In this document: one piece after another, positions 1 to 64,000 of the stretch
How positions within the stretch are numbered: the first letter of the stretch is position 1
Layout: the number at the start of each line of letters is the position of its first letter
Assembly: GCA_903878275.1 (NCBI GenBank)
Contig: CAIRHC010000011.1
Coordinates: 19,116 to 83,115 of the forward strand
Length of the DNA stretch: 64,000 bases
From: Candidatus Vogelbacteria bacterium
GTDB lineage: Bacteria; Patescibacteriota; Minisyncoccia; Phycocordibacterales; XYD1-FULL-46-19
Direction of reading: 5' to 3'
The notes under the pieces: model-generated
The model's database searches: none
The model's input: only the letters and a program-made list of their open reading frames with translations
Told to the model about the DNA's origin: nothing
Translations under genes and position numbers: made by a program

Positions 1-226
1 AAAAAAGCATTCCGTGAATCAGATGCGAAAAAGTATAAGGATCAGCTACTCGTTGAGATTGCTCGCTACTCCAGATATTACCTTCCCATAAACCGAAGCG
101 CCCATCCGGACCAAGAGGTAGTCGTCCCATTAAAAATTCGATGGTTCCGGTAACTATAAAAATAAGACCGGAGATAATTATTATCCGATTATATTTTTTC
201 AAAAAAATAATAATCCTTTCTTTCAT
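1..226 (-). CDS. hypothetical small membrane protein, partial (start codon at 226, runs off the window start)
   Basis: Reverse-complement ATG at 224-226 opens an ORF reading MKERIIIFLKKYNRIIIISGLIFIVTG... with a hydrophobic N-terminal segment; it is not in the ORF track because there is no in-window stop. Confidence 0.3.
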   Translation of the reverse strand, partial: MKERIIIFLKKYNRIIIISGLIFIVTGTIEFLMGRLPLGPDGRFGLWEGNIWSSEQSQRVADPYTFSHLIHGMLF

Positions 227-320
227 CTTCCGCTCATTATAACTTATTTTTAAATTAAGAAAAAATCGGCACTTGCCGATTTTTTCTATAACTTATTTAA
301 AAAAAACGAGGTTGGACAAA

Positions 321-581
321 CTAAGACAAATGCTTTGAAACAAGCTTTGTCATTTCAAACATATTGACCCGTTCTTTGCCACCAAAAACTTCCTTCAACT
401 TAGCATCAGCAAGAATATCTCGCTTATTCTTTGGATCTTGCAGATCATTCTTCTTGATATAAACCCAGAGCTTTTTCACGACCTCTGATCGTGGCATAGG
501 CCCCTTACCTACAACTTCCGCTAGCTCATCACTAATGGTCATTGGCTTCATAAACGCTGAATTAACTTTTTTCTCTGCCAT
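321..581 (-). CDS. SWIB/MDM2 domain protein
   Basis: The 86-aa ORF has the pattern MKPMTISDELAEVVG...RSEVVKKLWVYIKKNDLQDPKNKRDI...KLKEVFG typical of bacterial SWIB-domain proteins. Confidence 0.65.
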   Translation of the reverse strand: MAEKKVNSAFMKPMTISDELAEVVGKGPMPRSEVVKKLWVYIKKNDLQDPKNKRDILADAKLKEVFGGKERVNMFEMTKLVSKHLS

Positions 582-745
582 ATATTTTTATGTTTAGGTT
601 AAAAATGTTCGGCCTTTTAATTAATAATTAGTAATAGCCTTATTATAGCAAACTACTCTAAAATACTCCACTACCGACACAAATTAAAGACCATAGCACT
701 CTTTCGAGCACTACGGTCTGATTGGATACGCCCCGCAACGAGCGC

Positions 746-1660
746 TTATAAGTTAAGCAGGTTGGTTGCTAGTGTCGCCGCACCAATAAAAGATTCGGCA
801 TCTTCGATTGCTTCCGGTGGTTCCGGCACAAGACGAAACGTCAACTTCGCTTCCCACGAGTGATTCATAAGGTGATTACGCATACTCGCCCGAATTGCTT
901 GCTCGATGCCCGGCAACCGCAAAGCGTGTTGGGCAAAAGTACCTTTCCAGACCACCGCCTGCAGATCCAAATTGAACTGCAAGATAGTCGCAAGGTGGAC
1001 ACCCATCGCCACAGCGATACCACCATAAACTTCTCTTGCCCATTTATCGCCAGACTGGTAAGCCCGGTCAAGAAAAGAGCAAGGGTTGCCAGACACCACG
1101 ATACCTAACGTTTGGGTTTCCATTACAACTCGCTGAATCGTGCTCAAACCACCGGCGACCGCTTCGATACATCCACGCATACCGCAACCACACAGCCTGG
1201 CATAGGGCGAAAAATCGACCATGGTATGCCCGCCTTCCGAGGCAGACACAATACCAAAGCCTTTCCGGTACAACCGTTCACCGATACCCGAACTCCATGT
1301 CGCGCCGAGAAAAAACGAAAGCTCGGGAAAGAGCTCTGCCATCCCCGTCACCGCTGTTTCCATATCATTGAAGACAAATGCCGGCTGACCACAATATTTC
1401 GTGACCGTTGATGCCAGTCTCTCACCATCAAGCCAGTGAACGTTTGGCGAATTCACGATCAAGTCGTAAGCCTCGATCACACCCGCCGACGAAAACGCCA
1501 CAGCCTTGGTTTCAATCGGAAGATTTTGGGTGGCAAACTCCACCAGCCTTTCTAAACAATAAAGCTGATTTTGAGGAACAACAACAATGTCGATTTTCTT
1601 ACCTTCGACATCAGCTCGACGGACACCTTTTCCGCCGATCTCAATAACCCGAATCGACAT
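746..1660 (-). CDS. ROK family sugar kinase or regulator (glucokinase-like)
   Basis: The ROK signature CGCGMRGCIEAVAGG (C-x-C-G-x2-G-C-x-E) is present and the size is about 300 aa. Confidence 0.75.
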   Translation of the reverse strand: MSIRVIEIGGKGVRRADVEGKKIDIVVVPQNQLYCLERLVEFATQNLPIETKAVAFSSAGVIEAYDLIVNSPNVHWLDGERLASTVTKYCGQPAFVFNDMETAVTGMAELFPELSFFLGATWSSGIGERLYRKGFGIVSASEGGHTMVDFSPYARLCGCGMRGCIEAVAGGLSTIQRVVMETQTLGIVVSGNPCSFLDRAYQSGDKWAREVYGGIAVAMGVHLATILQFNLDLQAVVWKGTFAQHALRLPGIEQAIRASMRNHLMNHSWEAKLTFRLVPEPPEAIEDAESFIGAATLATNLLNL

Positions 1661-1799
1661 AACAACCTCCTTTTATTTCTAAGAACAAAGCGATACGACC
1701 ACCGTACCAGTGCTGGCACCATTGCCAATTTAGTATCTACCAAAAAGACTACTGATAAAGTAGGTTTGTGTCAAACAAAAATAAAAACAAAGAGTTTTT

Positions 1800-2828
1800 C
1801 TATTTTATTATTATCTCACTATAAATATCGAGAAGGACAAACAGTAAACAAACCACCAACGGTCCAAGGATAAAGCCAATTGGGCCAAAAAAACTAATCC
1901 CACCAAAAACCGAAAGTAAAATCAAAAGTGGATGAAGCCCAACCCCCTTGCCGACGAACTTTGGTCCCAAAAAATTATCAATCAAGCCAACCGCCAAAAT
2001 TCCCCACAACAACATCCCGAAAGCATTTAAAGTTTGACCAACAAGATAAAGATAAATAATCGCTGGTGCTAAAACTAAGGCCGTACCTATTCCGGGAATA
2101 AGAGCACCGATTATCCCAAGCGATCCCCACATTATCGGATTTGGGACGCCAAATAAAGCAAATCCGATCGAACAAGAAATTCCCTGTAAGACCGCCACGA
2201 ACAAACTGCCCTTAACCACCGAGCCAATTGCCAGAGTTATTTTTTTAATAATCATTTCGCCATCTTCACGGTTGAGCGGGCTAAGATCCATAATTTTTTG
2301 TTTCAGCCGACCACCATCTTTAAGTAAAAAGAAAAATGCCATCAAGAAAATAAACAGGCTCACAAACATTTTTGCCAGATTGGAAAAAACCGTGCCCAAA
2401 TTTTGAACAAAGAAAATTAAAATATTTTTTAGGTATTGCTCGATATCGACGGAAAAGTTGCCGAGCATCGGTAAAAATTCGTTTAGCTTCTGATTGAGGT
2501 TTGGCCAAAGATCCATTAAGTATTGGACATTAAAACCACCAGCCAAACTAAAATAAAACCCTTCAGCCTCTCGGAAAATTTGAAAACCTAAAAAGACTAG
2601 CGGGGCAATAATAAAGATAATTAAAACTAAAATAGTCAGCGTAGACGCTAGCCACTCTTGCCCTCGAACTCGCCGAAGAATCTGCCGATAAAGTGGTTGA
2701 AAAATGAGAGCAAAAACCACCGCCAAAATTAACGGGTAAAGAAAAGGACGAAGCACAAAAAAAGTGAGGATTATCGCTAGACCCAGAAATGCCAATAGAG
2801 AGTACAATCTCAAATTTTCTTTTTGCAT
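1800..2828 (-). CDS. AI-2E family (PerM/YhhT-like) integral membrane transporter
   Basis: 342 aa with about eight hydrophobic segments and a layout typical of the UPF0118/AI-2E family. Confidence 0.5.
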   Translation of the reverse strand: MQKENLRLYSLLAFLGLAIILTFFVLRPFLYPLILAVVFALIFQPLYRQILRRVRGQEWLASTLTILVLIIFIIAPLVFLGFQIFREAEGFYFSLAGGFNVQYLMDLWPNLNQKLNEFLPMLGNFSVDIEQYLKNILIFFVQNLGTVFSNLAKMFVSLFIFLMAFFFLLKDGGRLKQKIMDLSPLNREDGEMIIKKITLAIGSVVKGSLFVAVLQGISCSIGFALFGVPNPIMWGSLGIIGALIPGIGTALVLAPAIIYLYLVGQTLNAFGMLLWGILAVGLIDNFLGPKFVGKGVGLHPLLILLSVFGGISFFGPIGFILGPLVVCLLFVLLDIYSEIIIK

Positions 2829-2876
2829 TAGTTCAATTATAGCAGAAAGAAAATAAAAAAATAAATACTAGGCGAT

Positions 2877-4325
2877 TTATTTTTCTAAATCAAGAGTATT
2901 GTCAATACGAATTTTAGCGACAAATTCTGGCACGTGGCTGACTAGCACCATTGCTCCCTGATATTTATTTAGAGCTTCGGCAATTATCGGCAAATGACGA
3001 AAATTTATATGATTGGTCGGCTCATCCAAAATCAACAATCCGGGCTTCTGCAAAACCAAACGCGCGAAAGCCACCAAACCTTTTTGACCTTCCGACAAAT
3101 TACCAATTTTTTTATACACCAAATCGCCAGTGATTAAAAAGCTTGCCGCTGTCGCTCGTAATTTTTCTTCAATTTGTTCATCCATCACCGCTGACAAAGA
3201 TTGAAAAACCGTATCGTCAAAATTCAAAGTAGAAAAATCTTGACGGTAATAACCGACGCGAACCCCTGAAGCAATGACCGAGCCTTTCGCCTGATCATTC
3301 GCTAGAGCTTCGAGCAAAGTACTTTTGCCAATGCCGTTAGGACCAGACAAAAGTAAGTGTTGATTTTTCTTCAACGAAATATCGGTTTTTCTGGTCACTG
3401 GTTTGTGGTTTTTAATAACCGTAAAAGAAGAAATATTTAAAATTTCACCAGACAAATCTTCTTGAGCTGGAATAATAAACGGTCGAATCGTTTTGTCTTC
3501 GCGTCGAATATCCGCTTTTGATTCTTCCATCTCGTCCGCCAAATCACGCATTCTTTTCGCCAAGATTCGCATTTTTCCTCCCTTGTTGGCAAAAAAGTTG
3601 GCTTTATCTTTTTTCTCCTGAATGGTTTTAGACAGCTGGGCATTTTTAGCATTATCTTTTTCAATCTTGGCGGTGATTTGTTTTACGACATCAAAATAAT
3701 TGCCCGCATACTGCTCGACTTTTCTGGTAAAAACATCAAGATATAAAATGCCATCAGTGAAAGCATTTAGGAAATCGGCGTCGTGCGAAATGACGATGCA
3801 AGTTTTTTTGTAGTCTTTTAAAAATTTCGTCAGGTGTGCAATCCCCGCTTTGTCCAAATTATTTGTCGGCTCATCAAGAAGTAACAAATCAGGATCTTGA
3901 ATTAACGCCGAAGCTAAAAGTAAGCGCGCTTGTTGCCCACCAGAAAAAGATTTTACGATTCGATCGTGCGGGGCGTGCAAGTTGACCGCTTCTAAAATAT
4001 CATCGATCCGTGGATCAATGTCGTAAACTTTTTGTTTAAAACATTTTTGAAAAAATTCTCGCACCGTCAAATCCATTTGATCACGCGGAATAACTTGCTT
4101 CGCCGTCGCCACGGTAATTTTTTCAGACACGATAATTATGCCGGAATCTGGTTTTAAGGCTCCCGTCAAAAGCTGAAAAATTGTACTTTTCCCAGCGCCG
4201 TTTTGACCCATTAAAGTAATCTTGGTTCCCTGTTTAGCCGAAAAATCCACCTCGTCCAAAATCGGATGATTGTGACCGTAACCAAAAGATACCTCGTCAA
4301 ATTTTATAATTGATTCATTTGCCAT
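2877..4325 (-). CDS. ABC-F family ATPase (tandem ABC domains, no transmembrane domain)
   Basis: Two Walker A motifs (GQNGAGKST, GPNGIGKST) and two ABC signatures (LSGGQQ, LSEGQKG); the likely start is the internal Met of MANESIIKFDEV. Confidence 0.85.
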   Translation of the reverse strand: MANESIIKFDEVSFGYGHNHPILDEVDFSAKQGTKITLMGQNGAGKSTIFQLLTGALKPDSGIIIVSEKITVATAKQVIPRDQMDLTVREFFQKCFKQKVYDIDPRIDDILEAVNLHAPHDRIVKSFSGGQQARLLLASALIQDPDLLLLDEPTNNLDKAGIAHLTKFLKDYKKTCIVISHDADFLNAFTDGILYLDVFTRKVEQYAGNYFDVVKQITAKIEKDNAKNAQLSKTIQEKKDKANFFANKGGKMRILAKRMRDLADEMEESKADIRREDKTIRPFIIPAQEDLSGEILNISSFTVIKNHKPVTRKTDISLKKNQHLLLSGPNGIGKSTLLEALANDQAKGSVIASGVRVGYYRQDFSTLNFDDTVFQSLSAVMDEQIEEKLRATAASFLITGDLVYKKIGNLSEGQKGLVAFARLVLQKPGLLILDEPTNHINFRHLPIIAEALNKYQGAMVLVSHVPEFVAKIRIDNTLDLEK

Positions 4326-4427
4326 AAGTTTAAAACTAAACAAAAATACGCTCCTTTTGAGCGATTTTCCTAGCATTGCTATTGTAACACGATTTTAAAA
4401 AAATTGACAGGTTAAATTTTCCTCATC

Positions 4428-5357
4428 TTATCTTCTTGATTCAAAGAAATTTTCTAAAGCTTGAGCTGTCGAAGAAGCCGCTTTGTCAATAAAAATATCT
4501 CGGGTCGTCGTACTCTGCATAAAATCCTCATAAATATATGAATATTCCGTAAGCACGCTTAAAGAATCGGCGGTATTGTATCGTCCTAAAGCAATCAATT
4601 CTTGATCTTCAATTATTCCCCCACTTTCTTTTTTCATCGTACTTATTTTTTGGATCTTCAACATTTCTATTAGTATATCCTTCGCCAAAATTTTACTTGA
4701 AATCGAATTAGAATATTGTTTTTCTGGCACATAAATCGAAAAGCCTTCATAATTTGGCTTGTCTTTATATTTCGGATTATCATTGAAATGAAGATGCAAG
4801 GTCACGTCCACACCGTTTTCGCTCGCCCATTTATTTATACCAAACAAAAAAGTTGCCGCTTCTGGTGCCGCTGTCGCATGACCCATTTCCGCTTCGACGA
4901 TGGTAAATTTGCCGTCATCCACCAAACCCAGCATTTCTTTTTTTCGATCTTTTACCCAAGCATCAATTTCTTTTTTATTATTATCAACATAACTCTTCAA
5001 TTCCGGATTCCAACCATTTTCATCTCTTGACATCACCACTTCAAACCGCGGATTTTGCGCTAAGATATTTTTTAGCTTTTCGCCCAACTGCAAATTTAAA
5101 GTTCGCTCTTTTAGATTTTTGTACCTCGCTCCACCATCTCTTGGCTCGTGTCCGGGCACAATTAAAATCTTAATTTTCCCGCCCGGTTTCGCTTGGTCAT
5201 ATTTGAAAACCAAATCTTTGACCGATACACCGATCGAGAAAAAGGCGGCTGCCAGATTATTCGCCTTATAAAAAGACGAGACAATAATATTTTTTGAGCC
5301 ATACAAAAAACCCAAACAAATTACGATAAAAATTCCAATAATAATTTTATTTTTCAT
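4428..5357 (-). CDS. N-acetylmuramoyl-L-alanine amidase-like protein (Amidase_3 family), membrane anchored
   Basis: N-terminal transmembrane segment followed by ILIVPGHEPRDGGA and HLHFND, matching the H/E/H zinc-ligand layout of CwlD-type amidases; the C-terminal VLTEYSYI resembles the amidase_3 C-terminal motif. Confidence 0.5.
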   Translation of the reverse strand: MKNKIIIGIFIVICLGFLYGSKNIIVSSFYKANNLAAAFFSIGVSVKDLVFKYDQAKPGGKIKILIVPGHEPRDGGARYKNLKERTLNLQLGEKLKNILAQNPRFEVVMSRDENGWNPELKSYVDNNKKEIDAWVKDRKKEMLGLVDDGKFTIVEAEMGHATAAPEAATFLFGINKWASENGVDVTLHLHFNDNPKYKDKPNYEGFSIYVPEKQYSNSISSKILAKDILIEMLKIQKISTMKKESGGIIEDQELIALGRYNTADSLSVLTEYSYIYEDFMQSTTTRDIFIDKAASSTAQALENFFESRR

Positions 5358-5890
5358 TAAAAATCACTCGGACAAATATTTGTACAATCAATCCTTGGCT
5401 CTTCAGAAAAGCATCCGTAACCGCAAGCACAATTTGTGTAATAAGGTTTCTGTCCTGGCGGGCAACTCATTGTAGCAGAATTGACGTTTTGGGTTGATGT
5501 CGATCTTGAGACTGGGGTTGAAGTTGCTTGCACATTAATATTCCCCACAACAACGCAGTCAGCAAAGGTCGTCGTACTGACTTCATCAACAAAAGCTGTA
5601 TCCCCTTTATTCCAAAACACAAACGATTCATCGGCATTGGCATAGCGAGCACCTGAAGCTGAAATAGCTTGAGGCAAAAGAATCTTCCGACCATCACTAA
5701 GTGACAGCGCCACCTGATCTTTGAAAAATGCCGCTTGAATAGACTTACCCGCCGCACAATTAAAATTTGCCGAATTTATAACATTTTTAACATCCAACAC
5801 TGGAGCCGAGGGGTTAGATTTTTGATAAAAATAAAAAGCACCACCAGCGACAACAACCAAAACAACAACGATTATTAAAAAATTTTTCAT
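5357..5890 (-). CDS. MliC-like (membrane-bound lysozyme inhibitor of C-type lysozyme) domain protein with a Cys-rich C-terminal tail
   Basis: N-terminal transmembrane segment then SASGARYANADESFVFWNKGDTAFV, resembling the MliC core; the C-terminal MSCPPGQKPYYTNCACGYGCFSEEPRIDCTNICPSDF is cysteine-rich. Its stop overlaps the start codon of the amidase-like gene (TAATG). Confidence 0.5.
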   Translation of the reverse strand: MKNFLIIVVVLVVVAGGAFYFYQKSNPSAPVLDVKNVINSANFNCAAGKSIQAAFFKDQVALSLSDGRKILLPQAISASGARYANADESFVFWNKGDTAFVDEVSTTTFADCVVVGNINVQATSTPVSRSTSTQNVNSATMSCPPGQKPYYTNCACGYGCFSEEPRIDCTNICPSDF

Positions 5891-5986
5891 AGGTTTATTT
5901 TTTATTAAATAAATAATGAGATCATTGTACCTCAAAACTTCAGATTTTAAAATCCTTGTTTTTGCTCACCAGCCAGATTACCTAAT

Positions 5987-6310
5987 TTATTCCACCTCGA
6001 CCGCTGTGCCATAGCACAGCACTTCGGTGACACTTTGCATAAGTTCGGTCGTATCATAACGCACACCGACGATCGCGTTGGCGCCCATTTCTTCAGCGTG
6101 TTTAATCATCAGCTCAAAAGCTTCCTCGCGCGTCTTTTCACAAAGTTCGGTAAAGAGCGAGATATTCCCACCCAAAATAGTTTGGAGCGAACCGCCGATT
6201 GTTCCGATGATCGATCGCGACCGCACAACAATCCCCTTCACGACTCCTAAATTTTTAACAATCTTTTTCCCCGGCAATTCAAATGTTGTGGTGGTGTTTT
6301 GGTGATTCAT
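5987..6310 (-). CDS. ybjQ: YbjQ/UPF0145 family protein
   Basis: 107 aa with [11 protein letters not shown] and overall YbjQ-like architecture. Confidence 0.8.
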
Positions 6311-6314
6311 ATTT

Positions 6315-6659
6315 TTATTTGTTGTTATCGTTATCAGGTTTTTTTAAATCTGCCATCTGGATGGGACTTTGAATTTGCGGGGTAACCATATTAATTTCGC
6401 CAAATTGTTTCTCGTAATTTTTAATTTGATCACCTACCCAAATAGCAATGCTTTTCATCATTTGTGGAGTTGTGGCAAAAGAATCCAGACTATTACCAGA
6501 AGTTAGCGCAAAAGAAAATAATTCTTTATTGAAAGCACCAAGAGCGCCATCGCAAAATTTTTTCGGCAGTTGATTAAAATCAATTTGTTTTGGATCAATC
6601 ATGATTTTTTTAAATTTTAGATTAGTTAATAAAAGGTTCTTACTTATACTAAAGTTCAA
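6315..6659 (-). CDS. hypothetical protein
   Basis: ORF only; the start may be the internal Met of MIDPKQ. Confidence 0.3.
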
Positions 6660-6671
6660 TCTCCCGTTCTT

Positions 6672-7736
6672 TTATTCGCACACCACATAATGTAAATACT
6701 CTGTTGTTCTTTTCGCCGAATAATCCCTATTTTCTGTTTTATCTGCCTTAAAACGACCATAGTCCTTCGTAAAATACCCATATTTACCCCTCAAACTCAT
6801 CACCTCCTTAATGTCATCCAACGTCATTAATCCCTCATTATTGTAACTTAAAAAAATATATTTTACCTTTGCCTTTAAAATCAAATCTTTAAAAACGTTT
6901 TTTACTTGAGAGCTCGAACAATAGAGTGATTTTTGTTCTTGATAATCTCGCAAACCAGTTTTTCCGTGAATTTCCGGGCTATCATATTTAGCGATAGTTT
7001 CAAGCAAGTGATAATTTGTGGCGTACTGTCGGTGATTATACGGCGGATCTAAATACAGAATATCACCATCAACTTTTTCTAATAAATTATTTATATCTTC
7101 ATTAAAAACTTCATGATCTTGATCATTTATTATTAATTGGGCAGGTTTTAAAACTAAACTGTTTTGTGCTGTTTTCTTTAATTTTTTCAGAAAAGCACCA
7201 TAAACGGAAGCGGTGTTTGCATACTTATCAATTGATTCAAGCAGGCTCGTGATTAAAAAGAAGTATTCATTATCCGAAATTAGTTTTTCTGTTTTCCATT
7301 TTTCAATTTTCTGACGAATCGCATCACACCTCATACCATTTTCGTCTGAAAAATACTGTCGTTCTTCTTTATTTTTCGTTCCACCGACACAGTAATTTTT
7401 ATAAATAAATCCTTTTGTACCTTTTAAATCTGCTAAATAATTACAGACAAAATCTTTTTTGTTTGCTAGCTCAATATTTTTCAATTCAGGAATTTCTTTT
7501 ATTAAATTAGAAAATTTTAATTGTTTGTGGTTGCCAATATAGTGTCTATTTAAAACATAACTGTAATACTGAATATCATTTGCGACAATTTTATAGCCTT
7601 TCTTTTTAAAATACCGCCCAACAATTCCGGTACCAGCAAATAAATCGCAAAAAGTATCGCAGTTTTTATCAACCACTTTATTTATTGATTCTTCCAAAAA
7701 TTCCAACAATGATAATTTACTACCGATGTAGTTCAT
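6672..7736 (-). CDS. DNA N6-adenine methyltransferase (D12/alpha class, Dam-like)
   Basis: N-terminal Y-x-G-S-K motif (MNYIGSK), FAGTG (motif I) and DPPY (motif IV) in the alpha-class order. Confidence 0.8.
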   Translation of the reverse strand: MNYIGSKLSLLEFLEESINKVVDKNCDTFCDLFAGTGIVGRYFKKKGYKIVANDIQYYSYVLNRHYIGNHKQLKFSNLIKEIPELKNIELANKKDFVCNYLADLKGTKGFIYKNYCVGGTKNKEERQYFSDENGMRCDAIRQKIEKWKTEKLISDNEYFFLITSLLESIDKYANTASVYGAFLKKLKKTAQNSLVLKPAQLIINDQDHEVFNEDINNLLEKVDGDILYLDPPYNHRQYATNYHLLETIAKYDSPEIHGKTGLRDYQEQKSLYCSSSQVKNVFKDLILKAKVKYIFLSYNNEGLMTLDDIKEVMSLRGKYGYFTKDYGRFKADKTENRDYSAKRTTEYLHYVVCE

Positions 7737-7804
7737 ATCTTGATTATAACATACTTGAGGTAAAATCTATGTCCAAACTTAAGCTTTTATGATAAGATTT
7801 TTCT

Positions 7805-8536
7805 ATGTTAAATAATGAACAAATAGGTGTGTCCGCGGAAATTTCAATTGCAGATATTTTTAATATTTCTATAAGTGATAACTATCGTAATCGTGGAGTA
7901 CAAAATGTTACAAATACCATTAAACCCATTATTACTAATATTTTTCAGATGAATAGTATTCCATTACCGATAAGACACGTTGCTGAAAATCAAAATACAA
8001 TTGATTTTATCCTTGAAAACAACAAGACTTTATCCGTAAAAACCAACAAACAAAAATTAGGTAAAGCCGCGCCACAAAAAATTGGTCAAGCATCATCAAA
8101 TACTTGGTTTGCAATTTTAGCAGAACGCTTAGGTATAGCATACATACCAACCGCTTATCCTGAAAAAGTCAAACTTTTTAAAATAATTGCACTAACAAGA
8201 ATCGAAGAATTACTTGCTATTTATTGGGAGTATATGTTTGATTGTGATTTTTTGATCCATATTTTTAATATAGTTGATTCTAGCGATGTACCCACTAATG
8301 ATCCAAAATACATAGTAATCAAAAAAACCAGTAGCCCTATTTGGGATCCTACAAAAATTACATTTACAAAAGCAACAGTTTCTGAATGGAATGAAAGCAA
8401 CACGGTAAAATACGAATATGACGGCGTGGTAATAGGTGAATTCCAAGTTCACAACAATAGAGATAATTTCAAATTTCGTTTCAATATGGCTGGAATTTTC
8501 AAATTGATAACAGAAGACCGTCTTAACTTTTCTTAA
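7805..8536 (+). CDS. putative type II restriction endonuclease (called from context only)
   Basis: A 243-aa ORF of no recognisable family sits between two DNA methyltransferase genes; a divergent promoter region is shared with the upstream MTase. Confidence 0.35.
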   Translation: MLNNEQIGVSAEISIADIFNISISDNYRNRGVQNVTNTIKPIITNIFQMNSIPLPIRHVAENQNTIDFILENNKTLSVKTNKQKLGKAAPQKIGQASSNTWFAILAERLGIAYIPTAYPEKVKLFKIIALTRIEELLAIYWEYMFDCDFLIHIFNIVDSSDVPTNDPKYIVIKKTSSPIWDPTKITFTKATVSEWNESNTVKYEYDGVVIGEFQVHNNRDNFKFRFNMAGIFKLITEDRLNFS

Positions 8537-9308
8537 AAATCATTATGTACTCATGTTTAAATATGTAGTAATCACTTGATAATGCTCGATACCGCCAAAT
8601 ACCTTCTTTATTTTGCTTTGCCCGGTTACCTTCCATATTCTTGATTATAATACTTTTTAGAGTAAGTCCTAATTTTTGTGCTTCATTCATACAGTAAAAT
8701 CCAAGCGGTATCCATTGCCCAGCGGTGTATTTATCACCAATAATAATTGCTAAATATCTGTCCTTTTCTAAAATAGATATAGTGTTTTTAAGAACCAAAC
8801 TAAAACCATATAAAAATTCCTCCAAGGATTTTTCGTTTGATAAATCGTCTTTTAGATCACTAAATTTTATAATATCAGCATAAGGTGGATGCAAAATTGC
8901 TAAACTAACATTATTCTTTTTTTGTTTTTTTAGAATTTCGTTCACCTTATAAAAAGTGGTATCTTTTGAGCTGTCTCCCGAGATCATTTCTGAAAAATAT
9001 TCTTTATTATCAACCTTTGTTTTTAACTTTTCGATTAGGTCTTTTTGAATATCAACGCCAATAAAATGCCTGCCAAGAGTTTCAGCCTCAAAAGCAGTTG
9101 TTCCGCTTCCAACAAATGGGTCAAAAACAACTTCGTTTTTCTTGGTATATCTTAAGATTAGCTGGTGTGGTATTTGGGGAATAAAATTGCCATGATAAAA
9201 ATTGCTATGCTTCCCAGACTTATCTCTCTCTTTAATAACCCAAAGACTATCAGTTAAAATTTCTGATTCTTTCCAATTTTCGAGATTTAAATCATTAAAA
9301 ACTGCCAT
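8523..9308 (-). CDS. DNA methyltransferase (N6-adenine or N4-cytosine, N6_N4_Mtase-like)
   Basis: FDPFVGSGTTAFEA (AdoMet motif I) and HPPY (catalytic motif IV) are present. Confidence 0.7.
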   Translation of the reverse strand: MAVFNDLNLENWKESEILTDSLWVIKERDKSGKHSNFYHGNFIPQIPHQLILRYTKKNEVVFDPFVGSGTTAFEAETLGRHFIGVDIQKDLIEKLKTKVDNKEYFSEMISGDSSKDTTFYKVNEILKKQKKNNVSLAILHPPYADIIKFSDLKDDLSNEKSLEEFLYGFSLVLKNTISILEKDRYLAIIIGDKYTAGQWIPLGFYCMNEAQKLGLTLKSIIIKNMEGNRAKQNKEGIWRYRALSSDYYIFKHEYIMIFKKS

Positions 9309-9569
9309 AATTGTTAATTCATTCTAACACTACCACCGCCAACAGCAAACAGGTTCATTCTTGCTGAACTTGTGTTTTAATAATTTAATAACTTGAGCTA
9401 TTTTTTACCCTCTTTGACTTTTTTGTAGATGATTATGACTAGACTTCTTATGAGGAAAATCCTCCCAAAAAGTAGCCGGATTTCCGCTAGTTGCTACCAA
9501 TTTAAGAGTGTAATATAATCGGGCTATATTAGGTTGTCGCTTATTATTAGTCTTAATTTCATAATTAAT

Positions 9570-9881
9570 ATGTCTAAAAATGTAATTTATATCGCAATTG
9601 TTGTTTTAGTTTTAATTTTGGTCGGTGCCGGCTGGTGGTTTATGAGCTCATCAAAAACCCCAGTTCCAGAACCAGTTGTCGCAACTAGCACACCTGCGAC
9701 CACGACTCCAGTTCAAGCTCCAATCAACCCGTCACCAGATATTAGCACCCCCACCGATAGTTCTGATGCTTCGCTTGAGCAAGATTTATCAGCTGTCGAT
9801 GTTCAATTAAAAAATCTCGACGCCGATTCGACGACGCTCGACCAAAGTTTGAAAAACCAAAAAGAGATTCCGATTCAATAA
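9570..9881 (+). CDS. hypothetical membrane-anchored protein with a Thr/Pro/Ser-rich low-complexity segment
   Basis: N-terminal hydrophobic segment followed by TSTPATTTPVQAPINPSPDISTPTDSS. Confidence 0.35.
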   Translation: MSKNVIYIAIVVLVLILVGAGWWFMSSSKTPVPEPVVATSTPATTTPVQAPINPSPDISTPTDSSDASLEQDLSAVDVQLKNLDADSTTLDQSLKNQKEIPIQ

Positions 9882-9896
9882 TAATTATTTAAAAAT

Positions 9897-10685
9897 ATGA
9901 AAAAAATAACTTATCTCACTTTTATTACACTACTTTTATCTCTAGTTTTGTCGGCAAGCATTGTCTCGGCTCAAACCACTAGTGATACGGCGGTAGCAGC
10001 AAAAAAAGTTGATGCCAAAGTCGCCAAACTCATCGCCCGTGGCGACAAAGAAATCGACAATCGAATTGAAGCCTTAAACAAATTAACCTCACGGGTCCAA
10101 GAAATGAAATTAGTTTCGGACGCCAACAAAGCTTCCTTAGCCTCTCAAATTCAAAACCAAGTTGCCGGCTTGAATTCACTTAAAGCCAAAATTGATGCCG
10201 ACACCGATATTGAAACTTTAAAAACTGACGTAAAAGAAATTACTAGTTCATTCAGAATTTTTGCTTTAGTTATTCCACAAGGTCAAATGATCGCCGCCGC
10301 CGACCGCTTGAACACTCTTATTGGGGATTTCTCTGCTATCGGCACCAAACTTCAAACTCGCATCAACGAAGCTCAAGCCGCCGGCAAAGATGTAACTAGT
10401 CTAAATGCAACATTGACCGATTTGAAAAATCAATTAACTGACGCCCAAAGACAAGCCGAAGCTGCCGTCAGCCGAAGTGTCAGCCTAACTCCAGACAACG
10501 GTGATGCGAAAATTTTAGAAGCAAACAAAACCGCTTTAGCCCAAGCCCGTGCCGATATCAAAGTCGGTAAGCAAGACCTCGTTGACGCTCGCAAAGATAT
10601 CAATACCATTATGAAAGGACTGAAAGCTTTTAAATTACCAGCTTCGAACACCGCCCCGACCGCCTCCACAACAACCATAAATTAG
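9897..10685 (+). CDS. hypothetical secreted coiled-coil protein
   Basis: Signal-peptide-like N-terminus (MKKITYLTFITLLLSLVLSASIVSAQ) followed by a heptad-like Ala/Lys/Asp-rich sequence. Confidence 0.45.
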   Translation: MKKITYLTFITLLLSLVLSASIVSAQTTSDTAVAAKKVDAKVAKLIARGDKEIDNRIEALNKLTSRVQEMKLVSDANKASLASQIQNQVAGLNSLKAKIDADTDIETLKTDVKEITSSFRIFALVIPQGQMIAAADRLNTLIGDFSAIGTKLQTRINEAQAAGKDVTSLNATLTDLKNQLTDAQRQAEAAVSRSVSLTPDNGDAKILEANKTALAQARADIKVGKQDLVDARKDINTIMKGLKAFKLPASNTAPTASTTTIN

Positions 10686-10702
10686 TTTATTTAGATAAGT
10701 GA

Positions 10703-11563
10703 ATGAAAAAATATTTAGTCCAGATCGGTTTTGTTTTAGCCGTTTTTCTCCTTATTCTTATCTGTGGACAAATATCTATTCCTGGTCTTAAAAGTTTACC
10801 CCAAAATGAGGTTATGGCTTCGGTCAGTCAAGTGATTGCCACCGCAACTATCAAGACGACTACCACCAGCCGAAGTGACCAAACTCTTAATATCCCAATC
10901 ATAATTTATCATTCGGTTCGACCAACTCGCCCAGAGGAAACAGAAGCCCAAAAAAGATACAATATTTCTCCGGACCGTTTTGAAGAGCAACTTACCTATC
11001 TAAAAAATAACGGTTACACCACCATTTCTTTAGATCAAATGGTGGCAGATTTGGAACGCGGAACCACGAGCCCAATCACCAAGCCAGTAATTCTGACTTT
11101 CGACGATGGTTGGAAAAATCAATACGAATATGCTTTTCCACTACTTAAAAAATATAACGACACTGCCACTTTTTACGTCTATACCAATCCAATTGAAAAA
11201 GACGAACGATTTTTAATTTGGAGTCAAATAAAAGAAATGTCTGATGCCGGTATGACAATCGGTAGTCATTCGGTGTATCATCCTTATTTTTCCAAAGCGA
11301 CACCCGCAGAATTAAAAAAAGAAATTTTTAACAGCAAAAAAACCTTAGAAAAACATCTCGGAAAAAAAGTAAGTCATTTCGCCACACCGTACGGTCAGAC
11401 CAGCAGTCAGATCGAAAAACTAATCAAAGAAGCCGGCTACACTACCGGACGAGTAACCACCAAAAAATCACCCATTACCAAGGAAAACCTATTTCATCTT
11501 TCGGCCTTTTTTGTGCCTCAAAACCTTCAAGATTTTATCGGGCTATTAGAAAACAAAAATTAA
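10703..11563 (+). CDS. polysaccharide deacetylase (NodB/CE4 family)
   Basis: LTFDDGW (metal-binding motif 1) and GSHSVYHPYF (His motif) are present; an N-terminal transmembrane segment precedes them. Confidence 0.8.
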   Translation: MKKYLVQIGFVLAVFLLILICGQISIPGLKSLPQNEVMASVSQVIATATIKTTTTSRSDQTLNIPIIIYHSVRPTRPEETEAQKRYNISPDRFEEQLTYLKNNGYTTISLDQMVADLERGTTSPITKPVILTFDDGWKNQYEYAFPLLKKYNDTATFYVYTNPIEKDERFLIWSQIKEMSDAGMTIGSHSVYHPYFSKATPAELKKEIFNSKKTLEKHLGKKVSHFATPYGQTSSQIEKLIKEAGYTTGRVTTKKSPITKENLFHLSAFFVPQNLQDFIGLLENKN

Positions 11564-11642
11564 AAATTAAAAATTTTGACTTTGATAATTTATCTGTATA
11601 ATTAGGATTATTATCAAAATTAATTAACAGCACAATATTAAT

Positions 11643-12626
11643 ATGGAAAAAGGAACAAAAAATAATTTTGTAAGTGGTTTGATTATCGGTGCCATTATCG
11701 CTGCCGTAGTCGTCTTTTTTGGGCAAGGGATAATCGGTGGTAACGTCTCACCAGATAAAGCCAAAACTATGGTGACTAATTTTGTGAACACCAAACTGCT
11801 TGGCGGTCAGGCAACAGCCAAACTGGACCAACTCGCAAGTGCTGGTGCTGGTCTTTATAAAGTTAAGTTCACGATCAATGGCAAGCCGATCGATTCGTAT
11901 ATGACCAAAGACGGCAAACTATTTTTTCCGGAAGCTTTCCCAATGTCGAGCAGTACCTCTAGTGGAGCCGACCAAGCTTCAACCGTCGTGACTAAAAGCG
12001 ACAAACCGAAAGTTGAATTATTCGTAATGAGTTACTGCCCATACGGCACTCAAATCGAAAAAGGAATTATTCCTGCCGTTCAAGCCTTAGGCGACAAAGT
12101 TGATTTCAAATTAAAGTTTGTTAATTATGCGATGCACGGCGAAAAAGAATTAAAGGAAAATCTCCGCCAATACTGTATTGAAAAAGATCAAACCGCTAAA
12201 TTATTACCTTATCTTACTTGTTTCCTAAAAAGTGACGATTCCACCAGCTGTGTCGGAAGCACTGGTATCGATCAAGAAGCGATGGATTCTTGCGTCGCGA
12301 GTGCTGACAAAGAATTTAAAGTAACCGAACAATTTACTGGCAAGAAAAATTGGAATGGCAATTTCCCACCGTTCGATGTACACAAAGCTGAAAACGAAAA
12401 ATACGGTGTCCAAGGCTCCCCAACCCTAGTCATCAATGGTGCTCAAGCCGAAGCGGGTCGTGACAGTGCCAGCTTGTTAAAGACGATTTGTAGCGCTTTC
12501 AACAAGCAACCGGAGATCTGTACTACCGCCAAATTATCAAGCGACAGCCCAGCTCCTGGCTTTGGTGAAGGTACCGAAGCCCCAGCCGCCGCTGGTCAGC
12601 CAGCCGCTGGTTGTGCGACAAATTAA
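11643..12626 (+). CDS. thioredoxin-fold (DsbA/glutaredoxin-like) exported protein with a degenerate CPYG active-site motif
   Basis: N-terminal transmembrane segment; VMSYCPYGTQ resembles the CPYC redox motif with the second Cys replaced by Gly; the C-terminal tail is low-complexity Ala/Pro/Gly. Confidence 0.4.
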   Translation: MEKGTKNNFVSGLIIGAIIAAVVVFFGQGIIGGNVSPDKAKTMVTNFVNTKLLGGQATAKLDQLASAGAGLYKVKFTINGKPIDSYMTKDGKLFFPEAFPMSSSTSSGADQASTVVTKSDKPKVELFVMSYCPYGTQIEKGIIPAVQALGDKVDFKLKFVNYAMHGEKELKENLRQYCIEKDQTAKLLPYLTCFLKSDDSTSCVGSTGIDQEAMDSCVASADKEFKVTEQFTGKKNWNGNFPPFDVHKAENEKYGVQGSPTLVINGAQAEAGRDSASLLKTICSAFNKQPEICTTAKLSSDSPAPGFGEGTEAPAAAGQPAAGCATN

Positions 12627-12638
12627 TTAGAAGTCAAC

Positions 12639-12670
12639 AAAACCGCCCGAGGCTTACCTCGGGCGGTTTT
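12639..12670. terminator. bidirectional rho-independent terminator (10-bp GC stem ccgcccgagg/cctcgggcgg flanked by A and T runs)
   Basis: The hairpin aaaaccgcccgaggcttacctcgggcggtttt sits between convergent genes. Confidence 0.7.
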
Positions 12671-12689
12671 AGTTTACCTACCTAATTCC

Positions 12690-13586
12690 TTAATTAAGAT
12701 ATTTGAGTAAAGCTTTGATCCCCGCTAAATTTTGTTCCCACTCGACCGTCTCGTGAGTTTTAAGCTCCACCGTAATTGCCGGAATATTTATTGACGCCAG
12801 CCAACCTTCGGCATCGCCGGTAATTTCATATTGAGAAAAAGATTTTACTGGAGCATAACCCGAAGCTTGTGCATAAGTATTCATAATGTCGAGCGTCATC
12901 GGTAAAATCCCCGCTTTACATTCTGACGAATAAACCGAGTTGGCTTGGCTATGCCAAAAAATTACGCTTGTTGGTTTATTTTTTAAAACAAAATCACGAA
13001 TCGCCACCGCTTCTGGTTCAGAAAAAGCTTTCGAACCAGCACTGACTGGCGTGTTTCGCCAAGTGCTTTCTGGTTGCCAGTTACAATCAAAGTTGCGATT
13101 GAGATCAATATCGTGTGCATTGAGCCGTCCGGTTCCAGACGCCAGCGATTTTGTCGGCACATCAGCCAAAGTAAAACGCCCATCTTTTCCAATCACTTTA
13201 TAAACTCCATCGGGATTAGCTGATGGAATTATCGAAATCGTTAAATTTTCTGGAACAAAACTGGGGTTAGCTTTTAAATAATCGGTAAACTGATAAGCCA
13301 AAGCCACACTGTTCCATTCATAACCACCGTGAATTCCGCCGACAAATAATACGAGGGTTTTACCTTTGCCATAAGTGTAAGCTTCGATATCACGACCTTC
13401 GACCGACTTACCAATCACCTCTTTTTTAGGAGAATTATCAACGATAATCGGAGCAACCGGCGTCGGTAAAACTGAAACTTTTTTCTGCAAAAATATAACA
13501 ACAAAACCGCTCGCAAAAAACGCCATAAAAATAAATACAATAACCGCAAAAATTATTATATGGCGTTTTGAAAAGAGCGACTCCAT
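12690..13586 (-). CDS. M14-family zinc carboxypeptidase-like protein (paralog 1; catalytic motifs intact)
   Basis: GGIHGGYEW (H..E zinc site followed by W), NPDG, DLNRNF, FWHSQ (candidate third zinc ligand His) and ITVELK (candidate catalytic Glu); an N-terminal transmembrane anchor precedes them. Confidence 0.6.
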   Translation of the reverse strand: MESLFSKRHIIIFAVIVFIFMAFFASGFVVIFLQKKVSVLPTPVAPIIVDNSPKKEVIGKSVEGRDIEAYTYGKGKTLVLFVGGIHGGYEWNSVALAYQFTDYLKANPSFVPENLTISIIPSANPDGVYKVIGKDGRFTLADVPTKSLASGTGRLNAHDIDLNRNFDCNWQPESTWRNTPVSAGSKAFSEPEAVAIRDFVLKNKPTSVIFWHSQANSVYSSECKAGILPMTLDIMNTYAQASGYAPVKSFSQYEITGDAEGWLASINIPAITVELKTHETVEWEQNLAGIKALLKYLN

Positions 13587-13589
13587 TAT

Positions 13590-14498
13590 TTATTTCGTAT
13601 AGTATTTGAGTAAAGCTTGAATACCAGCTAAGTTTTTATCCCATTCGGTATCTTTGTGATTTGTGAGAAGTACACTAATCGCGGGAATTTTTTCTTTTGC
13701 CAACCAGTTTACCATATCGCCAGTCGTCTCGTAGAAATCAAAACTATCGTACGCTTTATAGCCAGAAGCTTCAGCATAAGTATCGGTCAAAGTTTTGGTT
13801 TCTGACAAAATTTCACCGGTACACTTGGAAGAATACACGCCACCGGCGGAGCTATACCACACCACCACCGCCTTCGGTTTATTTGTGGCAATATAATTTT
13901 TAATCGCTAAACTTTCTGGTTCGGAAAAAGCTTCGCTTCCACCACTCACTGTCATTTTTTGCCAAGTCCCCTTCGCTTGCCAATTACAATCAAAGTTGCG
14001 ATTGAGATCAACGCTATTTGCATTAAAACGACCATCAATAACTGTCTCTTCCGAAGTAGAAACGTCAGCCGAAGTAAAGCGACCAATAGCTCCGACAACT
14101 TTCTTCAGACCATCAGTATTTAAAACCGGGAGAACAGTCACCTTAATATTTTTCGGGATAATCTCTGGATTAGCTTTTAAATAATCCATCAACTCATAAG
14201 CAACGAGTGTTGTATTCCATTCATAGCCACCGTGAATTCCGCCGACAAATAAAAGCTCTGTATCGCCAGTACCATAATGATAAGCGGTGATATCATTTTT
14301 TTCGACCGATGTCCCAATCACCGTTTCCCCAATATTTTCCGTTGTTGTACCGGTCTGGCTTGTCGACGATGCCGTAGCATCGGTCGTCGTCGCCGTGTCT
14401 ATGACGACCGGAGTAACCGAAGAACTTTTAGTAAAATAATAAACGCTTCCAATAATAGCTACCACAACCACAATCGCCACAATGATGTTTTTGTTCAT
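13590..14498 (-). CDS. M14-like carboxypeptidase paralog 2 (tandem duplicate; candidate catalytic residues substituted)
   Basis: Collinear with paralog 1 (GGIHGGYEW and DLNRNFDCNWQ retained), but FWHSQ becomes VWYSS and ITVELK becomes ISVLLT; NPDG becomes NTDG. Confidence 0.55.
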   Translation of the reverse strand: MNKNIIVAIVVVVAIIGSVYYFTKSSSVTPVVIDTATTTDATASSTSQTGTTTENIGETVIGTSVEKNDITAYHYGTGDTELLFVGGIHGGYEWNTTLVAYELMDYLKANPEIIPKNIKVTVLPVLNTDGLKKVVGAIGRFTSADVSTSEETVIDGRFNANSVDLNRNFDCNWQAKGTWQKMTVSGGSEAFSEPESLAIKNYIATNKPKAVVVWYSSAGGVYSSKCTGEILSETKTLTDTYAEASGYKAYDSFDFYETTGDMVNWLAKEKIPAISVLLTNHKDTEWDKNLAGIQALLKYYTK

Positions 14499-14591
14499 AA
14501 TATAACCATCCTAGCACAAATAAATTTGTGCAACCACTCACAAAAATAGCCCCAATGATTCCGGGTCCTTAGGGCTATTTTTGTATTATTG

Positions 14592-14687
14592 TTACTTTTT
14601 CTTTGTTTTATTTTTTGCTTTCGCTTGCAACATCAGCTTCTTCACCGCCAAACGCTTTTTAGTTTTTGGCGATCTTGATGTTTTCAT
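14592..14687 (-). CDS. small highly basic peptide (31 aa, MKTSRSPKTKKRLAVKKLMLQAKAKNKTKKK)
   Basis: ATG preceded by AGGAG at an 8-nt spacing on the minus strand; about half the residues are Lys/Arg; below the ORF-track length cutoff. Confidence 0.4.
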   Translation of the reverse strand: MKTSRSPKTKKRLAVKKLMLQAKAKNKTKKK

Positions 14688-14826
14688 CTTACCTACTCCT
14701 GTATGTCTTTTTCCCATATGTTTATTATTTTTTGATTAATTGATTAATTTCTATTAAGTCTACCAGAAATACAAAAAGAAGCTATCCTTCTTTTTGTTCC
14801 GCCTTAAGTCACCGAGTTATAATCTG

Positions 14827-15672
14827 CTATTCAGCGACAATCTTAGCTTTCATCATCGGATGGATTTTGCAGTGGTAATTTTCGCTAACAGGAGAAGAAA
14901 AGGTAAAAGTAAACGATTCTCCAGTGGCAAGAGTTGGTGAATTTAAAAGGTTGCCAGAATCCGAAGTTACGGTATGTGGGACAGCGTCCTCGTTAATCCA
15001 TTTTACCGTATCCCCTTTTTTAACATTCAAGGTTGCCGGCTCAAAAGTAAAATTTTTAATCTTCACAATAATTTCGCTAGCCGGTGCCGCTTGTCCTTGT
15101 TCAGAATTAACCAATGGAGTAACGACATTACTAACCGGAGCTTCCGGCGGTGCAGAAACAATGGGCTCGCTACCCTGTTTAAATACCGTTAAATAACCAA
15201 CGACCCCAAAGACAATAATCAAAACAACAACCGCCAAAATTAATTTCTTCATATTAAATAAATTAAACTTATAATATTCTTCATTTTTTCTAATAAGATA
15301 AAACAACGGCCAAGCCAGAGCAAACAGTATTACAGTATGAATCAGCCAAAAAATCACCACGAAACTTAAATTATAACCTTCGAGAAAATACCGAATCTGT
15401 AGAAGTGTACAAATAACTAGCGCAAAAATCCCCGCTTTAAGAACATTATTTTTAATTCGCACTAGAACAAAAAACAAAATCACTCCAAAAATTAGAGCGA
15501 AAATTATTTTATTACGAAAATAATATTCCGGTACTGACCAGTCCAAACGTATAGAATGCACAACAAAATCAGATAAGGTAAAAAGTAGAATAGCAATAAA
15601 AAGAAAAATCAGATTGTATAGAGTTAAATAAATTTTATTTTTCACGTTTAAATTATACCAAAAATCTCCCAT
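14827..15672 (-). CDS. membrane protein with a C-terminal cupredoxin (plastocyanin/azurin-like blue copper) domain
   Basis: About five N-terminal transmembrane helices; the C-terminal domain has His (VPHTV), Cys-x2-His (YHCKIH) and Met (PMM) spaced like a type-1 copper site. Confidence 0.65.
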   Translation of the reverse strand: MGDFWYNLNVKNKIYLTLYNLIFLFIAILLFTLSDFVVHSIRLDWSVPEYYFRNKIIFALIFGVILFFVLVRIKNNVLKAGIFALVICTLLQIRYFLEGYNLSFVVIFWLIHTVILFALAWPLFYLIRKNEEYYKFNLFNMKKLILAVVVLIIVFGVVGYLTVFKQGSEPIVSAPPEAPVSNVVTPLVNSEQGQAAPASEIIVKIKNFTFEPATLNVKKGDTVKWINEDAVPHTVTSDSGNLLNSPTLATGESFTFTFSSPVSENYHCKIHPMMKAKIVAE

Positions 15673-15742
15673 CGGTTCTACGTCCCCTCCGACACAAGCA
15701 GGCTAACTATGGTGCGCAAAAGACACGCCGAAAGAATACCGA

Positions 15743-16351
15743 TTAATCAATCTGAAGACAGTTGACACTGGCAGTGACGGTACCATTGACATCGCTCTCG
15801 GCCGACACTTCCCAACCAGAAATTTCAGTCGAAGTTCCTATTATTGCCATACTCGATAAAACTCGAACGCCACTCGTTTCCATATACCCTCCAGAAATAG
15901 GAACGTCATTTGAATCAAGGCAAGATGCTCGGACTATCACATATGTACTGGCGGCACTAAGTCCGCCACGAAGGCTGTATCTCGTATAAATTCGAGATTT
16001 ATCAATACCAACCCCAGAAGATGAACCTGCGGGACCTTGTGGACCAGTGGGCCCAATTTCACCAATATCCCCCTTGTCGCCCTTTGGACCAGGCAGACCA
16101 TCATTTCCAGCAACGCCAGGAATCCCTTGCGGTCCGGGTATTCCTTGTATGCCCTGTGGTCCAGTACCCAAAGACAACAAGGAATCATTATTTTTACAAT
16201 CGGTTTTCTTGAAACCTTCACCGACAACATAGACCAAGCCATTGTGCTTTACGCATAAAACAATCTCGCTATTCTTGGCTTGAGAATAAGACCAAAGTCC
16301 CAAAAACAAAACCAGTCCAAATACCGCCACCCCAATAGTTTTTATTTTCAT
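15743..16351 (-). CDS. secreted collagen-like (Gly-X-Y repeat) protein
   Basis: Signal peptide followed by an uninterrupted G-X-Y run: [46 protein letters not shown]. Confidence 0.7.
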
Positions 16352-16434
16352 ATGGTCAAACTATACACTATTTTTTAAATTCAGCAAAAAAAACTTTGCA
16401 AAATAATAAGAAAAAATTGGCTTAAAAATAGCAC

Positions 16435-17637
16435 CTATAAAACATCCACCGGCTCGACTTCTTCGTGATGATATCTTGATTCTGGGATTATTTTTCGGTA
16501 AAAAAACATAACACCAAAAGCCAATAATAAAATTAAACCACTTAAAACAAACGGTAGTTTTTCATTGACAGAGTAAATCGTGCCGACTGCCAAAGGTCCA
16601 ATAGCCATACCCAAGGTCATCAAGGCAGACATAATACCCGCCACTTCCCCCTTTTTTGTCGGATCAGCAAAACCAGTAATACGGCTAGACATTACGACCC
16701 GTAAAATAGACTGATTCATAATCATCAAAACCATCCCCGCAATAAAAACATACAAAAATGAGGAGGTCATCACAAAAAAACCTACAGCCATAAACAAAAT
16801 TGTCCAGATTTCCAATTTCGCTTCATCAAATTTTTTCAACCAAAAATGTTTTAGCAGATAACCTTGATTAATGACCATAATTATTCCAGTAATCGCCATC
16901 AGATACCCGGTATGATTAGCGTTAAAATTAAAAGTAAACTGGGTGTACAAAGCAAAAATTGATTGTTGAGCGGCAAAAGCCAACCCAAATAAAAACAAAA
17001 CCAAATAGCGAGAACGCAAAACTTTATCTTTTATCGCTAAGTTAATTGGAGCGAAAGGATGAATAGAAATTTTCCGGTCTTTCGCCAAATTTTTATTTGT
17101 TTCTGGTAAAAAGAAAAAGGCCGCAATTGTATTTAAAGTAGCCAGAACCCCGACAAAATAAAAAGGAAAAGACATCGAAATATGAGACAAGAGAGCTCCG
17201 ACCGCTGGACCAATAATAAAACCGATACCAAAAACCGCCCCGATTGTACCCATACTAGCTGTTCTCTCTTTATTATTTTTAGCTAAATCAGCCAAATAAC
17301 TTTGAGCAACCGGGAAATTACCAGCCGCCATACCATCAATAATTCGACCGACAAACAAGGCGATAACATTATTCGCCCCAGCAAAAACAAACCACCCAAC
17401 AGCGGTACTGGCAATACTAACAATTAACGCTGGTCGACGACCAAATTTATCAGACAGAGCTCCCAAAATCGGAGCGCTCAAAAAAGAACATATTGAAAAA
17501 ACAGCAAACAACAAGGTCACGGTCAAAGCCGAAGCTCCGACGCTCTGAACAAAATACGGCATCACCGGTATAACAATTCCAATACCAACGACGTCGATAA
17601 AGACGGTTAAAATAATTATTATTTTTTCTTTAGTCAT
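16435..17637 (-). CDS. MFS transporter (drug/H+ antiporter-like)
   Basis: 400 aa with about 12 transmembrane helices and a GALSDKFGRRP motif in loop 2-3 (MFS motif A). Confidence 0.8.
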   Translation of the reverse strand: MTKEKIIIILTVFIDVVGIGIVIPVMPYFVQSVGASALTVTLLFAVFSICSFLSAPILGALSDKFGRRPALIVSIASTAVGWFVFAGANNVIALFVGRIIDGMAAGNFPVAQSYLADLAKNNKERTASMGTIGAVFGIGFIIGPAVGALLSHISMSFPFYFVGVLATLNTIAAFFFLPETNKNLAKDRKISIHPFAPINLAIKDKVLRSRYLVLFLFGLAFAAQQSIFALYTQFTFNFNANHTGYLMAITGIIMVINQGYLLKHFWLKKFDEAKLEIWTILFMAVGFFVMTSSFLYVFIAGMVLMIMNQSILRVVMSSRITGFADPTKKGEVAGIMSALMTLGMAIGPLAVGTIYSVNEKLPFVLSGLILLLAFGVMFFYRKIIPESRYHHEEVEPVDVL

Positions 17638-17711
17638 TGTTACTTAATTATACTACAAAAAGCCGAGGTATTTGCAGAGCTATTTTACTCTCTGGTAGAT
17701 CCCCCAAGATT

Positions 17712-18158
17712 TTATCTCTCGAGCCTTTTTCTTAATTCATCGATGACCGCTTTCTGCCAGTATTTCAGAGAAAACCAACCGATCAGAGGTTTGGCAATTA
17801 TGCGAAGCCAGCGCTTGTGAATGGCAACTTGATAAGTGTAATCGATCACGGTTCCTTCCGGACTTTCAGAGAGTAATAATTCTTCGTGGCCAGAAGTCCC
17901 AAATTTAGAGCTTTCATTGTCTGAAAGGTAGCCTTTGTCGGGAAGAATCTCTGTTTTCATTTTTACCGGAAACTTTTGACCAAATGATTTAGCCGTCGCA
18001 TCCATTTCTAAATAATTTCCTTCGCGTTTTGTGATTTGTATAAATTCTGCCACTTTCGGAAAATATTCCGGAAATTTTTCAAAGTCTGTCATTATGTTAA
18101 ACACCTCCGCAAGAGGAGCCTTGACGAGCCACTTGGCACGAAGAGTAATGTCTTTCAT
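17712..18158 (-). CDS. SRPBCC (START/polyketide cyclase-like) family protein
   Basis: 148 aa; the pattern APLAEVFNIMTDFEKFPEYFP is typical of the SRPBCC N-terminus. Confidence 0.5.
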   Translation of the reverse strand: MKDITLRAKWLVKAPLAEVFNIMTDFEKFPEYFPKVAEFIQITKREGNYLEMDATAKSFGQKFPVKMKTEILPDKGYLSDNESSKFGTSGHEELLLSESPEGTVIDYTYQVAIHKRWLRIIAKPLIGWFSLKYWQKAVIDELRKRLER

Positions 18159-18272
18159 CTAAAAATTATACCAAAAACAAACGCAAAGCTCACTAGCTTT
18201 GCGATCATATTCATTCTCATACTCACTTCAAAAAAACATCCGCAATAGTCGTTTTTAGTTTACAGTGCTTTG

Positions 18273-18345
18273 CTCCGCGGGTAGGACTCGAACCTACGAC
18301 CAACCCGTTAACAGCGGGCCGCTCTACCAACTGAGCTACCGCGGA
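18273..18345 (-). tRNA. tRNA-Asn (anticodon GUU)
   Basis: Manual fold: acceptor UCCGCGG/CCGCGGA, D arm GCUC/GAGC, anticodon stem GCCCG/CGGGU with loop CUGUUAA, T arm GUAGG-UUCGAGU-CCUAC, discriminator G; CCA is not encoded. Confidence 0.85.
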
Positions 18346-18452
18346 GCGAAACACTTTAAAATCGATAGGTAGTTTGAAAAGAACAACCCTAATATATTAA
18401 CAAAAATTGAATAAAATGCAATGATAGAATAGACTTATAGTATAAGGGTCAA

Positions 18453-20258
18453 ATGACTAAACAAACAAAAACAACCGAGACTGCCGAGCTGAAAACCAAC
18501 TGGGATTTGACTCCCCTTTTTGCCAGCGACAAAGACCCAAAAATCAATCTGGCGGAACAGCAAGCCTTGCGTGCCAGTTATGAATTTATTGACAAGTGGA
18601 AGGATCGCACGGATTATTTGGAAGACCCCAAAATCCTCGCCGAAGCTCTAGTTGAATATGAAGCGTGGCTGAAAAATCACGGCTACAATAATAAAGTTTG
18701 TTATTATTTTCACTTGCAAACCGAACTCGACCAAAACAATCCCGAACTGAAAGCTCGCTACAATAAAGCCAAAGAAATTTCGATTCGGATTCAAAATGAT
18801 ATTCAGTTTTTTACTTTGAATGTGGCGAAGATTGCCCCCAAAAATCGCGCGCGATTTTTGGGGGAACCAGCTCTTTCCCCGTTTAAACATTTTCTCGAAC
18901 ACAGTTTTGCTGAAGCCGAATATTTACTATCCAACGCGGAAGAAAAAATTATCAATCATCACGTCGAATCAGCCTATCTAAATTGGGTGCGCCTGACCGA
19001 AACCGAATTGTCGAAAGAAAAACAAAACGGCAAAACTTTTCCCGAACTACTCGCCGAGGTAAATAACAAAAATCAGAAAAAGCGTGACAAAGCTTTTCTG
19101 GCGGTCAATAAAATTCTCGCCAGCAAATCAGCTGTCGCCGAAGCCGAGCTCAATTCGGTACTGGGTTACAAAAAATCCATCGACGAAATTCGTGGCAGTG
19201 CTCGCCCAGATTTTTTACGACACTTATCAGATGATATGCCGAGCGAGACCGTCGATGCAATGCTTGGGGCTGTCGCCGAAAGATTTGATTTGTCGCAAAG
19301 ATATTACGCTTTTAAAGCCCGAGCATTGGGTTTGAAAAAAATTAAATATTACGAAAAAAATGTCGGCTTCGGACAAACTGAAAAAAAATACAAATACCAA
19401 GAAGCAATAAGTTTAGTCAGCCAAGTTTTAACCAGCCTCAATCAAAACTGGAAAAATATTTTTGATGGCTTTATTAAAAACGGTCAAATTGATGTCTATC
19501 CAAAACAATTTCGCAGTGACGGAGCTTTTTGCACGCATATGTCATCCAAAGAGCCGACTTACATTTTACTCAATTATACCGATCAATTGCGTGATGTCAC
19601 CACACTAGCTCACGAATTTGGTCACGGTTTAAACAATGAGCTGATCAAACAAAAACAACACGAATTTTATTTTGACACACCTGTTTCCACCGCCGAAGTC
19701 GCAAGCACTTTTGTTGAAGATTTTGTGCTAGAAGAAATTGGCAAGCAAGCAGATGAAAAAACTAAACTATCTTTAATGATGGCGAAACTCGACGACGATG
19801 TTTCCACTATTTTCCGCCAGGTTGCCGCCTATCGTTTCGAGCAAGCATTGCACAAAAATTTCCGCGAGCAAGGTTATTTGTCGCAAAAAGAAATTGGTAA
19901 ATTATTTTTGGAAAATATGAAAGCCTATACTGGTCCCGCAATGGACTACCCCACTGGTACCGAAAACTGGTGGATTTACTGGAGCCATTTTCGCAATTTC
20001 TTTTATGTCTATTCTTACGCCAGCGGTCTTCTTATTTCAAAATCGCTCCAAAGTCTTGTCCGACAAAATCCCGACCACATTTCTCGCGTCGAAAAATTCT
20101 TAAGTGCTGGTACTTCTGATTCACCGACCACCATTTTTGCCGAGCTCGGTCTCGACATCCAAACCAAAGACTTTTGGCAAAAAGGTTTAACTGAAATTGA
20201 AAATCTTTTAAACGACACAGAAAAATTGTATAATAGTTTGTATGGAACAAAAAACTAA
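18453..20258 (+). CDS. pepF: oligoendopeptidase F (M3B family)
   Basis: HEFGH zinc motif (LAHEFGHGLNNE), 601 aa, PepF-like overall. Confidence 0.85.
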   Translation: MTKQTKTTETAELKTNWDLTPLFASDKDPKINLAEQQALRASYEFIDKWKDRTDYLEDPKILAEALVEYEAWLKNHGYNNKVCYYFHLQTELDQNNPELKARYNKAKEISIRIQNDIQFFTLNVAKIAPKNRARFLGEPALSPFKHFLEHSFAEAEYLLSNAEEKIINHHVESAYLNWVRLTETELSKEKQNGKTFPELLAEVNNKNQKKRDKAFLAVNKILASKSAVAEAELNSVLGYKKSIDEIRGSARPDFLRHLSDDMPSETVDAMLGAVAERFDLSQRYYAFKARALGLKKIKYYEKNVGFGQTEKKYKYQEAISLVSQVLTSLNQNWKNIFDGFIKNGQIDVYPKQFRSDGAFCTHMSSKEPTYILLNYTDQLRDVTTLAHEFGHGLNNELIKQKQHEFYFDTPVSTAEVASTFVEDFVLEEIGKQADEKTKLSLMMAKLDDDVSTIFRQVAAYRFEQALHKNFREQGYLSQKEIGKLFLENMKAYTGPAMDYPTGTENWWIYWSHFRNFFYVYSYASGLLISKSLQSLVRQNPDHISRVEKFLSAGTSDSPTTIFAELGLDIQTKDFWQKGLTEIENLLNDTEKLYNSLYGTKN

Positions 20259-20535
20259 AAAATCAAAAAACTTTCGTTCAAATAAAAAAGAAAAAGATTT
20301 AGATATTGCGGAATTAAAAACCAAAGTTCAAGAGCAAACCTCCACTTACTTAATGGCAGCTTTTGGTTTTGTCGCCGGTTTGGCGTGGAACGAAGCGATA
20401 AAATCACTCATTGACACTTTTTTCCCGCTCGACAAAAACACGGTGATCGTTAAATTTGTTTATGCAATTCTCGTGACTACCGTTTTGGTCATCGCCTCGA
20501 TTTACCTCTCCCGCCTTGCCGGAAAGAAGAAATAA
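20242..20535 (+). CDS. small membrane protein, hypothetical
   Basis: 97 aa with two hydrophobic segments; it overlaps the pepF stop by 17 nt. Confidence 0.35.
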   Translation: MEQKTKKSKNFRSNKKEKDLDIAELKTKVQEQTSTYLMAAFGFVAGLAWNEAIKSLIDTFFPLDKNTVIVKFVYAILVTTVLVIASIYLSRLAGKKK

Positions 20536-20555
20536 TTGTAGAGTTACTCGATAAA

Positions 20556-20626
20556 GGGCCTATGGTCTAGTGGTAGAACACGTCATTCGCATTGACGAGA
20601 CGGCGGTCCGATTCCGCCTAGGTCCA
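20556..20626 (+). tRNA. tRNA-Ala (anticodon CGC)
   Basis: Acceptor GGGCCUA/UAGGUCC with a G3:U70 pair (the Ala identity element), anticodon stem CGUCA/UGACG with loop UUCGCAU, T arm GGCGG-UCCGAUU-CCGCC, discriminator A. Confidence 0.8.
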
Positions 20627-20628
20627 CT

Positions 20629-21060
20629 TTAATAAGTTTTTTCTAAGCGAATCTCATCTTCGCCGATCAGACCTTTGTCGCGGAGGAACTTAAGTTTTTC
20701 TTCTGGCAAAATTTTGAAGCCGATTTTTTCGTGGGCTCGAATGGAAATTTTATTATCTTTCTTAATCGTCCCGTATAGAGTTTTGAGCTTGTGGTTTTCG
20801 ACTAAGACTTGATAAATTTTATCCAACAAACCCATTCCGCGAAAATCTGGGCTTAGAACGATCTGAATAAAGCCGGCGTCAATGCCCATCGTAACCGGGA
20901 TAAAACCCACGATCCCCGCTCGTTCATTATCAACAAAAATCGTATGATAATAAGATTCGGTTTTTATCGTTGGCGTCGCAATCATTTCGGAATCAGGCAG
21001 TGACTCAAAATAACCTTCCTCAAACTCGCCCAAACGAATGTCATTGGCATTAGAAAACAT
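20629..21060 (-). CDS. GNAT family N-acetyltransferase
   Basis: 143 aa; the motif layout (GIVGF...RGMGLLDKIY...HEKIGFK) is consistent with GNAT motifs A and B. Confidence 0.5.
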   Translation of the reverse strand: MFSNANDIRLGEFEEGYFESLPDSEMIATPTIKTESYYHTIFVDNERAGIVGFIPVTMGIDAGFIQIVLSPDFRGMGLLDKIYQVLVENHKLKTLYGTIKKDNKISIRAHEKIGFKILPEEKLKFLRDKGLIGEDEIRLEKTY

Positions 21061-21128
21061 ACTATTAAATTATACCACAAGTTAAGTATTGATAAATACC
21101 AGGGATAAGCTATGCTTTTATTAAGAAA

Positions 21129-21722
21129 ATGAAATACCAAGATTTAGTAAAAACGATAAGAAAAGGTGGGGTCGGAATTTTGCCGACCGACACGATTTAT
21201 GGGCTAGTCGGGCTAGCGCTCGCACCAGTAACCGTGGAGCGAATTTATAAACTAAAAAAACGCTCGGACGGTAAACCATTTATCGTCCTTATCGGCTCGT
21301 GGCAAGACCTTGAAAAAATCAATGTTGAAATAACGCCGGATCAAAAAAAGATTTTAAAAAAGGTCTGGCCGGGACCAGTCAGTGTCGTTTTACCTTGCGA
21401 TAACCCTCGCCTTGCCTACTTACATCAAAACAAAAATTTGGCGATACGCTGGGCAAAAAATAATTTTCTAAATCGTTTGATTAAAAAGACCGGACCGCTC
21501 GTCGCGCCGTCTGCCAATCCAGAAGGCTTGAAACCAGCCGAAACAATTACCGAAGCGAAAAAATATTTTGGGGCTGAAGTTGATTTTTATTTCGCCAACA
21601 ATGGCAAACGTCTCACTGGTCAATCCTCTACCTTGATTGAAATAAAAAATGGTAAAATAAATATATTAAGACAAGGAGCTAAAACATCGATGAGGATGTT
21701 CGCTCAAGAAGAAAAAAATTAA
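21129..21722 (+). CDS. tsaC: L-threonylcarbamoyladenylate synthase (YrdC/Sua5 family)
   Basis: ILPTDTIYGLVGLA near the N-terminus and a 197-aa single-domain YrdC size. Confidence 0.8.
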   Translation: MKYQDLVKTIRKGGVGILPTDTIYGLVGLALAPVTVERIYKLKKRSDGKPFIVLIGSWQDLEKINVEITPDQKKILKKVWPGPVSVVLPCDNPRLAYLHQNKNLAIRWAKNNFLNRLIKKTGPLVAPSANPEGLKPAETITEAKKYFGAEVDFYFANNGKRLTGQSSTLIEIKNGKINILRQGAKTSMRMFAQEEKN

Positions 21723-21739
21723 AATTTAATAATAATCCT

Positions 21740-22090
21740 ATGATAAATTACGAGGAATTTTCAAAAGTAGAATTACGAGTAGTCGAAATTTTAGCCGCCG
21801 AACGCGTCGAGGGTTCAGACAAACTTCTCAAGTTAGAAGTATCTCTGGGTGATCCTAAAACTCCTACGGGTTCGGACAAGGAAAAACGACAAATCATCGC
21901 CGGTATCGGCAAAGCTTATGCGCCAGAAAATATTGTGGGATTTAAAATTGTCATTATCGCCAATCTTGAACCAAGGCAATTGATGGGGCTCGAAAGCCAA
22001 GGAATGATTCTCGCCGCCAAAGATAGTAATGGTCGTCCGATTTTATTGCGACCAGAACAAGATGTCCCAGCGGGTGCCAATATCAGCTAA
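21740..22090 (+). CDS. stand-alone tRNA-binding domain protein (EMAP/Myf/CsaA-like OB fold)
   Basis: KVELRVVEILAAERVEGSDKLLKLEVSLGD...RQIIAGIGKAY...GMILAA matches the tRNA-binding domain found in MetRS C-termini, PheT B2 and CsaA. Confidence 0.75.
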   Translation: MINYEEFSKVELRVVEILAAERVEGSDKLLKLEVSLGDPKTPTGSDKEKRQIIAGIGKAYAPENIVGFKIVIIANLEPRQLMGLESQGMILAAKDSNGRPILLRPEQDVPAGANIS

Positions 22091-22100
22091 AAAACAAAAA

Positions 22101-22481
22101 ATGCGAAACAAAGGAGTTATTATTTTTACCTTAATTGCCATTGCGTTAATTTTAATTATCGCCAGAATTTTCCAGTGGTCAGAACCAGAAAAAATCGTCA
22201 CTGATTTCACCTCTTGTGCTGAAGCTGGTTTTCCGGTGATGGAAAGTTATCCTCGACAATGTATCGACAAAGATCAACAAGTTTTTGTTGAAAAAATAAC
22301 AGAGCAAGCTACCAGCACTCAATTTGATATTAAAACCTTAATTCCGGTAAGTACCACCACTTCGAGCTCAAAAACCATTGAAAGCTCAAATGTAATCCCG
22401 GAAAACCCGACCAGCTCGGAAGAAATCCCTAAAACTCCTGCGGGTTCGGGCGTAAGCCTTAAAAATTCGAGCAGTACCTAG
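22101..22481 (+). CDS. hypothetical membrane-anchored protein
   Basis: The start was moved to the internal ATG at 22101 to avoid overlapping the upstream gene; the N-terminus is hydrophobic. Confidence 0.35.
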   Translation: MRNKGVIIFTLIAIALILIIARIFQWSEPEKIVTDFTSCAEAGFPVMESYPRQCIDKDQQVFVEKITEQATSTQFDIKTLIPVSTTTSSSKTIESSNVIPENPTSSEEIPKTPAGSGVSLKNSSST

Positions 22482-22603
22482 CCGTCTCGTCAAGTTCCCA
22501 AAACGCTCAAAAAGGTTATAATAGACCAGTCGATTAGTAGCCTTTTTATTAGTTATTTATATCCTTCCTAATCCGCCAGTAAGGCGGACGGACAAGTAAA
22601 ATT

Positions 22604-23422
22604 ATGGAATCTAAAAGTTCTTGGGGAATCCCCGTTGTTATTTTGGTCGTTATTTTAGCCCTTGGTGGCGCTTATTATTATGGTGGTGTTGGAAACAACG
22701 CTTCTTCGACACCCGCAGTTACTAGCGATTTTGCCTCGAAATTCCGAGCCGTTGACAGCTCCGACAAAATTCTTGGTGATATCAATGCTCCCGCCAAATT
22801 GGTTATTTATTCTGACCTAGAATGTCCAGCTTGTAAAATCTTTCACGAAGAAGTTAAAAAATTAGAACTTGATTATGTCAAAGATGGCAAGGTCGCTCTT
22901 GTCTTCCGACCACTTCCTCTTTTGAGTCTTCATCCAAAGTCACAAAAAGAAACCGAAGCCGCCGAATGTGCTGGTGAGCTTGGCGGTAATGAAAAATTCT
23001 GGGCTTTCGTTGATAAAATTTTCGAAATCACCCCATCAAATAACGGTCTCGATGAAGCTAAATTATCTGAAACCGCTGTTGGTTTAGGTCTTGATGAAAA
23101 AAGTTTTAACGACTGTTTATCGAGCGGAAAATACACCGATGTCGTGAAGAAAAGTATTGACGAAGGATTCAACCTCGGTATTCAAGGTACGCCGTCATTT
23201 GTCATTGTCGGACCAAACAATAATTTCTTAAAAGCTCCAGATCAACAAGGAAATATTTCTGAAATTATCACTGGCGCCTATCCAGCCGATCAACTAAAGC
23301 AAATGATTGATAGTGTTACCAATCCAGCGACTACAACCGAAGCAACCACTAGCTCAACCGAAGAGACAACAGAACCGGTAGTTGAGGTGAATGCCGAAGC
23401 TACCGCAACTCCAGCTCGATAG
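22604..23422 (+). CDS. DsbA-like thiol:disulfide oxidoreductase (thioredoxin fold, CPAC motif), membrane anchored
   Basis: N-terminal transmembrane segment; DLECPACKIFHEE carries a C-x-x-C active site; the C-terminus is Thr/Glu-rich. Confidence 0.75.
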   Translation: MESKSSWGIPVVILVVILALGGAYYYGGVGNNASSTPAVTSDFASKFRAVDSSDKILGDINAPAKLVIYSDLECPACKIFHEEVKKLELDYVKDGKVALVFRPLPLLSLHPKSQKETEAAECAGELGGNEKFWAFVDKIFEITPSNNGLDEAKLSETAVGLGLDEKSFNDCLSSGKYTDVVKKSIDEGFNLGIQGTPSFVIVGPNNNFLKAPDQQGNISEIITGAYPADQLKQMIDSVTNPATTTEATTSSTEETTEPVVEVNAEATATPAR

Positions 23423-23446
23423 ATATAAAAAAGTAGTAAGTAAAAA

Positions 23447-23473
23447 AAGCGAGCCAACCGGCTCGCTTTTTTC
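23447..23473. terminator. bidirectional intrinsic terminator (stem agcgagcc/ggctcgct)
   Basis: aaaaaaagcgagccaaccggctcgctttttt lies between the convergent dsbA-like and rpoD genes. Confidence 0.7.
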
Positions 23474-23506
23474 CTATCTACCCAATCTTTCTGTCACATT
23501 CTTACT

Positions 23507-24826
23507 TTAGTAACCCTGCAACTTCTTCACTTTCTCATGCATCCGAATTTTATCGTGCGCTTTGGCTTCAATCTGTCGGATGCGTTCGCGTGTCACCCCA
23601 AATTCTTTACCAACTTCTTCCAGTGTCCGCATCACACCGTCGATCAGACCATGACGCATCTCCAAAATTTTTCTTTCTTTTGGTGTTAGATCGTCTAAAA
23701 TATCTTCGATCTGATCACGCAAAATTCTAAGTGACGAATCTTGGTCTGGCGAAGAAATTTTATCATCAGCGATAAATTCACCAAGAGTTGATTTGTCATC
23801 GTCATCATCGGTCGGTTTATCAAGGCTCGCGGTGCTCTGATCAATCTTTTCAATCGTATGCACTTTTTCCACTTCGATTCCCATCTCGGTCGCAATTTCT
23901 TGAGGTAATGGATCACGACCAAGGTCTTGCGATAAGCGACGAAAAACTTGTTTGTATTTAGCAATTGTTTCCACCATATGCACCGGAATACGAATCGTCC
24001 GAGATTGATCAGCCAAAGCCCTAGTCACCGCTTGGCGAATCCACCAAGTCGCATAGGTCGAAAATTTATAACCTTTGCGCCAATCAAATTTTTCCACGGC
24101 TTTAAACAAACCGATATTCCCCTCTTGAATCAAATCGAGAAGCGATAGGTCCGCACTTCGACCGATGTATTTTTTCGCAATCGAAACCACCAGACGCAAG
24201 TTGGCACTGGCAAGAGCTTTACGAGCATCTTCGTCACCGAGCAAAATTCTTTTGGCTAAATCTTTTTCTTCCATCCCAGTCAAGAGTTTGTGGCGACCAA
24301 TTTCTCGCAAATACATCTGCACCGAATCAAGCGAGCTGCTGTCACCTTTTTCCGCCTTAATTTTTTCTACTGCCACGATCGGATCTTCGAGCAAACCACC
24401 TTCCTCCAGAATATCGACATTGGCTTCTTCAAATTTTACATACAAATCATCAAGAAAAGTAATGTCATTTTCGATGTTTGGAAATTCTTTTAGCAATTCG
24501 GCAAAAGTAATAAAACCTCGTTGCTTACCTTTCGTAATTAAATTTTTAATTTTAAAATCAATTTTTTCAGCCAGATTTTTTGGCTCGAGCGATTTGGCTT
24601 CTTTTCTGTGTATAATGGTCTGAATTTTCTTCTTCGCCGGCTTGGCTTTATTTTTAGAAACAAGCTTTTTGATCGGTTTTTTTACGACTTTTTTAACCAC
24701 CTTCTTTTTAAGAGATTTCTTTAAAATCTTTTTCTTTGGGTTAACAATTTTGACTAATTTTTTCGCAACTTTTTTCTTTAGGCGAACAGCTTTTGCTGTT
24801 TTAGCCTTTGGTTTACTTTTTGGCAT
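23507..24826 (-). CDS. rpoD: RNA polymerase sigma-70 factor RpoD with a Lys-rich N-terminal extension
   Basis: The conserved [29 protein letters not shown] (region 2.4/3.0) and region 4 near the C-terminus are present; the N-terminal ~70 aa are poly-Lys/Val low complexity. Confidence 0.9.
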
Positions 24827-24877
24827 TTTATTAAAATTAAAACTGATAATTTTTTTGGGCGAACAGCTTTTGCTATT

Positions 24878-26602
24878 TTAGCCTTTTTTAATATTGTTAA
24901 TTTCTTTTAAAATTTCTTGACATTTTTTCAACTTCTCTGAAAGCATTACGGCATCATTTGACTGCTCCGCCAATTTTACTTCCCGCATTATATCCTGCAA
25001 TTCCGCTCGCAAAACCTCTTCTTTTAAATTTGACTTTAGGTCGTTTAGCTCGGCCTCGAGCTTATCTTCATCGCTGTACAAAAGCTCGGCTTCTAGCGCC
25101 AGACGGTTCTTGTCTTTCTCGTATTCCACTATCTTAATAGCAAAATTATCGTCTCCAAGCAAACTTTTGAGCTCGGTTTTGAAAATCTCTAAATCAAATT
25201 TATTAGGCAAATTGGCTCGCCAGAACAAAAGCCCAAAAATCCTTTCTTCGATCATTTTCTGCTTTTTGAGCGAAGTCATCACCTCTTTCTTTTCGATGGC
25301 TTGGACGGTCGGCAAATTTTCTTCAATTTTTATTTTTTTCAAATCATCCCAAATGGCGCTATCTGGTAATTTTAAAATTTGTGATAAACGCCCGACAAAA
25401 TGCGCTTGCTCCATACTTTTATCAAGCACTTTGATATACGGCAAAACGAGATTATTTACGGCAAGAGTTAGATCCAGACCGGTCTTGCCTTCTTGTTTCA
25501 AAGTATCAATCATAAAATCAATATAGTGTTGAGATTGCGAAACAGCGGTAAGCCAATCGGCGGGATTATTTTTAATCACATCAGCTGGATCTTGTCCTGA
25601 TGGCAGTTTGGCAATTTTCACATTGAGCTCCATTGCTCGTGCCAAATTTATCGCCCGCCACGACGCTTTGAGTCCCGCCAAATCATAATCATAAGCCAAC
25701 ACGATATTATCGGTCAGACGCTTGATAAGTTGCAAATGCTTTTCGGTCAAAGCGGTACCAGACACCGCCACGGTATTTAGTAAACCAGCTTGATGTGACA
25801 TCACCAGATCAATTTGCCCTTCCACCAAAATACAGAAATCTTTTTGACGCATTTCTTGTTTGGCTCGATCATAACCATATAGCAAATTAGATTTGTCGTA
25901 TAAAACGGTTTGTGGGGTGTTTACGTATTTGGCGGTGCCGGCTTCCGCCACTCCGAATATCCGGCCGGAAAAACCGACAGTTTTTCCGGCCGGATTAAAC
26001 AACGGAAACATAATCCGCCCACGAAAACGATCATAAGGACGACTATCACGTTTATTGTCCGAAGCCGATTTTGTCGCCAAGCCCGCTTTCTCCATTTCCT
26101 CATCGGTAAAACCACTTTTGCTTAAATAGTCCGCCAAATTTCGCCAACCATTTGGGGCATAACCAAGTCGAAAACTCATAAAAGTTTCTTTAGTCAAACC
26201 GCGATCTTTAATGTACGCCAAAACTTCTGGTTGATTTTTAATATTAACTTGGAAAAATTTTGTCGCCAATTCCAAAACTTGATAAAGCCGATCATTTTCT
26301 GATTTATCTTTCAAATTGACTTTTTCCAAAACCACGCCAGTCCGCTCCGCCAAAAGTTTCAAGGCACCAACAAAATCAAGCCCCTCAATTTCTTGAACAA
26401 AACTAAAAATGTCACCGCCTTTATTGCAACCAAAACAATGATAGGATTCGCGATTCGGCGACACAAAAAACGACGGGCTTTTTTCGTGATGAAACGGACA
26501 GCAAGCACGAAAATTAAGACCGGCTTTTTCCAGTTTGACATAAGAGCCAACAAGCTCGGCAATTCCCAACTTGGTTTTAATTTGTTCAACAGAAGAAGAC
26601 AT
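24878..26602 (-). CDS. dnaG: DNA primase
   Basis: CHC2 zinc finger (CCPFHHEKSPSFFVS...YHCFGCNKGGD) and TOPRIM region (ILVEGQIDLVMS); located upstream of rpoD as in the conserved operon. Confidence 0.9.
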   Translation of the reverse strand: MSSSVEQIKTKLGIAELVGSYVKLEKAGLNFRACCPFHHEKSPSFFVSPNRESYHCFGCNKGGDIFSFVQEIEGLDFVGALKLLAERTGVVLEKVNLKDKSENDRLYQVLELATKFFQVNIKNQPEVLAYIKDRGLTKETFMSFRLGYAPNGWRNLADYLSKSGFTDEEMEKAGLATKSASDNKRDSRPYDRFRGRIMFPLFNPAGKTVGFSGRIFGVAEAGTAKYVNTPQTVLYDKSNLLYGYDRAKQEMRQKDFCILVEGQIDLVMSHQAGLLNTVAVSGTALTEKHLQLIKRLTDNIVLAYDYDLAGLKASWRAINLARAMELNVKIAKLPSGQDPADVIKNNPADWLTAVSQSQHYIDFMIDTLKQEGKTGLDLTLAVNNLVLPYIKVLDKSMEQAHFVGRLSQILKLPDSAIWDDLKKIKIEENLPTVQAIEKKEVMTSLKKQKMIEERIFGLLFWRANLPNKFDLEIFKTELKSLLGDDNFAIKIVEYEKDKNRLALEAELLYSDEDKLEAELNDLKSNLKEEVLRAELQDIMREVKLAEQSNDAVMLSEKLKKCQEILKEINNIKKG

Positions 26603-26676
26603 TTGTAATTATGTTAGCAAAAAATTGATACTTTACGAAAATTGACTTATCTTTGGTCATAATTTATTATAATTAT

Positions 26677-26895
26677 ATGCGTAAAATTAATCTCAAAAAT
26701 GTCGTCTGGAAAGAAGGAAAATACTATGTGGCTTGGAATCTAAACACGGCTGTTTCCAGTTTTGGCGACTCTAAAAAAGAAGCGTTAGCAAGCTTGCAAG
26801 AAGCACTGGAATTACATTTGGAAAATATCCCCTCTGGTAAAATCAACCAGATTGTCCGACCAAGCTTCGCTCCCTTTTGTCTGAAGCATGCCTAA
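26677..26895 (+). CDS. hicB: HicB-family antitoxin (UPF0150)
   Basis: About 72 aa; YYVAWNLNTAVSSFGDSKKEALASLQEALELHLE matches the HicB N-terminal RNase H-like fold pattern; it overlaps the downstream hicA by 8 nt. Confidence 0.55.
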   Translation: MRKINLKNVVWKEGKYYVAWNLNTAVSSFGDSKKEALASLQEALELHLENIPSGKINQIVRPSFAPFCLKHA

Positions 26896-27100
26896 ACCAA
26901 TACCACTTAGCTTAATTTTAAAAGTCCTAAAAAGAGCGGGTTTTATTTTTATTCGACAGAAAGGTTCACACGCTCGTTTTCGCAAAACTGGACGACCAAC
27001 TAGAAACGTTACTCTGAAAATGTCCGCCAAAGAAATCCCTTATGGCACTTTTCAATCAATCTTGATTCAATCAGGATTAGAGGAAAGAGATTTTTTCTAG
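26888..27100 (+). CDS. hicA: HicA-family mRNA interferase toxin
   Basis: 70 aa; LKVLKRAGFIFIRQKGSHARF...G...T matches the HicA/YcfA core with conserved G-S-H. Confidence 0.65.
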   Translation: MPKPIPLSLILKVLKRAGFIFIRQKGSHARFRKTGRPTRNVTLKMSAKEIPYGTFQSILIQSGLEERDFF

Positions 27101-27104
27101 TTAA

Positions 27105-27776
27105 CTACTGAAAAAGTTTAATCAGACTCTGATCCAATATATTTTCTTTTTGTTGCCCTCCGATTGTCCAACTTGTAATTTTGACCAGAACATTTTTTTC
27201 TTGTCCAAGATCAAAAACATACCATTTGTTAGTACCACCACTAGAGGAAGCATTAACGCAGGTGTACAAAACTTTATCGTTCGACAACCCATTAAAGCGA
27301 CAAATACAACTTCCCTCACCTTCTAACCGGTAGCCATCTATTTTCGATGAGTATAGTTTTAGATTTTCAAAATTTTTACCCGAAACACCAATAACTACAT
27401 CTTTGGCAAGTCCCGAGAGAATATCATCATTAACTTTACCAGCGGCTTTCCAATAGCCATCTTTAAAATCAAAGAATAATAAGTTTTTATCCCCTTGTTC
27501 ACAAACCTGTCTCAGGGTAAAACCTTCCTTCAGTTTATTTTCGATGAGACTGCTCTGTGCTTTGATTTGATCCAATGTCCATTTATAATTTAGGCCACTA
27601 TCTTTCTTTTCGGCATCGCTAACTGTACCATCATAGGTTACAAGGCAACCGGTTTTTTGCAATGAACTACCATTATTGACACTCAAGATTTGGACATTTT
27701 GATTTTTGTAATAAACAAAATATCCAACAACTAAAATCGCCAAGATAATAACTAATCCAATCAAATATTTTTTCAT
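27105..27776 (-). CDS. hypothetical exported/membrane-anchored protein (MKKYLIG N-terminus family)
   Basis: N-terminal hydrophobic anchor; no recognisable domain. Confidence 0.4.
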   Translation of the reverse strand: MKKYLIGLVIILAILVVGYFVYYKNQNVQILSVNNGSSLQKTGCLVTYDGTVSDAEKKDSGLNYKWTLDQIKAQSSLIENKLKEGFTLRQVCEQGDKNLLFFDFKDGYWKAAGKVNDDILSGLAKDVVIGVSGKNFENLKLYSSKIDGYRLEGEGSCICRFNGLSNDKVLYTCVNASSSGGTNKWYVFDLGQEKNVLVKITSWTIGGQQKENILDQSLIKLFQ

Positions 27777-27783
27777 AACTTAG

Positions 27784-27797
27784 ATTATTAATTAATA
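27784..27797 (-). promoter_or_regulatory. 14-nt perfect AT palindrome TTATTAATTAATAA immediately upstream of the start codon of the 27105..27776 gene
   Basis: Seen directly; the identical 14-mer recurs at 28538..28551 upstream of the neighbouring paralog. Confidence 0.3.
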
Positions 27798-27847
27798 ATA
27801 CAATTTACTTAGACCAATTCAATCAGGTTTAGAGGAGGAAGATTTTT

Positions 27848-28525
27848 TTAATTAACCTTCAAAGAAGTCAGGATCTTTGTGAAAAGTTCCACCTCTTGGT
27901 CAGGCAGTATCACTCCAGCTAAACCTAGATAAGTCTTATTATCGGCATTGATTGGACTAAGCTCTGGAACAAAAGACCGAGCAACGACTAAAGTTTTTGT
28001 TGAAGTAATTGAAAAATAATAAGTATAAGCGCCACAGCCTTCTACGCCTGAAGTGATTTGGTGACCTTTCAGAGAACCCACATCAAAAGTGTCAACACGA
28101 CCTGGTGATAATTTAAAGGCACCATTTGCAAAAATATCTTTTGCTAAAAATCCTTGAGTTTCATCTAATGTTTCTTTTATATTTTTATTAACTACCCTTA
28201 ACGAAACATTAAAATCGGTGAATTTATCTAAGACTGTTCCATCACCTTTCATATCACAAAAATCACCGTGTTTATAATCTATTGAATGACCGAGGTTCAC
28301 TTCATCACCATTTTTTGTGACAGAAATAAGATTATCTGGATACTCAAATTCCATAGAACTATCTATGTACTTTTTCATACCAGAATTATCCGGTTGAGGC
28401 ACGACCTGTGTTTCTGTCCCCAGCACAGGGACCACTGGGTTATTTTCTTTTTTATTTACTCCTAAATAATAAGCACCGCCCGCGATTAAAACTAGCAAGA
28501 CAATCCCGATAATATATTTTTGCAT
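27848..28525 (-). CDS. hypothetical exported/membrane-anchored protein (MQKYIIG N-terminus; distant paralog of 27105..27776)
   Basis: N-terminal hydrophobic anchor, similar size (225 aa) and the same upstream motif. Confidence 0.4.
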   Translation of the reverse strand: MQKYIIGIVLLVLIAGGAYYLGVNKKENNPVVPVLGTETQVVPQPDNSGMKKYIDSSMEFEYPDNLISVTKNGDEVNLGHSIDYKHGDFCDMKGDGTVLDKFTDFNVSLRVVNKNIKETLDETQGFLAKDIFANGAFKLSPGRVDTFDVGSLKGHQITSGVEGCGAYTYYFSITSTKTLVVARSFVPELSPINADNKTYLGLAGVILPDQEVELFTKILTSLKVN

Positions 28526-28537
28526 ATAATTTTTAGA

Positions 28538-28551
28538 TTATTAATTAATAA
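28538..28551 (-). promoter_or_regulatory. second copy of the TTATTAATTAATAA palindrome, upstream of the 27848..28525 gene
   Basis: Seen directly; it sits within an identical 20-nt context ATTATTAATTAATAATCTAA (coding strand) before both genes. Confidence 0.3.
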
Positions 28552-28558
28552 TCGTTTT

Positions 28559-31500
28559 TTACTCTGCCACTTCGGCTTTTTCTTCATTCAAGAGATCGGC
28601 TTTAGCCAAAAATTCATTATCCACATCATCACCATAGCCTTTGATCAAACCAGTTCCAGCGGGAATCAAGCGACCGATAATGACATTTTCTTTTAGACCA
28701 CGAAGTTTGTCTTCACCACCTTTAATGGCGGTGTCAATCAAAACTTTAGTTGTGTGCTGGAAGGAGACAGCCGACAAGAATGAGCTGGTGGAAAGCGCCA
28801 CTTCGGAAATACCGAGCAAGATAATTTCACCAGTCGCTTCTGCCAAACCTTGTTCTTTCATCAATTCATTTTCTTCATACAATTCGACAAATTCCACCAC
28901 CTCACCCACCGTGAATTTCGTATCAGCAGGATCTTTAATTTTTCGGCGAGAGAACATTTGCTTGATGATAAGTTCGATATGCTTTCGCGCGATATTAACA
29001 CCCTGCAATTCATAAATGGCGTTGATCTCTTTCATAATGTAATCTTCAGTCACCGCTTTGCCTGCCAGTTTAAATAAGATTGGCAATTCGACTGGTCCGT
29101 CGGTAATGATTTGTCCTTTTTTAACCTTATCGCCCTTTTGCACAAGCACAGTCAAAACAAACGGTACGACAAATTCAATCGTACTATCGGTAGTTTTCTT
29201 GCGACTTTCTGGATCAACTAAAACCGTAATGATATATTCTTTGCCAGCATTTTTCACTTCAGACACTTCGCCATTGACGGTACAAACAAGAGCTGGGTTT
29301 TTTGGCGTACGTCGTTCAAAAATTTCTTCGACACGTGGCAAACCACCGACGATGTCCACGCCGCCAGTACCGATACCGCCGGAGTGTTTGGTACGCATTG
29401 TGAGCTGTGTTCCCGGTTCGCCAATCGCTTGAGCTGCGACCACACCGACCGGCTGACCAATTTCTACTACCGCTCCCCGACCAACATCCAAGCCATAACA
29501 TTGCTGACAAATACCTTTGGTCGATTTACAAGTGAGTGGCGAACGAACGGTCGCTTCCATTACATTATTGGCTTCCACTTTTAGCGCATCGGCTTTGGTC
29601 AATAAATCACCTTTTTTAAATAACACTTTGCCGTCACTACCTAGAATATCTTTCGTCAAAACTCGTCCTTTGATCAAGTTGGCAATACCGCTATCGAGTG
29701 CCGAGAAGTTGCCTTGATTAATTAATTTGCCTTCTTTGTCGCCACAATCTTCTTCATTGACGATCACGTCTTGCGACACATCTACCAATTTTCGAGTAAG
29801 ATAACCAGCCTTGGCAGTGTTGAGGGCTGTGTCCGCCAAAGTTTTTCGCGAACCGTGAGTCGTGATGAAATATTCAAGCGGTGAAAGACCTTCTTTGTAA
29901 CAAGGAATAATAGGGAAATCGATCAAGCGACCAGCCGGGTTGATAATCAAACCTTTCATACCTGCCATCTGCACGACCTGACTAATCGAACCGCGCGCAT
30001 TTGAGTCAATCATATAGGAAACCGGACCTTCTTTATCAAGCGCACCAGGCACAATTTTTTCCACTTTAACTTTGGCTTTGTTCCAAGCTTCAATGACCAT
30101 TCGATAACGTTCTGGTTCAGACAAAAGTCCTTCACCAAAATTATTTTCAATTTTTTCTACTTCATCTTTGGCGTCGGCAATAATACCTTTTTTACCTTCC
30201 GGCACTTGGACATCTTGGAAACCCCAAGTGATACCAGACTTGGTCGAATAACGAAAACCAAAGCTTTTAATTTTATCGACAATGATCGCTGTTTCTTCAG
30301 CACCGTATTTAATGATCAGGTCGTCGATCAACTTGGTGATAATTTTTCCAGTGATTTCTTTGTTCATAAACGGCCAATCTTTTGGTAGATTATTGTTGAA
30401 GAGAATTCGTCCGACTGAAGTTTCAAAAACTTGCTCCGAAAATTCGTGGTAACGTTCTTTGTCAGTCGCCAAAATTTTCACCTTGGCACGAAAATCGACT
30501 TCGCCAAAATCGTTTGCCAAAATCGCTTCTTGCGGGCTAGAGAAAATTTTACCTTCACCTTTTTCGCCATCAATAATTTTCGTCATCCAATAACTACCGA
30601 GTACGATGTCCATTCTTAAGTTGACCACTGGATCACCCGAGCCTGGTTTAAGTAAATTTTTGTTAGCGGCAATAATCTCGCGCGCCTCTTTTTGTGCCAC
30701 TTCGGAAAGTGGAACGTGCACCGCCATCTGGTCACCATCGAAGTCCGCGTTGAAAGCCGAACAAGCAAGCGGGTGAAGTTGAATCGCGTGACCTTCAATC
30801 AAAATTGGCTTGAAGGCTTGAATACTCAAACGATGCAAAGATGGTGCGCGATTCAAAAGCACATATTTATCTTTAATCACTTCTTCCAAAATCGCCCAGA
30901 CTTCGGGAATACCTTCGTCAATCAAGCGACCAGCACCACGAATATTGAAAGCAAGCTCGTCACGCAAAATGTGCGCAATAATGAATGGTCGGAAAAGTTC
31001 AAGTGCCATATGTTTCGGCAAACCACATTGATCGAGTTTTAGTTCAGGACCGACAACAATCACCGAGCGCCCAGAATAATCAACACGCTTACAGAGCAAG
31101 TTTTGTCGGAAACGGCCTTGTTTACCTTTCAAATTGTCAGCGAGAGATTTTAATGGACGACGTTGAGCTTGGCTCATCGCCCCTTCGCCGGTACCTTGTC
31201 GCATTGAATTATCAAGCAGCGCGTCCACCGCTTCCTGCAAAATTCTTTTTTCATTTCGCAAAATAACTTCTGGCGCGGAAAGTTCCATCAGTTTTTTCAA
31301 ACGATTGTTGCGATTGATGACTCGACGATAAAGATCGTTGACATCGGAGGTCGCGTGTCGCCCACCATCAAGCGCCACCATCGGGCGAAGCGCTGGCGGA
31401 ATAACTGGAATCACTTTTAAAAACATCCATTCGGGTCGGACACCAGAGCGTCGTAAAGATTTGACAATATTGCTTCTTTTTTGCAATTTCACTCTTTCCA

Positions 31501-32287
31501 GCGAACCACATTTTTCCAATTGACCAATTAAAGTTTGCTCTAGTGCCGCCAAATCAAGACCCGTAAAAATCTGATGGATTGCTTCGGCACCAATCCCCGC
31601 CTCAAAAACCGTACTGTATTTTAATGACAAACGATGATACAGGACTTCGTCGAGCACACGCCAAGGCACCAAGGCTTCGAGCTGTTTCTTGGCATCCATA
31701 AACGAAGTCTTCAATTTTTCTTTATCCTCTTCGTCTTTAATATTTTTTACTTTTTGTTTGTATTCACCATCAAGTTCGCGCATCATTCGGGCTTTCTCTT
31801 CTTCGTTGACGCTGATGATAATGTAGCCAGCAAAATAAATTACTTTTTCTACTTCGGCGACCGAGAGATTCAAGACCAAACCGATTCTTGATGGCACACC
31901 ACGAACAAACCAAATATGCGCCACCGGACTGGCAAGTTCGATATGTCCCATTCGTTCACGGCGAACAATCGAGCGAGTGACCTCCACACCACATTTTTCA
32001 CAAATAATATCTTTGTAGCGAATGCGCTTATATTTTCCACAATAACATTCATAATCTTTTTCTGGTCCAAAAATTCGCTCATCAAAGAGACCGTTTCGTT
32101 CGCTTCGCCCGCTACGATAATTGATTGTTTCTGGTTTGGTAACTTCGCCATAAGACCAAGCAAGCATTTTTTCTGGAGACGCCAGCTTCAAAGTAATCGC
32201 ATCAAAATCAACGACTTTGTCGATTCGTCCAGCGGGCAAAGTGGTCCGCTCGTTGTAGGAATTTGTGATTATATTTTTAGTAGTCAT
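28559..32287 (-). CDS. rpoC: DNA-directed RNA polymerase subunit beta-prime
   Basis: 1242 aa; the NADFDGD catalytic motif (AFNADFDGDQMAVH), zinc-binding Cys cluster, trigger loop and other beta-prime blocks are present. Confidence 0.95.
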   Translation of the reverse strand: MTTKNIITNSYNERTTLPAGRIDKVVDFDAITLKLASPEKMLAWSYGEVTKPETINYRSGRSERNGLFDERIFGPEKDYECYCGKYKRIRYKDIICEKCGVEVTRSIVRRERMGHIELASPVAHIWFVRGVPSRIGLVLNLSVAEVEKVIYFAGYIIISVNEEEKARMMRELDGEYKQKVKNIKDEEDKEKLKTSFMDAKKQLEALVPWRVLDEVLYHRLSLKYSTVFEAGIGAEAIHQIFTGLDLAALEQTLIGQLEKCGSLERVKLQKRSNIVKSLRRSGVRPEWMFLKVIPVIPPALRPMVALDGGRHATSDVNDLYRRVINRNNRLKKLMELSAPEVILRNEKRILQEAVDALLDNSMRQGTGEGAMSQAQRRPLKSLADNLKGKQGRFRQNLLCKRVDYSGRSVIVVGPELKLDQCGLPKHMALELFRPFIIAHILRDELAFNIRGAGRLIDEGIPEVWAILEEVIKDKYVLLNRAPSLHRLSIQAFKPILIEGHAIQLHPLACSAFNADFDGDQMAVHVPLSEVAQKEAREIIAANKNLLKPGSGDPVVNLRMDIVLGSYWMTKIIDGEKGEGKIFSSPQEAILANDFGEVDFRAKVKILATDKERYHEFSEQVFETSVGRILFNNNLPKDWPFMNKEITGKIITKLIDDLIIKYGAEETAIIVDKIKSFGFRYSTKSGITWGFQDVQVPEGKKGIIADAKDEVEKIENNFGEGLLSEPERYRMVIEAWNKAKVKVEKIVPGALDKEGPVSYMIDSNARGSISQVVQMAGMKGLIINPAGRLIDFPIIPCYKEGLSPLEYFITTHGSRKTLADTALNTAKAGYLTRKLVDVSQDVIVNEEDCGDKEGKLINQGNFSALDSGIANLIKGRVLTKDILGSDGKVLFKKGDLLTKADALKVEANNVMEATVRSPLTCKSTKGICQQCYGLDVGRGAVVEIGQPVGVVAAQAIGEPGTQLTMRTKHSGGIGTGGVDIVGGLPRVEEIFERRTPKNPALVCTVNGEVSEVKNAGKEYIITVLVDPESRKKTTDSTIEFVVPFVLTVLVQKGDKVKKGQIITDGPVELPILFKLAGKAVTEDYIMKEINAIYELQGVNIARKHIELIIKQMFSRRKIKDPADTKFTVGEVVEFVELYEENELMKEQGLAEATGEIILLGISEVALSTSSFLSAVSFQHTTKVLIDTAIKGGEDKLRGLKENVIIGRLIPAGTGLIKGYGDDVDNEFLAKADLLNEEKAEVAE

Positions 32288-32292
32288 AGATT

Positions 32293-35200
32293 TTATTGGT
32301 TAGTCTTTTTAAGCTCAATATCCAAAGCTAGACCGCGGAGTTCGTTCAACATCACATTAAACGACGCCGGCAAATTTGGTTGTTTTATCAATTCACCTTT
32401 AACAATCGAATCGAAAGTCGAAGATCGTCCGACAATGTCATCGGATTTGATTGTGAGCATTTCGCGCAAGACATTCGCTGCACCATATCCTTCAAGCGCC
32501 CAGACTTCCATTTCCCCAAAACGCTGACCACCACCTTGCGATCGTCCACCAAGTGGCTGTTGAGTAATAAGTGAGTACGGACCAATCGAACGCATATGGA
32601 GTTTATCTTCCACCATATGATTCAACTTGAGCATATACATATAACCAATCGCGATCGGCTTATCAAATTCATCACCAGATTGACCATCGAAAAGTTTGAC
32701 CTTGCCATCTTCGTTAAAGCCAGATTTCTTTAATTCTTCTTTAATTTCATCTTCGGTCACACCAGTAAAGACTGGGGTAATTGCTTGATAACCTTGCGTG
32801 TGTGCGGCAAGACCCAAGTGCATTTCAAAAATCTGACCGAGGTTCATACGACTAGGCACGCCAAGCGGTGTCAAAATAATATCCACCGGTGTCCCATCCG
32901 CCATAAAAGGCATATCCTCTTCTGGTAGAATCTTGGAAATAACACCTTTGTTGCCGTGTCGTCCGGCAATCTTATCGCCAACGGAAATATTTCGCAGTTG
33001 AGCAATTTGAATTTTAATTTTTTTAATAATTCCCGATTCCAATTTATCGCCACGTTCTCGCGAGAAAACTTTTACACCAATCACACGACCCTTTCGGCCG
33101 TGTGGCATTCGCAAAGATGAATCTTTGACATCACGAGCTTTGTCACCAAAAATCGCCCGCAACAATCTTTCTTCTGGCGTCAGTTCGGTCTCACCTTTTG
33201 GTGTAATTTTTCCGACCAGAATATCATTTTGTTCGACTTCGGCCCCAATACGGACAATGCCGTCTTCGTCCAAGTTTGAGAGCTTCGCTTCGCCGACATT
33301 AGGAATATCGTGAGTCGTCACTTCTGGTCCAAGCTTAGTATCACGGACGCTCGCTTCAAACTCTTCAATATAAATAGACGTGAATTTACTTTTCTTAACA
33401 AGTCGTTCCGAAATAACAATCGCATCTTCGTAGTTGTTGCCACCCCAAGGCATAAAAGCGACGAGGGCATTTTGACCAAGCGACAATTGACCTTGATCAG
33501 ATGAGGAGGCGTCAGCCAAAACTTCGCCTTTCTTTATTTTTTGATCAATATCAACCACCGGTCGTTGATGAAAACAAGTATAATCGTTGGTCATTTTGAA
33601 CGTCGCCAAATTATAGTTGTCTTCCTTGCCGTCATCTTTTTTAATGCGGATGCTATTGCCATCAACGTGTGAAATCACGCCGGCTTCTTTAGCGAGAATT
33701 AATCGTCCAGAATCATGAGCCGCTTTACTTTCCATCCCCGTGCCGACAAGTGGAGCTTCGGGAATAACACAAGGCACCGACTGCTTCTGCATATTTGAAC
33801 CCATCAAAGCCCGGTTGGCATCATCGTGTTCCAAAAATGGAATCATCGAAGTCGCAACAGAATAAGCTTGGTTTGGGGCAACGTCAATAAATTCTACTTC
33901 TTCTCTTTTTACCGAAGCTGGCGAAGCATTACGACGAGCTTCTACTTTTTCATCAAGTAATTTTCCGTCATCGTCATAAGCCACACCCGCGTGAGCAACA
34001 ACATACTTTTCTTCTTCTAAAGCATTTAAATAAACCACCTCATCCGTAATTTTTCCTTTCACGACTTTGCGATATGGTGACTCAATCACGCCGAAATCAT
34101 TGACGCGAGAGTAAGACGCCAAGTGCAAAATCAAACCGATGTTTGGACCTTCTGGGGTGTGAATCGGACAAACCTTGCCGTAGTGCGAAGAGTGCACGTC
34201 GCGGACTTCAAGACCTGCTCGTTCTCGAGTAAGACCACCCGGTCCAAGCGCAGACAAGGTGCGCAAATGCTCCAACTCGGCAAGCATATTTTCCTGATTC
34301 ATAAATTGTGAAAGCTGGTTTGTCGCGAAAAATTCTTTCAAGCGAGCTTGCAGTGGTCGTGGGCTAAGAATTTGGACAGGGAGCAAAGTCGCACTATCCA
34401 CTGTGGACATTCGATCTTGGATATTGCGTTTCATTTGCATCATACCGACTTTCATTTTGGCAAGAAGCATTTCACCGACACAGCGAATGCGACGAAAACC
34501 AAGGTGATCAATATCATCTTCTTTGGCACCTTTGGTCGTATTCAATTTAATGATATTGGAAATAATCAAAACCAAATCACCAAACGACAGCACGCGATTT
34601 TCTTTGTCAGCTTCGGTCAATGGCAATTCAAAACGTTGATTAAAACGGACACGACCGACAACCGATAAGTCATATTTTTCACGACCAAACAAAGCCTTCA
34701 AAAATTCTTTCGAATTGGCGGCAGTCGCTAGATCGCTATCACGCAAACGCTTGTAAATTTCCAAATAAGAATCGGTTAAAGTCTTGGCGTGTTCTTTGGC
34801 AAGAGAATTTTTAATGTATTCAGTATTAACCCCTTGTTTTTCAAACACAGTAATAATTTCTTCATCAGTCAAAACCTTGTCTTCAATATCAGCCAACACG
34901 CGAAGCAAAGAAATGATCGGGAATTTTCGCTTGCGATCAATACGGACATAGATCGCATCGTCGATTTCGGTTTCCAATTCAATCCAAGCGCCACGAGATG
35001 GGATAACCTTAGCCCCGAAAAATTTCCGTCCTTTGATTTCGTTGGCAGTAAAGAAAACACCAAAAGAACGCGCTAGTTGTGGCACAAGCACGCGCTCGAT
35101 ACCATTGACGATAAAAGTACCGTGCGAGGTCATAAGCGGAAAATCAGCCAAGAAAATTTCTTGCTCTTTATCAAGATTCATTTGCTTATTGCGCAAACGA

Positions 35201-35466
35201 ACTTTTACCCGCAAAGGCACGTCATAGGAGAGATTGTTTTCCTTGACGTAATACTCATCAAATTTTGGTTCATCTAATTGAAAACCGGTAAATTCTAGCT
35301 CAAACTTTTTTTCCGAATAATCTCGGATGGGTGAAAACTCTTTAAATAATTCTTTTAGTCCGTCTTTGACTAGCCACTCATAAGATTTCTTTTGCACCTC
35401 TACTAAATCCGGCATCGAAGCCAGTGGCTTCTTGTACCGGGAAAAAAACTTTTGTTTAATCGGCAT
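32293..35466 (-). CDS. rpoB: DNA-directed RNA polymerase subunit beta
   Basis: Conserved beta blocks (GDKxAxRHGNKGV as in KIAGRHGNKGVISKI; the rifampicin cluster region); the start was placed at the internal Met of MPIKQKF because the longer ORF-track N-terminus has no homology. Confidence 0.95.
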   Translation of the reverse strand: MPIKQKFFSRYKKPLASMPDLVEVQKKSYEWLVKDGLKELFKEFSPIRDYSEKKFELEFTGFQLDEPKFDEYYVKENNLSYDVPLRVKVRLRNKQMNLDKEQEIFLADFPLMTSHGTFIVNGIERVLVPQLARSFGVFFTANEIKGRKFFGAKVIPSRGAWIELETEIDDAIYVRIDRKRKFPIISLLRVLADIEDKVLTDEEIITVFEKQGVNTEYIKNSLAKEHAKTLTDSYLEIYKRLRDSDLATAANSKEFLKALFGREKYDLSVVGRVRFNQRFELPLTEADKENRVLSFGDLVLIISNIIKLNTTKGAKEDDIDHLGFRRIRCVGEMLLAKMKVGMMQMKRNIQDRMSTVDSATLLPVQILSPRPLQARLKEFFATNQLSQFMNQENMLAELEHLRTLSALGPGGLTRERAGLEVRDVHSSHYGKVCPIHTPEGPNIGLILHLASYSRVNDFGVIESPYRKVVKGKITDEVVYLNALEEEKYVVAHAGVAYDDDGKLLDEKVEARRNASPASVKREEVEFIDVAPNQAYSVATSMIPFLEHDDANRALMGSNMQKQSVPCVIPEAPLVGTGMESKAAHDSGRLILAKEAGVISHVDGNSIRIKKDDGKEDNYNLATFKMTNDYTCFHQRPVVDIDQKIKKGEVLADASSSDQGQLSLGQNALVAFMPWGGNNYEDAIVISERLVKKSKFTSIYIEEFEASVRDTKLGPEVTTHDIPNVGEAKLSNLDEDGIVRIGAEVEQNDILVGKITPKGETELTPEERLLRAIFGDKARDVKDSSLRMPHGRKGRVIGVKVFSRERGDKLESGIIKKIKIQIAQLRNISVGDKIAGRHGNKGVISKILPEEDMPFMADGTPVDIILTPLGVPSRMNLGQIFEMHLGLAAHTQGYQAITPVFTGVTEDEIKEELKKSGFNEDGKVKLFDGQSGDEFDKPIAIGYMYMLKLNHMVEDKLHMRSIGPYSLITQQPLGGRSQGGGQRFGEMEVWALEGYGAANVLREMLTIKSDDIVGRSSTFDSIVKGELIKQPNLPASFNVMLNELRGLALDIELKKTNQ

Positions 35467-35636
35467 TATAAAAAGGTTATTTGCGCTTATAAATTTTAGA
35501 CCAAAAAACAAAATGGTTTCCCGAAGAGAAACTTTTGTAAATTTAAAAAAATGAGGAAATTTAGCAAGATAGGCGCCCAAAACTCACTCTTGCCTGCTTG
35601 ACTTTAAGAATAACTTATTTGGATAAATATGTCAAA

Positions 35637-35830
35637 TAAAGTTATCCACTTGCCCGGGCGACCAATTTGGTGTAGTTCCGCTTGGCCTAAATTTGACAGT
35701 TGGACAGTAATTTACCCTAGATTTTGATAACCCCAATGATAAGTAAATCAAAAACCCAAGCAACACCAAATTGTTACGCCCGGGCTTGCCTAACCGCCCG
35801 GTTTGGACTAGTCCAAACCGGGCGGTTTCT
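35637..35830 (+). ncRNA. candidate structured small RNA or leader element (not identified with any known family)
   Basis: A possible -35/-10 pair (TTGACT-18-GATAAA at 35598..35627), long-range helices (gcccgggcg 35652-35660 with cgcccgggc 35777-35785; ccaatttggtg 35663-35673 with caccaaattg 35764-35773) and a terminal 34-nt perfect palindrome plus T-run. Confidence 0.2.
35794..35827. terminator. 34-nt perfect palindrome ccgcccggtttggactagtccaaaccgggcgg followed by TTTCTT (terminator-like hairpin)
   Basis: Seen directly; it is self-complementary over the full 34 nt and contains a central ACTAGT. Confidence 0.5.
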
Positions 35831-36042
35831 TGACATTCTTAGCCAATTTTATCTCTTTTTCTTAGCGGTAAACTTTGAATTAAAAAGCTCTCCCTCCTTG
35901 CCACCTTTTTAGGGTACAGATTTTTTGAAGCTTAAAAAATCCTGAAGTTCTCGGCTCGACAGCCTCGAAACCCCCTAAAAAGGTGCAAGTCAGTCTAGCT
36001 TTTTATAATTCAAAGCGTCTTTATTTATTCTTTTCCACACAT

Positions 36043-36615
36043 CTATTCAGAGATAAAATCAAATGTTTTTTGGACAACTTTATTATTATCCGCTCGCAAG
36101 CAGCTAAAATTAACTGCCATTTTTTTCATAGTCAACAACATTTCTTTTGTTGGAGTAAAAATTATACTTGTTGTCGCTCTCTCAAAATCTTTATAATAAA
36201 TTTGACCATCTTCTAAAAAGCTAACATTGATATCTTCATCCATACCATTAAAAGATACTTTATTATTACATTGATATAGATTCCCCATCTCTACTCGAAA
36301 AGTAAGAGGCTGATAGCTGCCTTTCAAAGATCTTGCTAAAACATATTGTCCACCTTTAGTTTTGTAGTTGTTAGAAATAGGTGGATCTAATTTAACATTT
36401 AATATCGAGTTGGTGTTATTTTTCAATTTTATAGCCGTTCCTTTTTCTGTTGTTTGATTTAATAAGATTTTATTCCCATCTGATGAAATATAATAATATT
36501 GTGGATAAATAGAGTACATACCACTATTCAATGACGTACTACGGATACTAATTCCCTTTTTTACTAATTCAGAAAAATCAATAAGGTAAGTTTTACTGTT
36601 TACATTTTTTGACAC
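36043..36615 (-). CDS. hypothetical protein (GTG start)
   Basis: ORF only; it may be the C-terminal part of one gene together with 36638..37453. Confidence 0.35.
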   Translation of the reverse strand: MSKNVNSKTYLIDFSELVKKGISIRSTSLNSGMYSIYPQYYYISSDGNKILLNQTTEKGTAIKLKNNTNSILNVKLDPPISNNYKTKGGQYVLARSLKGSYQPLTFRVEMGNLYQCNNKVSFNGMDEDINVSFLEDGQIYYKDFERATTSIIFTPTKEMLLTMKKMAVNFSCLRADNNKVVQKTFDFISE

Positions 36616-36637
36616 GAGTTGTTTATCAGATGTATCT

Positions 36638-37453
36638 TTACGGCCGGTTTGGTTTTTTAAGAAAAAAAACTACTCCAATATTAGGTGGTAGATTATTATC
36701 TAAACTTACATTCAATTTTAGATCTTTTTTAATAGTATTTGACCATAAAATACCCCACCATTTCAAATCTTTTAGTTTGGGTAATTTAGAATAATCCACA
36801 TCAGGTAATTTGCAAGAGGCTTCTGCTGGTTTGCCTTCTAAAAGTTGAATGGAGTCACTAATTTTTTGAAAAGCTTCCATCCCTGGAAAGCCAATAGGGG
36901 TATCACCCTCTCCTCCATCTGCCCGAGTAATCCCAATCCTCCCAGACGAAGTTAAGATCCCACGTTTTGGTTCACAGTCAATCTTGTACAAATCACAAAC
37001 CATACCTTCTGCACAAAATTGAGCACCATAAGTCAACCAAAGATTTAATTTTTTATCAAACACAGTAGTAATACCACCGGGAACATTATAATGTGGTTTA
37101 GATAATTCGTCATCAAGCCAGATGCTCGCGACATCACTTGTAGCTGGCAAGACCTCTGCCTTGGAAACTTTATTGCATTTAAAAGGGGTGCTAATATCTA
37201 CACTTTTACCATTTTTTGAAATAACAAACCCTTCTGGATATTTGAAGCTAATACCGACAGTCTCATCTTTATAGGTCAACCAAGATTCAACAGGAGTATC
37301 AGTTTCTGCCGTTGAATAACAACCTAAATAATAATCATCAGCAGGTGGACTACCTTTTTTTTGAATTTCAGATATGCCAAAACTTTTTTGGGTGCCAAGC
37401 AAGAAAAAAATAATCAAAAATAGAGAGAATGTAAAAAAAGTTTTTTTATTCAT
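36638..37453 (-). CDS. hypothetical secreted protein
   Basis: Signal-peptide-like N-terminus MNKKTFFTFSLFLIIFFLLGTQKSFG; no recognisable domain. Confidence 0.45.
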   Translation of the reverse strand: MNKKTFFTFSLFLIIFFLLGTQKSFGISEIQKKGSPPADDYYLGCYSTAETDTPVESWLTYKDETVGISFKYPEGFVISKNGKSVDISTPFKCNKVSKAEVLPATSDVASIWLDDELSKPHYNVPGGITTVFDKKLNLWLTYGAQFCAEGMVCDLYKIDCEPKRGILTSSGRIGITRADGGEGDTPIGFPGMEAFQKISDSIQLLEGKPAEASCKLPDVDYSKLPKLKDLKWWGILWSNTIKKDLKLNVSLDNNLPPNIGVVFFLKKPNRP

Positions 37454-37603
37454 AAATTAAGAGTTAATTTTAATACCCAAATAATACCACAAATTACAGA
37501 GATTTACCAATTTTATAAACATTGAGCAACAGCCAGTCGCCACACAAAACCGACGGTCGTCAGTTTTGTGTGGTTGCCTCATCTTAAAATTTAAACTTCC
37601 AGT

Positions 37604-38278
37604 TTAAATTTTGCACTTTGAGTTTTGAACTTTAAGTTTGTGTTCCTCGATTTTTTTATGATGCCCAGACAAAAAGACTTTTGGGACACGGAAATTTTTG
37701 CCTTGATGGGCAAAAATTTCCGGCCTGGTATACATTTCAGTACTCGCCGATTCCCTTTTTTCTTCTAGCGAAATATCATTACCAAGCACACCCGGAATTC
37801 GGCGGGTAATTGCATCGATCATAATCATCGCGGGCAATTCTCCACCAGTCAAAACATACGGACCGATAGTATATTCGGTCGCTTTCAAAATCTTTTTCAC
37901 GCGCGCATCAATCCCCTCATAATGACCGCAAATTAAAATCAAATGCTCCGCATTTTTTGTCTTAGAAAATTTTTCCGCGGTTTTATTATTAAATTCTTTT
38001 CCGCCCGGCGCAAAAAGAATAGTTTTAAATTTAACCTTCTTATTCTTTTTCTGGATTGCCTCAACTGCACGAATAATCGGCTCAACAGCCATCACCATCC
38101 CTGGCCCACCGCCATAAGGCCGATCATCCACCTTGCGATGCTTGTCCAAAGTAAAATCCCGCAAATTATACAGTTCAATCTTAATAAGCCCCGCCGTCTG
38201 CGCCCGCTTTAAAATAGAAGAATTGAGATAAGATTCAAAACTCTCCGGAAATATGGAAATAATATGGAAATTTAACAT
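37604..38278 (-). CDS. trmD: tRNA (guanine37-N1)-methyltransferase
   Basis: MLNFHIISIFPESF...YGGGPGMVM and the SPOUT knot region (ILICGHYEGIDARV) are present. Confidence 0.9.
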   Translation of the reverse strand: MLNFHIISIFPESFESYLNSSILKRAQTAGLIKIELYNLRDFTLDKHRKVDDRPYGGGPGMVMAVEPIIRAVEAIQKKNKKVKFKTILFAPGGKEFNNKTAEKFSKTKNAEHLILICGHYEGIDARVKKILKATEYTIGPYVLTGGELPAMIMIDAITRRIPGVLGNDISLEEKRESASTEMYTRPEIFAHQGKNFRVPKVFLSGHHKKIEEHKLKVQNSKCKI

Positions 38279-38384
38279 TCCTAAAATGTACCATATTTTT
38301 AGCCTTTTGTAAAATCAACAAAAAAACCGCACTGGGTGTAATAGCACGGTTTTTTTGTTTTAGAGGATTAACCTCTGGTTATAT

Positions 38385-38723
38385 TTAGATTCCTTTTAGA
38401 TCTTCCATCGCTTGATCTACCGAACGAGAAGCATTTTCGGTGCTACCCATCATCGGTCTCGGAGCGCTACCAGCTGGTTCGTTAATCTTGAGATTAACGC
38501 GAGCATTGAATTTCATTCCGACAACTCGAAGCAAAGTTCGAATCGCTTTGGCAGTGTTGCCTTGTCGGCCAATGATTTTGCCCATATCGGCTGGATTGAC
38601 TTCAAGCGTCATCAGGACGCCCATCTCGTCAACTTTTCTGTCAACCTTTACATCCTCTGGTGCGTCAACTAAAGCTTTGACAACAAACTCGAGGAATTCC
38701 TGATCTTTATTCATTTCGGTCAT
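38385..38723 (-). CDS. KH-domain RNA-binding protein (YlqC/UPF0109-like)
   Basis: The type II KH GxxG loop (IIGRQGNTAKAIRTL) is present and the gene lies between rpsP and trmD. Confidence 0.8.
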   Translation of the reverse strand: MTEMNKDQEFLEFVVKALVDAPEDVKVDRKVDEMGVLMTLEVNPADMGKIIGRQGNTAKAIRTLLRVVGMKFNARVNLKINEPAGSAPRPMMGSTENASRSVDQAMEDLKGI

Positions 38724-38782
38724 AATATTATCTTAATGTCTAATGGATTCTCGACCTATTATTAATATTTATGATAATTTAA

Positions 38783-38820
38783 AAACGATCGGATGTCAAA
38801 AACCGCCCGAATTTTTGCTT
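38783..38820 (-). terminator. intrinsic terminator (17-bp stem ccgcccgaatttttgc / gcaaaaattcgggcgg, U-run on the minus strand) downstream of rpsP
   Basis: Seen directly; the minus-strand reading is hairpin plus GGUUUUUGAC. Confidence 0.65.
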
Positions 38821-38859
38821 AGCAAAAATTCGGGCGGTTTATCACAAATTTAAAATCTT

Positions 38860-39438
38860 TTAGGCAACCGGGGTTTCTTCTGATGCCACAGCCACTTCTT
38901 CAACGGGAACAGTTTCAACAACAGCCACTTCAGCCGCATCCATAATATTTTCCACTTCGGCTGGCACTTCTTCGGTCACAACTTTTTCGGCAACGACTGG
39001 AGCTTCAGCAACTTCCGGAGCAGGAGCGGGAGCATTTTTTGCCTCTTCGGCTTCTTTTTCCGCTTTTTCTTTTTCTGCTTTATCGGCTTCGGCTTTCTTC
39101 AAGGCGTCAGCTTTGTCTTTTTCTTCTTTAGCAGTCTTTGTAGCAACTAAAGCTTTCACTTTCTTGCCGAGTTTTTTAGAAGCAATATTTTTCTTTTCAC
39201 CCTTGATAATGCCTTTGCGAACCAAAAGATTGTAGGCAGTATCAGACAATTTGGCACCCACCGACATCCAATAAGTGACACGATCTTCTTTTATCGCTGG
39301 CGAACCTTGACGAGCATCATAGGAACCGACAACCTCAATGACTTTGCCAGTTTGAGCAGCCTCGTGAGAATCAACAATAACCATCCGGAAAGATGGGTCA
39401 TTTTTGCGTCCAACCCGTTGTAATCTGATCATTAACAT
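38860..39438 (-). CDS. rpsP: 30S ribosomal protein S16 with a long Lys/Ala/Glu-rich C-terminal extension
   Basis: N-terminal MLMIRLQRVGRKNDPSFRMVIVDS...GSYDAR matches bS16; residues after ~90 are low-complexity KAEKEKAEKEAEEAK. Confidence 0.9.
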   Translation of the reverse strand: MLMIRLQRVGRKNDPSFRMVIVDSHEAAQTGKVIEVVGSYDARQGSPAIKEDRVTYWMSVGAKLSDTAYNLLVRKGIIKGEKKNIASKKLGKKVKALVATKTAKEEKDKADALKKAEADKAEKEKAEKEAEEAKNAPAPAPEVAEAPVVAEKVVTEEVPAEVENIMDAAEVAVVETVPVEEVAVASEETPVA

Positions 39439-39549
39439 TGTTTACATCTTATCAGAAACTAAGCCTAAAGTCAATTTTAGCCATACTGGCAAGCCCAAAA
39501 GTTCACTCTTACCTACTTATTTGCCCAAAAGGTGCTATAATGCCTGAAC

Positions 39550-41463
39550 ATGCCCAAAAAACACCAAAAATCAGAGGCTCCGACCAGTGTCATCCGCGTC
39601 AACGGCAAAGGTTTTGGCTTTATCGAACGACCCGGCGAAGACACGCTTTTTGTCCCGCCCGGCAGTCTGGGCACCGCCCTAGACAACGATATTATCGCCT
39701 ACCGCCGGACAAAAGATGACAATGCCGAGATAACAAAGGTAATTAAACGGAGCAAAACCAAATTTACCGGCACCGTCGTTGAGACGGAAAACGGCTTAAA
39801 AATAAAACCTGATAGTTTTAAATTTTATACTTTAATCAATGCCGAAAACATTGCCGAGAGTGGCGCCAAAATCAATGACAAAGTTTTGGTGGAAATTACC
39901 GACTGGCAAAAAGACGCCGACGAACCAAACGGTAATTTATTAAAAGTTTTCGGTCAAGCCGGTGAACACGAGCCAGAAATGCAAGCGATTATTTACGATC
40001 GCGGAATTGATACTGATTTTTCCGAAGACGTGCTAAAAGAATCAGAAGAAATTTTAAAAGAATCAGAAGATAATTTTAAACAGGAAGTTTTAACTCGTCG
40101 AGATTTCCGCAATATCACCACTTTCACCATCGATCCGAAAACCGCTAAAGATTATGATGACGCTTTGTCATTCAAAAAAATCTCTGACGATGAATTTGAA
40201 GTCGGCGTGCATATTGCCGATGTCTCTTTTTATGTCCGCCCCGGCACCGCCATCGACAATGAGGCGCGCAAACGTACCACCTCGGTCTATTTAGTCGATC
40301 GCACCATTCCAATGCTTCCTGAAGTCTTGTCGAACGATCTGTGTAGTCTCGTCGAAGGTAAAGATCGTCTCACCTACTCCGCCGTTTTCACACTAAATAA
40401 AAAAGCGGAAATTTTAATCGAGTGGTTTGGTCGCACCATCATCAATTCCAACAAAAGATTTTCTTACGAAGATGTCGCGGAAATTATCGACGCTGGCACC
40501 GGACTTTATTTTGAAGAATTAAATACGATAAACAATCTCGCCAAGGAACTCGACAAACAGAAAATTCGCGACGGCGCGCTCGCTTTCGAAGAAGACGAAG
40601 TGTCGTTTGAAATTGACGAAAACGGTAAGCCGATTAGTGTCTACAAAAAAGAACGGCTGACTTCGCACAAACTCGTCGAGGATTTTATGTTGCTCGCCAA
40701 TAAAAAAGTGGCGGAATTTGCCACTCGCTTTGTAAGACACAAAGACTTGATGTTCGTCTATCGAATTCACGAGGGACCAAATCCCGACAAAATTGCCGAC
40801 CTAATTAAATTCTTAAAATTATTTGGCCACACCTTAAAAATCAAAGGTAAAAAAATTGTCCCAAGTGAACTCAATAATTTTTTGAAAACCATTGCTGGCA
40901 CGCCCGAAGAAAATATTTTAAATCGCTCGATTGTTCGATCGATGAGTCGCGCCGTTTACGCCATGAAAAATATCGGGCACTTTGGTTTGGCGTTTGAAGA
41001 TTACACCCACTTTACTTCGCCGATTCGTCGCTATCCAGATGTAATGGTTCATCGCCTGCTCACTTATTATTTAGACAAACAATATCCCGCGATTGAAATG
41101 TTGCAAGATTATGACCGACTCTGTACTCACTCTTCAGATATGGAAAAAAGAGCGACCGATGCCGAACGCGAATCGATCAAATACAAACAAGCCGAATATT
41201 TGGAGCAACACATCGGCGAAATTTTCGATGGCGTCGTATCTGGCACGACCAAGTGGGGTATGTACGTCGAAGAACTCTCGACTGGCGCCGAAGGTTTGGT
41301 GCGTCTCGCTGATTTAAAAGATGACCGCTACACCTTCGACGACAAAAAATTCTGCCTCGTCGGCGAAAAAACTAAAAAAACGTATCGCCTAGGAGATACC
41401 CTAAAAATCAAAGTTCTAAAAACTGATCGAGTGGCGAAGACGATTGATTTCGGGATTGTTTAA
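39550..41463 (+). CDS. rnr: ribonuclease R (RNB family 3'-5' exoribonuclease with a C-terminal S1 domain)
   Basis: N-terminal cold-shock-like domain (GKGFGFIER), RNB motifs (DPKTAKDYDDALS, HFGLAFEDYTHFTSPIRRYPD) and C-terminal S1 (GVVSGTTKWGMYVEL). Confidence 0.9.
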   Translation: MPKKHQKSEAPTSVIRVNGKGFGFIERPGEDTLFVPPGSLGTALDNDIIAYRRTKDDNAEITKVIKRSKTKFTGTVVETENGLKIKPDSFKFYTLINAENIAESGAKINDKVLVEITDWQKDADEPNGNLLKVFGQAGEHEPEMQAIIYDRGIDTDFSEDVLKESEEILKESEDNFKQEVLTRRDFRNITTFTIDPKTAKDYDDALSFKKISDDEFEVGVHIADVSFYVRPGTAIDNEARKRTTSVYLVDRTIPMLPEVLSNDLCSLVEGKDRLTYSAVFTLNKKAEILIEWFGRTIINSNKRFSYEDVAEIIDAGTGLYFEELNTINNLAKELDKQKIRDGALAFEEDEVSFEIDENGKPISVYKKERLTSHKLVEDFMLLANKKVAEFATRFVRHKDLMFVYRIHEGPNPDKIADLIKFLKLFGHTLKIKGKKIVPSELNNFLKTIAGTPEENILNRSIVRSMSRAVYAMKNIGHFGLAFEDYTHFTSPIRRYPDVMVHRLLTYYLDKQYPAIEMLQDYDRLCTHSSDMEKRATDAERESIKYKQAEYLEQHIGEIFDGVVSGTTKWGMYVEELSTGAEGLVRLADLKDDRYTFDDKKFCLVGEKTKKTYRLGDTLKIKVLKTDRVAKTIDFGIV

Positions 41464-41494
41464 AAAATAACCAAGATTGTTCTCGATTATTTTT

Positions 41495-43744
41495 CTACTT
41501 CGCATAAGCCTCGGCTTCATCAAATTTAATTGAGATCAAACGCGAGACTGAATCGGCGCCAATGGTCACACCATACAAAATGCCGGCGCGGGACATTGTC
41601 TCACGATTGTGCGTAATTAAAATCAGTTGGGAATATTTTGACAAATTTTCAATCATATCGGCATATTTCCTCGAGTTGGCTTCATCAAGTGCCGCATCGG
41701 TCTCGTCAAGAATCAAAAATGGTGGTGGATTGACTTGAGACATCGCAAAGAGGAGCGCGATCGAAGTGAGCGCTCTTTCACCACCCGAAAGCATCGCCAG
41801 ACCTTTGATTTTTTTGCGTGGCAAATTGACCGCCACTTCCACTCCACCGCCACTTTCATCTTCGGCGGTATCTGGCACGATTGCCTCTTCCAAAAGATCT
41901 TCGGTACTCGCCTCTTTTTTCTTGCGCGGTAAAACCACTTCCAGTCCCGCCGAACCACCGCCAAACAAAATATTAAAGAATTTCTGAAATTCGCTGTTTA
42001 TTTTTTTTATACCAGTGCTAAAGTCTTCATTTATTTTGACCCGCAATTCGTCCATCACTTCGAGCAAGGCTTTTTTACTTTCGGCTAAATCCAAAAGTTC
42101 TTTCGCCAAATGAGCGTCGCGAGCCGTCACTTCTTCGTGTTCACGCAAGACATCGCTACTTTCCACACCCATATCTTCAAGGCGAATTTTCGCTCGTTCG
42201 ATTTTTCGCCGGCGGTCTTCTTGGGCGTGCCGTTCTTCGATCAATGCCTCTTTGTCATCAATCGGCAAACCCGAATAATCCAAAATTTCTCGTCCGAGTA
42301 AAACACCAGCTTCGCCAAGTTCTTGCCGAAAATTTTCGCGTTCCAAAGTCAGTGTTTCTTTTCTGGCGAGTAAGGTTTGAATCGTCGCCGAAAGTTCGCT
42401 TCTTTTTACGCGCCATTCAAACAAAGCTTTTTCGGCTTCGCGAGTTTCTTCGGTATTGTGAGTCATCGCCAAACGCAAAGTCCCCGCTTTATTTTGCCAG
42501 TCTCTTTCTTCGTCTTCTAGTTTGGTTATTTCTTCCAAAACCTGAATTTTTTCGGCTTCAAATTTATTTATTTCGAGCGTCAATTCTTCGGCTTTTTCTT
42601 CGGCAATATTTTCTTGTTCATAATTTACCAGCAAAGAATCGACAAACAATCGCAAATTTTGCACCACGTGCTTGACCAACGACAAATCAAAGGCTCGTTC
42701 TAATTCGCCAACATAATTATTTAAAGATTCTTGCCAACCTTTTACTTCGTGCAAAGAAATCGTGACAGACGAGCTAACCGCTTTTGGCAATTTGGCTTGC
42801 TTGGTTTCGTATTCAATCAAACCCTCAAGGCGACCAAGCTTGCGTGACAGGTCATCGTAACGCCCACGCACCACCCTGATTTGCGATTCAATTTCACGTA
42901 ATTCGTTTTGTTCGGCAATCTGACGAGTGTCACGAGTAGCAGTTTTTTCCAACTCCACCAAACGCTCGTCAATCTCGTGCAATTTTTCTTTTGGCGAAAT
43001 CAGATCATCCGCCAACCGATTTTCCCAGTGTTTCAAATAAATTTCTTCGCGACACAGGTATTCTTTGTAAATATCCGACATTTCTTTCTTGAGCTCGTTG
43101 ATTTTTTCAATTTTTTCTACCTGCTTTTTTAAAAATTTTAAGTGCGGCGCAATTTCTCGCCTGATCGATTCGACTTGTTTGATATTTTCTTCAGTCTTCG
43201 CCAATTTCTTTTCACTTTCTTGCAATTTCCATTGATAAATTTTCAAGCCTAGCGCATCTTCGATCATCCCACGACGCTCTATGGCATTGGCATTTAAAAT
43301 TCTATCCGCTTCACCTTGACTGATGATATGATGACCAGATGAGCCGAGCGACACACTCGCCAAAAGCTCAATAATATCTTTCAAGCGCACCGCCGAACCA
43401 TTGATCGAATATTCATTAGTGCCTTCACGGAAAACTTCACGCGAGATAACGACTTCATCAAAATCTAAATTAAAATGCCGATCGTGGTTGTCGAAAGTCA
43501 CCGTCACGCTCGCTCGCGACAGTCGCCCAAGCGAACTAGAACCATTGAAAATTAAATCTTCACCACGCTTACCACGCAAAGATTTTAAAGATTGTTCACC
43601 GAGCACCCAACGGAAAGCTTCGGCGACGTTTGACTTGCCCGAACCATTTGGTCCGACGATAGCTACTACCGGCGAATCAAAAAACAAAGTCGCCTTGCGA
43701 CCAAAAGATTTAAAACCCGAAATTTCCAACTTTTTGAGAGTCAC
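41495..43744 (-). CDS. smc: SMC-family chromosome condensation ATPase, unusually short (749 aa) with no recognisable hinge
   Basis: Canonical SMC N-terminus (LEISGFKSFGRKATLFFDSPVVAIVGPNGSGKSNVAEAFRWVLGEQSLKSLRG) and C-terminal signature/Walker B/D-loop (LSGGERALTSIALLFAM...LILDETDAALDE...ITHNRETM); the middle is coiled-coil-like with no Gly-rich hinge motif. Confidence 0.75.
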   Translation of the reverse strand: MTLKKLEISGFKSFGRKATLFFDSPVVAIVGPNGSGKSNVAEAFRWVLGEQSLKSLRGKRGEDLIFNGSSSLGRLSRASVTVTFDNHDRHFNLDFDEVVISREVFREGTNEYSINGSAVRLKDIIELLASVSLGSSGHHIISQGEADRILNANAIERRGMIEDALGLKIYQWKLQESEKKLAKTEENIKQVESIRREIAPHLKFLKKQVEKIEKINELKKEMSDIYKEYLCREEIYLKHWENRLADDLISPKEKLHEIDERLVELEKTATRDTRQIAEQNELREIESQIRVVRGRYDDLSRKLGRLEGLIEYETKQAKLPKAVSSSVTISLHEVKGWQESLNNYVGELERAFDLSLVKHVVQNLRLFVDSLLVNYEQENIAEEKAEELTLEINKFEAEKIQVLEEITKLEDEERDWQNKAGTLRLAMTHNTEETREAEKALFEWRVKRSELSATIQTLLARKETLTLERENFRQELGEAGVLLGREILDYSGLPIDDKEALIEERHAQEDRRRKIERAKIRLEDMGVESSDVLREHEEVTARDAHLAKELLDLAESKKALLEVMDELRVKINEDFSTGIKKINSEFQKFFNILFGGGSAGLEVVLPRKKKEASTEDLLEEAIVPDTAEDESGGGVEVAVNLPRKKIKGLAMLSGGERALTSIALLFAMSQVNPPPFLILDETDAALDEANSRKYADMIENLSKYSQLILITHNRETMSRAGILYGVTIGADSVSRLISIKFDEAEAYAK

Positions 43745-43816
43745 TATGTAAATTATAAACTATTAAGATAAAAACTTGAAGTGATTAAAGCCTTAAAACT
43801 GGGCATTTCTCGGCTA

Positions 43817-43845
43817 TTGACAAAACTGTTAAATAGGTGTATAAT
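43817..43845 (+). promoter_or_regulatory. consensus sigma-70 promoter TTGACA-17-TGTATAAT (extended -10)
   Basis: TTGACA at 43817-43822, a 17-nt spacer, a TG dinucleotide at 43838-43839 and TATAAT at 43840-43845, all seen directly. Confidence 0.6.
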
Positions 43846-43885
43846 AGAAAAAGTTAAAATTGTTCTTTAAAAATCAAAGTGCACT

Positions 43886-43944
43886 CTCCTTTGGTTGATA
43901 GATAATTTCTGCAATTGGGCAGGAGTCATCTTAAACCAAAGGAG
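43886..43944 (+). promoter_or_regulatory. 11-nt inverted repeat ctcctttggtt / aaccaaaggag (37-nt spacer) in the 5' leader of the 43970 gene
   Basis: Seen directly; the downstream arm ends 25 nt before the ATG. Confidence 0.35.
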
Positions 43945-43969
43945 AAACTGATACGAGGAAGATAACAAA

Positions 43970-44458
43970 ATGGAGATGGCGGAGTTTCGGAAAATGATAA
44001 GGTTCTCCGAGATTGTCGAGGTTCTCGCCAAAATCGAGAGAAAAGACAAGGTCGTACTAGCGGTACTTAAAAAATACCGTGAATGCTTCCGGGATCTTTC
44101 GTGGGTTCAGAGTTTGAGATTTGACTTTATTGGCTGTCCTGGAATTCGCAAGAATTCTCCAGAATATACCAAACTAGTCAAAGCCCAAAAAGCAGTAAAG
44201 AAGATCGCCGACGAAACACGCAAACTTCGAAATTGCCGACCGGAATTTCTCAAACTTTTGGCTAGCCTATTCGCACTCGAAAAGAGAGCGGACGAGCAAA
44301 TCAGCGAACACATAAGCCAAAATCCGGAAATGTCCGATAATGTAATCGAAATTATCCGAGAAGGAACAGGTAAACGGAACTATGACGGCTCACGGTTCAT
44401 CAACCAAAGCAATCGTCCGTTCCACCACCAAACAAACAAAAATAATGGTCGCCGCTAG
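43970..44458 (+). CDS. hypothetical protein (162 aa), no recognisable family
   Basis: ORF downstream of the consensus promoter; the composition is protein-like with Lys/Glu-rich helices. Confidence 0.45.
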   Translation: MEMAEFRKMIRFSEIVEVLAKIERKDKVVLAVLKKYRECFRDLSWVQSLRFDFIGCPGIRKNSPEYTKLVKAQKAVKKIADETRKLRNCRPEFLKLLASLFALEKRADEQISEHISQNPEMSDNVIEIIREGTGKRNYDGSRFINQSNRPFHHQTNKNNGRR

Positions 44459-44641
44459 ATAACACAAACGGCACCAAAAACGAACAACCTGACGTTTTAA
44501 CCATTTCGATCTTTGACATCGAGATGCAATACCAAAAAAAATAACTCGAGAAGTTTTTCGCACTTTGACTTCTCTTTCATTCTTAGATGTGTGTCTAGGC
44601 TTATGAGTCCAAAAGGACGAAATGAAGAAACCCGACAAAAA

Positions 44642-44673
44642 CTGCCCCGCTAAAAGCGGAGCAGTTTTTGTTT
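44642..44673 (+). terminator. intrinsic terminator (ctgccccgc/gcggagcag stem plus TTTTTGTTTG)
   Basis: Seen directly, about 185 nt downstream of the 43970 ORF stop. Confidence 0.5.
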
Positions 44674-44695
44674 GCTTTATTGAATTATCGTTCTT

Positions 44696-44937
44696 ACCAC
44701 CAAGTCGAAACCTTTTACTTTTTTAAAACTATTTTGTGCGATATTTTGTGCGATATCCAATCTCGCACAATCCTCCCGTCACCACCAAGGCGAGACTTGT
44801 TTCTGTTTAAAATCTCCGTCACCACCGTTCGCGGAGAATTAGCCTTTTGATGGCATTGAGAAAGGCAATTGAAAATTAAGAAGCTGAACAAAATCCTCAT
44901 CGCCACCAAGGCGAGACCTTTTACTTTTTTAAACCCT
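44696..44937 (+). repeat. three degenerate ~33-nt direct repeats (CCACCAAGGCGAGACCTTTTACTTTTTTAAAMC-like) with irregular spacing, plus a tandem 12-mer ttttgtgcgata x2
   Basis: Copies at about 44697-44731, 44782-44813 and 44903-44937; the motif core ccttttacttttttaaac recurs as its reverse complement ggtttaaaaaagtaaaagg at 45049-45067. Confidence 0.5.
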
Positions 44938-44946
44938 TGCGGAATT

Positions 44947-45011
44947 GTCGCCAGCATGGTTTTCGCCCTTTGTTTTTTTTGTTGCTTTAGCAACAAGGGC
45001 GAAATGGCGAC
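44947..45011 (+). ncRNA. nested stem-loop element (outer gtcgcca/tggcgac, middle ttcgccc/gggcgaa with a 10-nt U-rich bulge, inner ttgttgc/gcaacaa with a ttta loop) inside the non-coding island, candidate structured RNA
   Basis: Complementarities read directly; about 15 nt downstream is the short GC hairpin agcccc/ggggct plus T5 at 45028-45046. Confidence 0.25.
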
Positions 45012-45023
45012 TTGGAGCAGAGG

Positions 45024-45046
45024 AAAAAGCCCCGCTGGGGCTTTTT
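45024..45046. terminator. short bidirectional terminator-like hairpin (agcccc-gct-ggggct) with flanking A and T runs
   Basis: Seen directly; it would serve rnc on the minus strand and the non-coding island on the plus strand. Confidence 0.45.
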
Positions 45047-45079
45047 CTGTGGTTTAAAAAAGTAAAAGGTTGAGCCTCT

Positions 45080-45781
45080 CTATTTTTTCTCCCACTTCTT
45101 AACCGCCAAACCTTTTCGCGCCGCTTCTTGCTCGGCTTCTTGTTTTGACTTGCCTTCGCCGGTGGCAATTTGTTCTTTTTGTAAAAATAAACCGACGGTA
45201 AAAATCTTGTCGTGATCAGGACCACTGTCAGACACCAGCTTATAGCTCGGTGTAATATTCAATATTTCTTGAGCTTTTTTCTGAAAATCACTTTTGTAAT
45301 CTTCGCTCATTGATTTATTAATAATTTCTTCCGCCTTGGACAATAAAAATTTTTCAATAAAAACTCTCGCTGATTCATAACCTTGATCAAGATAAATCGC
45401 CCCGACAATTGCCTCGTACGCATTAGCTAAAATAATTTGGCGCGCTCGTCCGACATCTTTTGATTCGCCGCGCGACAAAAAAAGCATCTCGTTCACACCA
45501 AGCTCGCTTGCCAACGCGCTACAAGTATTGGCATTGACCAAAGCCGCCCGATACAAGGTGAGCTCCCCTTCCGGTTTGTCCTTATATTTATTAAATAAAA
45601 AATCAGTCGTCACTAATTCGAGCACAGCATCGCCTAAAAATTCCAAGCGCTCGTTGTGATCAAGCTCGCAATCTTTGTGTTCGTTCAAATAAGATCGATG
45701 AATAAAAGCCGTCTTCAACAGCTCTTTATTTTTAAAATGAAAACCAATTTTTTTCTCAAATTGTGATAAGTCTGCACCCAT
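45080..45781 (-). CDS. rnc: ribonuclease III
   Basis: RNase III signature ERLEFLGDAVLELVTTDFLF and a C-terminal dsRBD. Confidence 0.9.
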   Translation of the reverse strand: MGADLSQFEKKIGFHFKNKELLKTAFIHRSYLNEHKDCELDHNERLEFLGDAVLELVTTDFLFNKYKDKPEGELTLYRAALVNANTCSALASELGVNEMLFLSRGESKDVGRARQIILANAYEAIVGAIYLDQGYESARVFIEKFLLSKAEEIINKSMSEDYKSDFQKKAQEILNITPSYKLVSDSGPDHDKIFTVGLFLQKEQIATGEGKSKQEAEQEAARKGLAVKKWEKK

Positions 45782-45790
45782 ATTTAAATC

Positions 45791-46693
45791 TTACCGCGCC
45801 ATTAATTTCTTTATCGCCTTGGTAATAATCGGTAAAATGTCATCATACATTCGAAGCTCGGTCACCTCTTCAATCGCAAACCAACCGACATTGTCTAAGC
45901 CACTTTTTTCTTCCAACTTCAACGTTTTCTTAGTTTTACATTCCGCCAAAAAATAATTGACTTGTCGACGAATTTTACCTCTTTCCGGATCAGAAGCAAT
46001 ATATTCATTCAAACCCAGCTCACCTTTAATTTCTGAATCAACTGAAACTTCTTCTTTGACCTCACGAACGGTGCCAGCTTCGACTTCTTCGCCTACTTCG
46101 ATATGCCCTTTTGGCAAAGTCCAATAACCAAAGACATCGTGAACCAAAGCCAGAAAAATTTTATCTTTGTCGCGACAATAGACCACCGCCCCGCCGAGCT
46201 TTTCGACTGGCATATCTTCATAAGCGACATCAGGTTTGCGAATTTTGCGACCAGAGACTTGATCTTTGTCTGGCTCGCCAAGTTCTTTGTACACAGTGCC
46301 GAGCACGCCGTTGATAAAACGTCCGCTATTTTCTCCACCGAAAGTTTTACCGAGTTCAATGGCTTCGTTTATCGCCACTTTGGCTGGCACATCTTTGCGA
46401 TTACCAAAAATTAATTCGTACAAACCAAGACGCAAAATATTGCGATCAACCACTGCAATCTGTCCGATCGGCCAATCGGGTGCCGCCTTTTCGAGGATAG
46501 AATCAAGCTTATCTTTATGAGAAATAACACCGTCCACCAACTCATTTACAAAAGCCATTTCATCCAAACCTGGTCCAAATTCTTCCACCACCGCCTCGGT
46601 CACTTTATCGAGTTTTGAAGTATCGCCGTCGTTGAAATCCCAATCAAAGAGGATTTGCATTGCTAAACTCCGAGATAAATGCCGATTAGCCAT
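45791..46693 (-). CDS. nusB: NusB-like antitermination domain fused to a C-terminal Nudix hydrolase domain
   Basis: N-terminal ~135 aa match NusB (SRSLAMQILF...DRNILRLGLYEL...PAKVAINEAIELGKTFG...GRFINGVLG); C-terminal ~150 aa carry the Nudix box GHIEVGEEVEAGTVREVKEEVSV. Confidence 0.8.
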   Translation of the reverse strand: MANRHLSRSLAMQILFDWDFNDGDTSKLDKVTEAVVEEFGPGLDEMAFVNELVDGVISHKDKLDSILEKAAPDWPIGQIAVVDRNILRLGLYELIFGNRKDVPAKVAINEAIELGKTFGGENSGRFINGVLGTVYKELGEPDKDQVSGRKIRKPDVAYEDMPVEKLGGAVVYCRDKDKIFLALVHDVFGYWTLPKGHIEVGEEVEAGTVREVKEEVSVDSEIKGELGLNEYIASDPERGKIRRQVNYFLAECKTKKTLKLEEKSGLDNVGWFAIEEVTELRMYDDILPIITKAIKKLMAR

Positions 46694-46742
46694 AATTATT
46701 TAATGTTCAAAATAAAAAACCACTTAATTTAAAAACTTAATT

Positions 46743-46973
46743 TTATTTGCCTTCAGCCACTGCCTTTTTCTTTCGTTTGGCTTCCTTTTTTTCTACCTTC
46801 ACCAGGACATTGATTACCTCTCTTTTGTTGTAGGAACCGCAGGTCAAACAGGCTCGGTGATTTTGTTTTGGGCTACTGCATTTATCGCACGCCGAAAGAC
46901 GAGGCGCCGTAATAGCGTGGTGAGATCGGCGATTTGCCGTATGGGCTCTTGTGTGTCGCATTCGTACTACCAT
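46743..46973 (-). CDS. rpmF: 50S ribosomal protein L32 with a Lys-rich C-terminal tail
   Basis: RRSHHAITAPRLSACDKCSSPKQNHRACLTCGSY matches the bL32 pattern. Confidence 0.85.
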   Translation of the reverse strand: MVVRMRHTRAHTANRRSHHAITAPRLSACDKCSSPKQNHRACLTCGSYNKREVINVLVKVEKKEAKRKKKAVAEGK

Positions 46974-47092
46974 AGTGTTTTTATACTACCTTATTTTATT
47001 AAAAAACGCAAATTAAGACCAGCCAGAGATGGTGAAACCGGCGTTTGCGCAGACGCCGGTTTGGAAAAAAAATCGTGCTTTTGAAAAGAAAG

Positions 47093-47545
47093 TTAAGCAG
47101 CGCTCTTCTTGGGCAAAAGTGCCCGAACGTCTTCCCGGACGACCGGGTTGATTACTAGAAGCTGATTGCGAACTTTTTCCCAAAACTGCGGGGAAAGCGT
47201 CTGCCGACGCAATCGAATATTCGACATCGCGAAGCGAGCAACCTCCGGTCCAAGAGTCAAAAGGGTTAGAAGATCATCCTCCTCTATCTTTGGCAGTTTG
47301 CTCACCGTGAGTAAAAGTTGAATCTCGCCGAAGGATACTATCATCCGACGAATATCACCTTCGGATCGGCGCTTGCACTCTTTCCAAGCAAGTTCAATCG
47401 CTTCTTTTTGGTTGAGACACTTGGATAAGTGATACCCGTCAGGTATCCCATATCTTATCACCGCCACCAATTCTTCTAACGACGCCTTGGTGAAATCAAA
47501 ACATTTGGTTTTTTTCGCCTTGATTTCCGTACTTTTTTTCTTCAT
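47093..47545 (-). CDS. hypothetical protein (150 aa)
   Basis: ORF between rnhB and rpmF; no recognisable motif. Confidence 0.4.
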   Translation of the reverse strand: MKKKSTEIKAKKTKCFDFTKASLEELVAVIRYGIPDGYHLSKCLNQKEAIELAWKECKRRSEGDIRRMIVSFGEIQLLLTVSKLPKIEEDDLLTLLTLGPEVARFAMSNIRLRRQTLSPQFWEKVRNQLLVINPVVREDVRALLPKKSAA

Positions 47546-47607
47546 TGGAAAACTCCTTCCGTGAGTTTGCGCAACATAAACAGCACGATTTTTCCTTTAT
47601 TTTTATA

Positions 47608-48285
47608 CTATAATTTAAAAAATTTAGCAAGATAGGTTTGGCGGTGGATATCGCAAGCCCCTTTTTTCGATAGACCGACATAATGCGCTTTGGTGCCATA
47701 ACCTTTATTTTTCTCCCAACCATAATCTGGGTACTTTTTAGCGAGTTTAATCATCTCGCGATCACGCAAGACTTTTGCCACGATTGAAGCCAACGAAATA
47801 ACCAATTCTTTTTCGTCACCTCTGATGATAGTTTGTTGGTTGGGGAAATTTTCGGGTGCTCGAAGACCACCGTCAAGCAAAACTAGGCACTCTTTTTCTG
47901 AAGACCCTTCTCGCCGACCACGAGGCTTAGCCTCGTGGTCGGCGAAATTCCCTAAACTTTTTTTTATCCCTAATTTTATCGCTGGATTTATCCCTTGCTT
48001 ATCAATAATTTTATGGCTGATTAAAGACGCGCCGAAAAATGCCCCGCATTTTTCGGCACGAGTTTTTATCTCCCCAAACCAAAAATCACGCTGTCTGGCC
48101 GACAATTTTTTTGAATCTCGCCCAATCGGATAATCCGCAAAAACTTTCTCGAGCTTTCCCGCCGACACGGGCCAAACAAAAATCCCCACCGAAACCGGTC
48201 CAGCCAGTGATCCCCGCCCCGCCTCATCAATGCCTATTAGATATTTATTTTTTTCTGTTATAATTCCTCTATGTCTTTTGTCCAT
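47608..48285 (-). CDS. rnhB: ribonuclease HII
   Basis: LIGIDEAGRGSLAGPVSVG (the DEAGRG catalytic motif); the start was trimmed to the Met of MDKRHRG because the long ORF-track N-terminus overlaps dnaE and lacks homology. Confidence 0.85.
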   Translation of the reverse strand: MDKRHRGIITEKNKYLIGIDEAGRGSLAGPVSVGIFVWPVSAGKLEKVFADYPIGRDSKKLSARQRDFWFGEIKTRAEKCGAFFGASLISHKIIDKQGINPAIKLGIKKSLGNFADHEAKPRGRREGSSEKECLVLLDGGLRAPENFPNQQTIIRGDEKELVISLASIVAKVLRDREMIKLAKKYPDYGWEKNKGYGTKAHYVGLSKKGACDIHRQTYLAKFFKL

Positions 48286-51200
48286 CTTCATAATCACACA
48301 CATTATAGTCTGCTTGACGGTCTGATCAAAATCCCCCAACTCGTCAAAAAAGCGAAAGAATACGGAATGCCCGCCCTCGCCATCACCGACCATGGCAATA
48401 TGTACGGCGCCATTCAATTTTATAAAAAATGCCTCGATGCCGACATCAAACCAATCATCGGAATGGAAGCCTATGTCGCCGTCCGCAGTCGTTTCAACAA
48501 AGAACCGCATCTCGATGCCAAACGTTATCACCTCACGCTTCTAGCAAAAAATAATACCGGCTATCGCAACTTAATTAAAATTACCACCAAAGCCAACCTC
48601 GAAGGTTATTATTACAAACCCCGCATTGACCGCGAATTATTAGAAGAATACCACGAAGGAATTATTTGTTTGTCTGGTTGTATGGGCGGAGAATTGTCGC
48701 GTCTGCTTTTAAACAACGACGAAGCCGGCGCCGAAAAACTTGTCAGTGATTATCAAAAAATTTTTGGCGCGGAAAATTATTTCATCGAAATAATGCATCA
48801 TCCAAAAATTGAACGCCAAGCCGAACTAACAAAAAATACCATCAAGCTCGCGAAAAAATTAAATGTTCCGCTCGTCGCCACTCAAGACACACACTATTTA
48901 AACAAAGACGACGCTCGCGCCCACCACACATTACTTGCTATTCAAACCGGCAACGATGTCACCGAAGTAAAAGGTGTGACCAATATGGAAGAAGATTTTT
49001 CTTTCACTAGTCCCGAAGAAATGGCGGAATATTTTAAAGACACACCCGAAGCCATCACAAACACGCTCAAAGTCGCCGAGATGTGTGACATCACCTTAGA
49101 GCTTGGTCACTGGCATTTTCCCAAATACGATTTACCGGCTGGTATATCTTACGAAGACGAACTCCGCCGATTAGCCGAAGAAGGTCTAGCAAAATATCTC
49201 GAAACAAATCCGGATCGAAAAGATGAAGCACGAAAAAGAGTCGATTATGAACTCGAAGTCATCGTCAAAAAAGGTTATAGCCCGTATTTTTTGGTCGTGT
49301 CCGACTTACTTCATTACGCCAGAAGCATTGGCATTTTCACCAACACTCGAGGTTCCGCCGCCGGTTCTTTTGTCTCGTTTATTATTGGCATCACGACAGT
49401 CGATCCACTTTATTACGAATTGCCGTTTGAACGATTTTTAAATGCCGATCGTCCTTCACCGCCCGATATTGATATGGATTATGCCGACAAACGCCGTGAC
49501 GAAATTATTGAATACGCCCGCAAAAAATATGGCGACAACAACGTCGCGCAGATTGGAACTTTTGGTTCGATGATGGCACGCGGGGCGGTGCTTGACGTCG
49601 CTCGCGCGCTCGGTTTTCCGTATGTGCTCGGCGATCAGATTTCTAAATTGATTCCGATGGGCGCTCAAGGTTTTCCGATGACCATCAACCGCGCGATGGA
49701 AATGGTGCCAGAGTTGAAAAAAATGTACGACGACGGAGAAGATCCAAGGGTCAAAGAAATTATTGATCTCGCCAAAAAAATTGAAGGTTGCGCCCGACAC
49801 ATTTCTGTCCACGCTGCAGGTGTCGTCATTTCTCCGACCGACATCACCGATTTTACGCCAGTGCAATTTGATCCCAAAGGTGGCAAGACCATTACCCAAT
49901 TTGAAATGCACGCTGTCGAAGATGCCGGCTTATTAAAATACGACTTCCTCGGTATTCGCAACCTTTCCATTTTGGAAGATGCGGTAAAAATTGTCCGCAA
50001 AGTTTATGGTGTGACCGTTGATATCGAAAAAATCCCGCTCGACGATCCGAAAACTTTTGCGATGTTAGCACGAGGCGAAACGATCGGACTCTTTCAACTA
50101 AATGGTGCCGGTATGACGCGCTGGCTCAAAGAACTCAAGCCGACCACCATTTTCGATATCAACGCGATGGTCGCTCTTTATCGTCCCGGACCAATGGAAG
50201 CGATTCCGGAATACATCAAACGCAAACACGAGCCACGCTTAGTAAAATTTCTTGATCCCCGACTTGAACCAATACTGAAACACTCTTTCGGCGTGCTGAC
50301 CTATCAAGATGACGTAATGTTGATCGCGATTCATCTCGCTGGTTACACTTGGACCGAAGCGGATAAATTGCGAAAAGCGATGGGTAAAAAAATTCCCACC
50401 GAAATGCAAGCGCAAAAAGATAAGTTGCTAAAAGGTTTGGTGCTCGGCGGACTTAATGAGAAAAAAGCGCTCGAGCTTTGGTCGCAAATTGAGCCATTCG
50501 CCGCTTACGGCTTCAACAAAGCGCACGCCGCTAGTTATGGTCGGGTCGCTTATCAGACTTCATATTTGAAAGCCAATTATCCGTCCGAATATATGACTGC
50601 CGTTTTATCTGCCGAATCGGGTGACACCGAAAAAATTGCTGAAGTCATTCAGGAATGTAAAAGAATTGATCTGCCGGTCTTGCCACCAGACATCAACGAA
50701 AGCTTTGGCGATTTTTCGGTCATCAAAGGTTTGGGTCATACCGATTTAAGTGAAGAAGCCCACAAAATGTCCCAAAAAAATACCGACGGAAAAGATCGCA
50801 TTCGTTTTGGTCTTTATACGATAAAAAATCTCGGCACCGAAATTGCGGATTATATTGTCGATGAACGAAAAGCCAATGGAATTTATTTAAATCTGGTTGA
50901 TTTTCTCACGCGAATAAAACACAAAAACTTAAATAAAAAATCACTCGAATCGCTGGTCAAAGCCGGCGCTCTCGACAGCCTCGGCGAAGACCGCGGGAAA
51001 TTAATTTTCAACACCGAAGAAATGCTCGCTTTCAATCGTCAAGAATTAAACGCCAACACTAACCAGAGTTCCCTTTTTGGTCTGATGACCGAAGCCCCGG
51101 TTTTGGCAAGTCTAAAATTAAAAGATGGTCCAGCCATCGAACCGCTGGTCAAACTAGCGTGGGAAAAAGAATTACTCGGTCTTTATGTCTCTGGTCACCC

Positions 51201-51516
51201 GCTCGACAATCATCGCGAAAAATTTGAGAAAGAACAAAACACTATAAAATACCAGCGCGGGTTGCAAGAAGGTGGTCTCGCCGTCTCCGGCGGAATTATC
51301 AGCGAAGTCAAAATAATTATCACCAAGAAAAATACTCAAATGGCATTTTTGAAATTATTTGATTTTACCGACAGCATCGAATGCGTGGTCTTTTCCGAAA
51401 CCTACGAAAAATACAAAAATATTTTAGTGGTGGATAAATGTGTTGCCGTCAAAGGCAAAATAAGTCACAGAAATGGTGAGCCGAGTATTATTGTGGAGGG
51501 GGTTAAGGAACTTTAG
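48271..51516 (+). CDS. dnaE: DNA polymerase III alpha subunit
   Basis: N-terminal PHP domain (FVHLHNHTHYSLLDG), the polymerase core and a C-terminal OB fold; 1081 aa. Confidence 0.95.
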   Translation: MSFVHLHNHTHYSLLDGLIKIPQLVKKAKEYGMPALAITDHGNMYGAIQFYKKCLDADIKPIIGMEAYVAVRSRFNKEPHLDAKRYHLTLLAKNNTGYRNLIKITTKANLEGYYYKPRIDRELLEEYHEGIICLSGCMGGELSRLLLNNDEAGAEKLVSDYQKIFGAENYFIEIMHHPKIERQAELTKNTIKLAKKLNVPLVATQDTHYLNKDDARAHHTLLAIQTGNDVTEVKGVTNMEEDFSFTSPEEMAEYFKDTPEAITNTLKVAEMCDITLELGHWHFPKYDLPAGISYEDELRRLAEEGLAKYLETNPDRKDEARKRVDYELEVIVKKGYSPYFLVVSDLLHYARSIGIFTNTRGSAAGSFVSFIIGITTVDPLYYELPFERFLNADRPSPPDIDMDYADKRRDEIIEYARKKYGDNNVAQIGTFGSMMARGAVLDVARALGFPYVLGDQISKLIPMGAQGFPMTINRAMEMVPELKKMYDDGEDPRVKEIIDLAKKIEGCARHISVHAAGVVISPTDITDFTPVQFDPKGGKTITQFEMHAVEDAGLLKYDFLGIRNLSILEDAVKIVRKVYGVTVDIEKIPLDDPKTFAMLARGETIGLFQLNGAGMTRWLKELKPTTIFDINAMVALYRPGPMEAIPEYIKRKHEPRLVKFLDPRLEPILKHSFGVLTYQDDVMLIAIHLAGYTWTEADKLRKAMGKKIPTEMQAQKDKLLKGLVLGGLNEKKALELWSQIEPFAAYGFNKAHAASYGRVAYQTSYLKANYPSEYMTAVLSAESGDTEKIAEVIQECKRIDLPVLPPDINESFGDFSVIKGLGHTDLSEEAHKMSQKNTDGKDRIRFGLYTIKNLGTEIADYIVDERKANGIYLNLVDFLTRIKHKNLNKKSLESLVKAGALDSLGEDRGKLIFNTEEMLAFNRQELNANTNQSSLFGLMTEAPVLASLKLKDGPAIEPLVKLAWEKELLGLYVSGHPLDNHREKFEKEQNTIKYQRGLQEGGLAVSGGIISEVKIIITKKNTQMAFLKLFDFTDSIECVVFSETYEKYKNILVVDKCVAVKGKISHRNGEPSIIVEGVKEL

Positions 51517-51576
51517 GAATTAATTGGGAGAGAAACTATCTAGAATTTCTTTAAAATAATTTAGGGTAGCGTTTTT

Positions 51577-53328
51577 TTATAGAACCTCGAAAGTCAAGTT
51601 TGTGTTTATCAATGGATTATTATCAGAATTTGACAAAATAGATATCCCACTCATTTTATATTTTCCTGGTGTAGTTCTTATCGCAATATTAAAACTAAAT
51701 TCTTGTTCAGCTCCTGGTAAAATTGTCATATATTCATAAAGTGAGGAATGCAACCAAATAAAATCTTCAGGGTGGAATGCGTAAGATCTAGGTATTGCAT
51801 TAACAACTAAAGGAGCCGTACCGATATTTTTTATTTTGAAATTTATGCTTGATTGATAGCCACTATTTATCTTTCCGAGATCAAAATTAGTTTTACTTAC
51901 TTGAATATTACTAGAGCTCGGAGTAACCAAATATCTAAGTTTAAGAGTTGGATCGCCAATCCATGTATTATAAAGAGATATTTTATTTCGCATTGCTTCA
52001 GCAAAATTAACACCCCTAGACAACAAGAACATATATTTAGAATCTTCTTCGTTGTAATTAAAATTTGCTACGACCGCAGTATCAGCCAAAGCCAGTAAAC
52101 CATCACCATCCGAAAAAACATAAGAAGCTGCCATATAATCAGCCTGATCAAATTGACCCAAAAGACACGATTCAAGTTGGTAAAACAGAGCTTTGGGCTT
52201 CATATCAAAGATACTATTGCTCGTGATATTATATTCATGTAAATTGCTTGATCCATGGTTATTTAATCTTACCCATTCATATTTTTTAGACAACTCGGTA
52301 AGATACCGAGAATCAATTTCTAAAGGATTAGTGTCAGATTTAGCTATTAATAACGAAGAGTTTGATAACGAGTAAAGAGTCCCAGGAAATACCCCCTTAT
52401 TCATTTCATCGTTAATATAATTATCAATTTGAGAGTCATCTAACTCACTACCTTTTGCTACGGTATTATAGTAAAGAAACTTTTTATCGTAAGTCAATTG
52501 ACCCGTACGATATCTATGATTTTTATCAAAATATTTTATCAAGGCAGTAATTTGATCAGTCTTGTTGTTAGGTTTTATTCTTGCAACCCAAGTTTTTTCA
52601 TACCAACTTGGACCAAATGCGCATGTTTCAAAGTCATAAAAACCATACTGATTATTATAAAGACAATTATTATCAATGTCCGCATAAAAATAATCAGATA
52701 TAAATTTGAGTCCAGGATCCCCAGCTCTAGCAAATTCAACATAAGGAAGATCTCCTATCAAAAAAATCCCATATAATCCATCTTTATACTCCGAAATTTT
52801 ATTCTTAATTACTGAAGGAGAACCCCATTCTCCACTCAACAAAGTTACATTGCCACCAGTATCTTTTTTTAGATCGTTGATAAAGGTACCGATACTGTTT
52901 TTTATAGAATTATACAATGCACTATCGACAAATATGAGCGTGTTTTTACGAACACAGACCCCACCACCACACAATATCGGGGCAAAACCATCTGAAGTAC
53001 TCGGATCAACTTTGTAGCCACCGGCGTTGTAAAATGTGACCACACGAGAAAGTTGAGTTAAACTTATCTTTTTTGTATCGTAAAAATTTGTTTTATAGGC
53101 ATTTAATTCGGCTAATTCTATTTTATAATTTTTGTCAGTATCAGCTGGATGATAAACAGGATTTGAAACAACAACAATAGCACCGAGTGTTTTTCCTTTT
53201 AATTGTTCGACGATAACCGAAAGTCTATTTATGATAGAGGTTAGACCATCTAAGGTACTAGCTTTTGAAACTTGTGGCAAAACCAAAAGACCTAAGACAA
53301 AAATTGCGATAACTAAATATTTTTTCAT
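51577..53328 (-). CDS. large hypothetical secreted protein (583 aa)
   Basis: Signal peptide MKKYLVIAIFVLGLLVLPQVSKA; no recognisable catalytic motif. Confidence 0.45.
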   Translation of the reverse strand: MKKYLVIAIFVLGLLVLPQVSKASTLDGLTSIINRLSVIVEQLKGKTLGAIVVVSNPVYHPADTDKNYKIELAELNAYKTNFYDTKKISLTQLSRVVTFYNAGGYKVDPSTSDGFAPILCGGGVCVRKNTLIFVDSALYNSIKNSIGTFINDLKKDTGGNVTLLSGEWGSPSVIKNKISEYKDGLYGIFLIGDLPYVEFARAGDPGLKFISDYFYADIDNNCLYNNQYGFYDFETCAFGPSWYEKTWVARIKPNNKTDQITALIKYFDKNHRYRTGQLTYDKKFLYYNTVAKGSELDDSQIDNYINDEMNKGVFPGTLYSLSNSSLLIAKSDTNPLEIDSRYLTELSKKYEWVRLNNHGSSNLHEYNITSNSIFDMKPKALFYQLESCLLGQFDQADYMAASYVFSDGDGLLALADTAVVANFNYNEEDSKYMFLLSRGVNFAEAMRNKISLYNTWIGDPTLKLRYLVTPSSSNIQVSKTNFDLGKINSGYQSSINFKIKNIGTAPLVVNAIPRSYAFHPEDFIWLHSSLYEYMTILPGAEQEFSFNIAIRTTPGKYKMSGISILSNSDNNPLINTNLTFEVL

Positions 53329-53370
53329 AAAAATTTTAGAAGATTATTAATGTTTTAATTTTAACATCGA

Positions 53371-53399
53371 TTGACTTTTTTATCTATAAAATTTAAGAT
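53371..53399 (+). promoter_or_regulatory. candidate sigma-70 promoter TTGACT-17-TAAGAT
   Basis: Seen directly in the divergent intergenic region; it would drive transcription toward the hairpin at 53578 and the mazF-like gene. Confidence 0.3.
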
Positions 53400-53540
53400 G
53401 TAGTCAAGATTGAAGATTGCTGTGGTTACCAAACACAGTCCTCATCGGATCAGCTTGCTGACTAATTCGATCAAGAAATAAGACGTCCGCCCACGCTAAA
53501 GCTTCGGCGAGATGAAAAAGTCGGGTGGACCCGCGGAGAT

Positions 53541-53558
53541 TTACCTGCCTCTGGCAGG
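53541..53558. repeat. variant copy (ttacctgcct-ctg-gcagg) of the palindromic unit found inside gyrB
   Basis: It shares ttacctgcct and the ggcagg arm with the gyrB copies. Confidence 0.4.
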
Positions 53559-53577
53559 ATTGAATAAAATCAATTTA

Positions 53578-53621
53578 CCGCCCCGACAAAATGCGCTAGC
53601 GCATTTTGTCGGGGCGGTTTT
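53578..53621 (+). terminator. very strong intrinsic terminator-like hairpin (19-bp perfect stem ccgccccgacaaaatgcgc/gcgcattttgtcggggcgg, 2-nt loop, UUUU) 45 nt upstream of the mazF-like start
   Basis: Seen directly. Confidence 0.6.
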
Positions 53622-53665
53622 GCTTACAGCTAAAACATTTAAAAAATGTTCGCCCAAGAAAAAAA

Positions 53666-54076
53666 ATGGAAAAAGATTATCAAAACTGGAATCAAATTAA
53701 AATCAATCTAAATAAAGAACCGGATGAAACTCGGCTGTTTTTTCATGAAAGAGAAATTTGGTATTGTCACTTAGGTAAAAATGTTGGTTTTGAGCAAGAC
53801 GGCAAAGGAAGTGATTTTTTAAGACCGATTATTGTTTACCGAAAATTTAATAATGAAATTTTCTGGGGAATACCTTTGACTAAAGCTACCAAACAAAACA
53901 AAGGGAAAAGCGAAAGATACTATTTCAGTTTCTCTTTTTTGCCAAATATTACGAGCTTAGCGATATTATCGCAAATTCGCTTAATTGACAACAAGAGATT
54001 AGCTCGGCATATGGGAGCGATCGAAGAAAAAGATTTTGAAGAATTAAACAAAAAATTCAAGGACTTATTGCCTTGA
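53666..54076 (+). CDS. MazF/PemK-family endoribonuclease toxin (no adjacent antitoxin ORF)
   Basis: REIWYCHLGKNVGFEQDGKGSDFLRPIIVY...GIPLT...SQIRLIDNKRL aligns by eye with the MazF core (IW..F.P..G.EQ.G.RP..V...P.T...Q...ID..RL); the start was taken at the internal Met of MEKDYQNW. Confidence 0.7.
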   Translation: MEKDYQNWNQIKINLNKEPDETRLFFHEREIWYCHLGKNVGFEQDGKGSDFLRPIIVYRKFNNEIFWGIPLTKATKQNKGKSERYYFSFSFLPNITSLAILSQIRLIDNKRLARHMGAIEEKDFEELNKKFKDLLP

Positions 54077-54194
54077 ATTTTTTGTTTTTATCCTCTACCT
54101 TTCGGTAGAGTCGGGCCGAAGCCATTTAGACCTAAAGTATACACCCAATTATTAGAAAGTCAAGTAAAAAAATTATTAAATAACAAATAAACTT

Positions 54195-55958
54195 ATGGAA
54201 AACATCGAAAAAATTCGTCACTCACTCGCCCATTTGCTCGCAATGGCGGTCAAAAATAAATATTCGGATGCCAAACTTGGAATCGGACCAACCATCGACA
54301 ATGGTTTTTATTACGATTTTGATTTTGGCACAGTCACGCCAGACGAAGCGTCACTTTTGGAATTAGAAAAAGATATGAAAGCTTTGGTCAGTCAAAATAT
54401 TACTTTTTCACGCGAAGAAATTTCTGCCGAGCAAGCCCGCGAACTTTTTGCCAGTGAACCTTACAAGCTAGAATTAATCGAAGAACTAGCCGAAAAAGGC
54501 GAGAAAATTTCTATTTATCGTTCTGGCGACCCGTCTTCTAACGATAGCCGGGTAACCTTTACTGACTTATGCGCCGGTCCGCATATCGAAAACACCAAGG
54601 AAATCGCGCGCGACGCTTTTCATATTACGCACATCGCCGGTGCCTATTGGAAAGGCAGTGAAAAAAATAAAATGCTCACCCGCATTTACGCGGTCGCTTT
54701 TGCCAACAAAAAAGATTTGGATGATTATATCGAGCAACAAGAAGAAGCTAAAAAAAGAGATCACCGAAAAATCGGCAAAGAATTAAAACTTTTTACTCTT
54801 TCTGAATTAGTCGGCGCTGGTCTGCCTTTGTTGCAACCAAACGGAATGATTATTCGCAAAGCCATCGAAGATTATTTATGGGAACTGCACAAAAATAAAG
54901 GTTACGACCGGGTCTGGACGCCGCACATCACCAAGAAAAATTTGTACGAGACATCTGGTCATGCCGCCAAATTCGGCGAGGAACTTTTCCGTGTTAAAGG
55001 TGGCGACGAAGAATTTTATATGAAACCAATGAATTGTCCGCATCATATGCAAATTTTTTCGGACAATCAATTTTCTTATCGCCAAATGCCCGTTCGTTAT
55101 TTCGAACCAGCCACCGTGTATCGCTATGAAAAAGCCGGGCAACTCGCCGGTCTCACCCGCGTCCGTGCCATCACTCAAGATGATGGTCACTTATTTTGTC
55201 GCGTCTCGCAAATCAATGAAGAGGTCAGTACGATTGTCGAAATAATTAAAAAATTCTACACGACAATGAATATGATGGAAGATTATTGGGTCAGATTGTC
55301 TGTCCGTGGCGAAGATAAAAGTCTGTATCTTGGTGGCGATGAAGTCTGGGATAAAGCGGAACAAGCTTTGGAGCAGGCGGCAAAAGAAAATAATTTGAAT
55401 TACAAACGTACCGAGGGCGAAGCCGCTTTTTATGGACCAAAACTGGACTTTATGTTTAAAGATGCCATCGGTCGGCAGTGGCAACTCGCCACCATCCAGT
55501 GTGATTTCAATTTACCGGAAAGATTTGATCTATCTTTTACCAATGAAAAAGGCGAGCAAGAACGACCGGTGGTAATTCATCGCGCCATTTCCGGCTCACT
55601 CGAAAGATTTATGGGTGTGGTCATCGAACATTACGCCGGCAATTTTCCGGTCTGGATGTCACCGATTCAGGTAAAAATTATTCCCGTTCGTAAAAATCAC
55701 AACGATTACGCCAAGAAAATTTCTGACGAATTAAAAGCGCTGGATATCCGCGTCGAATTTGACGACAGCGACGAAGGAATGGGCAAAAAAATCCGCGACG
55801 GTAAAGTGAATAAAGTGCCGTATATGATTGTCATCGGTGACAAAGAAAAGGAAGAACAAAATATCACCGTTGAAATTCGCGGAGCAGAAAAAGGGGCTAA
55901 ATTTAATCTACCAGATTTCATCACCAAAATTTCCGGAGAAATCAAAGAGAGAAAATAA
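54195..55958 (+). CDS. thrS: threonyl-tRNA synthetase (no N-terminal TGS domain)
   Basis: It starts directly in the editing domain (HSLAHLLAMAV); class II motifs and a C-terminal anticodon-binding domain follow; 587 aa. Confidence 0.9.
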   Translation: MENIEKIRHSLAHLLAMAVKNKYSDAKLGIGPTIDNGFYYDFDFGTVTPDEASLLELEKDMKALVSQNITFSREEISAEQARELFASEPYKLELIEELAEKGEKISIYRSGDPSSNDSRVTFTDLCAGPHIENTKEIARDAFHITHIAGAYWKGSEKNKMLTRIYAVAFANKKDLDDYIEQQEEAKKRDHRKIGKELKLFTLSELVGAGLPLLQPNGMIIRKAIEDYLWELHKNKGYDRVWTPHITKKNLYETSGHAAKFGEELFRVKGGDEEFYMKPMNCPHHMQIFSDNQFSYRQMPVRYFEPATVYRYEKAGQLAGLTRVRAITQDDGHLFCRVSQINEEVSTIVEIIKKFYTTMNMMEDYWVRLSVRGEDKSLYLGGDEVWDKAEQALEQAAKENNLNYKRTEGEAAFYGPKLDFMFKDAIGRQWQLATIQCDFNLPERFDLSFTNEKGEQERPVVIHRAISGSLERFMGVVIEHYAGNFPVWMSPIQVKIIPVRKNHNDYAKKISDELKALDIRVEFDDSDEGMGKKIRDGKVNKVPYMIVIGDKEKEEQNITVEIRGAEKGAKFNLPDFITKISGEIKERK

Positions 55959-55963
55959 AAAAT

Positions 55964-56260
55964 ATGGACAATAAAAATTTCTTTATATTTTTAGCTATTC
56001 TTATTATCCTAAATCTTGTTTTTTTCCTATCAAGAGTATCAAAAATACTACTAACCGGTTTAAAAACCGGACATATGGGCGTAGCAGGTTTCGGTTATAG
56101 CGTTTTTTATCCTAGTTATTCCGAAGGTTATCGTAAAAAAAGCCTTGTCAGTTATTATTTAAATTTACTATTAAACATAGTAATACTAATTGTTGGGTTA
56201 GCAACAAACATAATCATATTGTCAATTTGTTATTTTAGAATTTTTATCTTTGTCCCTTAA
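55964..56260 (+). CDS. hypothetical small membrane protein
   Basis: 98 aa with two or three hydrophobic segments. Confidence 0.35.
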   Translation: MDNKNFFIFLAILIILNLVFFLSRVSKILLTGLKTGHMGVAGFGYSVFYPSYSEGYRKKSLVSYYLNLLLNIVILIVGLATNIIILSICYFRIFIFVP

Positions 56261-56377
56261 AATATCTTAAACGATAAGATCTCCTTAATTTGACAAGGTA
56301 GATATTTTATGATACTCTATTTAAAGTAACTTTGCTCTTTCAAGTCAAACCCCGGCCACGCCGGAAGGAAGGTTTTC

Positions 56378-56713
56378 ATGAAAATAGCTTTTGTTTCGTT
56401 GGTGTTGGCAACAATCGCAGTAGTCATCGTTGCCGGTTGCCCGGTCACGGACTATTCCGATAGCCCTGACGCAGCACAACTATCTTGGCAAGAAAAGTAT
56501 TGCCAAATAGATCCCGCCCAACTGTCTGACGAACAGAAACAATCGGCAATCGACTTTGACGATTGCTACACCGGTTCCGAAGAAAACCTGAAATTCATTG
56601 GAAATTTCCCTTGGCTGGATGCCAATAATCTTTCCCCGAAAGACAAGGTATTTCTAGTCGAAACATCCCAGGAGTTGGTGCGGGCGATGTTCACGGCTGG
56701 TGGTGGACAATGA
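56378..56713 (+). CDS. hypothetical small secreted protein
   Basis: Signal peptide followed by a CPVTDYSD motif; 111 aa. Confidence 0.4.
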   Translation: MKIAFVSLVLATIAVVIVAGCPVTDYSDSPDAAQLSWQEKYCQIDPAQLSDEQKQSAIDFDDCYTGSEENLKFIGNFPWLDANNLSPKDKVFLVETSQELVRAMFTAGGGQ

Positions 56714-56728
56714 CCTTGCACAACCTTT

Positions 56729-56760
56729 ATCGCCGGCTTTTTTGATAAAAAGCCGGCGAT
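56729..56760. terminator. bidirectional intrinsic terminator (14-bp stem atcgccggcttttt/aaaaagccggcgat)
   Basis: Seen directly between the convergent 56378 gene and gyrB. Confidence 0.7.
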
Positions 56761-56818
56761 ATTATTTTTAATTAAACTAGATATTCGGATGTTTTGAACT
56801 GCAATACTCCGAATTTCT

Positions 56819-58909
<2,091 letters not shown>

Positions 58910-59342
58910 TTATTTATGAGATTAAATCATTAAAAATAACCGCTTTTCTAGGCTGATTATATTGACAGTATAACACAAAAGAAACCAAAAATACAGCAAG
59001 GAAAAGTGACTTATGCACCGCTCCCAATTGAACAAAAAATGTATTTTTGTTAGCATTAAAAACAGACGGCACCCAAAGGAAAGGAGGATCCGCTGTCTAA
59101 AGTTCGTCGTACTTTGTAGCAGGAAGTCCAACCAAGGAGAAGATATGTCTTTCTTTTTCACTGTAGGATTTATCTAGGCAAATATTTGACTTACTCGCAG
59201 TTCCTCCCACCCGCAAGGGTGAATAACGCCTTTGTAAGGGCGCAGAGCTTTGCAAGCTCAAAAAAAACGGGTGGCACCCTTGTTGATTCAAAACAGCCGA
59301 GAAGGGGTAGCGTCAAGTCCGATGCACCCCTTTTAATATACC
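58910..59342 (-). other. 433-nt non-coding, hairpin-rich interval between pheT and gyrB (candidate structured RNA, unidentified)
   Basis: There is no credible ORF; multiple local stems were read directly (gagctt-tgc-aagctc with an A8/T8 flank, caccc-ttgc-gggtg, aaggggt...acccctt enclosing a 17-nt loop, cgccctt/aaggcg); GC content is above the local average. Confidence 0.2.
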
Positions 59343-60545
59343 CTAGCGGACAGTGAAGCCTTTTTGTTTTAAGACTTCTGTCACTTTTTCCATAATTTCA
59401 TTGACCTCAATATCTTGCAGAGTTTTTTCGTAAGATTGAAAAACTAGACGAAACGCAAAAGATGTCTGATTGTCTTTTGCGAATTCATCAAACAGCACCG
59501 GTCCTTCGGTCAAAAGATTGCCAGCTTCTTTTTTAATCAGCTCTATCACTTCTTCTTTTTTAGTTTCAGCTGGCGCCCAAAACGCAATGTCGCGGATGAT
59601 GCGTGGATAGATTGAAACCGCTTGATAATGGACATCGGGATTAACAAATTGGTCCAGATTTTCAGTCCCATCTTTAATTTCGATTTCTGTTAATTTTTTC
59701 TCAACAATTTCCAACCTTGGTTTCGGCTTCTTACAACCAAAACCAGTGACGACTCGAATTTCTTCACTGCCACCGACAAAAACATTGCCAATTTCAAAAA
59801 GTTTTACTTCGTCGGTATCAAATAAAACCCGACCGAGATTATATTCCACCGCCTTTTTCATTCCATCACTTAAATTATCGCGCAAATATGCTTTGTCGGA
59901 CGACAACGGCTTTTCTACTTCAAGTTCGCCACGATTCGTAAAAGTATAGCCATAAATTTCGACATAACCTTGGCTAGCAAAAAATAACCGTACCTTATTT
60001 GCCAAAATAAAAGTTTGACTATGTTTGACTTCAATATCAGCCTTTAGTATTTTAGTGGGCACTTGGTCATAACCCAAAAGTCGCACCACTTCATCAGCCA
60101 AATCTTCTTTAATATTCAAATCTTGTCGATCGGCTGGAATGAGGGCAATTAAATTCGATTCAGAATCTTTTAAAATCTGGATTCTCTCTCGTTTCAAAAA
60201 ATCAATAATTTTTTCTTCAGTTAAATTTGTGCCCAAAAGATTATTGATATTATCAATTGTAAAAATAATTTCCGCCCGAGCCGTCTCCTTATCTGGCAAA
60301 ACCGGAGCTTCTTTTAATTTAAGATTAGGAAATAAAGCGCTAATTTCTCGAGCCAAACCAAGCGGGGTTTTAGCATCACCAGCCCGATCAGGTAAAATTT
60401 TAATTTCCATTTCCCAATCGCCTTCGCCTTTTGGAATTACTTCTTCTACTTCCCAAGCGTGCATCGTCAAAGTATCCGCCAGGTCTTGGACAGCTGGCAA
60501 TGGCTCGGCAAAATATGATTCTAATTCTTTATAAATAAATCGCAT
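59343..60545 (-). CDS. pheT: phenylalanyl-tRNA synthetase beta subunit, minimal form (~400 aa)
   Basis: The B1-like N-terminus (MRFIYKELESYF...LTMHAWEVEEV) runs directly into ILPDRAGDAKTPLGLAREISALF (the block that follows B2 in canonical PheT), then B5-like NINNLLGTNLTEEKIIDFLKR, and the C-terminal FDX-ACB domain (SFAFRLVFQSYEKTLQDIEVNEIMEKV). Confidence 0.8.
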   Translation of the reverse strand: MRFIYKELESYFAEPLPAVQDLADTLTMHAWEVEEVIPKGEGDWEMEIKILPDRAGDAKTPLGLAREISALFPNLKLKEAPVLPDKETARAEIIFTIDNINNLLGTNLTEEKIIDFLKRERIQILKDSESNLIALIPADRQDLNIKEDLADEVVRLLGYDQVPTKILKADIEVKHSQTFILANKVRLFFASQGYVEIYGYTFTNRGELEVEKPLSSDKAYLRDNLSDGMKKAVEYNLGRVLFDTDEVKLFEIGNVFVGGSEEIRVVTGFGCKKPKPRLEIVEKKLTEIEIKDGTENLDQFVNPDVHYQAVSIYPRIIRDIAFWAPAETKKEEVIELIKKEAGNLLTEGPVLFDEFAKDNQTSFAFRLVFQSYEKTLQDIEVNEIMEKVTEVLKQKGFTVR

Positions 60546-60554
60546 AAAATAAAA

Positions 60555-61262
60555 TTAAAATTGTTCCAAAAATCGTAGATCGCCAGCATAAAAATGACGG
60601 ATATCCTCAATCCCATATTTAATCATCGCCAGACGATCGATCGTGCTACCAAAAGCAAAGCCCTGCCATTCGTTTGTATCGACACCCGCCGCCTTGAAAA
60701 CATTGGGATGGAGCATCCCCGCCCCACAAACTTCAAGCCAGCGATCACCCCATTTTATATCTACCTCAACACCGGGTTCGACAAACGGAAAGAAACTGGC
60801 GCGCATCCGCATCTCGATATCTTTGCCAAATAATTCTTTATAAAAATGTTCGAGCGTACCTTTCAGGTCAGCCATCGTAATTTTCCCCGGCTTGTCAATC
60901 GCCAAGCCGTCAAATTGATAAAATTGCGCTTCGTGTGTCGCATCGGTCGCTTCGTTTCGAAAAACCCGTCCTGGCGAAACTACTCGCAAAGGCAATTGCT
61001 TTTTTGCCAATTCCCGCAATGACACAGCGGTCATATGCGTTCGCAACAACATTCCTTTATCTTTCGGCTTTAACCAAAAAGTATCCTGCATCGCGCGAGC
61101 CGGATGATTGGCGGGCACATTCAAGGCGTCAAAGTTATTAAACTCGGTTTCCACCTCTGGACCACTCGCCACCGAAAAACCCATTTTCTCAAAGATTTTA
61201 GAAGCCTCCCAAATCGTCTGGGTTAAAGGATGAATATGACCTTTTTGTTCAGGACTTACCAT
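60555..61262 (-). CDS. pheS: phenylalanyl-tRNA synthetase alpha subunit, N-terminally short (235 aa)
   Basis: HPLTQTIWEASKIF, FDALNVPANHPARAMQDTFW (motif 1), PGRVFRNEATDATHEAQFYQFDG (motif 2) and the GFAFGSTIDRLAM-type motif 3 are present; the ~90-aa N-terminal coiled-coil arm is absent. Confidence 0.85.
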   Translation of the reverse strand: MVSPEQKGHIHPLTQTIWEASKIFEKMGFSVASGPEVETEFNNFDALNVPANHPARAMQDTFWLKPKDKGMLLRTHMTAVSLRELAKKQLPLRVVSPGRVFRNEATDATHEAQFYQFDGLAIDKPGKITMADLKGTLEHFYKELFGKDIEMRMRASFFPFVEPGVEVDIKWGDRWLEVCGAGMLHPNVFKAAGVDTNEWQGFAFGSTIDRLAMIKYGIEDIRHFYAGDLRFLEQF

Positions 61263-61297
61263 TTAAAGATTATAGCGGAAAATGAGGGGAATTCAAA

Positions 61298-61852
61298 TTA
61301 GCTGGCTTTATCTAAACACTTACCTTTATCAGAACTTAAAATATTTTTTAAGTTCGCCTTGTCAAATCCCTCGCTCTCTCCTCGATACAAAACATAATTA
61401 CTAACAATGATTGTGGCTTTAGCTCCAGTTATTTGGCAGTTAGGAACAATTTCCCCCGAATTGAGTTCTTTCTTTGCTTTCTCTGAATCTAAAAAACAAA
61501 ACCAAGCAATCCTTGTGTCATTATCCGAACTAGGAATTAGTTTAGAAGAAGCCTCGTCTGGGTAAAAACAAACTTTGCCATCAAACATCCCACCACTATA
61601 AATATTGTATATGCCAGAAAGTGTCATCTCATCTACAACATCAGGTGTAAAAGGACATTCTTCAAACTCACACTTTGGTCCTTGGCGACCGACCGCCGAG
61701 CCATCTGGGCAAATTTTCGCTTCTTTGGTACAAGCAATCGGTTGCGAATTCTCTATGGTTACCGAACTTATGTTTTTTAAATTAAAATAAACCAGCCCAG
61801 CCCCCAACAAAATTAAAACAACAACAAGAGAAATAATTAAATATTTTTTCAT
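61298..61852 (-). CDS. hypothetical membrane-anchored Cys-containing protein (MKKYLIISL N-terminus family)
   Basis: The start was set at the Met of MKKYLII so the CDS does not overlap tRNA-Thr; an N-terminal transmembrane segment is followed by several Cys residues. Confidence 0.4.
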   Translation of the reverse strand: MKKYLIISLVVVLILLGAGLVYFNLKNISSVTIENSQPIACTKEAKICPDGSAVGRQGPKCEFEECPFTPDVVDEMTLSGIYNIYSGGMFDGKVCFYPDEASSKLIPSSDNDTRIAWFCFLDSEKAKKELNSGEIVPNCQITGAKATIIVSNYVLYRGESEGFDKANLKNILSSDKGKCLDKAS

Positions 61853-61879
61853 AAAAAAATTTGTTAGATTAATAATTTC

Positions 61880-61955
61880 TGGAGCCGGTGGCAGGGATCG
61901 AACCCACGACATCCACTTTACAAAAGTGGCGCTCTACCAACTGAGCTACACCGGC
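61880..61955 (-). tRNA. tRNA-Thr (anticodon UGU), CCA encoded
   Basis: Acceptor GCCGGUG/CACCGGC, D arm GCUC-AGUUGGUA-GAGC, anticodon stem CCACU/AGUGG with loop UUUGUAA, T arm GUGGG-UUCGAUC-CCUGC, discriminator U plus CCA. Confidence 0.9.
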
Positions 61956-61993
61956 TTGTTTTTTCTATTTACAAACTAATTTCTACTTTCTTT

Positions 61994-62413
61994 TTATTCC
62001 CTATTCTCTTCCTCCGCCGCGATCTTTATCTCCGCCATCGCGTTTTCTTTGTGCTCTTTGATCTCTTGCAAAAAGAAAGAGACGGGACCTTCTTTGTGGA
62101 CAGCTTTGCGTTCTTTCGCCAATTCCGCGACCGACGAAAACTTTTTTTCTATTTTAAACACGACAAAGCGGATGACCGACAAAACATTGCGGGTAAAAAA
62201 CAACAAAAATAAATATACCTTATTGATCGTCTGTTTGCAAAAATGAACAATCTTAAACGCAATATAATCTACCACCAGATGAGTAATGCCGTAATCATCG
62301 AGCTGGGTATGATCAATATTATTTTCTCGATTCGCTTTGATTTTCCACCCAAGAAGACCGACCAAGCCGGCAAGCGACAAAAAAGACAAACCGATTAAAA
62401 TGTAATTGTTCAT
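61994..62413 (-). CDS. hypothetical membrane protein
   Basis: 139 aa with an N-terminal hydrophobic helix. Confidence 0.35.
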   Translation of the reverse strand: MNNYILIGLSFLSLAGLVGLLGWKIKANRENNIDHTQLDDYGITHLVVDYIAFKIVHFCKQTINKVYLFLLFFTRNVLSVIRFVVFKIEKKFSSVAELAKERKAVHKEGPVSFFLQEIKEHKENAMAEIKIAAEEENRE

Positions 62414-62421
62414 AGAAAACC

Positions 62422-62883
62422 CTAAACCGCTCCGTTTGTATCAAAACGCACGAAACGCACGACATCAATCCTCTCGCCAAATTTTTGGATATGATTTTTT
62501 ACCAAATCATTGATGGTCAAGCTCGGCTCTTTGACAAACGGTTGAGCGAGCAATTCTTCGACAGTTTTTGGTTCCATAGCTGCAATATGCAAAGCGATAT
62601 CACTAGCTAAAGCCCGAAATTCGGGATTTTTTGCCACGAAGTCAGTCTCGGAATGAATCTCCAACAAAGCCCCCATATTACCGGTGCTGTGAATATACGA
62701 ACTCACCGCTCCGGCGTGAAGCTCGCGAGACATTTTTTTGTCCGCTACTTCGGCACCTTTAGCTTTCAAAAAATCTAATGCCTTGACCATATCACCACCC
62801 GAATCTTCCAAAGCTTTTTTACACTGGGCGATGGAAATCCCAGTTTTTTCTCTTAATTCTTTAATCTGTTCAGTGCTTATCAT
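62422..62883 (-). CDS. tsf: elongation factor Ts (short form)
   Basis: N-terminal UBA-like ISTEQIKELREKTGISIAQCKKALEDSGGDMVKALDFLKAKG; located downstream of rpsB. Confidence 0.8.
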   Translation of the reverse strand: MISTEQIKELREKTGISIAQCKKALEDSGGDMVKALDFLKAKGAEVADKKMSRELHAGAVSSYIHSTGNMGALLEIHSETDFVAKNPEFRALASDIALHIAAMEPKTVEELLAQPFVKEPSLTINDLVKNHIQKFGERIDVVRFVRFDTNGAV

Positions 62884-62943
62884 AAAAAAATTTACAAACA
62901 ACTAAACTAATAATATTTTTTATTTACCTGCTTAAGTTTTATC

Positions 62944-63717
62944 TTATAAAATTTGGGCGGGTTTTTTCTCGAGGACAATCTCGTCTTTCTTTTCTTCCGG
63001 TTTTACTTCAGCGAGGAGCAAGCCTTCTTTGTAGGCGGAGATAATTTGATCAATGAAAAAAGCAATACTAGCTTTTTGACCGTCGTTGGCAACAATCGGA
63101 TAATCAATGTCGGACAAATCACAATCAGAACTTGCCAAGCTGATGACCGGCACTTTCATAATGACCGCTTCATCTTTGGCAATTTTTTCTTTCTTGACAT
63201 CAACAATAAATAAAGCACCGGGCATTTTGGTCACGCTGGAAATACTGGCAAAATAGCGCTCGAGATCTTTTCGCTCTTTGGCTAAAACCAATCGCTCTTT
63301 TTTGGTATAAACCATTAATTCACCTTTGGCTTCTTTTTCAATCAATTCAGCCAAGCGATCAATTCTTTTTCGAATTTCCTTGAAGTTGGTCAATGTACCG
63401 CCAATCCAGCGTTCATTCACAAAAGGCATACCCGCCCTGACCGCCTCCTTTTCTACCACCTCTTGAGCTTCTTTTTTTGTACCAACAAAGATAATTTGCT
63501 TCTTTTGCTTGCCGAGTTCACGAACAAAATCTTTAGCTTTCTCGAGAAGATCAGCGGTTTTCTCCAAATCAATAATAGTAGTCTTGTTTTTAAAACCAAA
63601 AATAAATGGCTTGGCAGAAGGATGTCGGCTGGAACGAGAATAACCGAAATGTGCACCGAGCTTAAACATTTCTTTCACCAAAGCTTCCTTTTTGATATCT
63701 TTTTCTTCCGTTTGCAT
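62944..63717 (-). CDS. rpsB: 30S ribosomal protein S2
   Basis: LGAHFGYSRSSRHPSAKPFIFG and IIFVGTKKEAQ match conserved uS2 blocks. Confidence 0.9.
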   Translation of the reverse strand: MQTEEKDIKKEALVKEMFKLGAHFGYSRSSRHPSAKPFIFGFKNKTTIIDLEKTADLLEKAKDFVRELGKQKKQIIFVGTKKEAQEVVEKEAVRAGMPFVNERWIGGTLTNFKEIRKRIDRLAELIEKEAKGELMVYTKKERLVLAKERKDLERYFASISSVTKMPGALFIVDVKKEKIAKDEAVIMKVPVISLASSDCDLSDIDYPIVANDGQKASIAFFIDQIISAYKEGLLLAEVKPEEKKDEIVLEKKPAQIL

Positions 63718-63757
63718 ACAGGGAACAGCTTACCAGAAAAGGGCGGAAAAGGCAACC

Positions 63758-64000
63758 TTAATCCAACTGTTTGAGTCCTTCTTTCAGGTCTGCCACCATC
63801 GGACCCATTTCTCCAGCCATAATTCTTTCCATCCCATGCCAATTTTGTTTAATGCGGTGATCAGTAATACGATCTTGTAAATAATTGTAGGTACGGATTT
63901 TTTCCGAGCGATCAGCGGTACCGATTTGTCCTTTGCGATTGGCCGACTCTTTTTGGGCTTCTTCCTCATCTTTCAATTGCTGAATTTTAGCGGTCAACAT
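63758..64000 (-). CDS. peptide chain release factor (RF1/RF2 family), C-terminal end only; the N-terminus lies beyond the window
   Basis: GQIGTADRSEKIRTYNYLQDRITDHRI matches the class I release-factor C-terminal block; the gene continues past position 64000. Confidence 0.8.
   Translation of the reverse strand: MLTAKIQQLKDEEEAQKESANRKGQIGTADRSEKIRTYNYLQDRITDHRIKQNWHGMERIMAGEMGPMVADLKEGLKQLD

Follow-up and report, generated by a model that had tools for sequence, protein, structure and literature searches.

The 1.3-kb segment between rnc and smc in the window, the 64,000-nt stretch of DNA analysed here, is an insertion in a Paceibacteria-like (CPR) genome, and its content probably represents a recurring single-gene cassette, with a structured leader, pairing between the ends of its mRNA and a hammerhead ribozyme, followed by a tail of local rearrangement. 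Both rnc and smc lie on one strand, as the preliminary description of the segment had noted, here the minus strand, and are 1335 nt apart, compared with 72-76 nt in the relatives L062-L065, whose Rnc proteins are 73-74% identical to that of the window and whose gene order on both sides of the pair is the same. Because rnc and smc are adjacent in these relatives, the segment is an insertion, which bears out the earlier proposal of an inserted module; its ORF and flanking RNA elements also recur in four unrelated genomic contexts. The island consists of a cassette (43817-44686) that occupies its left two thirds and a tail (44687-45079) that is private to this locus. Small CPR genomes can accept insertions within an otherwise conserved rnc-smc pair. 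Every feature listed in the preliminary description was found, at or a few bases from where it had been placed (Table 1).

Table 1. Features of the inserted segment and of the adjoining rnc 3' flank (positions in the window).
Feature	Position	Strand	Basis or detail
Sigma-70 promoter, TTGACA-17-TATAAT	43817-43845	+	12/12 consensus positions
Conserved 5' end of leader, TTGTTCTTTAAAA	43860-43882	+	Conservation among loci
5' box, TCAAAGTGC, complementary to 3'-hairpin loop	43874-43882	+	Inverted-repeat call, covariation, duplex energy
Leader hairpin, overall	43886-43944	+	Fold z = -4.7, covariation
Leader P1	43886-43895 with 43935-43944	+	3' arm carries AGGAG
Leader P2	43902-43912 with 43919-43929	+	Covariation
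162-aa ORF, four-cluster all-alpha family	43970-44458	+	ORF call, homologue search
3' hairpin P3, GAGAAG/CTTCTC	44548-44574	+	Conservation, fold, covariation (helix 4)
3' box, GCACTTTGA, in 15-nt P3 loop	44560-44568	+	Duplex energy, covariation
Type III hammerhead	44576-44626	+	Covariance model R1, all 15 pairs standard
Hammerhead stem III	44576-44580 with 44622-44626	+	Model R1
Predicted cleavage site	After U44581	+	Model R1 alignment
Hammerhead stem I, loop UGUGUG	44582-44587 with 44594-44599	+	Model R1
Hammerhead core CUUAUGA, U44602 at G5 position	44600-44606	+	Model R1
Hammerhead stem II, GUCC-AAAA-GGAC	44607-44618	+	Model R1
Hammerhead GAAA	44619-44622	+	Directly after stem II
Intrinsic terminator-like hairpin ending cassette	44635-44671	+	Terminator and inverted-repeat calls
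Degenerate 31-nt direct repeats, each followed by a hairpin	44697-44933	+	Repeat search
Repeat R1	44697-44727	+	31 nt, 100% to reference copy
Tandem 12-mer	44730-44753	+	Repeat search, palindromic partner
Palindrome	44734-44770	+	Inverted-repeat search
Repeat R2	44782-44812	+	31 nt, 77% to reference copy
Repeat R3	44903-44933	+	31 nt, 94% to reference copy
Nested three-stem hairpin, between R3 and rnc terminator	44947-45011		Fold
Native rnc 3' flank	45023-45077	-	Near-identical sequence in closest relative
rnc terminator hairpin	45023-45047	-	Common to closest relative
Repeat copy R4	45051-45077	-	Reverse complement of R1 and R3

The cassette is known from five metagenomic or MAG contigs, including that of the window, and an exhaustive HMMER search of 1.84 billion representative proteins returned only four clusters of its protein family. 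Each cluster lies in a different housekeeping context on CPR-like contigs; apart from the rnc-smc pair, these are beside rplL/rplJ, between gyrB and thrS, and between a Cu-oxidase_4 gene and an acetyltransferase gene. The promoter noted in the preliminary description has a homologue at the same place in the other three loci (L001, L057 and L059), where the similarity extends past the hexamers. At the position of the window's terminator, unrelated, GC-rich terminator-like hairpins occur in both L001 and L059, and only a short palindrome, GGAGTACTCC, in L057. No integrase or transposase was found in the cassette, no target duplication, and no shared motif in the flanks of the four loci. ARAGORN detected no tRNA or tmRNA near any copy, and a tRNA-linked island was rejected on this ground. 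These results suggest that the cassette is a very rare, self-contained single-gene unit.

The ORF had been described as belonging to no known family, and the searches agreed: Pfam, PHROGs and PADLOC gave no match to the protein, and a PDB sequence search returned nothing. The products of the family range from 162 to 248 aa (about 240 aa in L001 and L057), and the AlphaFold2 model of the protein is all-helical, with residues ~90-190 confident. In comparison with L001, dN/dS was 0.085 (pN 0.24; pS 0.74, saturated), a value averaged over the whole divergence that cannot speak to recent decay. This low ratio shows that the ORF is a real gene under purifying selection, and its product adds a very rare orphan protein family.

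All RNA elements of the module lie within 43860-44629: the structured leader, the 3' hairpin and the hammerhead. The inverted repeat reported in the leader proved to be 12 nt long and 100% complementary (43885-43896 and 43934-43945), and in the fold its P1 helix occludes the Shine-Dalgarno sequence. Among the four loci, the 5' box in the leader and the loop of the 3' hairpin form a long-range helix (helix 1) in which 92% of cells are paired and 2 pairs are changed on both sides; helices 2 and 3 of the leader hairpin are 91-98% paired, with 5 pairs changed on both sides. Over all modelled pairs, 93% of cells are paired; sliding the partners lowers this share to 43-49%. Changes on both sides affect 8 pairs, including 2 in the long-range helix; these counts come from four independent sequences, and their statistics are weak. 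The 5'-3' duplex of the window has an energy of -13.3 kcal/mol, equalled by 0 of 1000 shuffles, and for the cognate duplexes across the loci the energies lie between -9.9 and -14.2 kcal/mol, a strength that 0-1 of 1000 shuffles reached. The non-coding elements are conserved despite the saturation of synonymous sites. Leader model R2 matched only loci of the family in the 0.78 Mb scanned, and the pattern of the 3' loop had 0 matches in viral contigs. The two boxes could instead be inverted repeats that work at the DNA level. That the leader and the 3' hairpin belong to one conserved RNA architecture had been overlooked in the preliminary description.

The non-coding DNA after the ORF had been treated there as one unit, but it opens with this conserved hairpin and a type III hammerhead (44548-44626). 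Model R1, a covariance model built from 39 phage-contig hammerheads, aligned end to end over 44569-44629 with 15/15 pairs standard. It scored the window at 65.8 bits (E ~6e-19), a value inflated by the choice of references sharing an 18-mer with the window, although the other stems and the core still fit; L001 and L057 scored 75 and 73.9 bits. Pairing in the reference set itself reached 97.9%, and 176 of its cells had changes on both sides. The three-helix layout was present, stems I and II each being capped by a loop and stem III left open, and the MFE fold formed stems I and II; in stem I, the window and L001 differ by two compensatory pairs. G12-A13-A14, the A15.1-U16.1 pair (A44622:U44580) and the AUU triplet with H17 = U44581 were all found. 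The core departs from the conserved CUGANGA at G5, which is U at 44602; this G is invariant in the 39 references and is kept in L001 and L057, whose cores fit the consensus. Because the invariant G5 is U, the ribozyme of the window is probably impaired, and its cleavage weak or lost; changes in the hammerhead core usually abolish biological function (PMC3088659).

Scanned with Rfam at both gathering and E-value thresholds, the window and the loci related to it gave only tRNAs, with nothing in the island. The window did not reach the gathering score for RF00008 / CL00010 and gave no hammerhead match even at E <= 10, and L001 scored no higher than 17.7 bits with Hammerhead_1; the gathering score was likewise missed by seven loci whose cores are perfect, indicating that this test discriminates poorly for the subtype. 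The same subtype was found after a hairpin and between cistrons in phage and other contigs; this cistron-separating position is in line with a role in RNA processing, as has been proposed for hammerheads of prophages (PMC3088659). In L059, both the leader and the 3' hairpin are present and the hammerhead is absent, so that the family can dispense with the ribozyme.

The copy in the window is a reduced one: missing are the N-terminal ~80 aa seen in its homologues and the 3'-UTR (pseudoknot) domain that is present in the three other loci. These losses, the U at the invariant G5 and a tail that resembles rearrangement debris would also fit a decaying, non-functional remnant, with a pseudogene-like truncated ORF, a dead ribozyme and an island heading for deletion. 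We consider this rather unlikely: the 162-codon frame is intact and keeps most of the residues that vary little or not at all among the four members, the promoter matches the consensus at 12 of 12 positions, and neither the leader hairpin, the kissing boxes nor any of the 15 hammerhead pairs is disrupted.

The tail contains the three degenerate direct repeats and the tandem 12-mer with its palindromic partner that had been reported; the repeat search, allowing 3 mismatches, found 2 copies compared with 0.00 in shuffles. In the closest relative (GCA_026395015.1 and the ERR153021xx/ERR153022xx samples; Rnc 86% identical), the rnc stop codon is directly followed by a sequence almost the same as that of repeat R4 and the adjoining terminator. 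Because they are common to this relative, R4 and the terminator are the native rnc 3' flank, and R1-R3 are inverted degenerate copies of it. The inverted repeat copy beside rnc was thus correctly reported, but it is not inserted DNA. Nothing comparable to the tail repeats, the nested hairpin or the terminal terminator was found in the other cassette loci, and because of this the tail lies outside the conserved module. A search for the repeat elsewhere in the 64-kb window found no further copy; comparison of the tail and the island with the rest of the window gave only poly-T matches, and among 185,579 genomes, one per species, the repeat core had 111 single chance matches and none in a relative. 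A CRISPR array was rejected, as the three copies, at 77-100% identity and with spacings of 85 and 121 nt, are too degenerate and irregular. The unit from R3 to R4 has terminal inverted repeats (44909-44935 and 45051-45077; 27 nt, 89% complementary), but the other marks of a MITE/REP-like element are absent: no further copy exists in the window, the flanks differ, so that there is no target duplication, and one of the arms belongs to the native rnc flank. The idea that the tail is a second, degenerate cassette copy was rejected, with no alignment below an E value of 0.25. The tail is most likely the scar of a local rearrangement at a variable spot downstream of rnc.

The origin of the repeats from the native rnc flank and their place at the junctions recall a phage or integrative element that used the rnc 3' flank as its attachment site, in which case the cassette would be cargo and the 31-nt repeats would be att scars of repeated integration and excision. 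This would suit the occurrence of the hammerhead subtype, by exact match, in 55 IMG/VR viral contigs, as well as the ten assemblies of the closest relative, all of which break 11-46 nt after rnc, suggesting repeated or variable DNA there. However, neither an integrase, a phage gene nor a PHROG match was found in or beside the island, and blastn of the island against 50,697 phage records returned nothing. The repeats have the opposite orientation to the native copy and are separated by only 54-90 nt, which is not the arrangement of attL/attR pairs; such repeats are absent from the other three loci, and island and window have the same GC content. Cargo left by such an element is therefore quite improbable.

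The tail folds far better than its shuffles on both strands (z = -6.3 and -6.7), and repeats R3 and R4 could form a duplex of ~24-27 bp, long enough for an RNase III substrate and adjoining rnc itself, which could point to the tail as a small RNA or a protein-binding array and the real functional element of the island. We regard this as very improbable, because the tail has no Rfam match, no homologous sequence in the other loci or the window and only chance single matches of its repeat core among the species genomes, and the R3:R4 duplex would form only upon read-through of a terminator. For the ncRNA locus suggested earlier, the Rfam scan gave no evidence in the tail. The alternative offered with it, a small protein plus RNA system, came near to the present reading, but not with the repeat-rich tail as the RNA component.

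Under the favoured reading, a recurring cassette with a rearranged tail, the consensus promoter would produce an mRNA of ~0.8 kb, in which the conserved two-part leader hairpin would bury the ribosome-binding site and keep translation low unless opened. The loop of the 3'-UTR hairpin would pair with a box ~15 nt from the presumed 5' end, and this kissing interaction would join the mRNA ends and may affect stability, translation or both. In copies with an active ribozyme, the hammerhead would cut the transcript at the position corresponding to U44581 and remove the terminator, leaving an mRNA 3' end independent of genomic context, formed by the hairpin and a 2',3'-cyclic phosphate; in the window, with cleavage weak or lost, the terminator would take over 3'-end formation. 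The all-helical, basic-tailed protein may open the leader of its own mRNA. A bolder proposal, which we consider distinctly unlikely, is that the cassette is an undescribed selfish or tightly auto-controlled CPR unit that processes its mRNA with its own hammerhead, closes it by kissing and encodes a protein binding its own RNA, which would control its own expression or even its spread between genomes.

The phage and bacterial type III hammerheads (Rfam clan CL00010, RF00008; Perreault et al. 2011, PMC3088659) share with the cassette the closed stems I and II and open stem III, an identical GUCC-AAAA-GGAC stem II, the UGUGUG loop, GAAA and the AUU triplet, and, as in dozens of phage contigs, the location at a cistron's end, immediately behind a hairpin. 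They differ in that the window has U at G5 and that a terminator, not a second gene, follows here. In the other hammerhead loci no dedicated leader was found (0 matches to model R2), and no complementary 5' box was seen in L196, the single one checked by eye.

Obelisks are ~1-kb circular RNAs that encode Oblin-1, some of them with type III hammerheads, and they resemble the cassette in an RNA unit of ~1 kb (in L001 and L057), a helical protein of ~240 aa, a conserved basic unstructured region towards its C-terminal end and, superficially, a motif (YDGSRF versus YKDHGSRRF). In contrast to Obelisk hammerheads, which are mostly antisense, that of the cassette is on the sense strand, and no beta-strand 'clasp' is predicted in its protein. 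Homology to Oblin-1 (domain-A, GYxDxG) was rejected, as hhalign of A6 against 13 Oblin-1 sequences gave a probability of 0.08% and E = 0.63, and the HMM search of 1.84 billion proteins had returned the four family clusters only. A rod-like Obelisk RNA was rejected with only 11-14% of MFE pairs on one antidiagonal, and a DNA-less circular replicon because the element forms part of chromosomal contigs, with housekeeping genes on either side and a sigma-70 promoter in front. A retrozyme or circular RNA was likewise rejected, on account of the single hammerhead per unit.

The mRNAs of hok/sok-type systems combine fold-back 5'-3' pairing with 3' processing. The cassette resembles them in the sequestered ribosome-binding site of its leader, the 3'-terminal element that pairs with the 5' end and the 3' processing that alters the mRNA end, the last being a prediction here. 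Unlike hok, the family encodes a soluble helical protein of 162-248 aa and not a small membrane toxin, and the predicted processing is by a ribozyme, in contrast to the exonucleases of hok/sok. The small hydrophobic toxin and cis-encoded antisense RNA of a type I toxin-antitoxin system were not found: the 162-aa helical protein has no predicted membrane character, and no gene for an antisense RNA was identified, so that the likeness is confined to the 5'-3' fold-back.

For the majority of the thousands of hammerheads in bacteria and phages, no biological role has been assigned. Here, the hammerhead is found in a fixed, minimal setting of one promoter, one gene, one ribozyme and covarying 5'-3' end-pairing, and its natural variants, with an intact core (L001 and L057), G5U (the window) or no ribozyme (L059), provide a comparison set suited to studying the role of a self-cleaving ribozyme at the 3' end of a bacterial mRNA. 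In engineered ribozyme insulators of the RiboJ type, self-cleavage makes the transcript end independent of the flanking sequence. The ribozyme of the cassette is a natural one, placed at the 3' end instead of the 5' end, so that the analogy is functional only, yet a context-independent end would likewise suit a cassette that lands in different genomic contexts.

We compared the rnc-smc region of the window, whose source organism was placed among Paceibacterota/Vogelbacteria-like CPR bacteria by its Rnc homologues, with that of four relatives whose Rnc is 73-74% identical (L062-L065; the L062 sequence stops inside smc). All share the gene order dnaE, rnhB, hypothetical gene, rpmF (L32), nusB-NUDIX, rnc, smc; past smc, the RNase R gene stands on the other strand in L063 and L064, and in L065 it comes behind two small ORFs. 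The distance from rnc to smc is 72-76 nt in the relatives versus 1335 nt in the window. Judged by gene order, the island is an insertion. The island matches the window in GC content (0.405 and 0.400), so there is no compositional sign of foreign origin. The preliminary description had said that the island looks like an inserted module. This is partly right: synteny and the recurrence of its left part, a cassette, at other loci support it, but the main interest lies in this cassette and not in the repeat-rich tail. All features that it had named were found in the sequence (table), including a tandem 12-mer with its palindromic partner in the tail.

The start codon of smc in the window is GTG without a Shine-Dalgarno sequence, and a TATAAT-like hexamer on the minus strand precedes it by about 7 nt; smc of the relatives has AGGTG ahead of an ATG start. 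After the insertion, smc may be expressed as a leaderless mRNA from a new promoter. The NusB-NUDIX hydrolase domain fusion is kept in all relatives examined, and one Smc homologue (P0184, 1308 aa) carries intein and LAGLIDADG domains (PF14890, PF14528).

Positions of the island features and of elements at other loci
Feature	Sequence	Position	Strand	Details
smc start	window	43742-43760	-	
Cassette	window	43817-44686		
Promoter	window	43817-43845		TTGACA-17-TATAAT, 12/12 consensus positions
Leader inverted repeat	window	43885-43896 with 43934-43945		perfect, 12 nt
ORF	window	43970-44458		162 aa
Promoter-like site	window	44513-44542	+	TTGACA-18-AAAAAT, 10/12 positions
Hammerhead	window	44569-44629		covariance-model match, 65.8 bits, 15/15 pairs standard
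Terminator	window	44635-44671		
Tail	window	44687-45079		
Direct repeats R1-R3	window	44697, 44782, 44903		31 nt; no such matches in shuffles
Nested hairpin	window	44947-45011		
Terminator beside rnc	window	45023-45047		
Inverted repeat copy R4	window	45051-45077		
NusB-NUDIX fusion	window	45791-46693	-	
Permuted tmRNA (RF04321)	L002	3258-3515	+	79 bits
Palindromic direct repeats	L057	7150-7230		two, 26 nt
Hammerhead	L196	1699-1800	-	

A word-indexed search gave a single homologue of the ORF, and an exhaustive HMMER scan, covering 1.84 billion cluster representatives, gave four clusters in total for the protein family. The other members of the family lie beside rplL/rplJ in L001 and between gyrB and thrS in L057 and L058; in L059 the neighbours are a Cu-oxidase_4 gene on one side and an acetyltransferase gene on the other. 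Since its neighbours differ between loci, the gene is not syntenic, and it recurs as a single unit in various housekeeping contexts. Between the window and L001 ORFs, pN was 0.24, pS 0.74 (synonymous sites saturated) and dN/dS 0.085, which shows the ORF to be a genuine gene that purifying selection maintains. The window protein is without the N-terminal ~80 residues of its homologues. The AlphaFold2 model of the full-length L001 protein (P0002) consists of helices throughout; its core, residues ~90-190, is predicted with confidence, and its C-terminus is unstructured but conserved and basic (G-x-G-K/R-x-x-YDGSRFINQSNRPFH...RR).

The non-coding flanks are conserved despite the saturated synonymous sites. 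Common to all four loci are the promoter, the 5' sequence TTGTTCTTTAAAA with a short box behind it, a leader hairpin in two parts (P1 and P2), and a 3' hairpin (P3) with a loop complementary to this 5' box. The leader fold was much better than shuffles (z = -4.7), and its covariance model matched family loci only in 0.78 Mb of fetched sequence. The Shine-Dalgarno sequence lies on the 3' arm of the leader hairpin in L001, L057 and L059; direct reading of the window revealed, outside P1, another SD-like motif, GAGGAAG, and the hairpin may therefore not fully occlude the site in the window copy. In an alignment of the conserved flank elements, 93% of cells formed standard pairs, compared with 43-49% when the partners were slid, and 8 pairs had changes on both sides, 2 of them in the long-range helix. 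This helix is formed by UCAAAGUGC and GCACUUUGA in the window, L001 and L059, and by AAGUGUGU and ACACACUU in L057; the cognate duplexes (-9.9 to -14.2 kcal/mol) were equalled by 0-1 of 1000 loop shuffles. The covariation, among four sequences only, is suggestive of 5'-3' end-pairing. Inverted repeats acting as DNA could also give complementary boxes, but an interaction at the RNA level is favoured because the 3' box is displayed in a conserved hairpin loop. L001, L057 and L059 have an extra 3'-UTR domain, likely holding a GUGCUU/AAGCAC pseudoknot, which is absent from the window. A promoter-like site lies in the window 3' UTR just upstream of P3, and about 2 such sites are expected by chance in a region of this size; if active, it would yield a short RNA of P3, hammerhead and terminator with a loop complementary to the mRNA 5' box.

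Right after P3 the window reads UUCAU-U/CUUAGA-UGUGUG-UCUAGG-CUUAUGA-GUCC-AAAA-GGAC-GAAA-UGAA, and the same element is found in L001 (core CUGACGA) and L057 (core CUGAUGA). An exact search of IMG/VR with the stem II/GAAA 18-mer returned 55 contigs, nearly all with type III hammerheads that share this stem II, have UGWGUG as the stem I loop and lie behind a hairpin. Aligned with one another, 39 of these hammerheads showed 97.9% pairing and 176 cells in which both sides had changed. The covariance model derived from this alignment recognized the elements of the window, L001 (75 bits) and L057 (73.9 bits); L059 had no match to this model, so the ribozyme is dispensable. Two compensatory pair differences in stem I between the window and L001 argue that the structure is maintained. 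The sole departure in the window is U44602 where G5 is expected, a position invariant in 39/39 references and both homologues. Core changes generally abolish hammerhead activity or lower it strongly (PMC3088659), so the predicted window ribozyme is probably impaired by G5U, though U44602 may reflect a sequencing mistake in the MAG. This subtype goes uncalled by Rfam, with seven perfect-core loci also below the gathering score. The cassette is thus a very rare orphan-gene unit that combines a conserved leader, a type III hammerhead and end-pairing (5'-3') with covariation; with its shorter protein, missing 3' domain and mutated core, the window copy is a reduced variant.

The IMG/VR contigs (L002-L056) represent a large phage-associated type III subfamily with stem II GUCC-AAAA-GGAC, often preceded by the hairpin GGUGUCUUCAAAGACACC and under Rfam gathering scores in every locus tested. 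Among them, L020 (IMGVR_UViG_2615840519_000001) is a 377-nt 'viral' contig of mostly hammerhead-bearing sequence; this virus entry may in fact be a satellite RNA or a viroid-like one. L002, a 7.8-kb viral contig, also carries a permuted tmRNA.

In other contigs (L186, L187, L192, L193, L196, L197), the same subtype lies between two cistrons behind a hairpin, an arrangement in keeping with the part in transcript processing that has been proposed for prophage hammerheads (PMC3088659). In L196 it separates the genes for a 391-aa membrane protein and a glycosyltransferase, following a long hairpin with a 29-nt loop and ending 10 nt ahead of the downstream start codon. The cassette ribozyme is followed by a terminator-like hairpin, in L057 by a short palindrome instead, and not by a gene. 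Cleavage would remove the terminator, and the new 3' end, P3 with a 2',3'-cyclic phosphate, would be defined and independent of context; kissing between the P3 loop and the 5' box would bring the mRNA ends together, P1 would limit translation, and the basic-tailed protein may act on its own mRNA.

The tail showed no similarity to the other cassette loci, the cassette itself or the rest of the window, and its repeat core gave chance matches only in a search of one genome per species. In the closest relative (Rnc 86% identical), GCGGAGACTTTTTGCTTTTTAAAACCACAGAAAAAGCCCCAGCGGG right after the rnc stop codon is the counterpart of R4 and its terminator. R4 and this terminator therefore belong to rnc as its native 3' flank, of which R1-R3 are degenerate copies in inverted orientation. 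A different hairpin stands behind each copy. Pairing between R3 and R4 is possible over about 24-27 bp and would enclose the nested hairpin and terminator. All 10 independent assemblies of this relative (L060, L061, L177-L185; including GCA_026395015.1 contig JAPLZM010000114.1) stop 11-46 nt past the rnc stop codon, either within the shared terminator or just short of it, suggesting repeated or variable (polymorphic) DNA there too. The tail is probably a scar that local rearrangement left at a variable site. Downstream of the L057 cassette, palindromic repeats (TTGTGGAAGTTAAACRTYCACAAAAA) recall the TTGTGCGATA...TCGCACAA palindrome of the tail; no significant similarity was found.

CRISPR, MITE, tRNA-island, retrozyme and type I toxin readings of the island each fail a defining feature. 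Obelisks came into question since they too are ~1 kb, encode a helical protein with a conserved, basic, unstructured block and may carry type III hammerheads. However, profile comparison with 13 Oblin-1 sequences gave a probability of 0.08%, the cassette transcripts are not rod-like, and the element is part of chromosomal DNA, with a promoter ahead of it; most hammerheads of Obelisks are antisense, unlike that of the cassette. The hammerhead is of a known kind, and the surrounding cassette architecture is one not previously described.

Follow-up and report, generated by a model that had tools for sequence, protein, structure and literature searches.

NusB is universal and well studied, and every description so far, to our knowledge, is of a small protein that stands alone. 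CFIm25/NUDT21 is a Nudix-fold protein with a non-catalytic role in RNA processing. Non-enzymatic Nudix proteins form a recognised class (PMC5389931). SuhB, an enzyme-fold subunit of the Escherichia coli rRNA antitermination complex, binds the boxA-boxC linker and is needed to integrate NusB/E into the complex, and its catalytic activity is dispensable (PMC6614801). Bacterial RNA can carry NpnN caps, which the Nudix enzyme RppH takes off (PMC7044304, PMC8833179); its substrates include ApnA as well as Np4 caps (PMC8833179). NUDT2 trims PPP-RNA (PMC8616924). Here, we analysed a gene that encodes a NusB and a Nudix domain in one polypeptide. A literature search covering NusB, Nudix, Patescibacteria/CPR/Parcubacteria, antitermination and a review of the Nudix clan, with few subscription journals included, retrieved no description of such a NusB-Nudix fusion. 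As far as this search goes, the architecture is uncharacterised; the first-pass annotation of this DNA knew of no description either.

Results

A single gene for both domains

The complete nusB-Nudix fusion gene is located on the minus strand at positions 45791..46693 of the window, i.e. the whole 64-kb stretch of DNA that was analysed. The ORF listing and the translation gave 300 codons plus stop, running from ATG to the stop codon with zero internal stops, and a Pfam scan placed both domains in this one frame (NusB, aa 7-136, E = 1.1e-34; NUDIX, aa 170-284, E = 1.6e-14), in agreement with the first-pass reading of one two-domain protein. That reading had named a sequencing error joining two separate genes as one way in which it could be refuted; no stop or frameshift was found, and the same ORF is present in many independent assemblies. 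The best 120 database matches to the fusion all have lengths of 288-317 aa and each contain both Pfam domains, again from many independent assemblies. Thousands of proteins, drawn from independent assemblies at NCBI, JGI, ENA and Logan, share a continuous ORF of ~300 aa, and of 80 species-representative loci, 79 gave one tblastn HSP that runs across the two domains. The nusB-Nudix fusion is a genuine single gene, real and ancient.

Distribution and gene order

The taxonomic spread, which had been left to be checked, turned out to be wide within one class: the fusion is encoded by at least 541 species-representative genomes, and every named one belongs to the Paceibacteria/Parcubacteria. Fusion and linker motif are conserved down to ~28-35% identity across this whole bacterial class, whose members are tiny and uncultured. 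In databases, the fusion is annotated as plain NusB.

The gene rpmF for ribosomal protein L32 (46743..46973, minus strand, PF01783) lies 49 nt upstream of the fusion, and rnc for RNase III with its dsRBD (45080..45781, minus strand, PF14622, PF00636 and PF00035) lies 9 nt past the fusion stop. Both had been named as neighbours before, and this operon-like arrangement is conserved: rpmF is found upstream on the same strand at 75 of 75 loci and rnc downstream on the same strand at 77 of 77 loci, with a median spacer of ~21 nt. The order rpmF...rnc-smc resembles the ancestral gene order, so history, and not function, may in part explain why rnc lies next to the fusion. A promoter/terminator scan yielded counts no higher than those of shuffled sequence; as a result, operon boundaries were drawn from spacing alone. 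An Rfam scan of the 64-kb window identified three tRNAs and no rRNA, and neither an rRNA operon nor a boxA was detected in the window.

NusB domain and linker

The NusB domain (aa 1-137; 46283..46693, minus strand) was identified by profile, sequence and fold matches. Scores were 120.1 bits for PF01029 (threshold 23.1) and 126.9 bits for the NCBIfam equivalog TIGR01951 nusB (cut-off 88.35), and PDB NusB sequences matched the fusion at 1.6e-20. All NusB hallmark motifs quoted in the first-pass annotation are present, together with the complete Nudix box quoted there. In the AF2 model, seven helices spanning aa 2-138 form the all-helical NusB fold at a pLDDT of ~85-95. Foldseek gave TMt values of 0.86-0.87 against Aquifex NusB (3r2d and 4eya, named at 0.87), which in this match is part of a NusB-NusE-RNA complex, and of 0.83 against Mycobacterium tuberculosis NusB. 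By phmmer alignment, F126 corresponds to AaF122, D83 to AaE81 and F16 to EcY18, and conservation of these residues in the fusion family ranges from at least 98% to invariant. In the characterised proteins, AaF122 stacks on boxA U8, AaE81 is the boxA-contact acid and EcY18 is the NusE-interface aromatic (PMC3177189). No second NusB was found in the 64-kb window or in the 80 loci examined. The fusion carries a bona fide NusB domain.

The inter-domain linker (aa 138-165; 46199..46282, minus strand), the sequence of which was verified, contains the motif G139-E140-P141-x-K143. Together with E137, the last NusB residue, the motif reads E-x-G-E-P-x-K, and a basic patch follows at aa 149-152. E137, G139, E140, P141 and K143 are each at least 95% conserved in two homologue samples. 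The pLDDT of the linker is low, with values <50 over aa 141-152; the pTM of the model is 0.55, and AF2 predicted no inter-domain interface. As modelled, the linker is a flexible or disordered yet conserved tether.

Affiliation of the Nudix domain

The Nudix domain (aa 166-300; 45794..46198, minus strand) scored 54.5 bits with PF00293 (gathering threshold 21.1). The model of this half shows an alpha/beta/alpha sandwich at a pLDDT of ~90, to which hundreds of Nudix structures were matched by Foldseek. The Nudix box in the translation, GHIEVGEEVEAGTVREVKEEVSV (aa 196-218; 46040..46108, minus strand; catalytic residues E202, R210, E211, E214 and E215), fits GX5EX7REUXEEXGU with G, E, RE and EE all present and Ser for the penultimate Gly as the single departure. 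The best PDB sequence match was the Ap6A hydrolase Ndx1 (3e-13), followed by CT771 and by the Ap4A hydrolases from Caenorhabditis elegans, Aquifex and human (1vc8, 4ilq, 1kt9, 3i7u and 3u53). The best fold matches were 3i7u (TMt 0.87) and 1vc8 (0.86), then MutT1/Rv2985, which is described as a 'Nudix diadenosine polyphosphatase', CT771, 1ktg and NUDT2 (PDB ids of the fold matches: 3i7u, 1vc8, 9cxx, 4mpo, 1ktg and 4ijx). Y231 is located 13 residues past the box, aligns with the Ndx1 Tyr of 'TRYV' and is invariant in 313 sequences; a conserved Tyr shortly after the Nudix box is said to have been described by Dunn et al. in 1999 as a marker of the ApnA-hydrolase subfamily. By sequence and predicted fold, the nearest relatives of the Nudix half are diadenosine polyphosphate (ApnA) hydrolases, which assigns it to the ApnA-hydrolase type.

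The likeness to RppH and NudC that had been drawn earlier did not hold. The RppH models NF001936 and NF001938 scored 28.5 bits (cut-off 118, covering only aa 176-220) and 19.3 bits (cut-off 116), respectively, and the NudC model NF001299 scored 25.8 bits (cut-off 158). In the fold search, NudC appeared at ranks 44-47 only with a TMt of ~0.38, and both the SQPWPFPxS motif and the zinc-binding cysteine cluster of NudC are absent from the window fusion protein, which has two Cys in total. With scores this far below the family cut-offs, membership in RppH or NudC was rejected; the ApnA hydrolases are closer in both sequence and fold. What RppH/NudC and the fusion have in common is the Nudix fold and box, and since RppH acts on ApnA and Np4 caps, its chemistry could overlap with that of the fusion's Nudix domain.

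Conservation of the catalytic box

The essential Nudix glutamates, whose absence the first-pass annotation had named as refuting its reading, are intact in the window fusion protein but lost in part of the family. A canonical box was found in 202 of 313 close homologues (35% degenerate) and in 73 of 120 sequences of a second sample, giving a canonical range of 61-65% for close homologues of the fusion. Among 34 representatives of divergent fusion lineages, 5 were canonical and 29 degenerate (~85%), versus 22 canonical boxes in 27 stand-alone relatives (Fisher p = 2.7e-7 for 22/27 versus 5/34). The non-canonical sequences among these 27 look like fusion fragments.

Of 79 substitutions at E211, 67 are to Lys or Arg. 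E215 is invariant (313/313), and residual or altered catalysis could accordingly persist in 'degenerate' members. In one subclade, 26 of 29 boxes are degenerate, and losses are also scattered over other clusters and dominate in the divergent lineages. A single-clade origin of the degenerate boxes was therefore rejected, and so was alignment noise, as the box strings were read directly. A decaying pseudo-domain was likewise rejected because degenerate-box members conserve the remaining Nudix domain as well as canonical ones (conservation outside the box 0.695 versus 0.701, p = 0.24). Neither sample shows any variation at H185, D186, W191, K195, N229, Y231, P236, G239, W271 or Y283, and K240 is nearly invariant (193/194 and 112/120). 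Conservation of D186, W191, K195, Y231, Y247, W271 and Y283 extends to the stand-alone relatives, and some of the pocket residues common to fusions and stand-alone proteins may be structural rather than ligand-contacting. Since many relatives lack the catalytic residues, the property conserved family-wide is probably binding, of a nucleotide or an RNA end, rather than cutting.

Discussion

We favour, with a probability of roughly 45%, the interpretation that the protein is a bona fide NusB bearing an ApnA-descended Nudix domain on a flexible tether, with binding in the pocket conserved and hydrolysis optional. The NusB half would perform the ordinary NusB task, i.e. it would pair with ribosomal protein S10 to bind boxA in the leader of nascent rRNA and ride RNA polymerase within the antitermination and rRNA-folding complex. 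The stem that RNase III processes would also be presented by this complex, in keeping with the invariant rnc directly downstream of the fusion. The Nudix half, derived from ApnA (diadenosine/dinucleoside polyphosphate) hydrolases, would bring a nucleoside-polyphosphate-binding pocket to the boxA/NusB complex. Its ligand, we infer, could be either a nucleotide of the NpnN type in free form or the end of the transcript that bears boxA, be it 5'-triphosphorylated or Npn-capped, and action at RNA 5' ends might then affect antitermination or processing. With all its catalytic residues intact, the window fusion protein probably retains hydrolysis and cleaves the bound pyrophosphate linkage; it would thereby decap or trim the RNA end or degrade NpnN locally. 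Replacement of the metal-binding Glu211, mostly by Lys/Arg, in about a third of the close relatives and in most divergent lineages would turn the Nudix domain into a non-catalytic reader.

An extended form of this interpretation, which we regard as unlikely, takes the Nudix domain as a module of the rRNA antitermination complex that both reads and erases RNA 5' ends, tethered via NusB at boxA. The domain would catch hold of the nascent rRNA leader by its 5'-triphosphate or Npn-capped end; members with an intact box would convert this end to a monophosphate, so that the leader could be removed once RNase III has cleaved, and E211K/R members would only hold the end and help to loop the leader for formation of the RNase III stem. 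If so, this would be the first case of bacterial 5'-end recognition physically wired into the Nus-factor elongation complex.

An obligate catalytic role, in which NusB delivers an RppH- or NudC-like pyrophosphohydrolase or decapping enzyme to nascent transcripts to trigger processing or decay with RNase III, appears doubtful. The box intact in the window fusion protein and in 61-65% of the close homologues is consistent with it, as are the invariant linkage to rnc and the ability of Nudix enzymes of the ApnA-hydrolase class to act on RNA 5' ends (PMC8616924, PMC8833179). Against this stand the low RppH and NudC model scores and the repeated, independent loss of catalytic residues (35% among the close homologues, 29 of 34 among the divergent lineages). 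In these members, the box is lost, but the domain is kept and equally well conserved outside the box, which is incompatible with catalysis as the reason why the fusion is kept. The co-transcriptional RNA 5'-end processing suggested by the first-pass annotation may still apply to the window fusion protein but cannot be what the family as a whole conserves, and the idea that the fusion is kept to deliver a catalytic activity is weakened by these sequence comparisons.

Fusion merely for co-expression in a minimal genome, with a housekeeping hydrolase of free nucleotides (Ap4A-Ap6A, or a MutT1-like 8-oxo-GTP sanitiser) uncoupled from antitermination, is quite unlikely. Two independent activities would fit the flexible linker and the lack of a predicted inter-domain interface, and the nearest characterised relatives do hydrolyse free ApnA or 8-oxo-(d)GTP. 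Such a hydrolase should, however, keep its catalytic residues, which the stand-alone proteins do (22/27) and the fusions frequently do not. Moreover, the conservation of fusion and linker motif class-wide at ~28-35% identity speaks for the physical linkage as such being under selection.

Similarly low odds apply to a purely structural or RNA-motif-binding module that has no small-molecule or 5'-end ligand, acting either as a SuhB-like scaffold in the Paceibacterial rRNA antitermination complex or as a CFIm25-like recogniser of leader RNA near boxA. Catalysis is dispensable in many fusion lineages as it is in SuhB (PMC6614801), non-enzymatic Nudix proteins exist (PMC5389931), the non-catalytic Nudix domain of NrtR ranked 17th among the fold matches, and the linker motif, conserved though disordered, resembles a docking peptide. 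Most family members, the window fusion protein included, nevertheless have a complete metal-binding box, E215 is invariant, and the change of E211 to Lys/Arg suggests that a phosphate contact was kept and the pocket not abandoned.

That adjacent nusB and Nudix genes were joined by a sequencing or assembly error has a negligible probability and was rejected, given thousands of homologues with the same architecture in independent assemblies, the single HSP in 79 of 80 species-representative genomes and the conserved sequence of the linker itself.

Throughout a major class of the Candidate Phyla Radiation, NusB appears to have given way to a protein of two domains, encoded by at least 541 of the species-level genomes sampled, and labelling as plain 'NusB' by annotation pipelines has rendered the Nudix domain invisible in databases. 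Should the Nudix domain, at the antitermination complex, bind or process NpnN alarmones or the 5' ends of RNA, two separately studied fields would be linked, one concerned with how Nus factors govern the transcription and maturation of rRNA, the other with non-canonical 5' capping and alarmone signalling. That catalytic residues were lost repeatedly, and only in the fusions, while the pocket was kept represents a clean natural experiment in the transition from an enzyme to a reader domain, which is directly testable with recombinant proteins despite the organisms being uncultured.

Comparison with known systems

The NusB half shares the all-helical fold of NusB from E. coli, Aquifex aeolicus and M. 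tuberculosis, passes TIGR01951 and keeps the boxA/NusE contact residues. Unlike the characterised NusB proteins (~140 aa), the fusion has a 160-aa C-terminal extension consisting of the conserved linker and the Nudix domain. The position equivalent to E. coli NusB D118 is Asn in the fusion; the E. coli D118N variant (nusB101) most likely has a raised boxA affinity (PMC3177189).

In RsmB/Sun, an N-terminal NusB-like RNA-binding domain is combined with a 16S rRNA m5C methyltransferase, a precedent for a NusB-fold domain at the N-terminus that targets a larger protein connected with rRNA. The partner domain of RsmB is, however, a SAM methyltransferase and its NusB-like domain no antitermination factor. 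RsmB models matched aa 35-145 of the fusion far below their cut-off (55.6 versus 319 bits), whereas the fusion passes the true NusB equivalog cut-off.

With the ApnA-hydrolase clade, comprising Thermus Ndx1 (Ap6A), Aquifex aq_158 and Chlamydia CT771 (both Ap4A), the C. elegans enzyme, human NUDT2 and the N-terminal domain of mycobacterial MutT1/Rv2985, the Nudix half shares sequence (E = 3e-13 to 1e-4), fold (TMt 0.70-0.87), the W-x-x-P/S-K-G-H lead-in to the box and a C-terminal helix that contains an aromatic residue; a conserved Tyr at a distance of 13 residues from the box is shared with Ndx1. The Nudix half differs from this clade in being fused to NusB, and the catalytic Glu/Arg residues are often substituted in the fusion family, which the sampled stand-alone relatives do not show.

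SuhB (part of the rrnTAC of E. coli), NrtR (a Nudix domain with a wHTH) and CFIm25/NUDT21 are enzyme folds in transcription or RNA-processing complexes in which catalysis is dispensable or lost. None of them is homologous to the NusB-Nudix architecture, and, in contrast to them, many fusion members still look catalytically competent.

A single gene encodes an orthodox NusB and a Nudix domain

The fusion gene (45791..46693, minus strand; ATG start, 300 codons) was free of internal stops and coded for both a NusB domain (aa 7-136, Pfam E = 1.1e-34) and a NUDIX domain (aa 170-284, Pfam E = 1.6e-14), as the first-pass annotation had claimed. The protein scored 126.9 bits against TIGR01951, the NusB equivalog model of NCBIfam (curated cut-off 88.35 bits). 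In the ORF translation, the Nudix box GHIEVGEEVEAGTVREVKEEVSV (46040..46108, minus strand) fitted GX5EX7REUXEEXGU at all catalytic positions, with Ser for the penultimate Gly as the sole deviation; the description of the box as complete thus holds for this protein.

Sequence matches of the NusB half to solved NusB structures gave E values of 1.6e-20 to 2.4e-13, and its predicted structure superposed on Aquifex NusB of the NusB-NusE-RNA complexes (TMt 0.87). Aquifex NusB F122 stacks on boxA U8, and roles are described for E81 and for the NusE-interface aromatic, Y18 in E. coli (PMC3177189). The aligned equivalents F126, D83 and F16 were invariant or nearly so across the fusion family, and the basic N-terminus MANRHLSRS was conserved to at least 95%. 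Judged by sequence and model, this half is an orthodox, true NusB. A second, stand-alone nusB was not found in the window or in 80 related loci fetched from a collection with one genome per species.

The AlphaFold2 model contained two confident domains (mean pLDDT 86) and a tether disordered at aa 141-152 (pLDDT below 50); a pTM of 0.55 indicated no fixed inter-domain orientation. The linker motif E137-x-G139-E140-P141-x-K143 was essentially invariant; a basic patch (aa 149-152) comes next, then the conserved Pro162. Being both conserved and predicted to be disordered, the linker peptide is suggestive of a docking or RNA-contact element.

Spread, age and gene neighborhood of the fusion

A protein search scored 8000 candidates and yielded 7997 matches. 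Each of the best 120 was 288-317 aa long with both Pfam domains, and their only names were 'transcription antitermination factor NusB' or 'N utilization substance protein B'. An artificial joining of two genes is practically excluded, since the same ~300-aa two-domain protein recurs in independent NCBI, JGI, ENA and Logan assemblies and a single tblastn HSP covered both domains in 79 of the 80 loci. Relatives were encoded in at least 541 genomes of the one-genome-per-species collection. Among the matches listed, the closest was from Candidatus Vogelbacteria (86% identity), and the other named sources were Taylor-, Nomura-, Kaiser-, Campbell-, Yonath- and Moranbacteria, Paceibacter and Paceibacterota/Parcubacteria. 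Many TPA MAGs encoding the fusion (e.g. related loci L003, L005 and L011) are labeled 'uncultured Candidatus Saccharibacteria'. Their fusions have Paceibacteria-type synteny and share 55-67% identity with the Vogelbacteria proteins, for which reason the label is taken as a probably generic or incorrect placeholder. With the Nudix domain alone as query against 1.84 billion cluster representatives, full-length NusB-Nudix proteins turned up at identities as low as about 28-35%, which implies that the fusion is old.

The literature searched held no description of a NusB-Nudix protein, and NusB was absent from the Nudix clan review, in line with the first-pass annotation, which knew of none. The sequences are public in thousands, annotated only as NusB; both families are known, and what lacks a description is their combination in one protein and the way it has moved away from catalysis.

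The reported neighbors were found on the same strand: rpmF (L32; 46743..46973, minus strand) lies 49 nt upstream, and rnc (RNase III plus dsRBD; 45080..45781, minus strand) starts 9 nt past the fusion stop codon. The fusion is conserved across Paceibacteria together with rnc, which followed it on the same strand in all 77 loci with room downstream (median spacer about 21 nt); rpmF was upstream in 75/75, and smc was usually next after rnc. Promoter and terminator pattern scans performed no better than shuffled controls, so we infer co-transcription of rpmF, fusion and rnc from spacing only. The order rpmF-(plsX-fab-acpP)-rnc-smc resembles an ancestral one, and the linkage to rnc may be partly historical rather than functional.

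The window is a housekeeping stretch of about 40% GC (rpoB, rpoC, trmD, khpA, rpsP, RNase R, smc, rnc, fusion, rpmF, rnhB, dnaE, thrS, gyrB, pheST, tsf, rpsB). Its smc homologue (41495..43744, minus strand) encodes only 749 aa, against about 1,180 aa in typical bacterial SMC proteins, and has a canonical Walker A motif at the N-terminus and canonical head motifs at the C-terminus; smc tblastn matches in related loci were of similar length (about 2.2 kb), so the shortened coiled coil appears to be the clade norm. The rnc-to-smc gap, tens of nucleotides in many related loci, holds an insertion here that includes a plus-strand ORF (43970..44458, 162 aa) without Pfam match. The roughly 600 nt downstream of rnc (44459..45079) had neither a convincing ORF nor an Rfam match and contained a strong, GC-rich 17-bp hairpin with a T-rich tail (44635..44671, minus strand). 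Between rnhB and rpmF, a 150-aa ORF (47093..47545, minus strand) without Pfam match had tblastn matches in 0/80 related loci and, on this sequence comparison, is a lineage-specific gene inside an otherwise conserved cluster. The mechanically called rnhB (47608..48531, minus strand; 307 aa, GTG start) carries its RNase HII domain only at aa 99-300, and its N-terminal extension overlaps the start of the divergent dnaE (48271..51516, plus strand); translation probably begins at an internal Met, around aa 82-95. Between dnaE and thrS, an ORF with a PemK/MazF-like toxin domain (53606..54076, plus strand; E = 1.9e-08) adjoins a 583-aa ORF without Pfam match (51577..53328, minus strand); the pair possibly represents a toxin-antitoxin or mobile insertion.

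The Nudix half resembles ApnA hydrolases

The best PDB sequence match of the Nudix half was the Thermus Ndx1 Ap6A hydrolase (3.2e-13), followed by Chlamydia CT771 and the C. elegans, Aquifex and human NUDT2 Ap4A hydrolases. Foldseek retrieved the same set (Aquifex 3i7u, TMt 0.87; Ndx1, 0.86) and mycobacterial MutT1/Rv2985, deposited as 'Nudix diadenosine polyphosphatase'. From sequence and predicted fold, the domain is assigned to the ApnA-hydrolase type. The proposed likeness to RppH or NudC was not borne out, as scores fell far under the cut-offs (RppH models, 28.5 vs 118 bits; NudC model, 25.8 vs 158 bits). By analogy, the general idea of RNA 5'-end processing is not absurd, because NUDT2, of the same clade, trims PPP-RNA to P-RNA (PMC8616924), and bacterial RNA carries NpnN caps that Nudix and non-Nudix enzymes take off (PMC7044304, PMC8833179, PMC13010140). 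Other fusion proteins (P0264, P0195, P0265, P0155) contained related Nudix domains of the ApnA type whose boxes are canonical, the partners being Metallophos (ApaH-type phosphoesterase superfamily), sigma70_r4 plus DnaA_C HTH, a GNAT acetyltransferase and a second Nudix in tandem.

Catalytic residues are lost repeatedly

Across 313 close homologues (no two identical, all with 52% identity or more), G196, E202, R210, E211, E214 and E215 were all intact in 202 (65%); separate samples gave canonical boxes in 127-130/194 (the range reflecting two ways of reading the box) and 73/120. The loss of Nudix glutamates considered in the first-pass annotation does not apply to the window protein, whose box is intact, but the box is not canonical in 35% of close homologues. 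One subclade was degenerate in 26/29 members (e.g. GKIPEGDIRAGTVAKVKEEMGI), and further losses were scattered over other clusters, a pattern suggesting that the box was lost several times independently. Among divergent 50%-identity cluster representatives, the box was canonical in 5/34 full-length fusions vs 22/27 stand-alone-length relatives (Fisher's exact p = 2.7e-7); the five non-canonical relatives of stand-alone length bear the fusion-type signature and are probably pieces of fusions. A decaying domain was ruled out, since degenerate and canonical members were equally close to the family consensus outside the box (0.695 vs 0.701, p = 0.24). Invariant in both samples were H185, D186, F188, G189, W191, T192, K195, G196, E215, N229, Y231, P236, G239, V245, G265, L266, W271, L280 and Y283, with K240 nearly so (193/194 and 112/120). 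At E211, the metal-ligand Glu of 'RE' in the box, 67 of 79 substitutions were to Lys or Arg, as would be expected if the domain still touched phosphate but had abandoned metal-dependent hydrolysis. Catalysis, as read from these alignments, is dispensable in the family.

Proposed function

We tentatively favor, at a probability of about 0.45, a composite role in which the NusB half and S10 would place the fusion at the boxA of nascent rRNA leaders, where the Nudix pocket would bind a nucleoside-polyphosphate moiety, hydrolysis being optional. The ligand could be either NpnN in free form or the transcript's own ppp/Npn 5' end. Given the intact box, hydrolysis probably persists in the window genome; family-wide, ligand binding by the Nudix half is probably the property under selection. 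An obligate-catalytic decapping enzyme, as first proposed, would accord with NUDT2 activity on PPP-RNA and is unlikely in a family with so many degenerate boxes. Somewhat less likely still are an uncoupled housekeeping hydrolase, which the ApnA-type fold would suit and the same box losses would not, and, to an equal degree, a ligand-free scaffold or RNA-motif binder, compatible with dispensable catalysis and less easily reconciled with the Lys/Arg preference at E211.

For the composite role, SuhB provides a useful parallel as an enzyme whose catalysis is not required in rRNA antitermination. This inositol monophosphatase belongs to the E. coli rRNA antitermination complex as an integral subunit, binds leader RNA beside boxA and is needed to integrate NusB/E, its enzymatic activity being dispensable there (PMC6614801). 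Nudix proteins without enzymatic role are likewise a recognized class (PMC5389931).

What the first reader, a model, noticed from the sequence alone, without database searches (positions are those of the whole stretch)
53371..54076. Solitary MazF/PemK-like toxin preceded by a structured leader ending in a 19-bp perfect terminator hairpin
The 137-aa product aligns by eye with MazF/PemK, but no antitoxin-sized ORF lies upstream or downstream. The gene is instead preceded by about 260 nt of GC-enriched, hairpin-rich sequence. A candidate promoter (TTGACT-17-TAAGAT, 53371-53399) would start an RNA running through small stems (ctgtg/cacag, cctgcc-tct-ggcagg). That RNA would end in an unusually strong intrinsic terminator only 45 nt before the start codon. 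This layout suggests either a small RNA, or a leader whose terminator attenuates toxin expression, possibly an RNA antitoxin. The cctgcc...ggcagg element is a variant of the palindromic unit found in gyrB.
Basis: partly seen in the sequence, partly recalled or inferred. Interest (0 to 1): 0.55.

Follow-up and report, generated by a model that had tools for sequence, protein, structure and literature searches.

The report
Toxin cassette inside a T-box leader
The structured "leader" is a threonine-tRNA-sensing T-box riboswitch that belongs to the threonyl-tRNA synthetase gene, and the apparently partner-less MazF-like toxin gene wedged behind it is a widespread cassette that always carries a small antisense RNA gene, the likely missing antitoxin.

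Summary
The interpretation needs re-centring.

**The leader (about 53406-53622, +)** is a Thr-specific T-box riboswitch, not an sRNA or RNA antitoxin.
- The specifier ACC sits in the apical loop of a short Stem I.
- It has the T-box bulge UGGA, helices A1/A2 that compete with the 19-bp terminator, and a Stem III purine string.
- It is homologous to leaders that lie directly before thrS in other Patescibacteria (profile hit E=1e-6). Rfam's T-box model misses this class.

**The PemK/MazF gene (53666-54076)** is an insertion between this riboswitch and thrS (54195-55958).

**The gene is not truly solitary.** In 87 of 87 homologous loci, and in the window, the roughly 100 nt after the stop codon encode a convergent small RNA of about 80 nt (window about 54129 to 54048, minus strand).
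- It has a conserved sigma-70-type promoter and UUCG and GNRA hairpins.
- It has strong covariation and a bidirectional terminator that straddles the toxin's stop codon.

No protein antitoxin gene is conserved nearby, and flanking genes differ between loci. I read the cassette as a MazF-family toxin paired with an RNA antitoxin. Whether the RNA acts by antisense pairing or by binding the toxin is unresolved. In this lineage the cassette sits under T-box control by accident of insertion. No experiment supports this yet.

The parts
53371..53399 (+). Sigma-70-like promoter of the leader (TTGACT-17-TAAGAT). The start site is inferred near 53406.
   Evidence: Consensus scan. L082 has TTGACA-17-TATTAA at the same place.
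53406..53622 (+). Thr-specific T-box riboswitch leader, natively the thrS leader.
   Evidence: An nhmmer profile built from 9 other Patescibacteria thrS leaders gives a single hit in the 64-kb window, 53412-53624 (+), E=1e-6. The syntenic L082 leader scores 22 bits, E=0.004, with Rfam T-box.
53419..53439 (+). Short Stem I: GCUGUG / CACAGU with apical loop GUUACCAAA. The specifier ACC (Thr) is at 53428-53430, followed by the conserved purine A. The hairpin is preceded by GAUUG.
   Evidence: The equivalent hairpin with ACC in the loop and fully different stems is found in 8 of 10 leaders.
53480..53512 (+). Stem III (UCCGCC...GGCGAGA with a nested GC-UAAA-GC / UUCG segment). It is flanked by the purine string AAGACG on the 5' side and an A-rich run on the 3' side.
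   Evidence: Sequence inspection. The motif definition RRRxG-stem III-AA comes from PMC7583486.
53520..53536 (+). T-box core: helix A1 5' strand GUCGGG (53520-25), 7-nt bulge UGGACCC (53526-32), helix A2 5' strand GCGG (53533-36).
   Evidence: UGGA is complementary to the UCCA-3' end of the tRNA-Thr encoded in the window.
53537..53577 (+). 41-nt insertion on top of helix A2. It holds hairpin CCUGCC-UCU-GGCAGG (53544-58, a variant of a palindromic unit found elsewhere in the window) and hairpin AUUGA-AUAAAA-UCAAU (53559-74).
   Evidence: L082 has only 19 nt here.
53577..53622 (+). Intrinsic terminator: 19-bp perfect stem, loop CUAG, then UUUU. Its 5' arm holds A2-3' (CCGC, 53578-81) and A1-3' (CCCGAC, 53582-87), so terminator and antiterminator are mutually exclusive.
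   Evidence: (terminator -49.0 against antiterminator -25.6 kcal/mol).
53629..53662 (+). 35-nt piece of thrS 5' UTR (CTAAAACATTTAAAAAATGTTCGCCCAAGAAAA). Here it precedes the PemK ATG. In L082 it lies after the cassette, directly before the thrS ATG.
   Evidence: blastn 97% over 35 nt, E=1.6e-11. Sequences.
53666..54076 (+). PemK/MazF-family gene, 136 aa, promoterless. It has 32% G+C against 40% for the window.
   Evidence: The catalytic-type Arg (R53 in LRP) and Thr (T72 in IPLTK) are at least 90% conserved.
54050..54083 (.). Hairpin P3 (AAAAAAUUCAAGG-8 nt-CCUUGAAUUUUUU) flanked by A and U runs, read as a bidirectional terminator. It overlaps the last 8 codons and the stop codon of PemK.
   Evidence: 13 of 15 pairs show changes on both sides.
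54045..54129 (-). Convergent small RNA, about 80 nt, the candidate RNA antitoxin. Its 5' end is ACAAAU-like. P1 is GGC-UUCG-GCC (54114-54123). P2 is CUCUACC-GAAA-GGUAGAG (54093-54110). An A-rich linker follows, then the P3 terminator.
   Evidence: Alignment A2. Pair counts. Strand asymmetry. CM R1 hit 54040-54135 (-) at 94.5 bits. 87 of 87 PemK loci have it.
54136..54163 (-). Promoter of the small RNA: TTGACT (54163-54158), 16 nt, TATACT (54141-54136).
   Evidence: The hexamers are conserved and the spacer is not across 74 loci (consensus cTTGACA-N17 with TGn-TATACT).
54195..55958 (+). thrS (threonyl-tRNA synthetase), the gene the T-box natively controls. No separate promoter was detected between the cassette and thrS.
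   Evidence: Pfam tRNA-synt_2b, HGTP_anticodon, tRNA_SAD. Promoter scan.
61880..61955 (-). tRNA-Thr(UGU) with discriminator U and encoded CCA. It shows that tRNA-Thr of this organism ends in UCCA, matching UGGA of the T-box bulge.

Best explanation
Two independent RNA devices flank an inserted toxin gene.

**1. The leader is a T-box riboswitch.** The roughly 215-nt leader (53406-53622) is a transcription-attenuating T-box that senses uncharged tRNA-Thr.
- The anticodon pairs with ACC in the apical loop of a short Stem I.
- The tRNA's free UCCA-3' end pairs with UGGA in the 7-nt bulge.
- That pairing stabilises antiterminator helices A1/A2 against the 19-bp terminator.
- The riboswitch belongs to thrS.

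**2. The toxin gene is part of an inserted cassette.** A promoterless cassette of about 500 bp sits between the riboswitch and thrS. It holds a MazF/PemK-family endoribonuclease gene and, convergent to it, a small RNA of about 80 nt. The small RNA has its own strong promoter and shares a bidirectional terminator hairpin with the last codons of the toxin gene. I propose that this RNA is the antitoxin. It would be made constitutively and would keep PemK in check. It could do so by pairing with the 3' end of the toxin mRNA (type I-like), by binding the toxin protein (type III-like), or both.

**Consequence here.** Toxin transcription, and probably thrS transcription by read-through, is gated by tRNA-Thr charging.

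**Shown computationally:** T-box homology and anatomy; the existence, strand, structure and obligatory linkage of the small-RNA gene; the MazF-family assignment; the absence of a conserved protein partner.

**Inferred:** toxicity, antitoxin function, its mechanism, and read-through into thrS.
For: **T-box**
- The core is GGGUGGACCCGCG.
- All 10 compared Patescibacteria leaders have A1 (4-6 bp, different sequence in each), a 7-nt bulge UGGA(A/C)CC and A2. In 8 of them the A1 3' strand lies inside the downstream terminator; in L033 and L046 the terminator is poorly defined.
- A hairpin with ACC in its loop occurs in 8 of 10 leaders, with unrelated stems.
- tRNA-Thr has discriminator U followed by CCA.
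- A profile built without the window finds exactly this site at E=1e-6.
- The same core lies 94-360 nt upstream of thrS in CPR, Firmicutes and Chloroflexi loci.
- Firmicute controls reach 91-122 bits with Rfam T-box, and CPR leaders reach 18-31 bits.
- The terminator is 23 kcal/mol more stable than the antiterminator.

**Cassette and small RNA**
- nhmmer finds the 3' element in 80 of 86 loci, although the proteins are only 50-60% identical.
- The CM finds it on the minus strand at the PemK 3' end in 87 of 87 loci. It finds it nowhere in 49 thrS loci without PemK.
- 93.9% of cells are paired, 19 of 25 pairs have double changes, and 0 of 500 shuffles reach this. Slid controls give 35-59%.
- G-U pairs number 107 on the minus strand against 23 on the plus strand. 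GNRA loops number 57 of 73 against 0. UUCG occurs in 70 of 73.
- The -35, extended -10 and -10 are conserved while the spacer is not.
- The RNA is not coding: AUG is ACG in 17 of 73, and ORF length and frame vary.
- Upstream sequence is not conserved, and the PemK ATG often lies 0-25 nt after an unrelated co-directional gene.
- Downstream genes are diverse housekeeping genes.
- L082 is syntenic: dnaE, T-box, PemK, sRNA, thrS.
Against: - There is no expression or toxicity data of any kind.
- The window's bulge reads UGGACCC instead of the canonical UGGNACC. The A2 base pair next to the bulge is G-C, not the G-U described as the aminoacyl sensor (PMC7583486). The switch could therefore be impaired.
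- Rfam's T-box model gives no hit on the window even at E<=10.
- Short, apical-loop Stem I has been described mainly for translational T-boxes, so a terminator-coupled version is unproven.
- The P3 hairpin looks like a terminator on the plus strand too. It would block thrS unless it is leaky, and no other thrS promoter was found.
- The near-invariance of ACAAAUGGCUUCGGCCCGAC in the small RNA is not explained by simple cis-antisense action.
- No pairing with the toxin's translation start was detected (median z = 0.13).
- T-box control of PemK occurs in only 2 of 88 loci, so it is probably incidental.
Confidence: 0.6

Rival explanations
1. One reading: the leader is a stand-alone sRNA or an RNA antitoxin (type III-like) dedicated to PemK, ending at the 19-bp terminator.
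For: - A promoter, a strongly folding 220-nt RNA and a terminator directly precede the toxin gene.
- Type III systems have an antitoxin RNA plus terminator upstream of a MazF-fold toxin (PMC5367252).
Against: - The leader is homologous to thrS leaders in genomes without PemK.
- It has every T-box discriminator element.
- Nothing upstream of PemK is conserved in the other PemK loci; only L082 shares the leader.
- There are no tandem repeats.
Confidence: 0.03
2. The conserved 3' element is not an RNA gene. It is a DNA-level site (a recombination or integration site of a mobile cassette), or simply the plus-strand 3' UTR and terminator of PemK.
For: - The behaviour is cassette-like, with many insertion contexts.
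- The sequence is palindromic.
- P3 followed by a U-run also reads as a terminator on the plus strand.
- The sequence is very highly conserved.
Against: - The -35 and -10 hexamers are conserved at fixed spacing while the spacer is variable.
- UUCG and GNRA tetraloops exist only on the minus strand.
- G-U pairs favour the minus strand by 107 to 23.
- Compensatory changes occur in P2.
Confidence: 0.07
3. The small RNA is real but is not an antitoxin. The PemK-like protein could be a non-toxic, dedicated RNA-processing or RNA-binding protein whose substrate or partner is this RNA. Alternatively, the RNA could mainly insulate or tune transcription of the host operon into which the cassette is inserted.
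For: - About 20 nt of single-stranded and hairpin sequence (ACAAAUGGCUUCGGCCCGAC) is nearly invariant, which suggests protein recognition.
- The cassette sits inside essential operons without obvious harm.
- The family has a 26-aa N-terminal extension that is absent from solved MazF proteins.
Against: - Catalytic-type Arg and Thr and the GxEQxG..RP motif are retained.
- The layout (a strong promoter for the RNA, none for the protein, convergent genes, a shared terminator) is the classical toxin/RNA-antitoxin layout (PMC7472228).
Confidence: 0.22
4. The T-box in this window is a decaying relic. Because of the ACC-to-CCC change in the bulge, the G-C closing pair and the 41-nt insertion in A2, it no longer responds to tRNA. 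It then acts as a constitutive, leaky terminator in front of PemK and thrS.
For: - The deviations from the canonical discriminator are listed.
- Rfam gives no hit.
- L089, a relative, has PemK-thrS with no T-box at all.
- The closest ThrRS relatives L001-L005 lack a T-box.
Against: - All helices, the specifier hairpin, UGGA and the Stem III purine string are intact.
- A G-C closing pair also occurs in L082, L042 and L037.
- Large A2 insertions occur in L078 (60 nt) and are described for other short-Stem-I T-boxes.
- thrS is essential and has no other detected promoter.
Confidence: 0.15

Closest known systems
T-box riboswitch (Rfam RF00230), in particular thrS T-boxes of Firmicutes and the short-Stem-I T-boxes of Actinobacteria (ileS)
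   Same: - The specifier codon matches the downstream aminoacyl-tRNA synthetase gene.
- A 7-nt bulge with UGGN pairs to the tRNA NCCA end.
- A1/A2 antiterminator competes with the terminator.
- A Stem III purine string is present.
- The apical-loop specifier matches what is described for short Stem I (PMC7583486).
   Different: - There is no long Stem I with a distal tRNA-elbow platform, yet the expression platform is an intrinsic terminator. Short Stem I has been described mostly with translational control.
- The bulge is UGGACCC, not UGGNACC.
- The A2 closing pair is G-C.
- A2 carries a 41-nt insertion.
- The score is far below Rfam's gathering threshold.
- The first gene after the switch is a toxin gene, not the synthetase gene.
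MazF/PemK/Kid type II toxins (Pfam PF02452; B. subtilis EndoA, 4MDX)
   Same: - The sequence family and predicted fold match.
- The GxEQxG..RP motif and a P-x-T motif at the catalytic positions are conserved.
   Different: - No MazE/PemI/Kis-type antitoxin gene is adjacent in any of 88 loci.
- The family has an extra N-terminal segment of about 26 aa with an invariant Trp.
- The gene has no promoter of its own.
- It is always paired with a convergent small-RNA gene.
Type I toxin-antitoxin loci with convergent RNAs sharing a bidirectional terminator (par of pAD1: Fst / RNA II; also txpA/RatA and bsrG/SR4)
   Same: - The toxin mRNA and a small RNA are convergent.
- Their 3' ends overlap in a shared intrinsic terminator hairpin.
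- The small RNA has a strong promoter of its own (PMC7472228).
   Different: - The toxin is a 136-aa MazF-fold RNase, not a small membrane peptide.
- No second pairing site at the toxin's translation start was detected.
- The non-overlapping part of the RNA is nearly invariant in sequence.
Type III toxin-antitoxin systems (ToxIN, CptIN, TenpIN)
   Same: An RNA antitoxin for an endoribonuclease toxin with a MazF/Kid-like fold. The sequence-invariant RNA segment would fit direct protein binding.
   Different: - The RNA is a single unit, not tandem repeats.
- It lies downstream on the opposite strand, not upstream on the same strand.
- The toxin is PF02452, not the ToxN family.

Membership tests
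T-box riboswitch | T-box sequence forming a 7-nt bulge whose first four bases (UGGN) pair with the tRNA 3'-NCCA, with N matching the discriminator base | tested here: met
   The bulge is UGGACCC at 53526-32. tRNA-Thr in the window ends ...U-CCA. All 10 CPR thrS leaders, and the Firmicute and Chloroflexi thrS leaders, carry UGGA.
T-box riboswitch | The last three bases of the bulge are ACC | tested here: not met
   The window has CCC. The nine other leaders have ACC. This is a single A-to-C difference.
T-box riboswitch | Antiterminator (A1 + A2) mutually exclusive with a downstream terminator or sequestrator | tested here: met
   The A1 3' and A2 3' strands (53578-87) are the 5' arm of the 19-bp terminator. 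Energies are -25.6 against -49.0 kcal/mol.
T-box riboswitch | Specifier codon, followed by a purine, matching the amino acid of the regulated gene | tested here: met
   ACC-A lies in the apical loop at 53428-31, and thrS is downstream. ACC is in an equivalent loop in 8 of 10 leaders with covarying stems.
T-box riboswitch | Long Stem I with K-turn and distal interdigitated T-loop platform for the tRNA elbow | tested here: not met
   Stem I is a 5-6-bp hairpin. This is the short Stem I type described in PMC7583486.
T-box riboswitch | Stem III flanked by a purine string (5'-RRRxG ... AA-3') | tested here: met
   AAGACG-stem-AGAUGAAAAA in the window. AAGUG or GAGUG occur in L042, L078 and L010. 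This rests on inspection only.
T-box riboswitch | G-U wobble as the A2 pair next to the bulge (aminoacyl sensor) | tested here: not met
   The pair is G-C in the window, L082, L042 and L037. It is G-U in L032, L010 and L006.
T-box riboswitch | Reaches Rfam RF00230 gathering score (93 bits) | tested here: not met
   The window gives no hit at E<=10. L082 scores 22 bits, L032 31, L006 25 and L037 18.5. Firmicute controls score 91-122 bits.
T-box riboswitch | Uncharged cognate tRNA promotes read-through | not testable with these tools
   This needs in vitro transcription or a reporter assay.
MazF/PemK toxin (PF02452) | Significant match to the family profile and the MazF fold | tested here: met
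   Pfam 35.4 bits against a cut-off of 23.1. PDB profile hit to EndoA at E=3e-4. The Foldseek top 50 are all MazF, but the model has pLDDT of only 56.
MazF/PemK toxin (PF02452) | Adjacent cognate protein antitoxin (MazE/PemI/Kis), as in type II modules | tested here: not met
   There is no conserved ORF on either side in 88 loci, and the neighbours are unrelated housekeeping genes.
MazF/PemK toxin (PF02452) | Sequence-specific endoribonuclease activity that arrests growth | not testable with these tools
   Only the conservation of R53 and T72 (at least 90%) is shown.
Type I toxin-antitoxin | Antisense RNA gene overlapping the toxin mRNA, with its own promoter | tested here: met
   The promoter, structure and terminator are conserved, and the overlap covers the last 8 codons plus the 3' UTR. 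Transcription itself was not observed.
Type I toxin-antitoxin | Toxin is a small hydrophobic peptide (most families) | tested here: not met
   The toxin is a 136-aa soluble MazF-family protein.
Type III toxin-antitoxin | Antitoxin is an array of tandem RNA repeats upstream of the toxin gene and is processed by the toxin | tested here: not met
   There is no repeat array in 53300-54250. The RNA is single-copy, downstream and on the opposite strand.
Type III toxin-antitoxin | RNA binds and inhibits the toxin protein directly | not testable with these tools
   The invariant 20-nt segment of the RNA is compatible with this but is not evidence for it.

The most novel reading that the evidence does not exclude
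A MazF/PemK-family RNase in Patescibacteria is neutralised not by a MazE-type protein but by a dedicated, convergently encoded, structured small RNA of about 80 nt, at least partly through direct, sequence-specific binding. This would be a new toxin-antitoxin architecture: a type II toxin, a type I layout and type III-like chemistry.

The module spreads as a promoterless cassette of about 500 bp that borrows transcription from housekeeping operons. In this lineage it has landed behind a tRNA-Thr-sensing T-box, so amino-acid starvation would directly induce a toxin.
Probability: 0.3. Interest if true: 0.8.

Novelty: new variant of a known kind. Interest (0 to 1): 0.66.

Why it matters
**For toxin-antitoxin biology.** If the small RNA is the antitoxin, a large and very conserved MazF subfamily would have to be reclassified. 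This subfamily has over 1,200 sequence clusters, mostly from uncultivated Patescibacteria, and is routinely annotated as an "orphan type II toxin". The boundary between type I, II and III systems would blur. The linkage between protein and RNA is absolute in the sampled loci. The proposal is directly testable in E. coli with a 500-bp construct.

**For riboswitch biology.** The thrS leaders found here are T-boxes that the standard Rfam model does not detect. They combine an apical-loop specifier (short Stem I) with an intrinsic terminator. This extends where T-boxes occur and which module combinations they use.

**For annotation.** A "structured leader before a toxin" can belong to the next gene, with the toxin as a later insertion.

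Tried and rejected
- **Rfam scans.** Scans of the region and of related loci found no known family for the leader (only sub-threshold T-box hits in relatives). They found none for the 3' RNA.
- **Other RNA classes for the leader.** I considered tmRNA, RNase P, SRP and 6S. ARAGORN finds no tmRNA and Rfam finds nothing.
- **Closest ThrRS relatives.** blastn and nhmmer of the leader against L001-L005 show that they have no T-box, only short promoter regions.
- **A small protein encoded in the antisense RNA.** Rejected. The candidate ORF MASARL... has AUG replaced by ACG in 17 of 73 sequences, and its length and frame vary.
- **A second pairing site with the PemK translation start (as in par).** No signal: median z = 0.13, and 3% of loci fall below -2.
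- **Type III-like repeats.** None found.
- **Anti-phage defence families (PADLOC) and NCBIfam.** No match.
- **Sequence search of PDB with the single protein.** No hit. Only the family profile hits MazF.
- **AlphaFold2.** With 18 and with 111 sequences the models had low confidence (pLDDT 41 and 56). No structural conclusion about the N-terminal extension was drawn.
- **A separate thrS promoter inside or after the cassette.** None was detected by the consensus scan.
- **PemK homologue in L016** (36% identity). It has no small-RNA hit and is a different subfamily.
- **Literature searches.** Searches for T-box in CPR/Patescibacteria and for PemK with an RNA antitoxin found nothing specific.
Full report
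**Observation**

Every sequence feature in the finding is present.
- ORF 53666-54076 encodes 136 aa. It matches Pfam PemK_toxin above the curated threshold (E=1.3e-8).
- A profile of the family aligns to B. subtilis MazF/EndoA structures, with the GxEQxG..RP motif in register (E=3e-4).
- A low-confidence AF2 model (pLDDT 56) retrieves only MazF chains in the PDB.
- The promoter TTGACT-17-TAAGAT (53371-53399) and the perfect 19-bp terminator (53577-53618, then UUUU) are found by the scan.
- The leader has 48.7% G+C in a 40% window and folds 6.9 sd better than shuffles.
- No plausible protein antitoxin ORF exists on either side.

**Organism and context**

The window is from a Patescibacteria (CPR) genome. 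The best ThrRS relatives are Paceibacterota, Yonathbacteria and similar MAGs. The closest PemK relatives are annotated as Vogelbacteria. The gene order is dnaE, a 583-aa minus-strand gene, the leader, PemK, thrS.

**The leader is a T-box riboswitch of thrS**

*Core anatomy in the window.*
- The string AAAAAGUCGGGUGGACCCGCGG (53514-53536) matches the T-box core.
- GUCGGG (A1) and GCGG (A2) flank a 7-nt bulge, UGGACCC. They pair with CCGC-CCCGAC (53578-53587), which is the 5' arm of the terminator. Antiterminator and terminator therefore exclude each other.
- Their energies are -25.6 and -49.0 kcal/mol.
- UGGA is complementary to the UCCA-3' end of the tRNA-Thr encoded at 61880-61955.
- A short hairpin at 53419-53439 presents GUUACCAAA in its apical loop. 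ACC is a Thr codon and is followed by the conserved purine.

*Comparison with other thrS leaders.*
- A scan of one genome per species with ThrRS returned 80 loci.
- The core GGUGGAACC(G/A)CG lies 94-360 nt upstream of thrS in Firmicutes, Chloroflexi and several Patescibacteria.
- I compared 10 Patescibacteria leaders: the window, the syntenic L082, and eight from the ThrRS scan (L042, L032, L078, L037, L010, L033, L046, L006).
- All 10 have A1, the bulge UGGA(A/C)CC and A2. In 8 the A1 3' strand lies inside the terminator; L033 and L046 are less clear. The A1 sequence differs in every one.
- Eight have ACC in the loop of a hairpin with an unrelated stem, mostly preceded by GAUUG.
- The RRRxG-Stem III-AA purine string described for T-box discriminators (PMC7583486) is visible in the window, L042, L078 and L010.
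- A sequence profile built from the nine other leaders, excluding the window, finds exactly one site in the 64-kb window on either strand: 53412-53624 (+), E=1e-6.

*Why Rfam misses it.*
- Firmicute thrS leaders score 91-122 bits against a threshold of 93.
- The CPR leaders score 18-31 bits: L032 E=0.004, L006 E=0.13, L037 E=7.3, L082 E=0.004.
- The window scores nothing.
- The reason is visible. There is no long Stem I, and there are insertions in A2 (41 nt in the window, 60 nt in L078).

*How it differs from described T-boxes.*
[quoted passage not shown] These are found mostly in translational T-boxes. [quoted passage not shown]
- The leaders here combine a short Stem I with a clear intrinsic terminator.
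- Two window-specific deviations could weaken the switch. The bulge ends CCC instead of ACC. The A2 pair next to the bulge is G-C rather than G-U.

**PemK is an insertion into that leader**

- The syntenic contig L082 (Vogelbacteria; PemK 77% identical) reads dnaE, T-box leader with a canonical core, PemK, thrS.
- A 35-nt string (CTAAAACATTT..GCCCAAGAAAA) lies between the terminator and the PemK ATG in the window. In L082 it lies after the cassette, directly before the thrS ATG (97% identity, E=1.6e-11). The cassette therefore occupies different points of the same thrS 5' UTR.
- A third relative, L089 (PemK 70%), has PemK followed by thrS but no T-box.
- PemK has 32% G+C, against 42.6% for thrS.
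- Other CPR thrS T-boxes have no PemK. The other 85 PemK loci have no T-box or any other conserved upstream sequence.

**The cassette carries a convergent small-RNA gene**

*Distribution of the protein family.*
- The PemK family is large: 1,231 clusters at 90% identity, with members 58-79% identical to the query across many CPR lineages.
- A metagenome scan returned 80 more loci.

*Conservation of the 3' element.*
- The roughly 100 nt after the stop codon are conserved at the nucleotide level in 80 of 86 loci. That is better conservation than in the coding sequence.
- The aligned element (73 distinct sequences), read on the minus strand, has these parts in order:
  - cTTGACA, 17 nt of unconserved spacer, TGn-TATACT, then about 7 nt;
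  - ACAAAU;
  - GGC-UUCG-GCC (P1, nearly invariant);
  - CGA;
  - a 7-bp stem with a GNRA loop (P2);
  - an A-rich linker;
  - a 13-15-bp hairpin followed by a U-run (P3).
- P3 is built from the last codons of PemK (KK[L/F]K..LLP), the stop codon and the sequence just after it. It is flanked by A and U runs on both strands, so it reads as a bidirectional terminator.

*Structure statistics.*
- 93.9% of cells are paired.
- 19 of 25 pairs have changes on both sides.
- 0 of 500 shuffles reach the observed values.
- Slid controls give 35-59% paired.

*Strand.*
- There are 107 G-U pairs on the minus strand and 23 on the plus strand.
- GNRA loops occur in 57 of 73 sequences on the minus strand and in none on the plus strand.
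- UUCG occurs in 70 of 73.

*Covariance model.*
- It finds one copy in the window, 54040-54135 (-), at 94.5 bits. It finds none in 49 thrS loci lacking PemK.
- It finds a minus-strand copy at the PemK 3' end in 87 of 87 PemK loci, including loci not used to build it.

*Not a coding gene.* The RNA's AUG is ACG in 17 of 73 sequences, and ORF length and frame vary. Rfam has no family for it.

**Cassette behaviour**

- The upstream neighbour is co-directional in 51 of 61 loci. Its stop codon often lies 0-25 nt before the PemK ATG.
- The downstream neighbour is co-directional in 43 of 55 loci and often starts right after the sRNA promoter.
- Downstream genes are unrelated housekeeping genes: ATP synthase subunits, ThrRS (twice), Mur ligases, PolA, TopA, RuvB, TatC and others.
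- In Yonathbacteria the cassette sits between atpG and atpD.
- The unit is therefore [ATG-PemK-stop / P3 - sRNA (-) - sRNA promoter (-)], about 500 bp. It has no promoter for the protein and a strong one for the RNA.

**Mechanism**

*What is shown.* A MazF-family gene with conserved catalytic-type residues is obligatorily linked to a convergent structured RNA gene, and no protein partner is conserved.

*What is inferred.* The RNA is the antitoxin.
- The layout is that of type I loci such as par of pAD1, with convergent promoters and a shared bidirectional terminator (PMC7472228).
- The toxin, however, is a type II family RNase. I found no second pairing site at the translation start.
- The near-invariance of ACAAAUGGCUUCGGCCCGAC is not needed for cis-antisense action. 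It suggests recognition by a protein, possibly PemK itself, as in type III systems (PMC5367252). Unlike type III systems, there are no repeats.
- I cannot decide between the two modes.

*Consequence in this window.* PemK transcription depends on T-box read-through, that is, on uncharged tRNA-Thr. thrS has no detected promoter of its own, so it must rely on read-through of P3. This link is seen in only 2 of 88 loci and is most simply an accident of insertion.

**Novelty**

- Searches of the held literature found no description of T-boxes in CPR/Patescibacteria. They also found no MazF/PemK toxin with an antisense or RNA antitoxin. The library is incomplete, so prior work cannot be excluded.

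**Confidence in the separate steps**

| Step | Confidence |
|---|---|
| Leader is a T-box | about 0.9 |
| The small-RNA gene exists and is transcribed from the minus strand | about 0.85-0.9 |
| The small RNA is an antitoxin | about 0.55 |
| The T-box in this window is still functional | about 0.7 |

Noticed in passing
L090, L093, L088, L107, L114, L115, L150 and others, 3-25 nt beyond the sRNA -35 (plus-strand side). Not in the window or L082.: A DnaA-box-like 9-mer (TTATCCACA, at most 1 mismatch, either orientation) lies next to the small-RNA promoter in 21 of 74 loci. Control windows show it in 1% (binomial p about 2e-24). It could be a regulator site for the sRNA or part of the cassette end.
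   Followed up: partly
window 57036-57053 and 58242-58259; variant at 53544-53558: The perfect 18-nt palindrome CCTGCCTGCGCAGGCAGG occurs twice, each time preceded by TTTTA/CTTA-CCTGCC context. Both copies lie inside the 696-aa minus-strand ORF 56819-58909, which I did not identify; its position matches gyrB in L082. A shorter variant forms the hairpin inserted in helix A2 of the T-box. There are 3 matches against 0.01 expected.
   Followed up: partly
window 53629-53662 vs L082 2973-3007: The same 35-nt thrS 5'-UTR segment lies before PemK in the window but after the cassette in L082. This implies two insertion points, or a local re-insertion, about 35 nt apart in one leader. The PemK and thrS start regions share ATGGAAAA.
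   Followed up: partly
L089 587-1160: A third relative has the PemK cassette directly before thrS (thrS ATG 13 nt after the sRNA -35) but no T-box. A divergent gene starts about 50 nt upstream of PemK. thrS there must be transcribed through the cassette.
   Followed up: partly
L083-L088 (Yonathbacteria): The cassette sits inside the ATP synthase operon between atpG and atpD. A HicA toxin gene lies between two fragments annotated as the epsilon subunit (atpC). There appear to be several toxin insertions in one essential operon.
   Followed up: no
L090 (protein P0010, 233 aa) and L149: A small GIY-YIG nuclease gene lies immediately upstream of PemK. In L090 it is fused in frame to PemK.
   Followed up: no
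L154 2887-2983 (-); weaker hits at L094 1351-1415 (-) and L139 3771-3857 (-): These are extra copies or remnants of the small RNA. In L154 a second copy (50.9 bits) lies directly upstream of the PemK gene, as if left by a tandem or decayed cassette.
   Followed up: no
L006, L010, L032, L033, L037, L042, L046, L078, L082: Patescibacteria thrS leaders form a T-box class with an apical-loop specifier, GAUUG...CUAAUCU flanks and an intrinsic terminator. They score only 18-31 bits, or nothing, with Rfam RF00230 (threshold 93). The closest ThrRS relatives, L001-L005, have no T-box at all.
   Followed up: partly
window 53666-53745 (PemK residues 1-26): The family has an N-terminal extension of about 26 aa (invariant W8, conserved K3/D4/H9/K12, then FFHEREIW). 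It has no counterpart in solved MazF proteins. Its role is unknown. The structure models were too poor to place it.
   Followed up: partly
window 51577-53328 (-): A 583-aa protein with a signal-peptide-like N-terminus and weak DUF1573/Ig-like matches lies between dnaE and the T-box promoter. It is absent from the syntenic L082, where dnaE is followed directly by the T-box.
   Followed up: no
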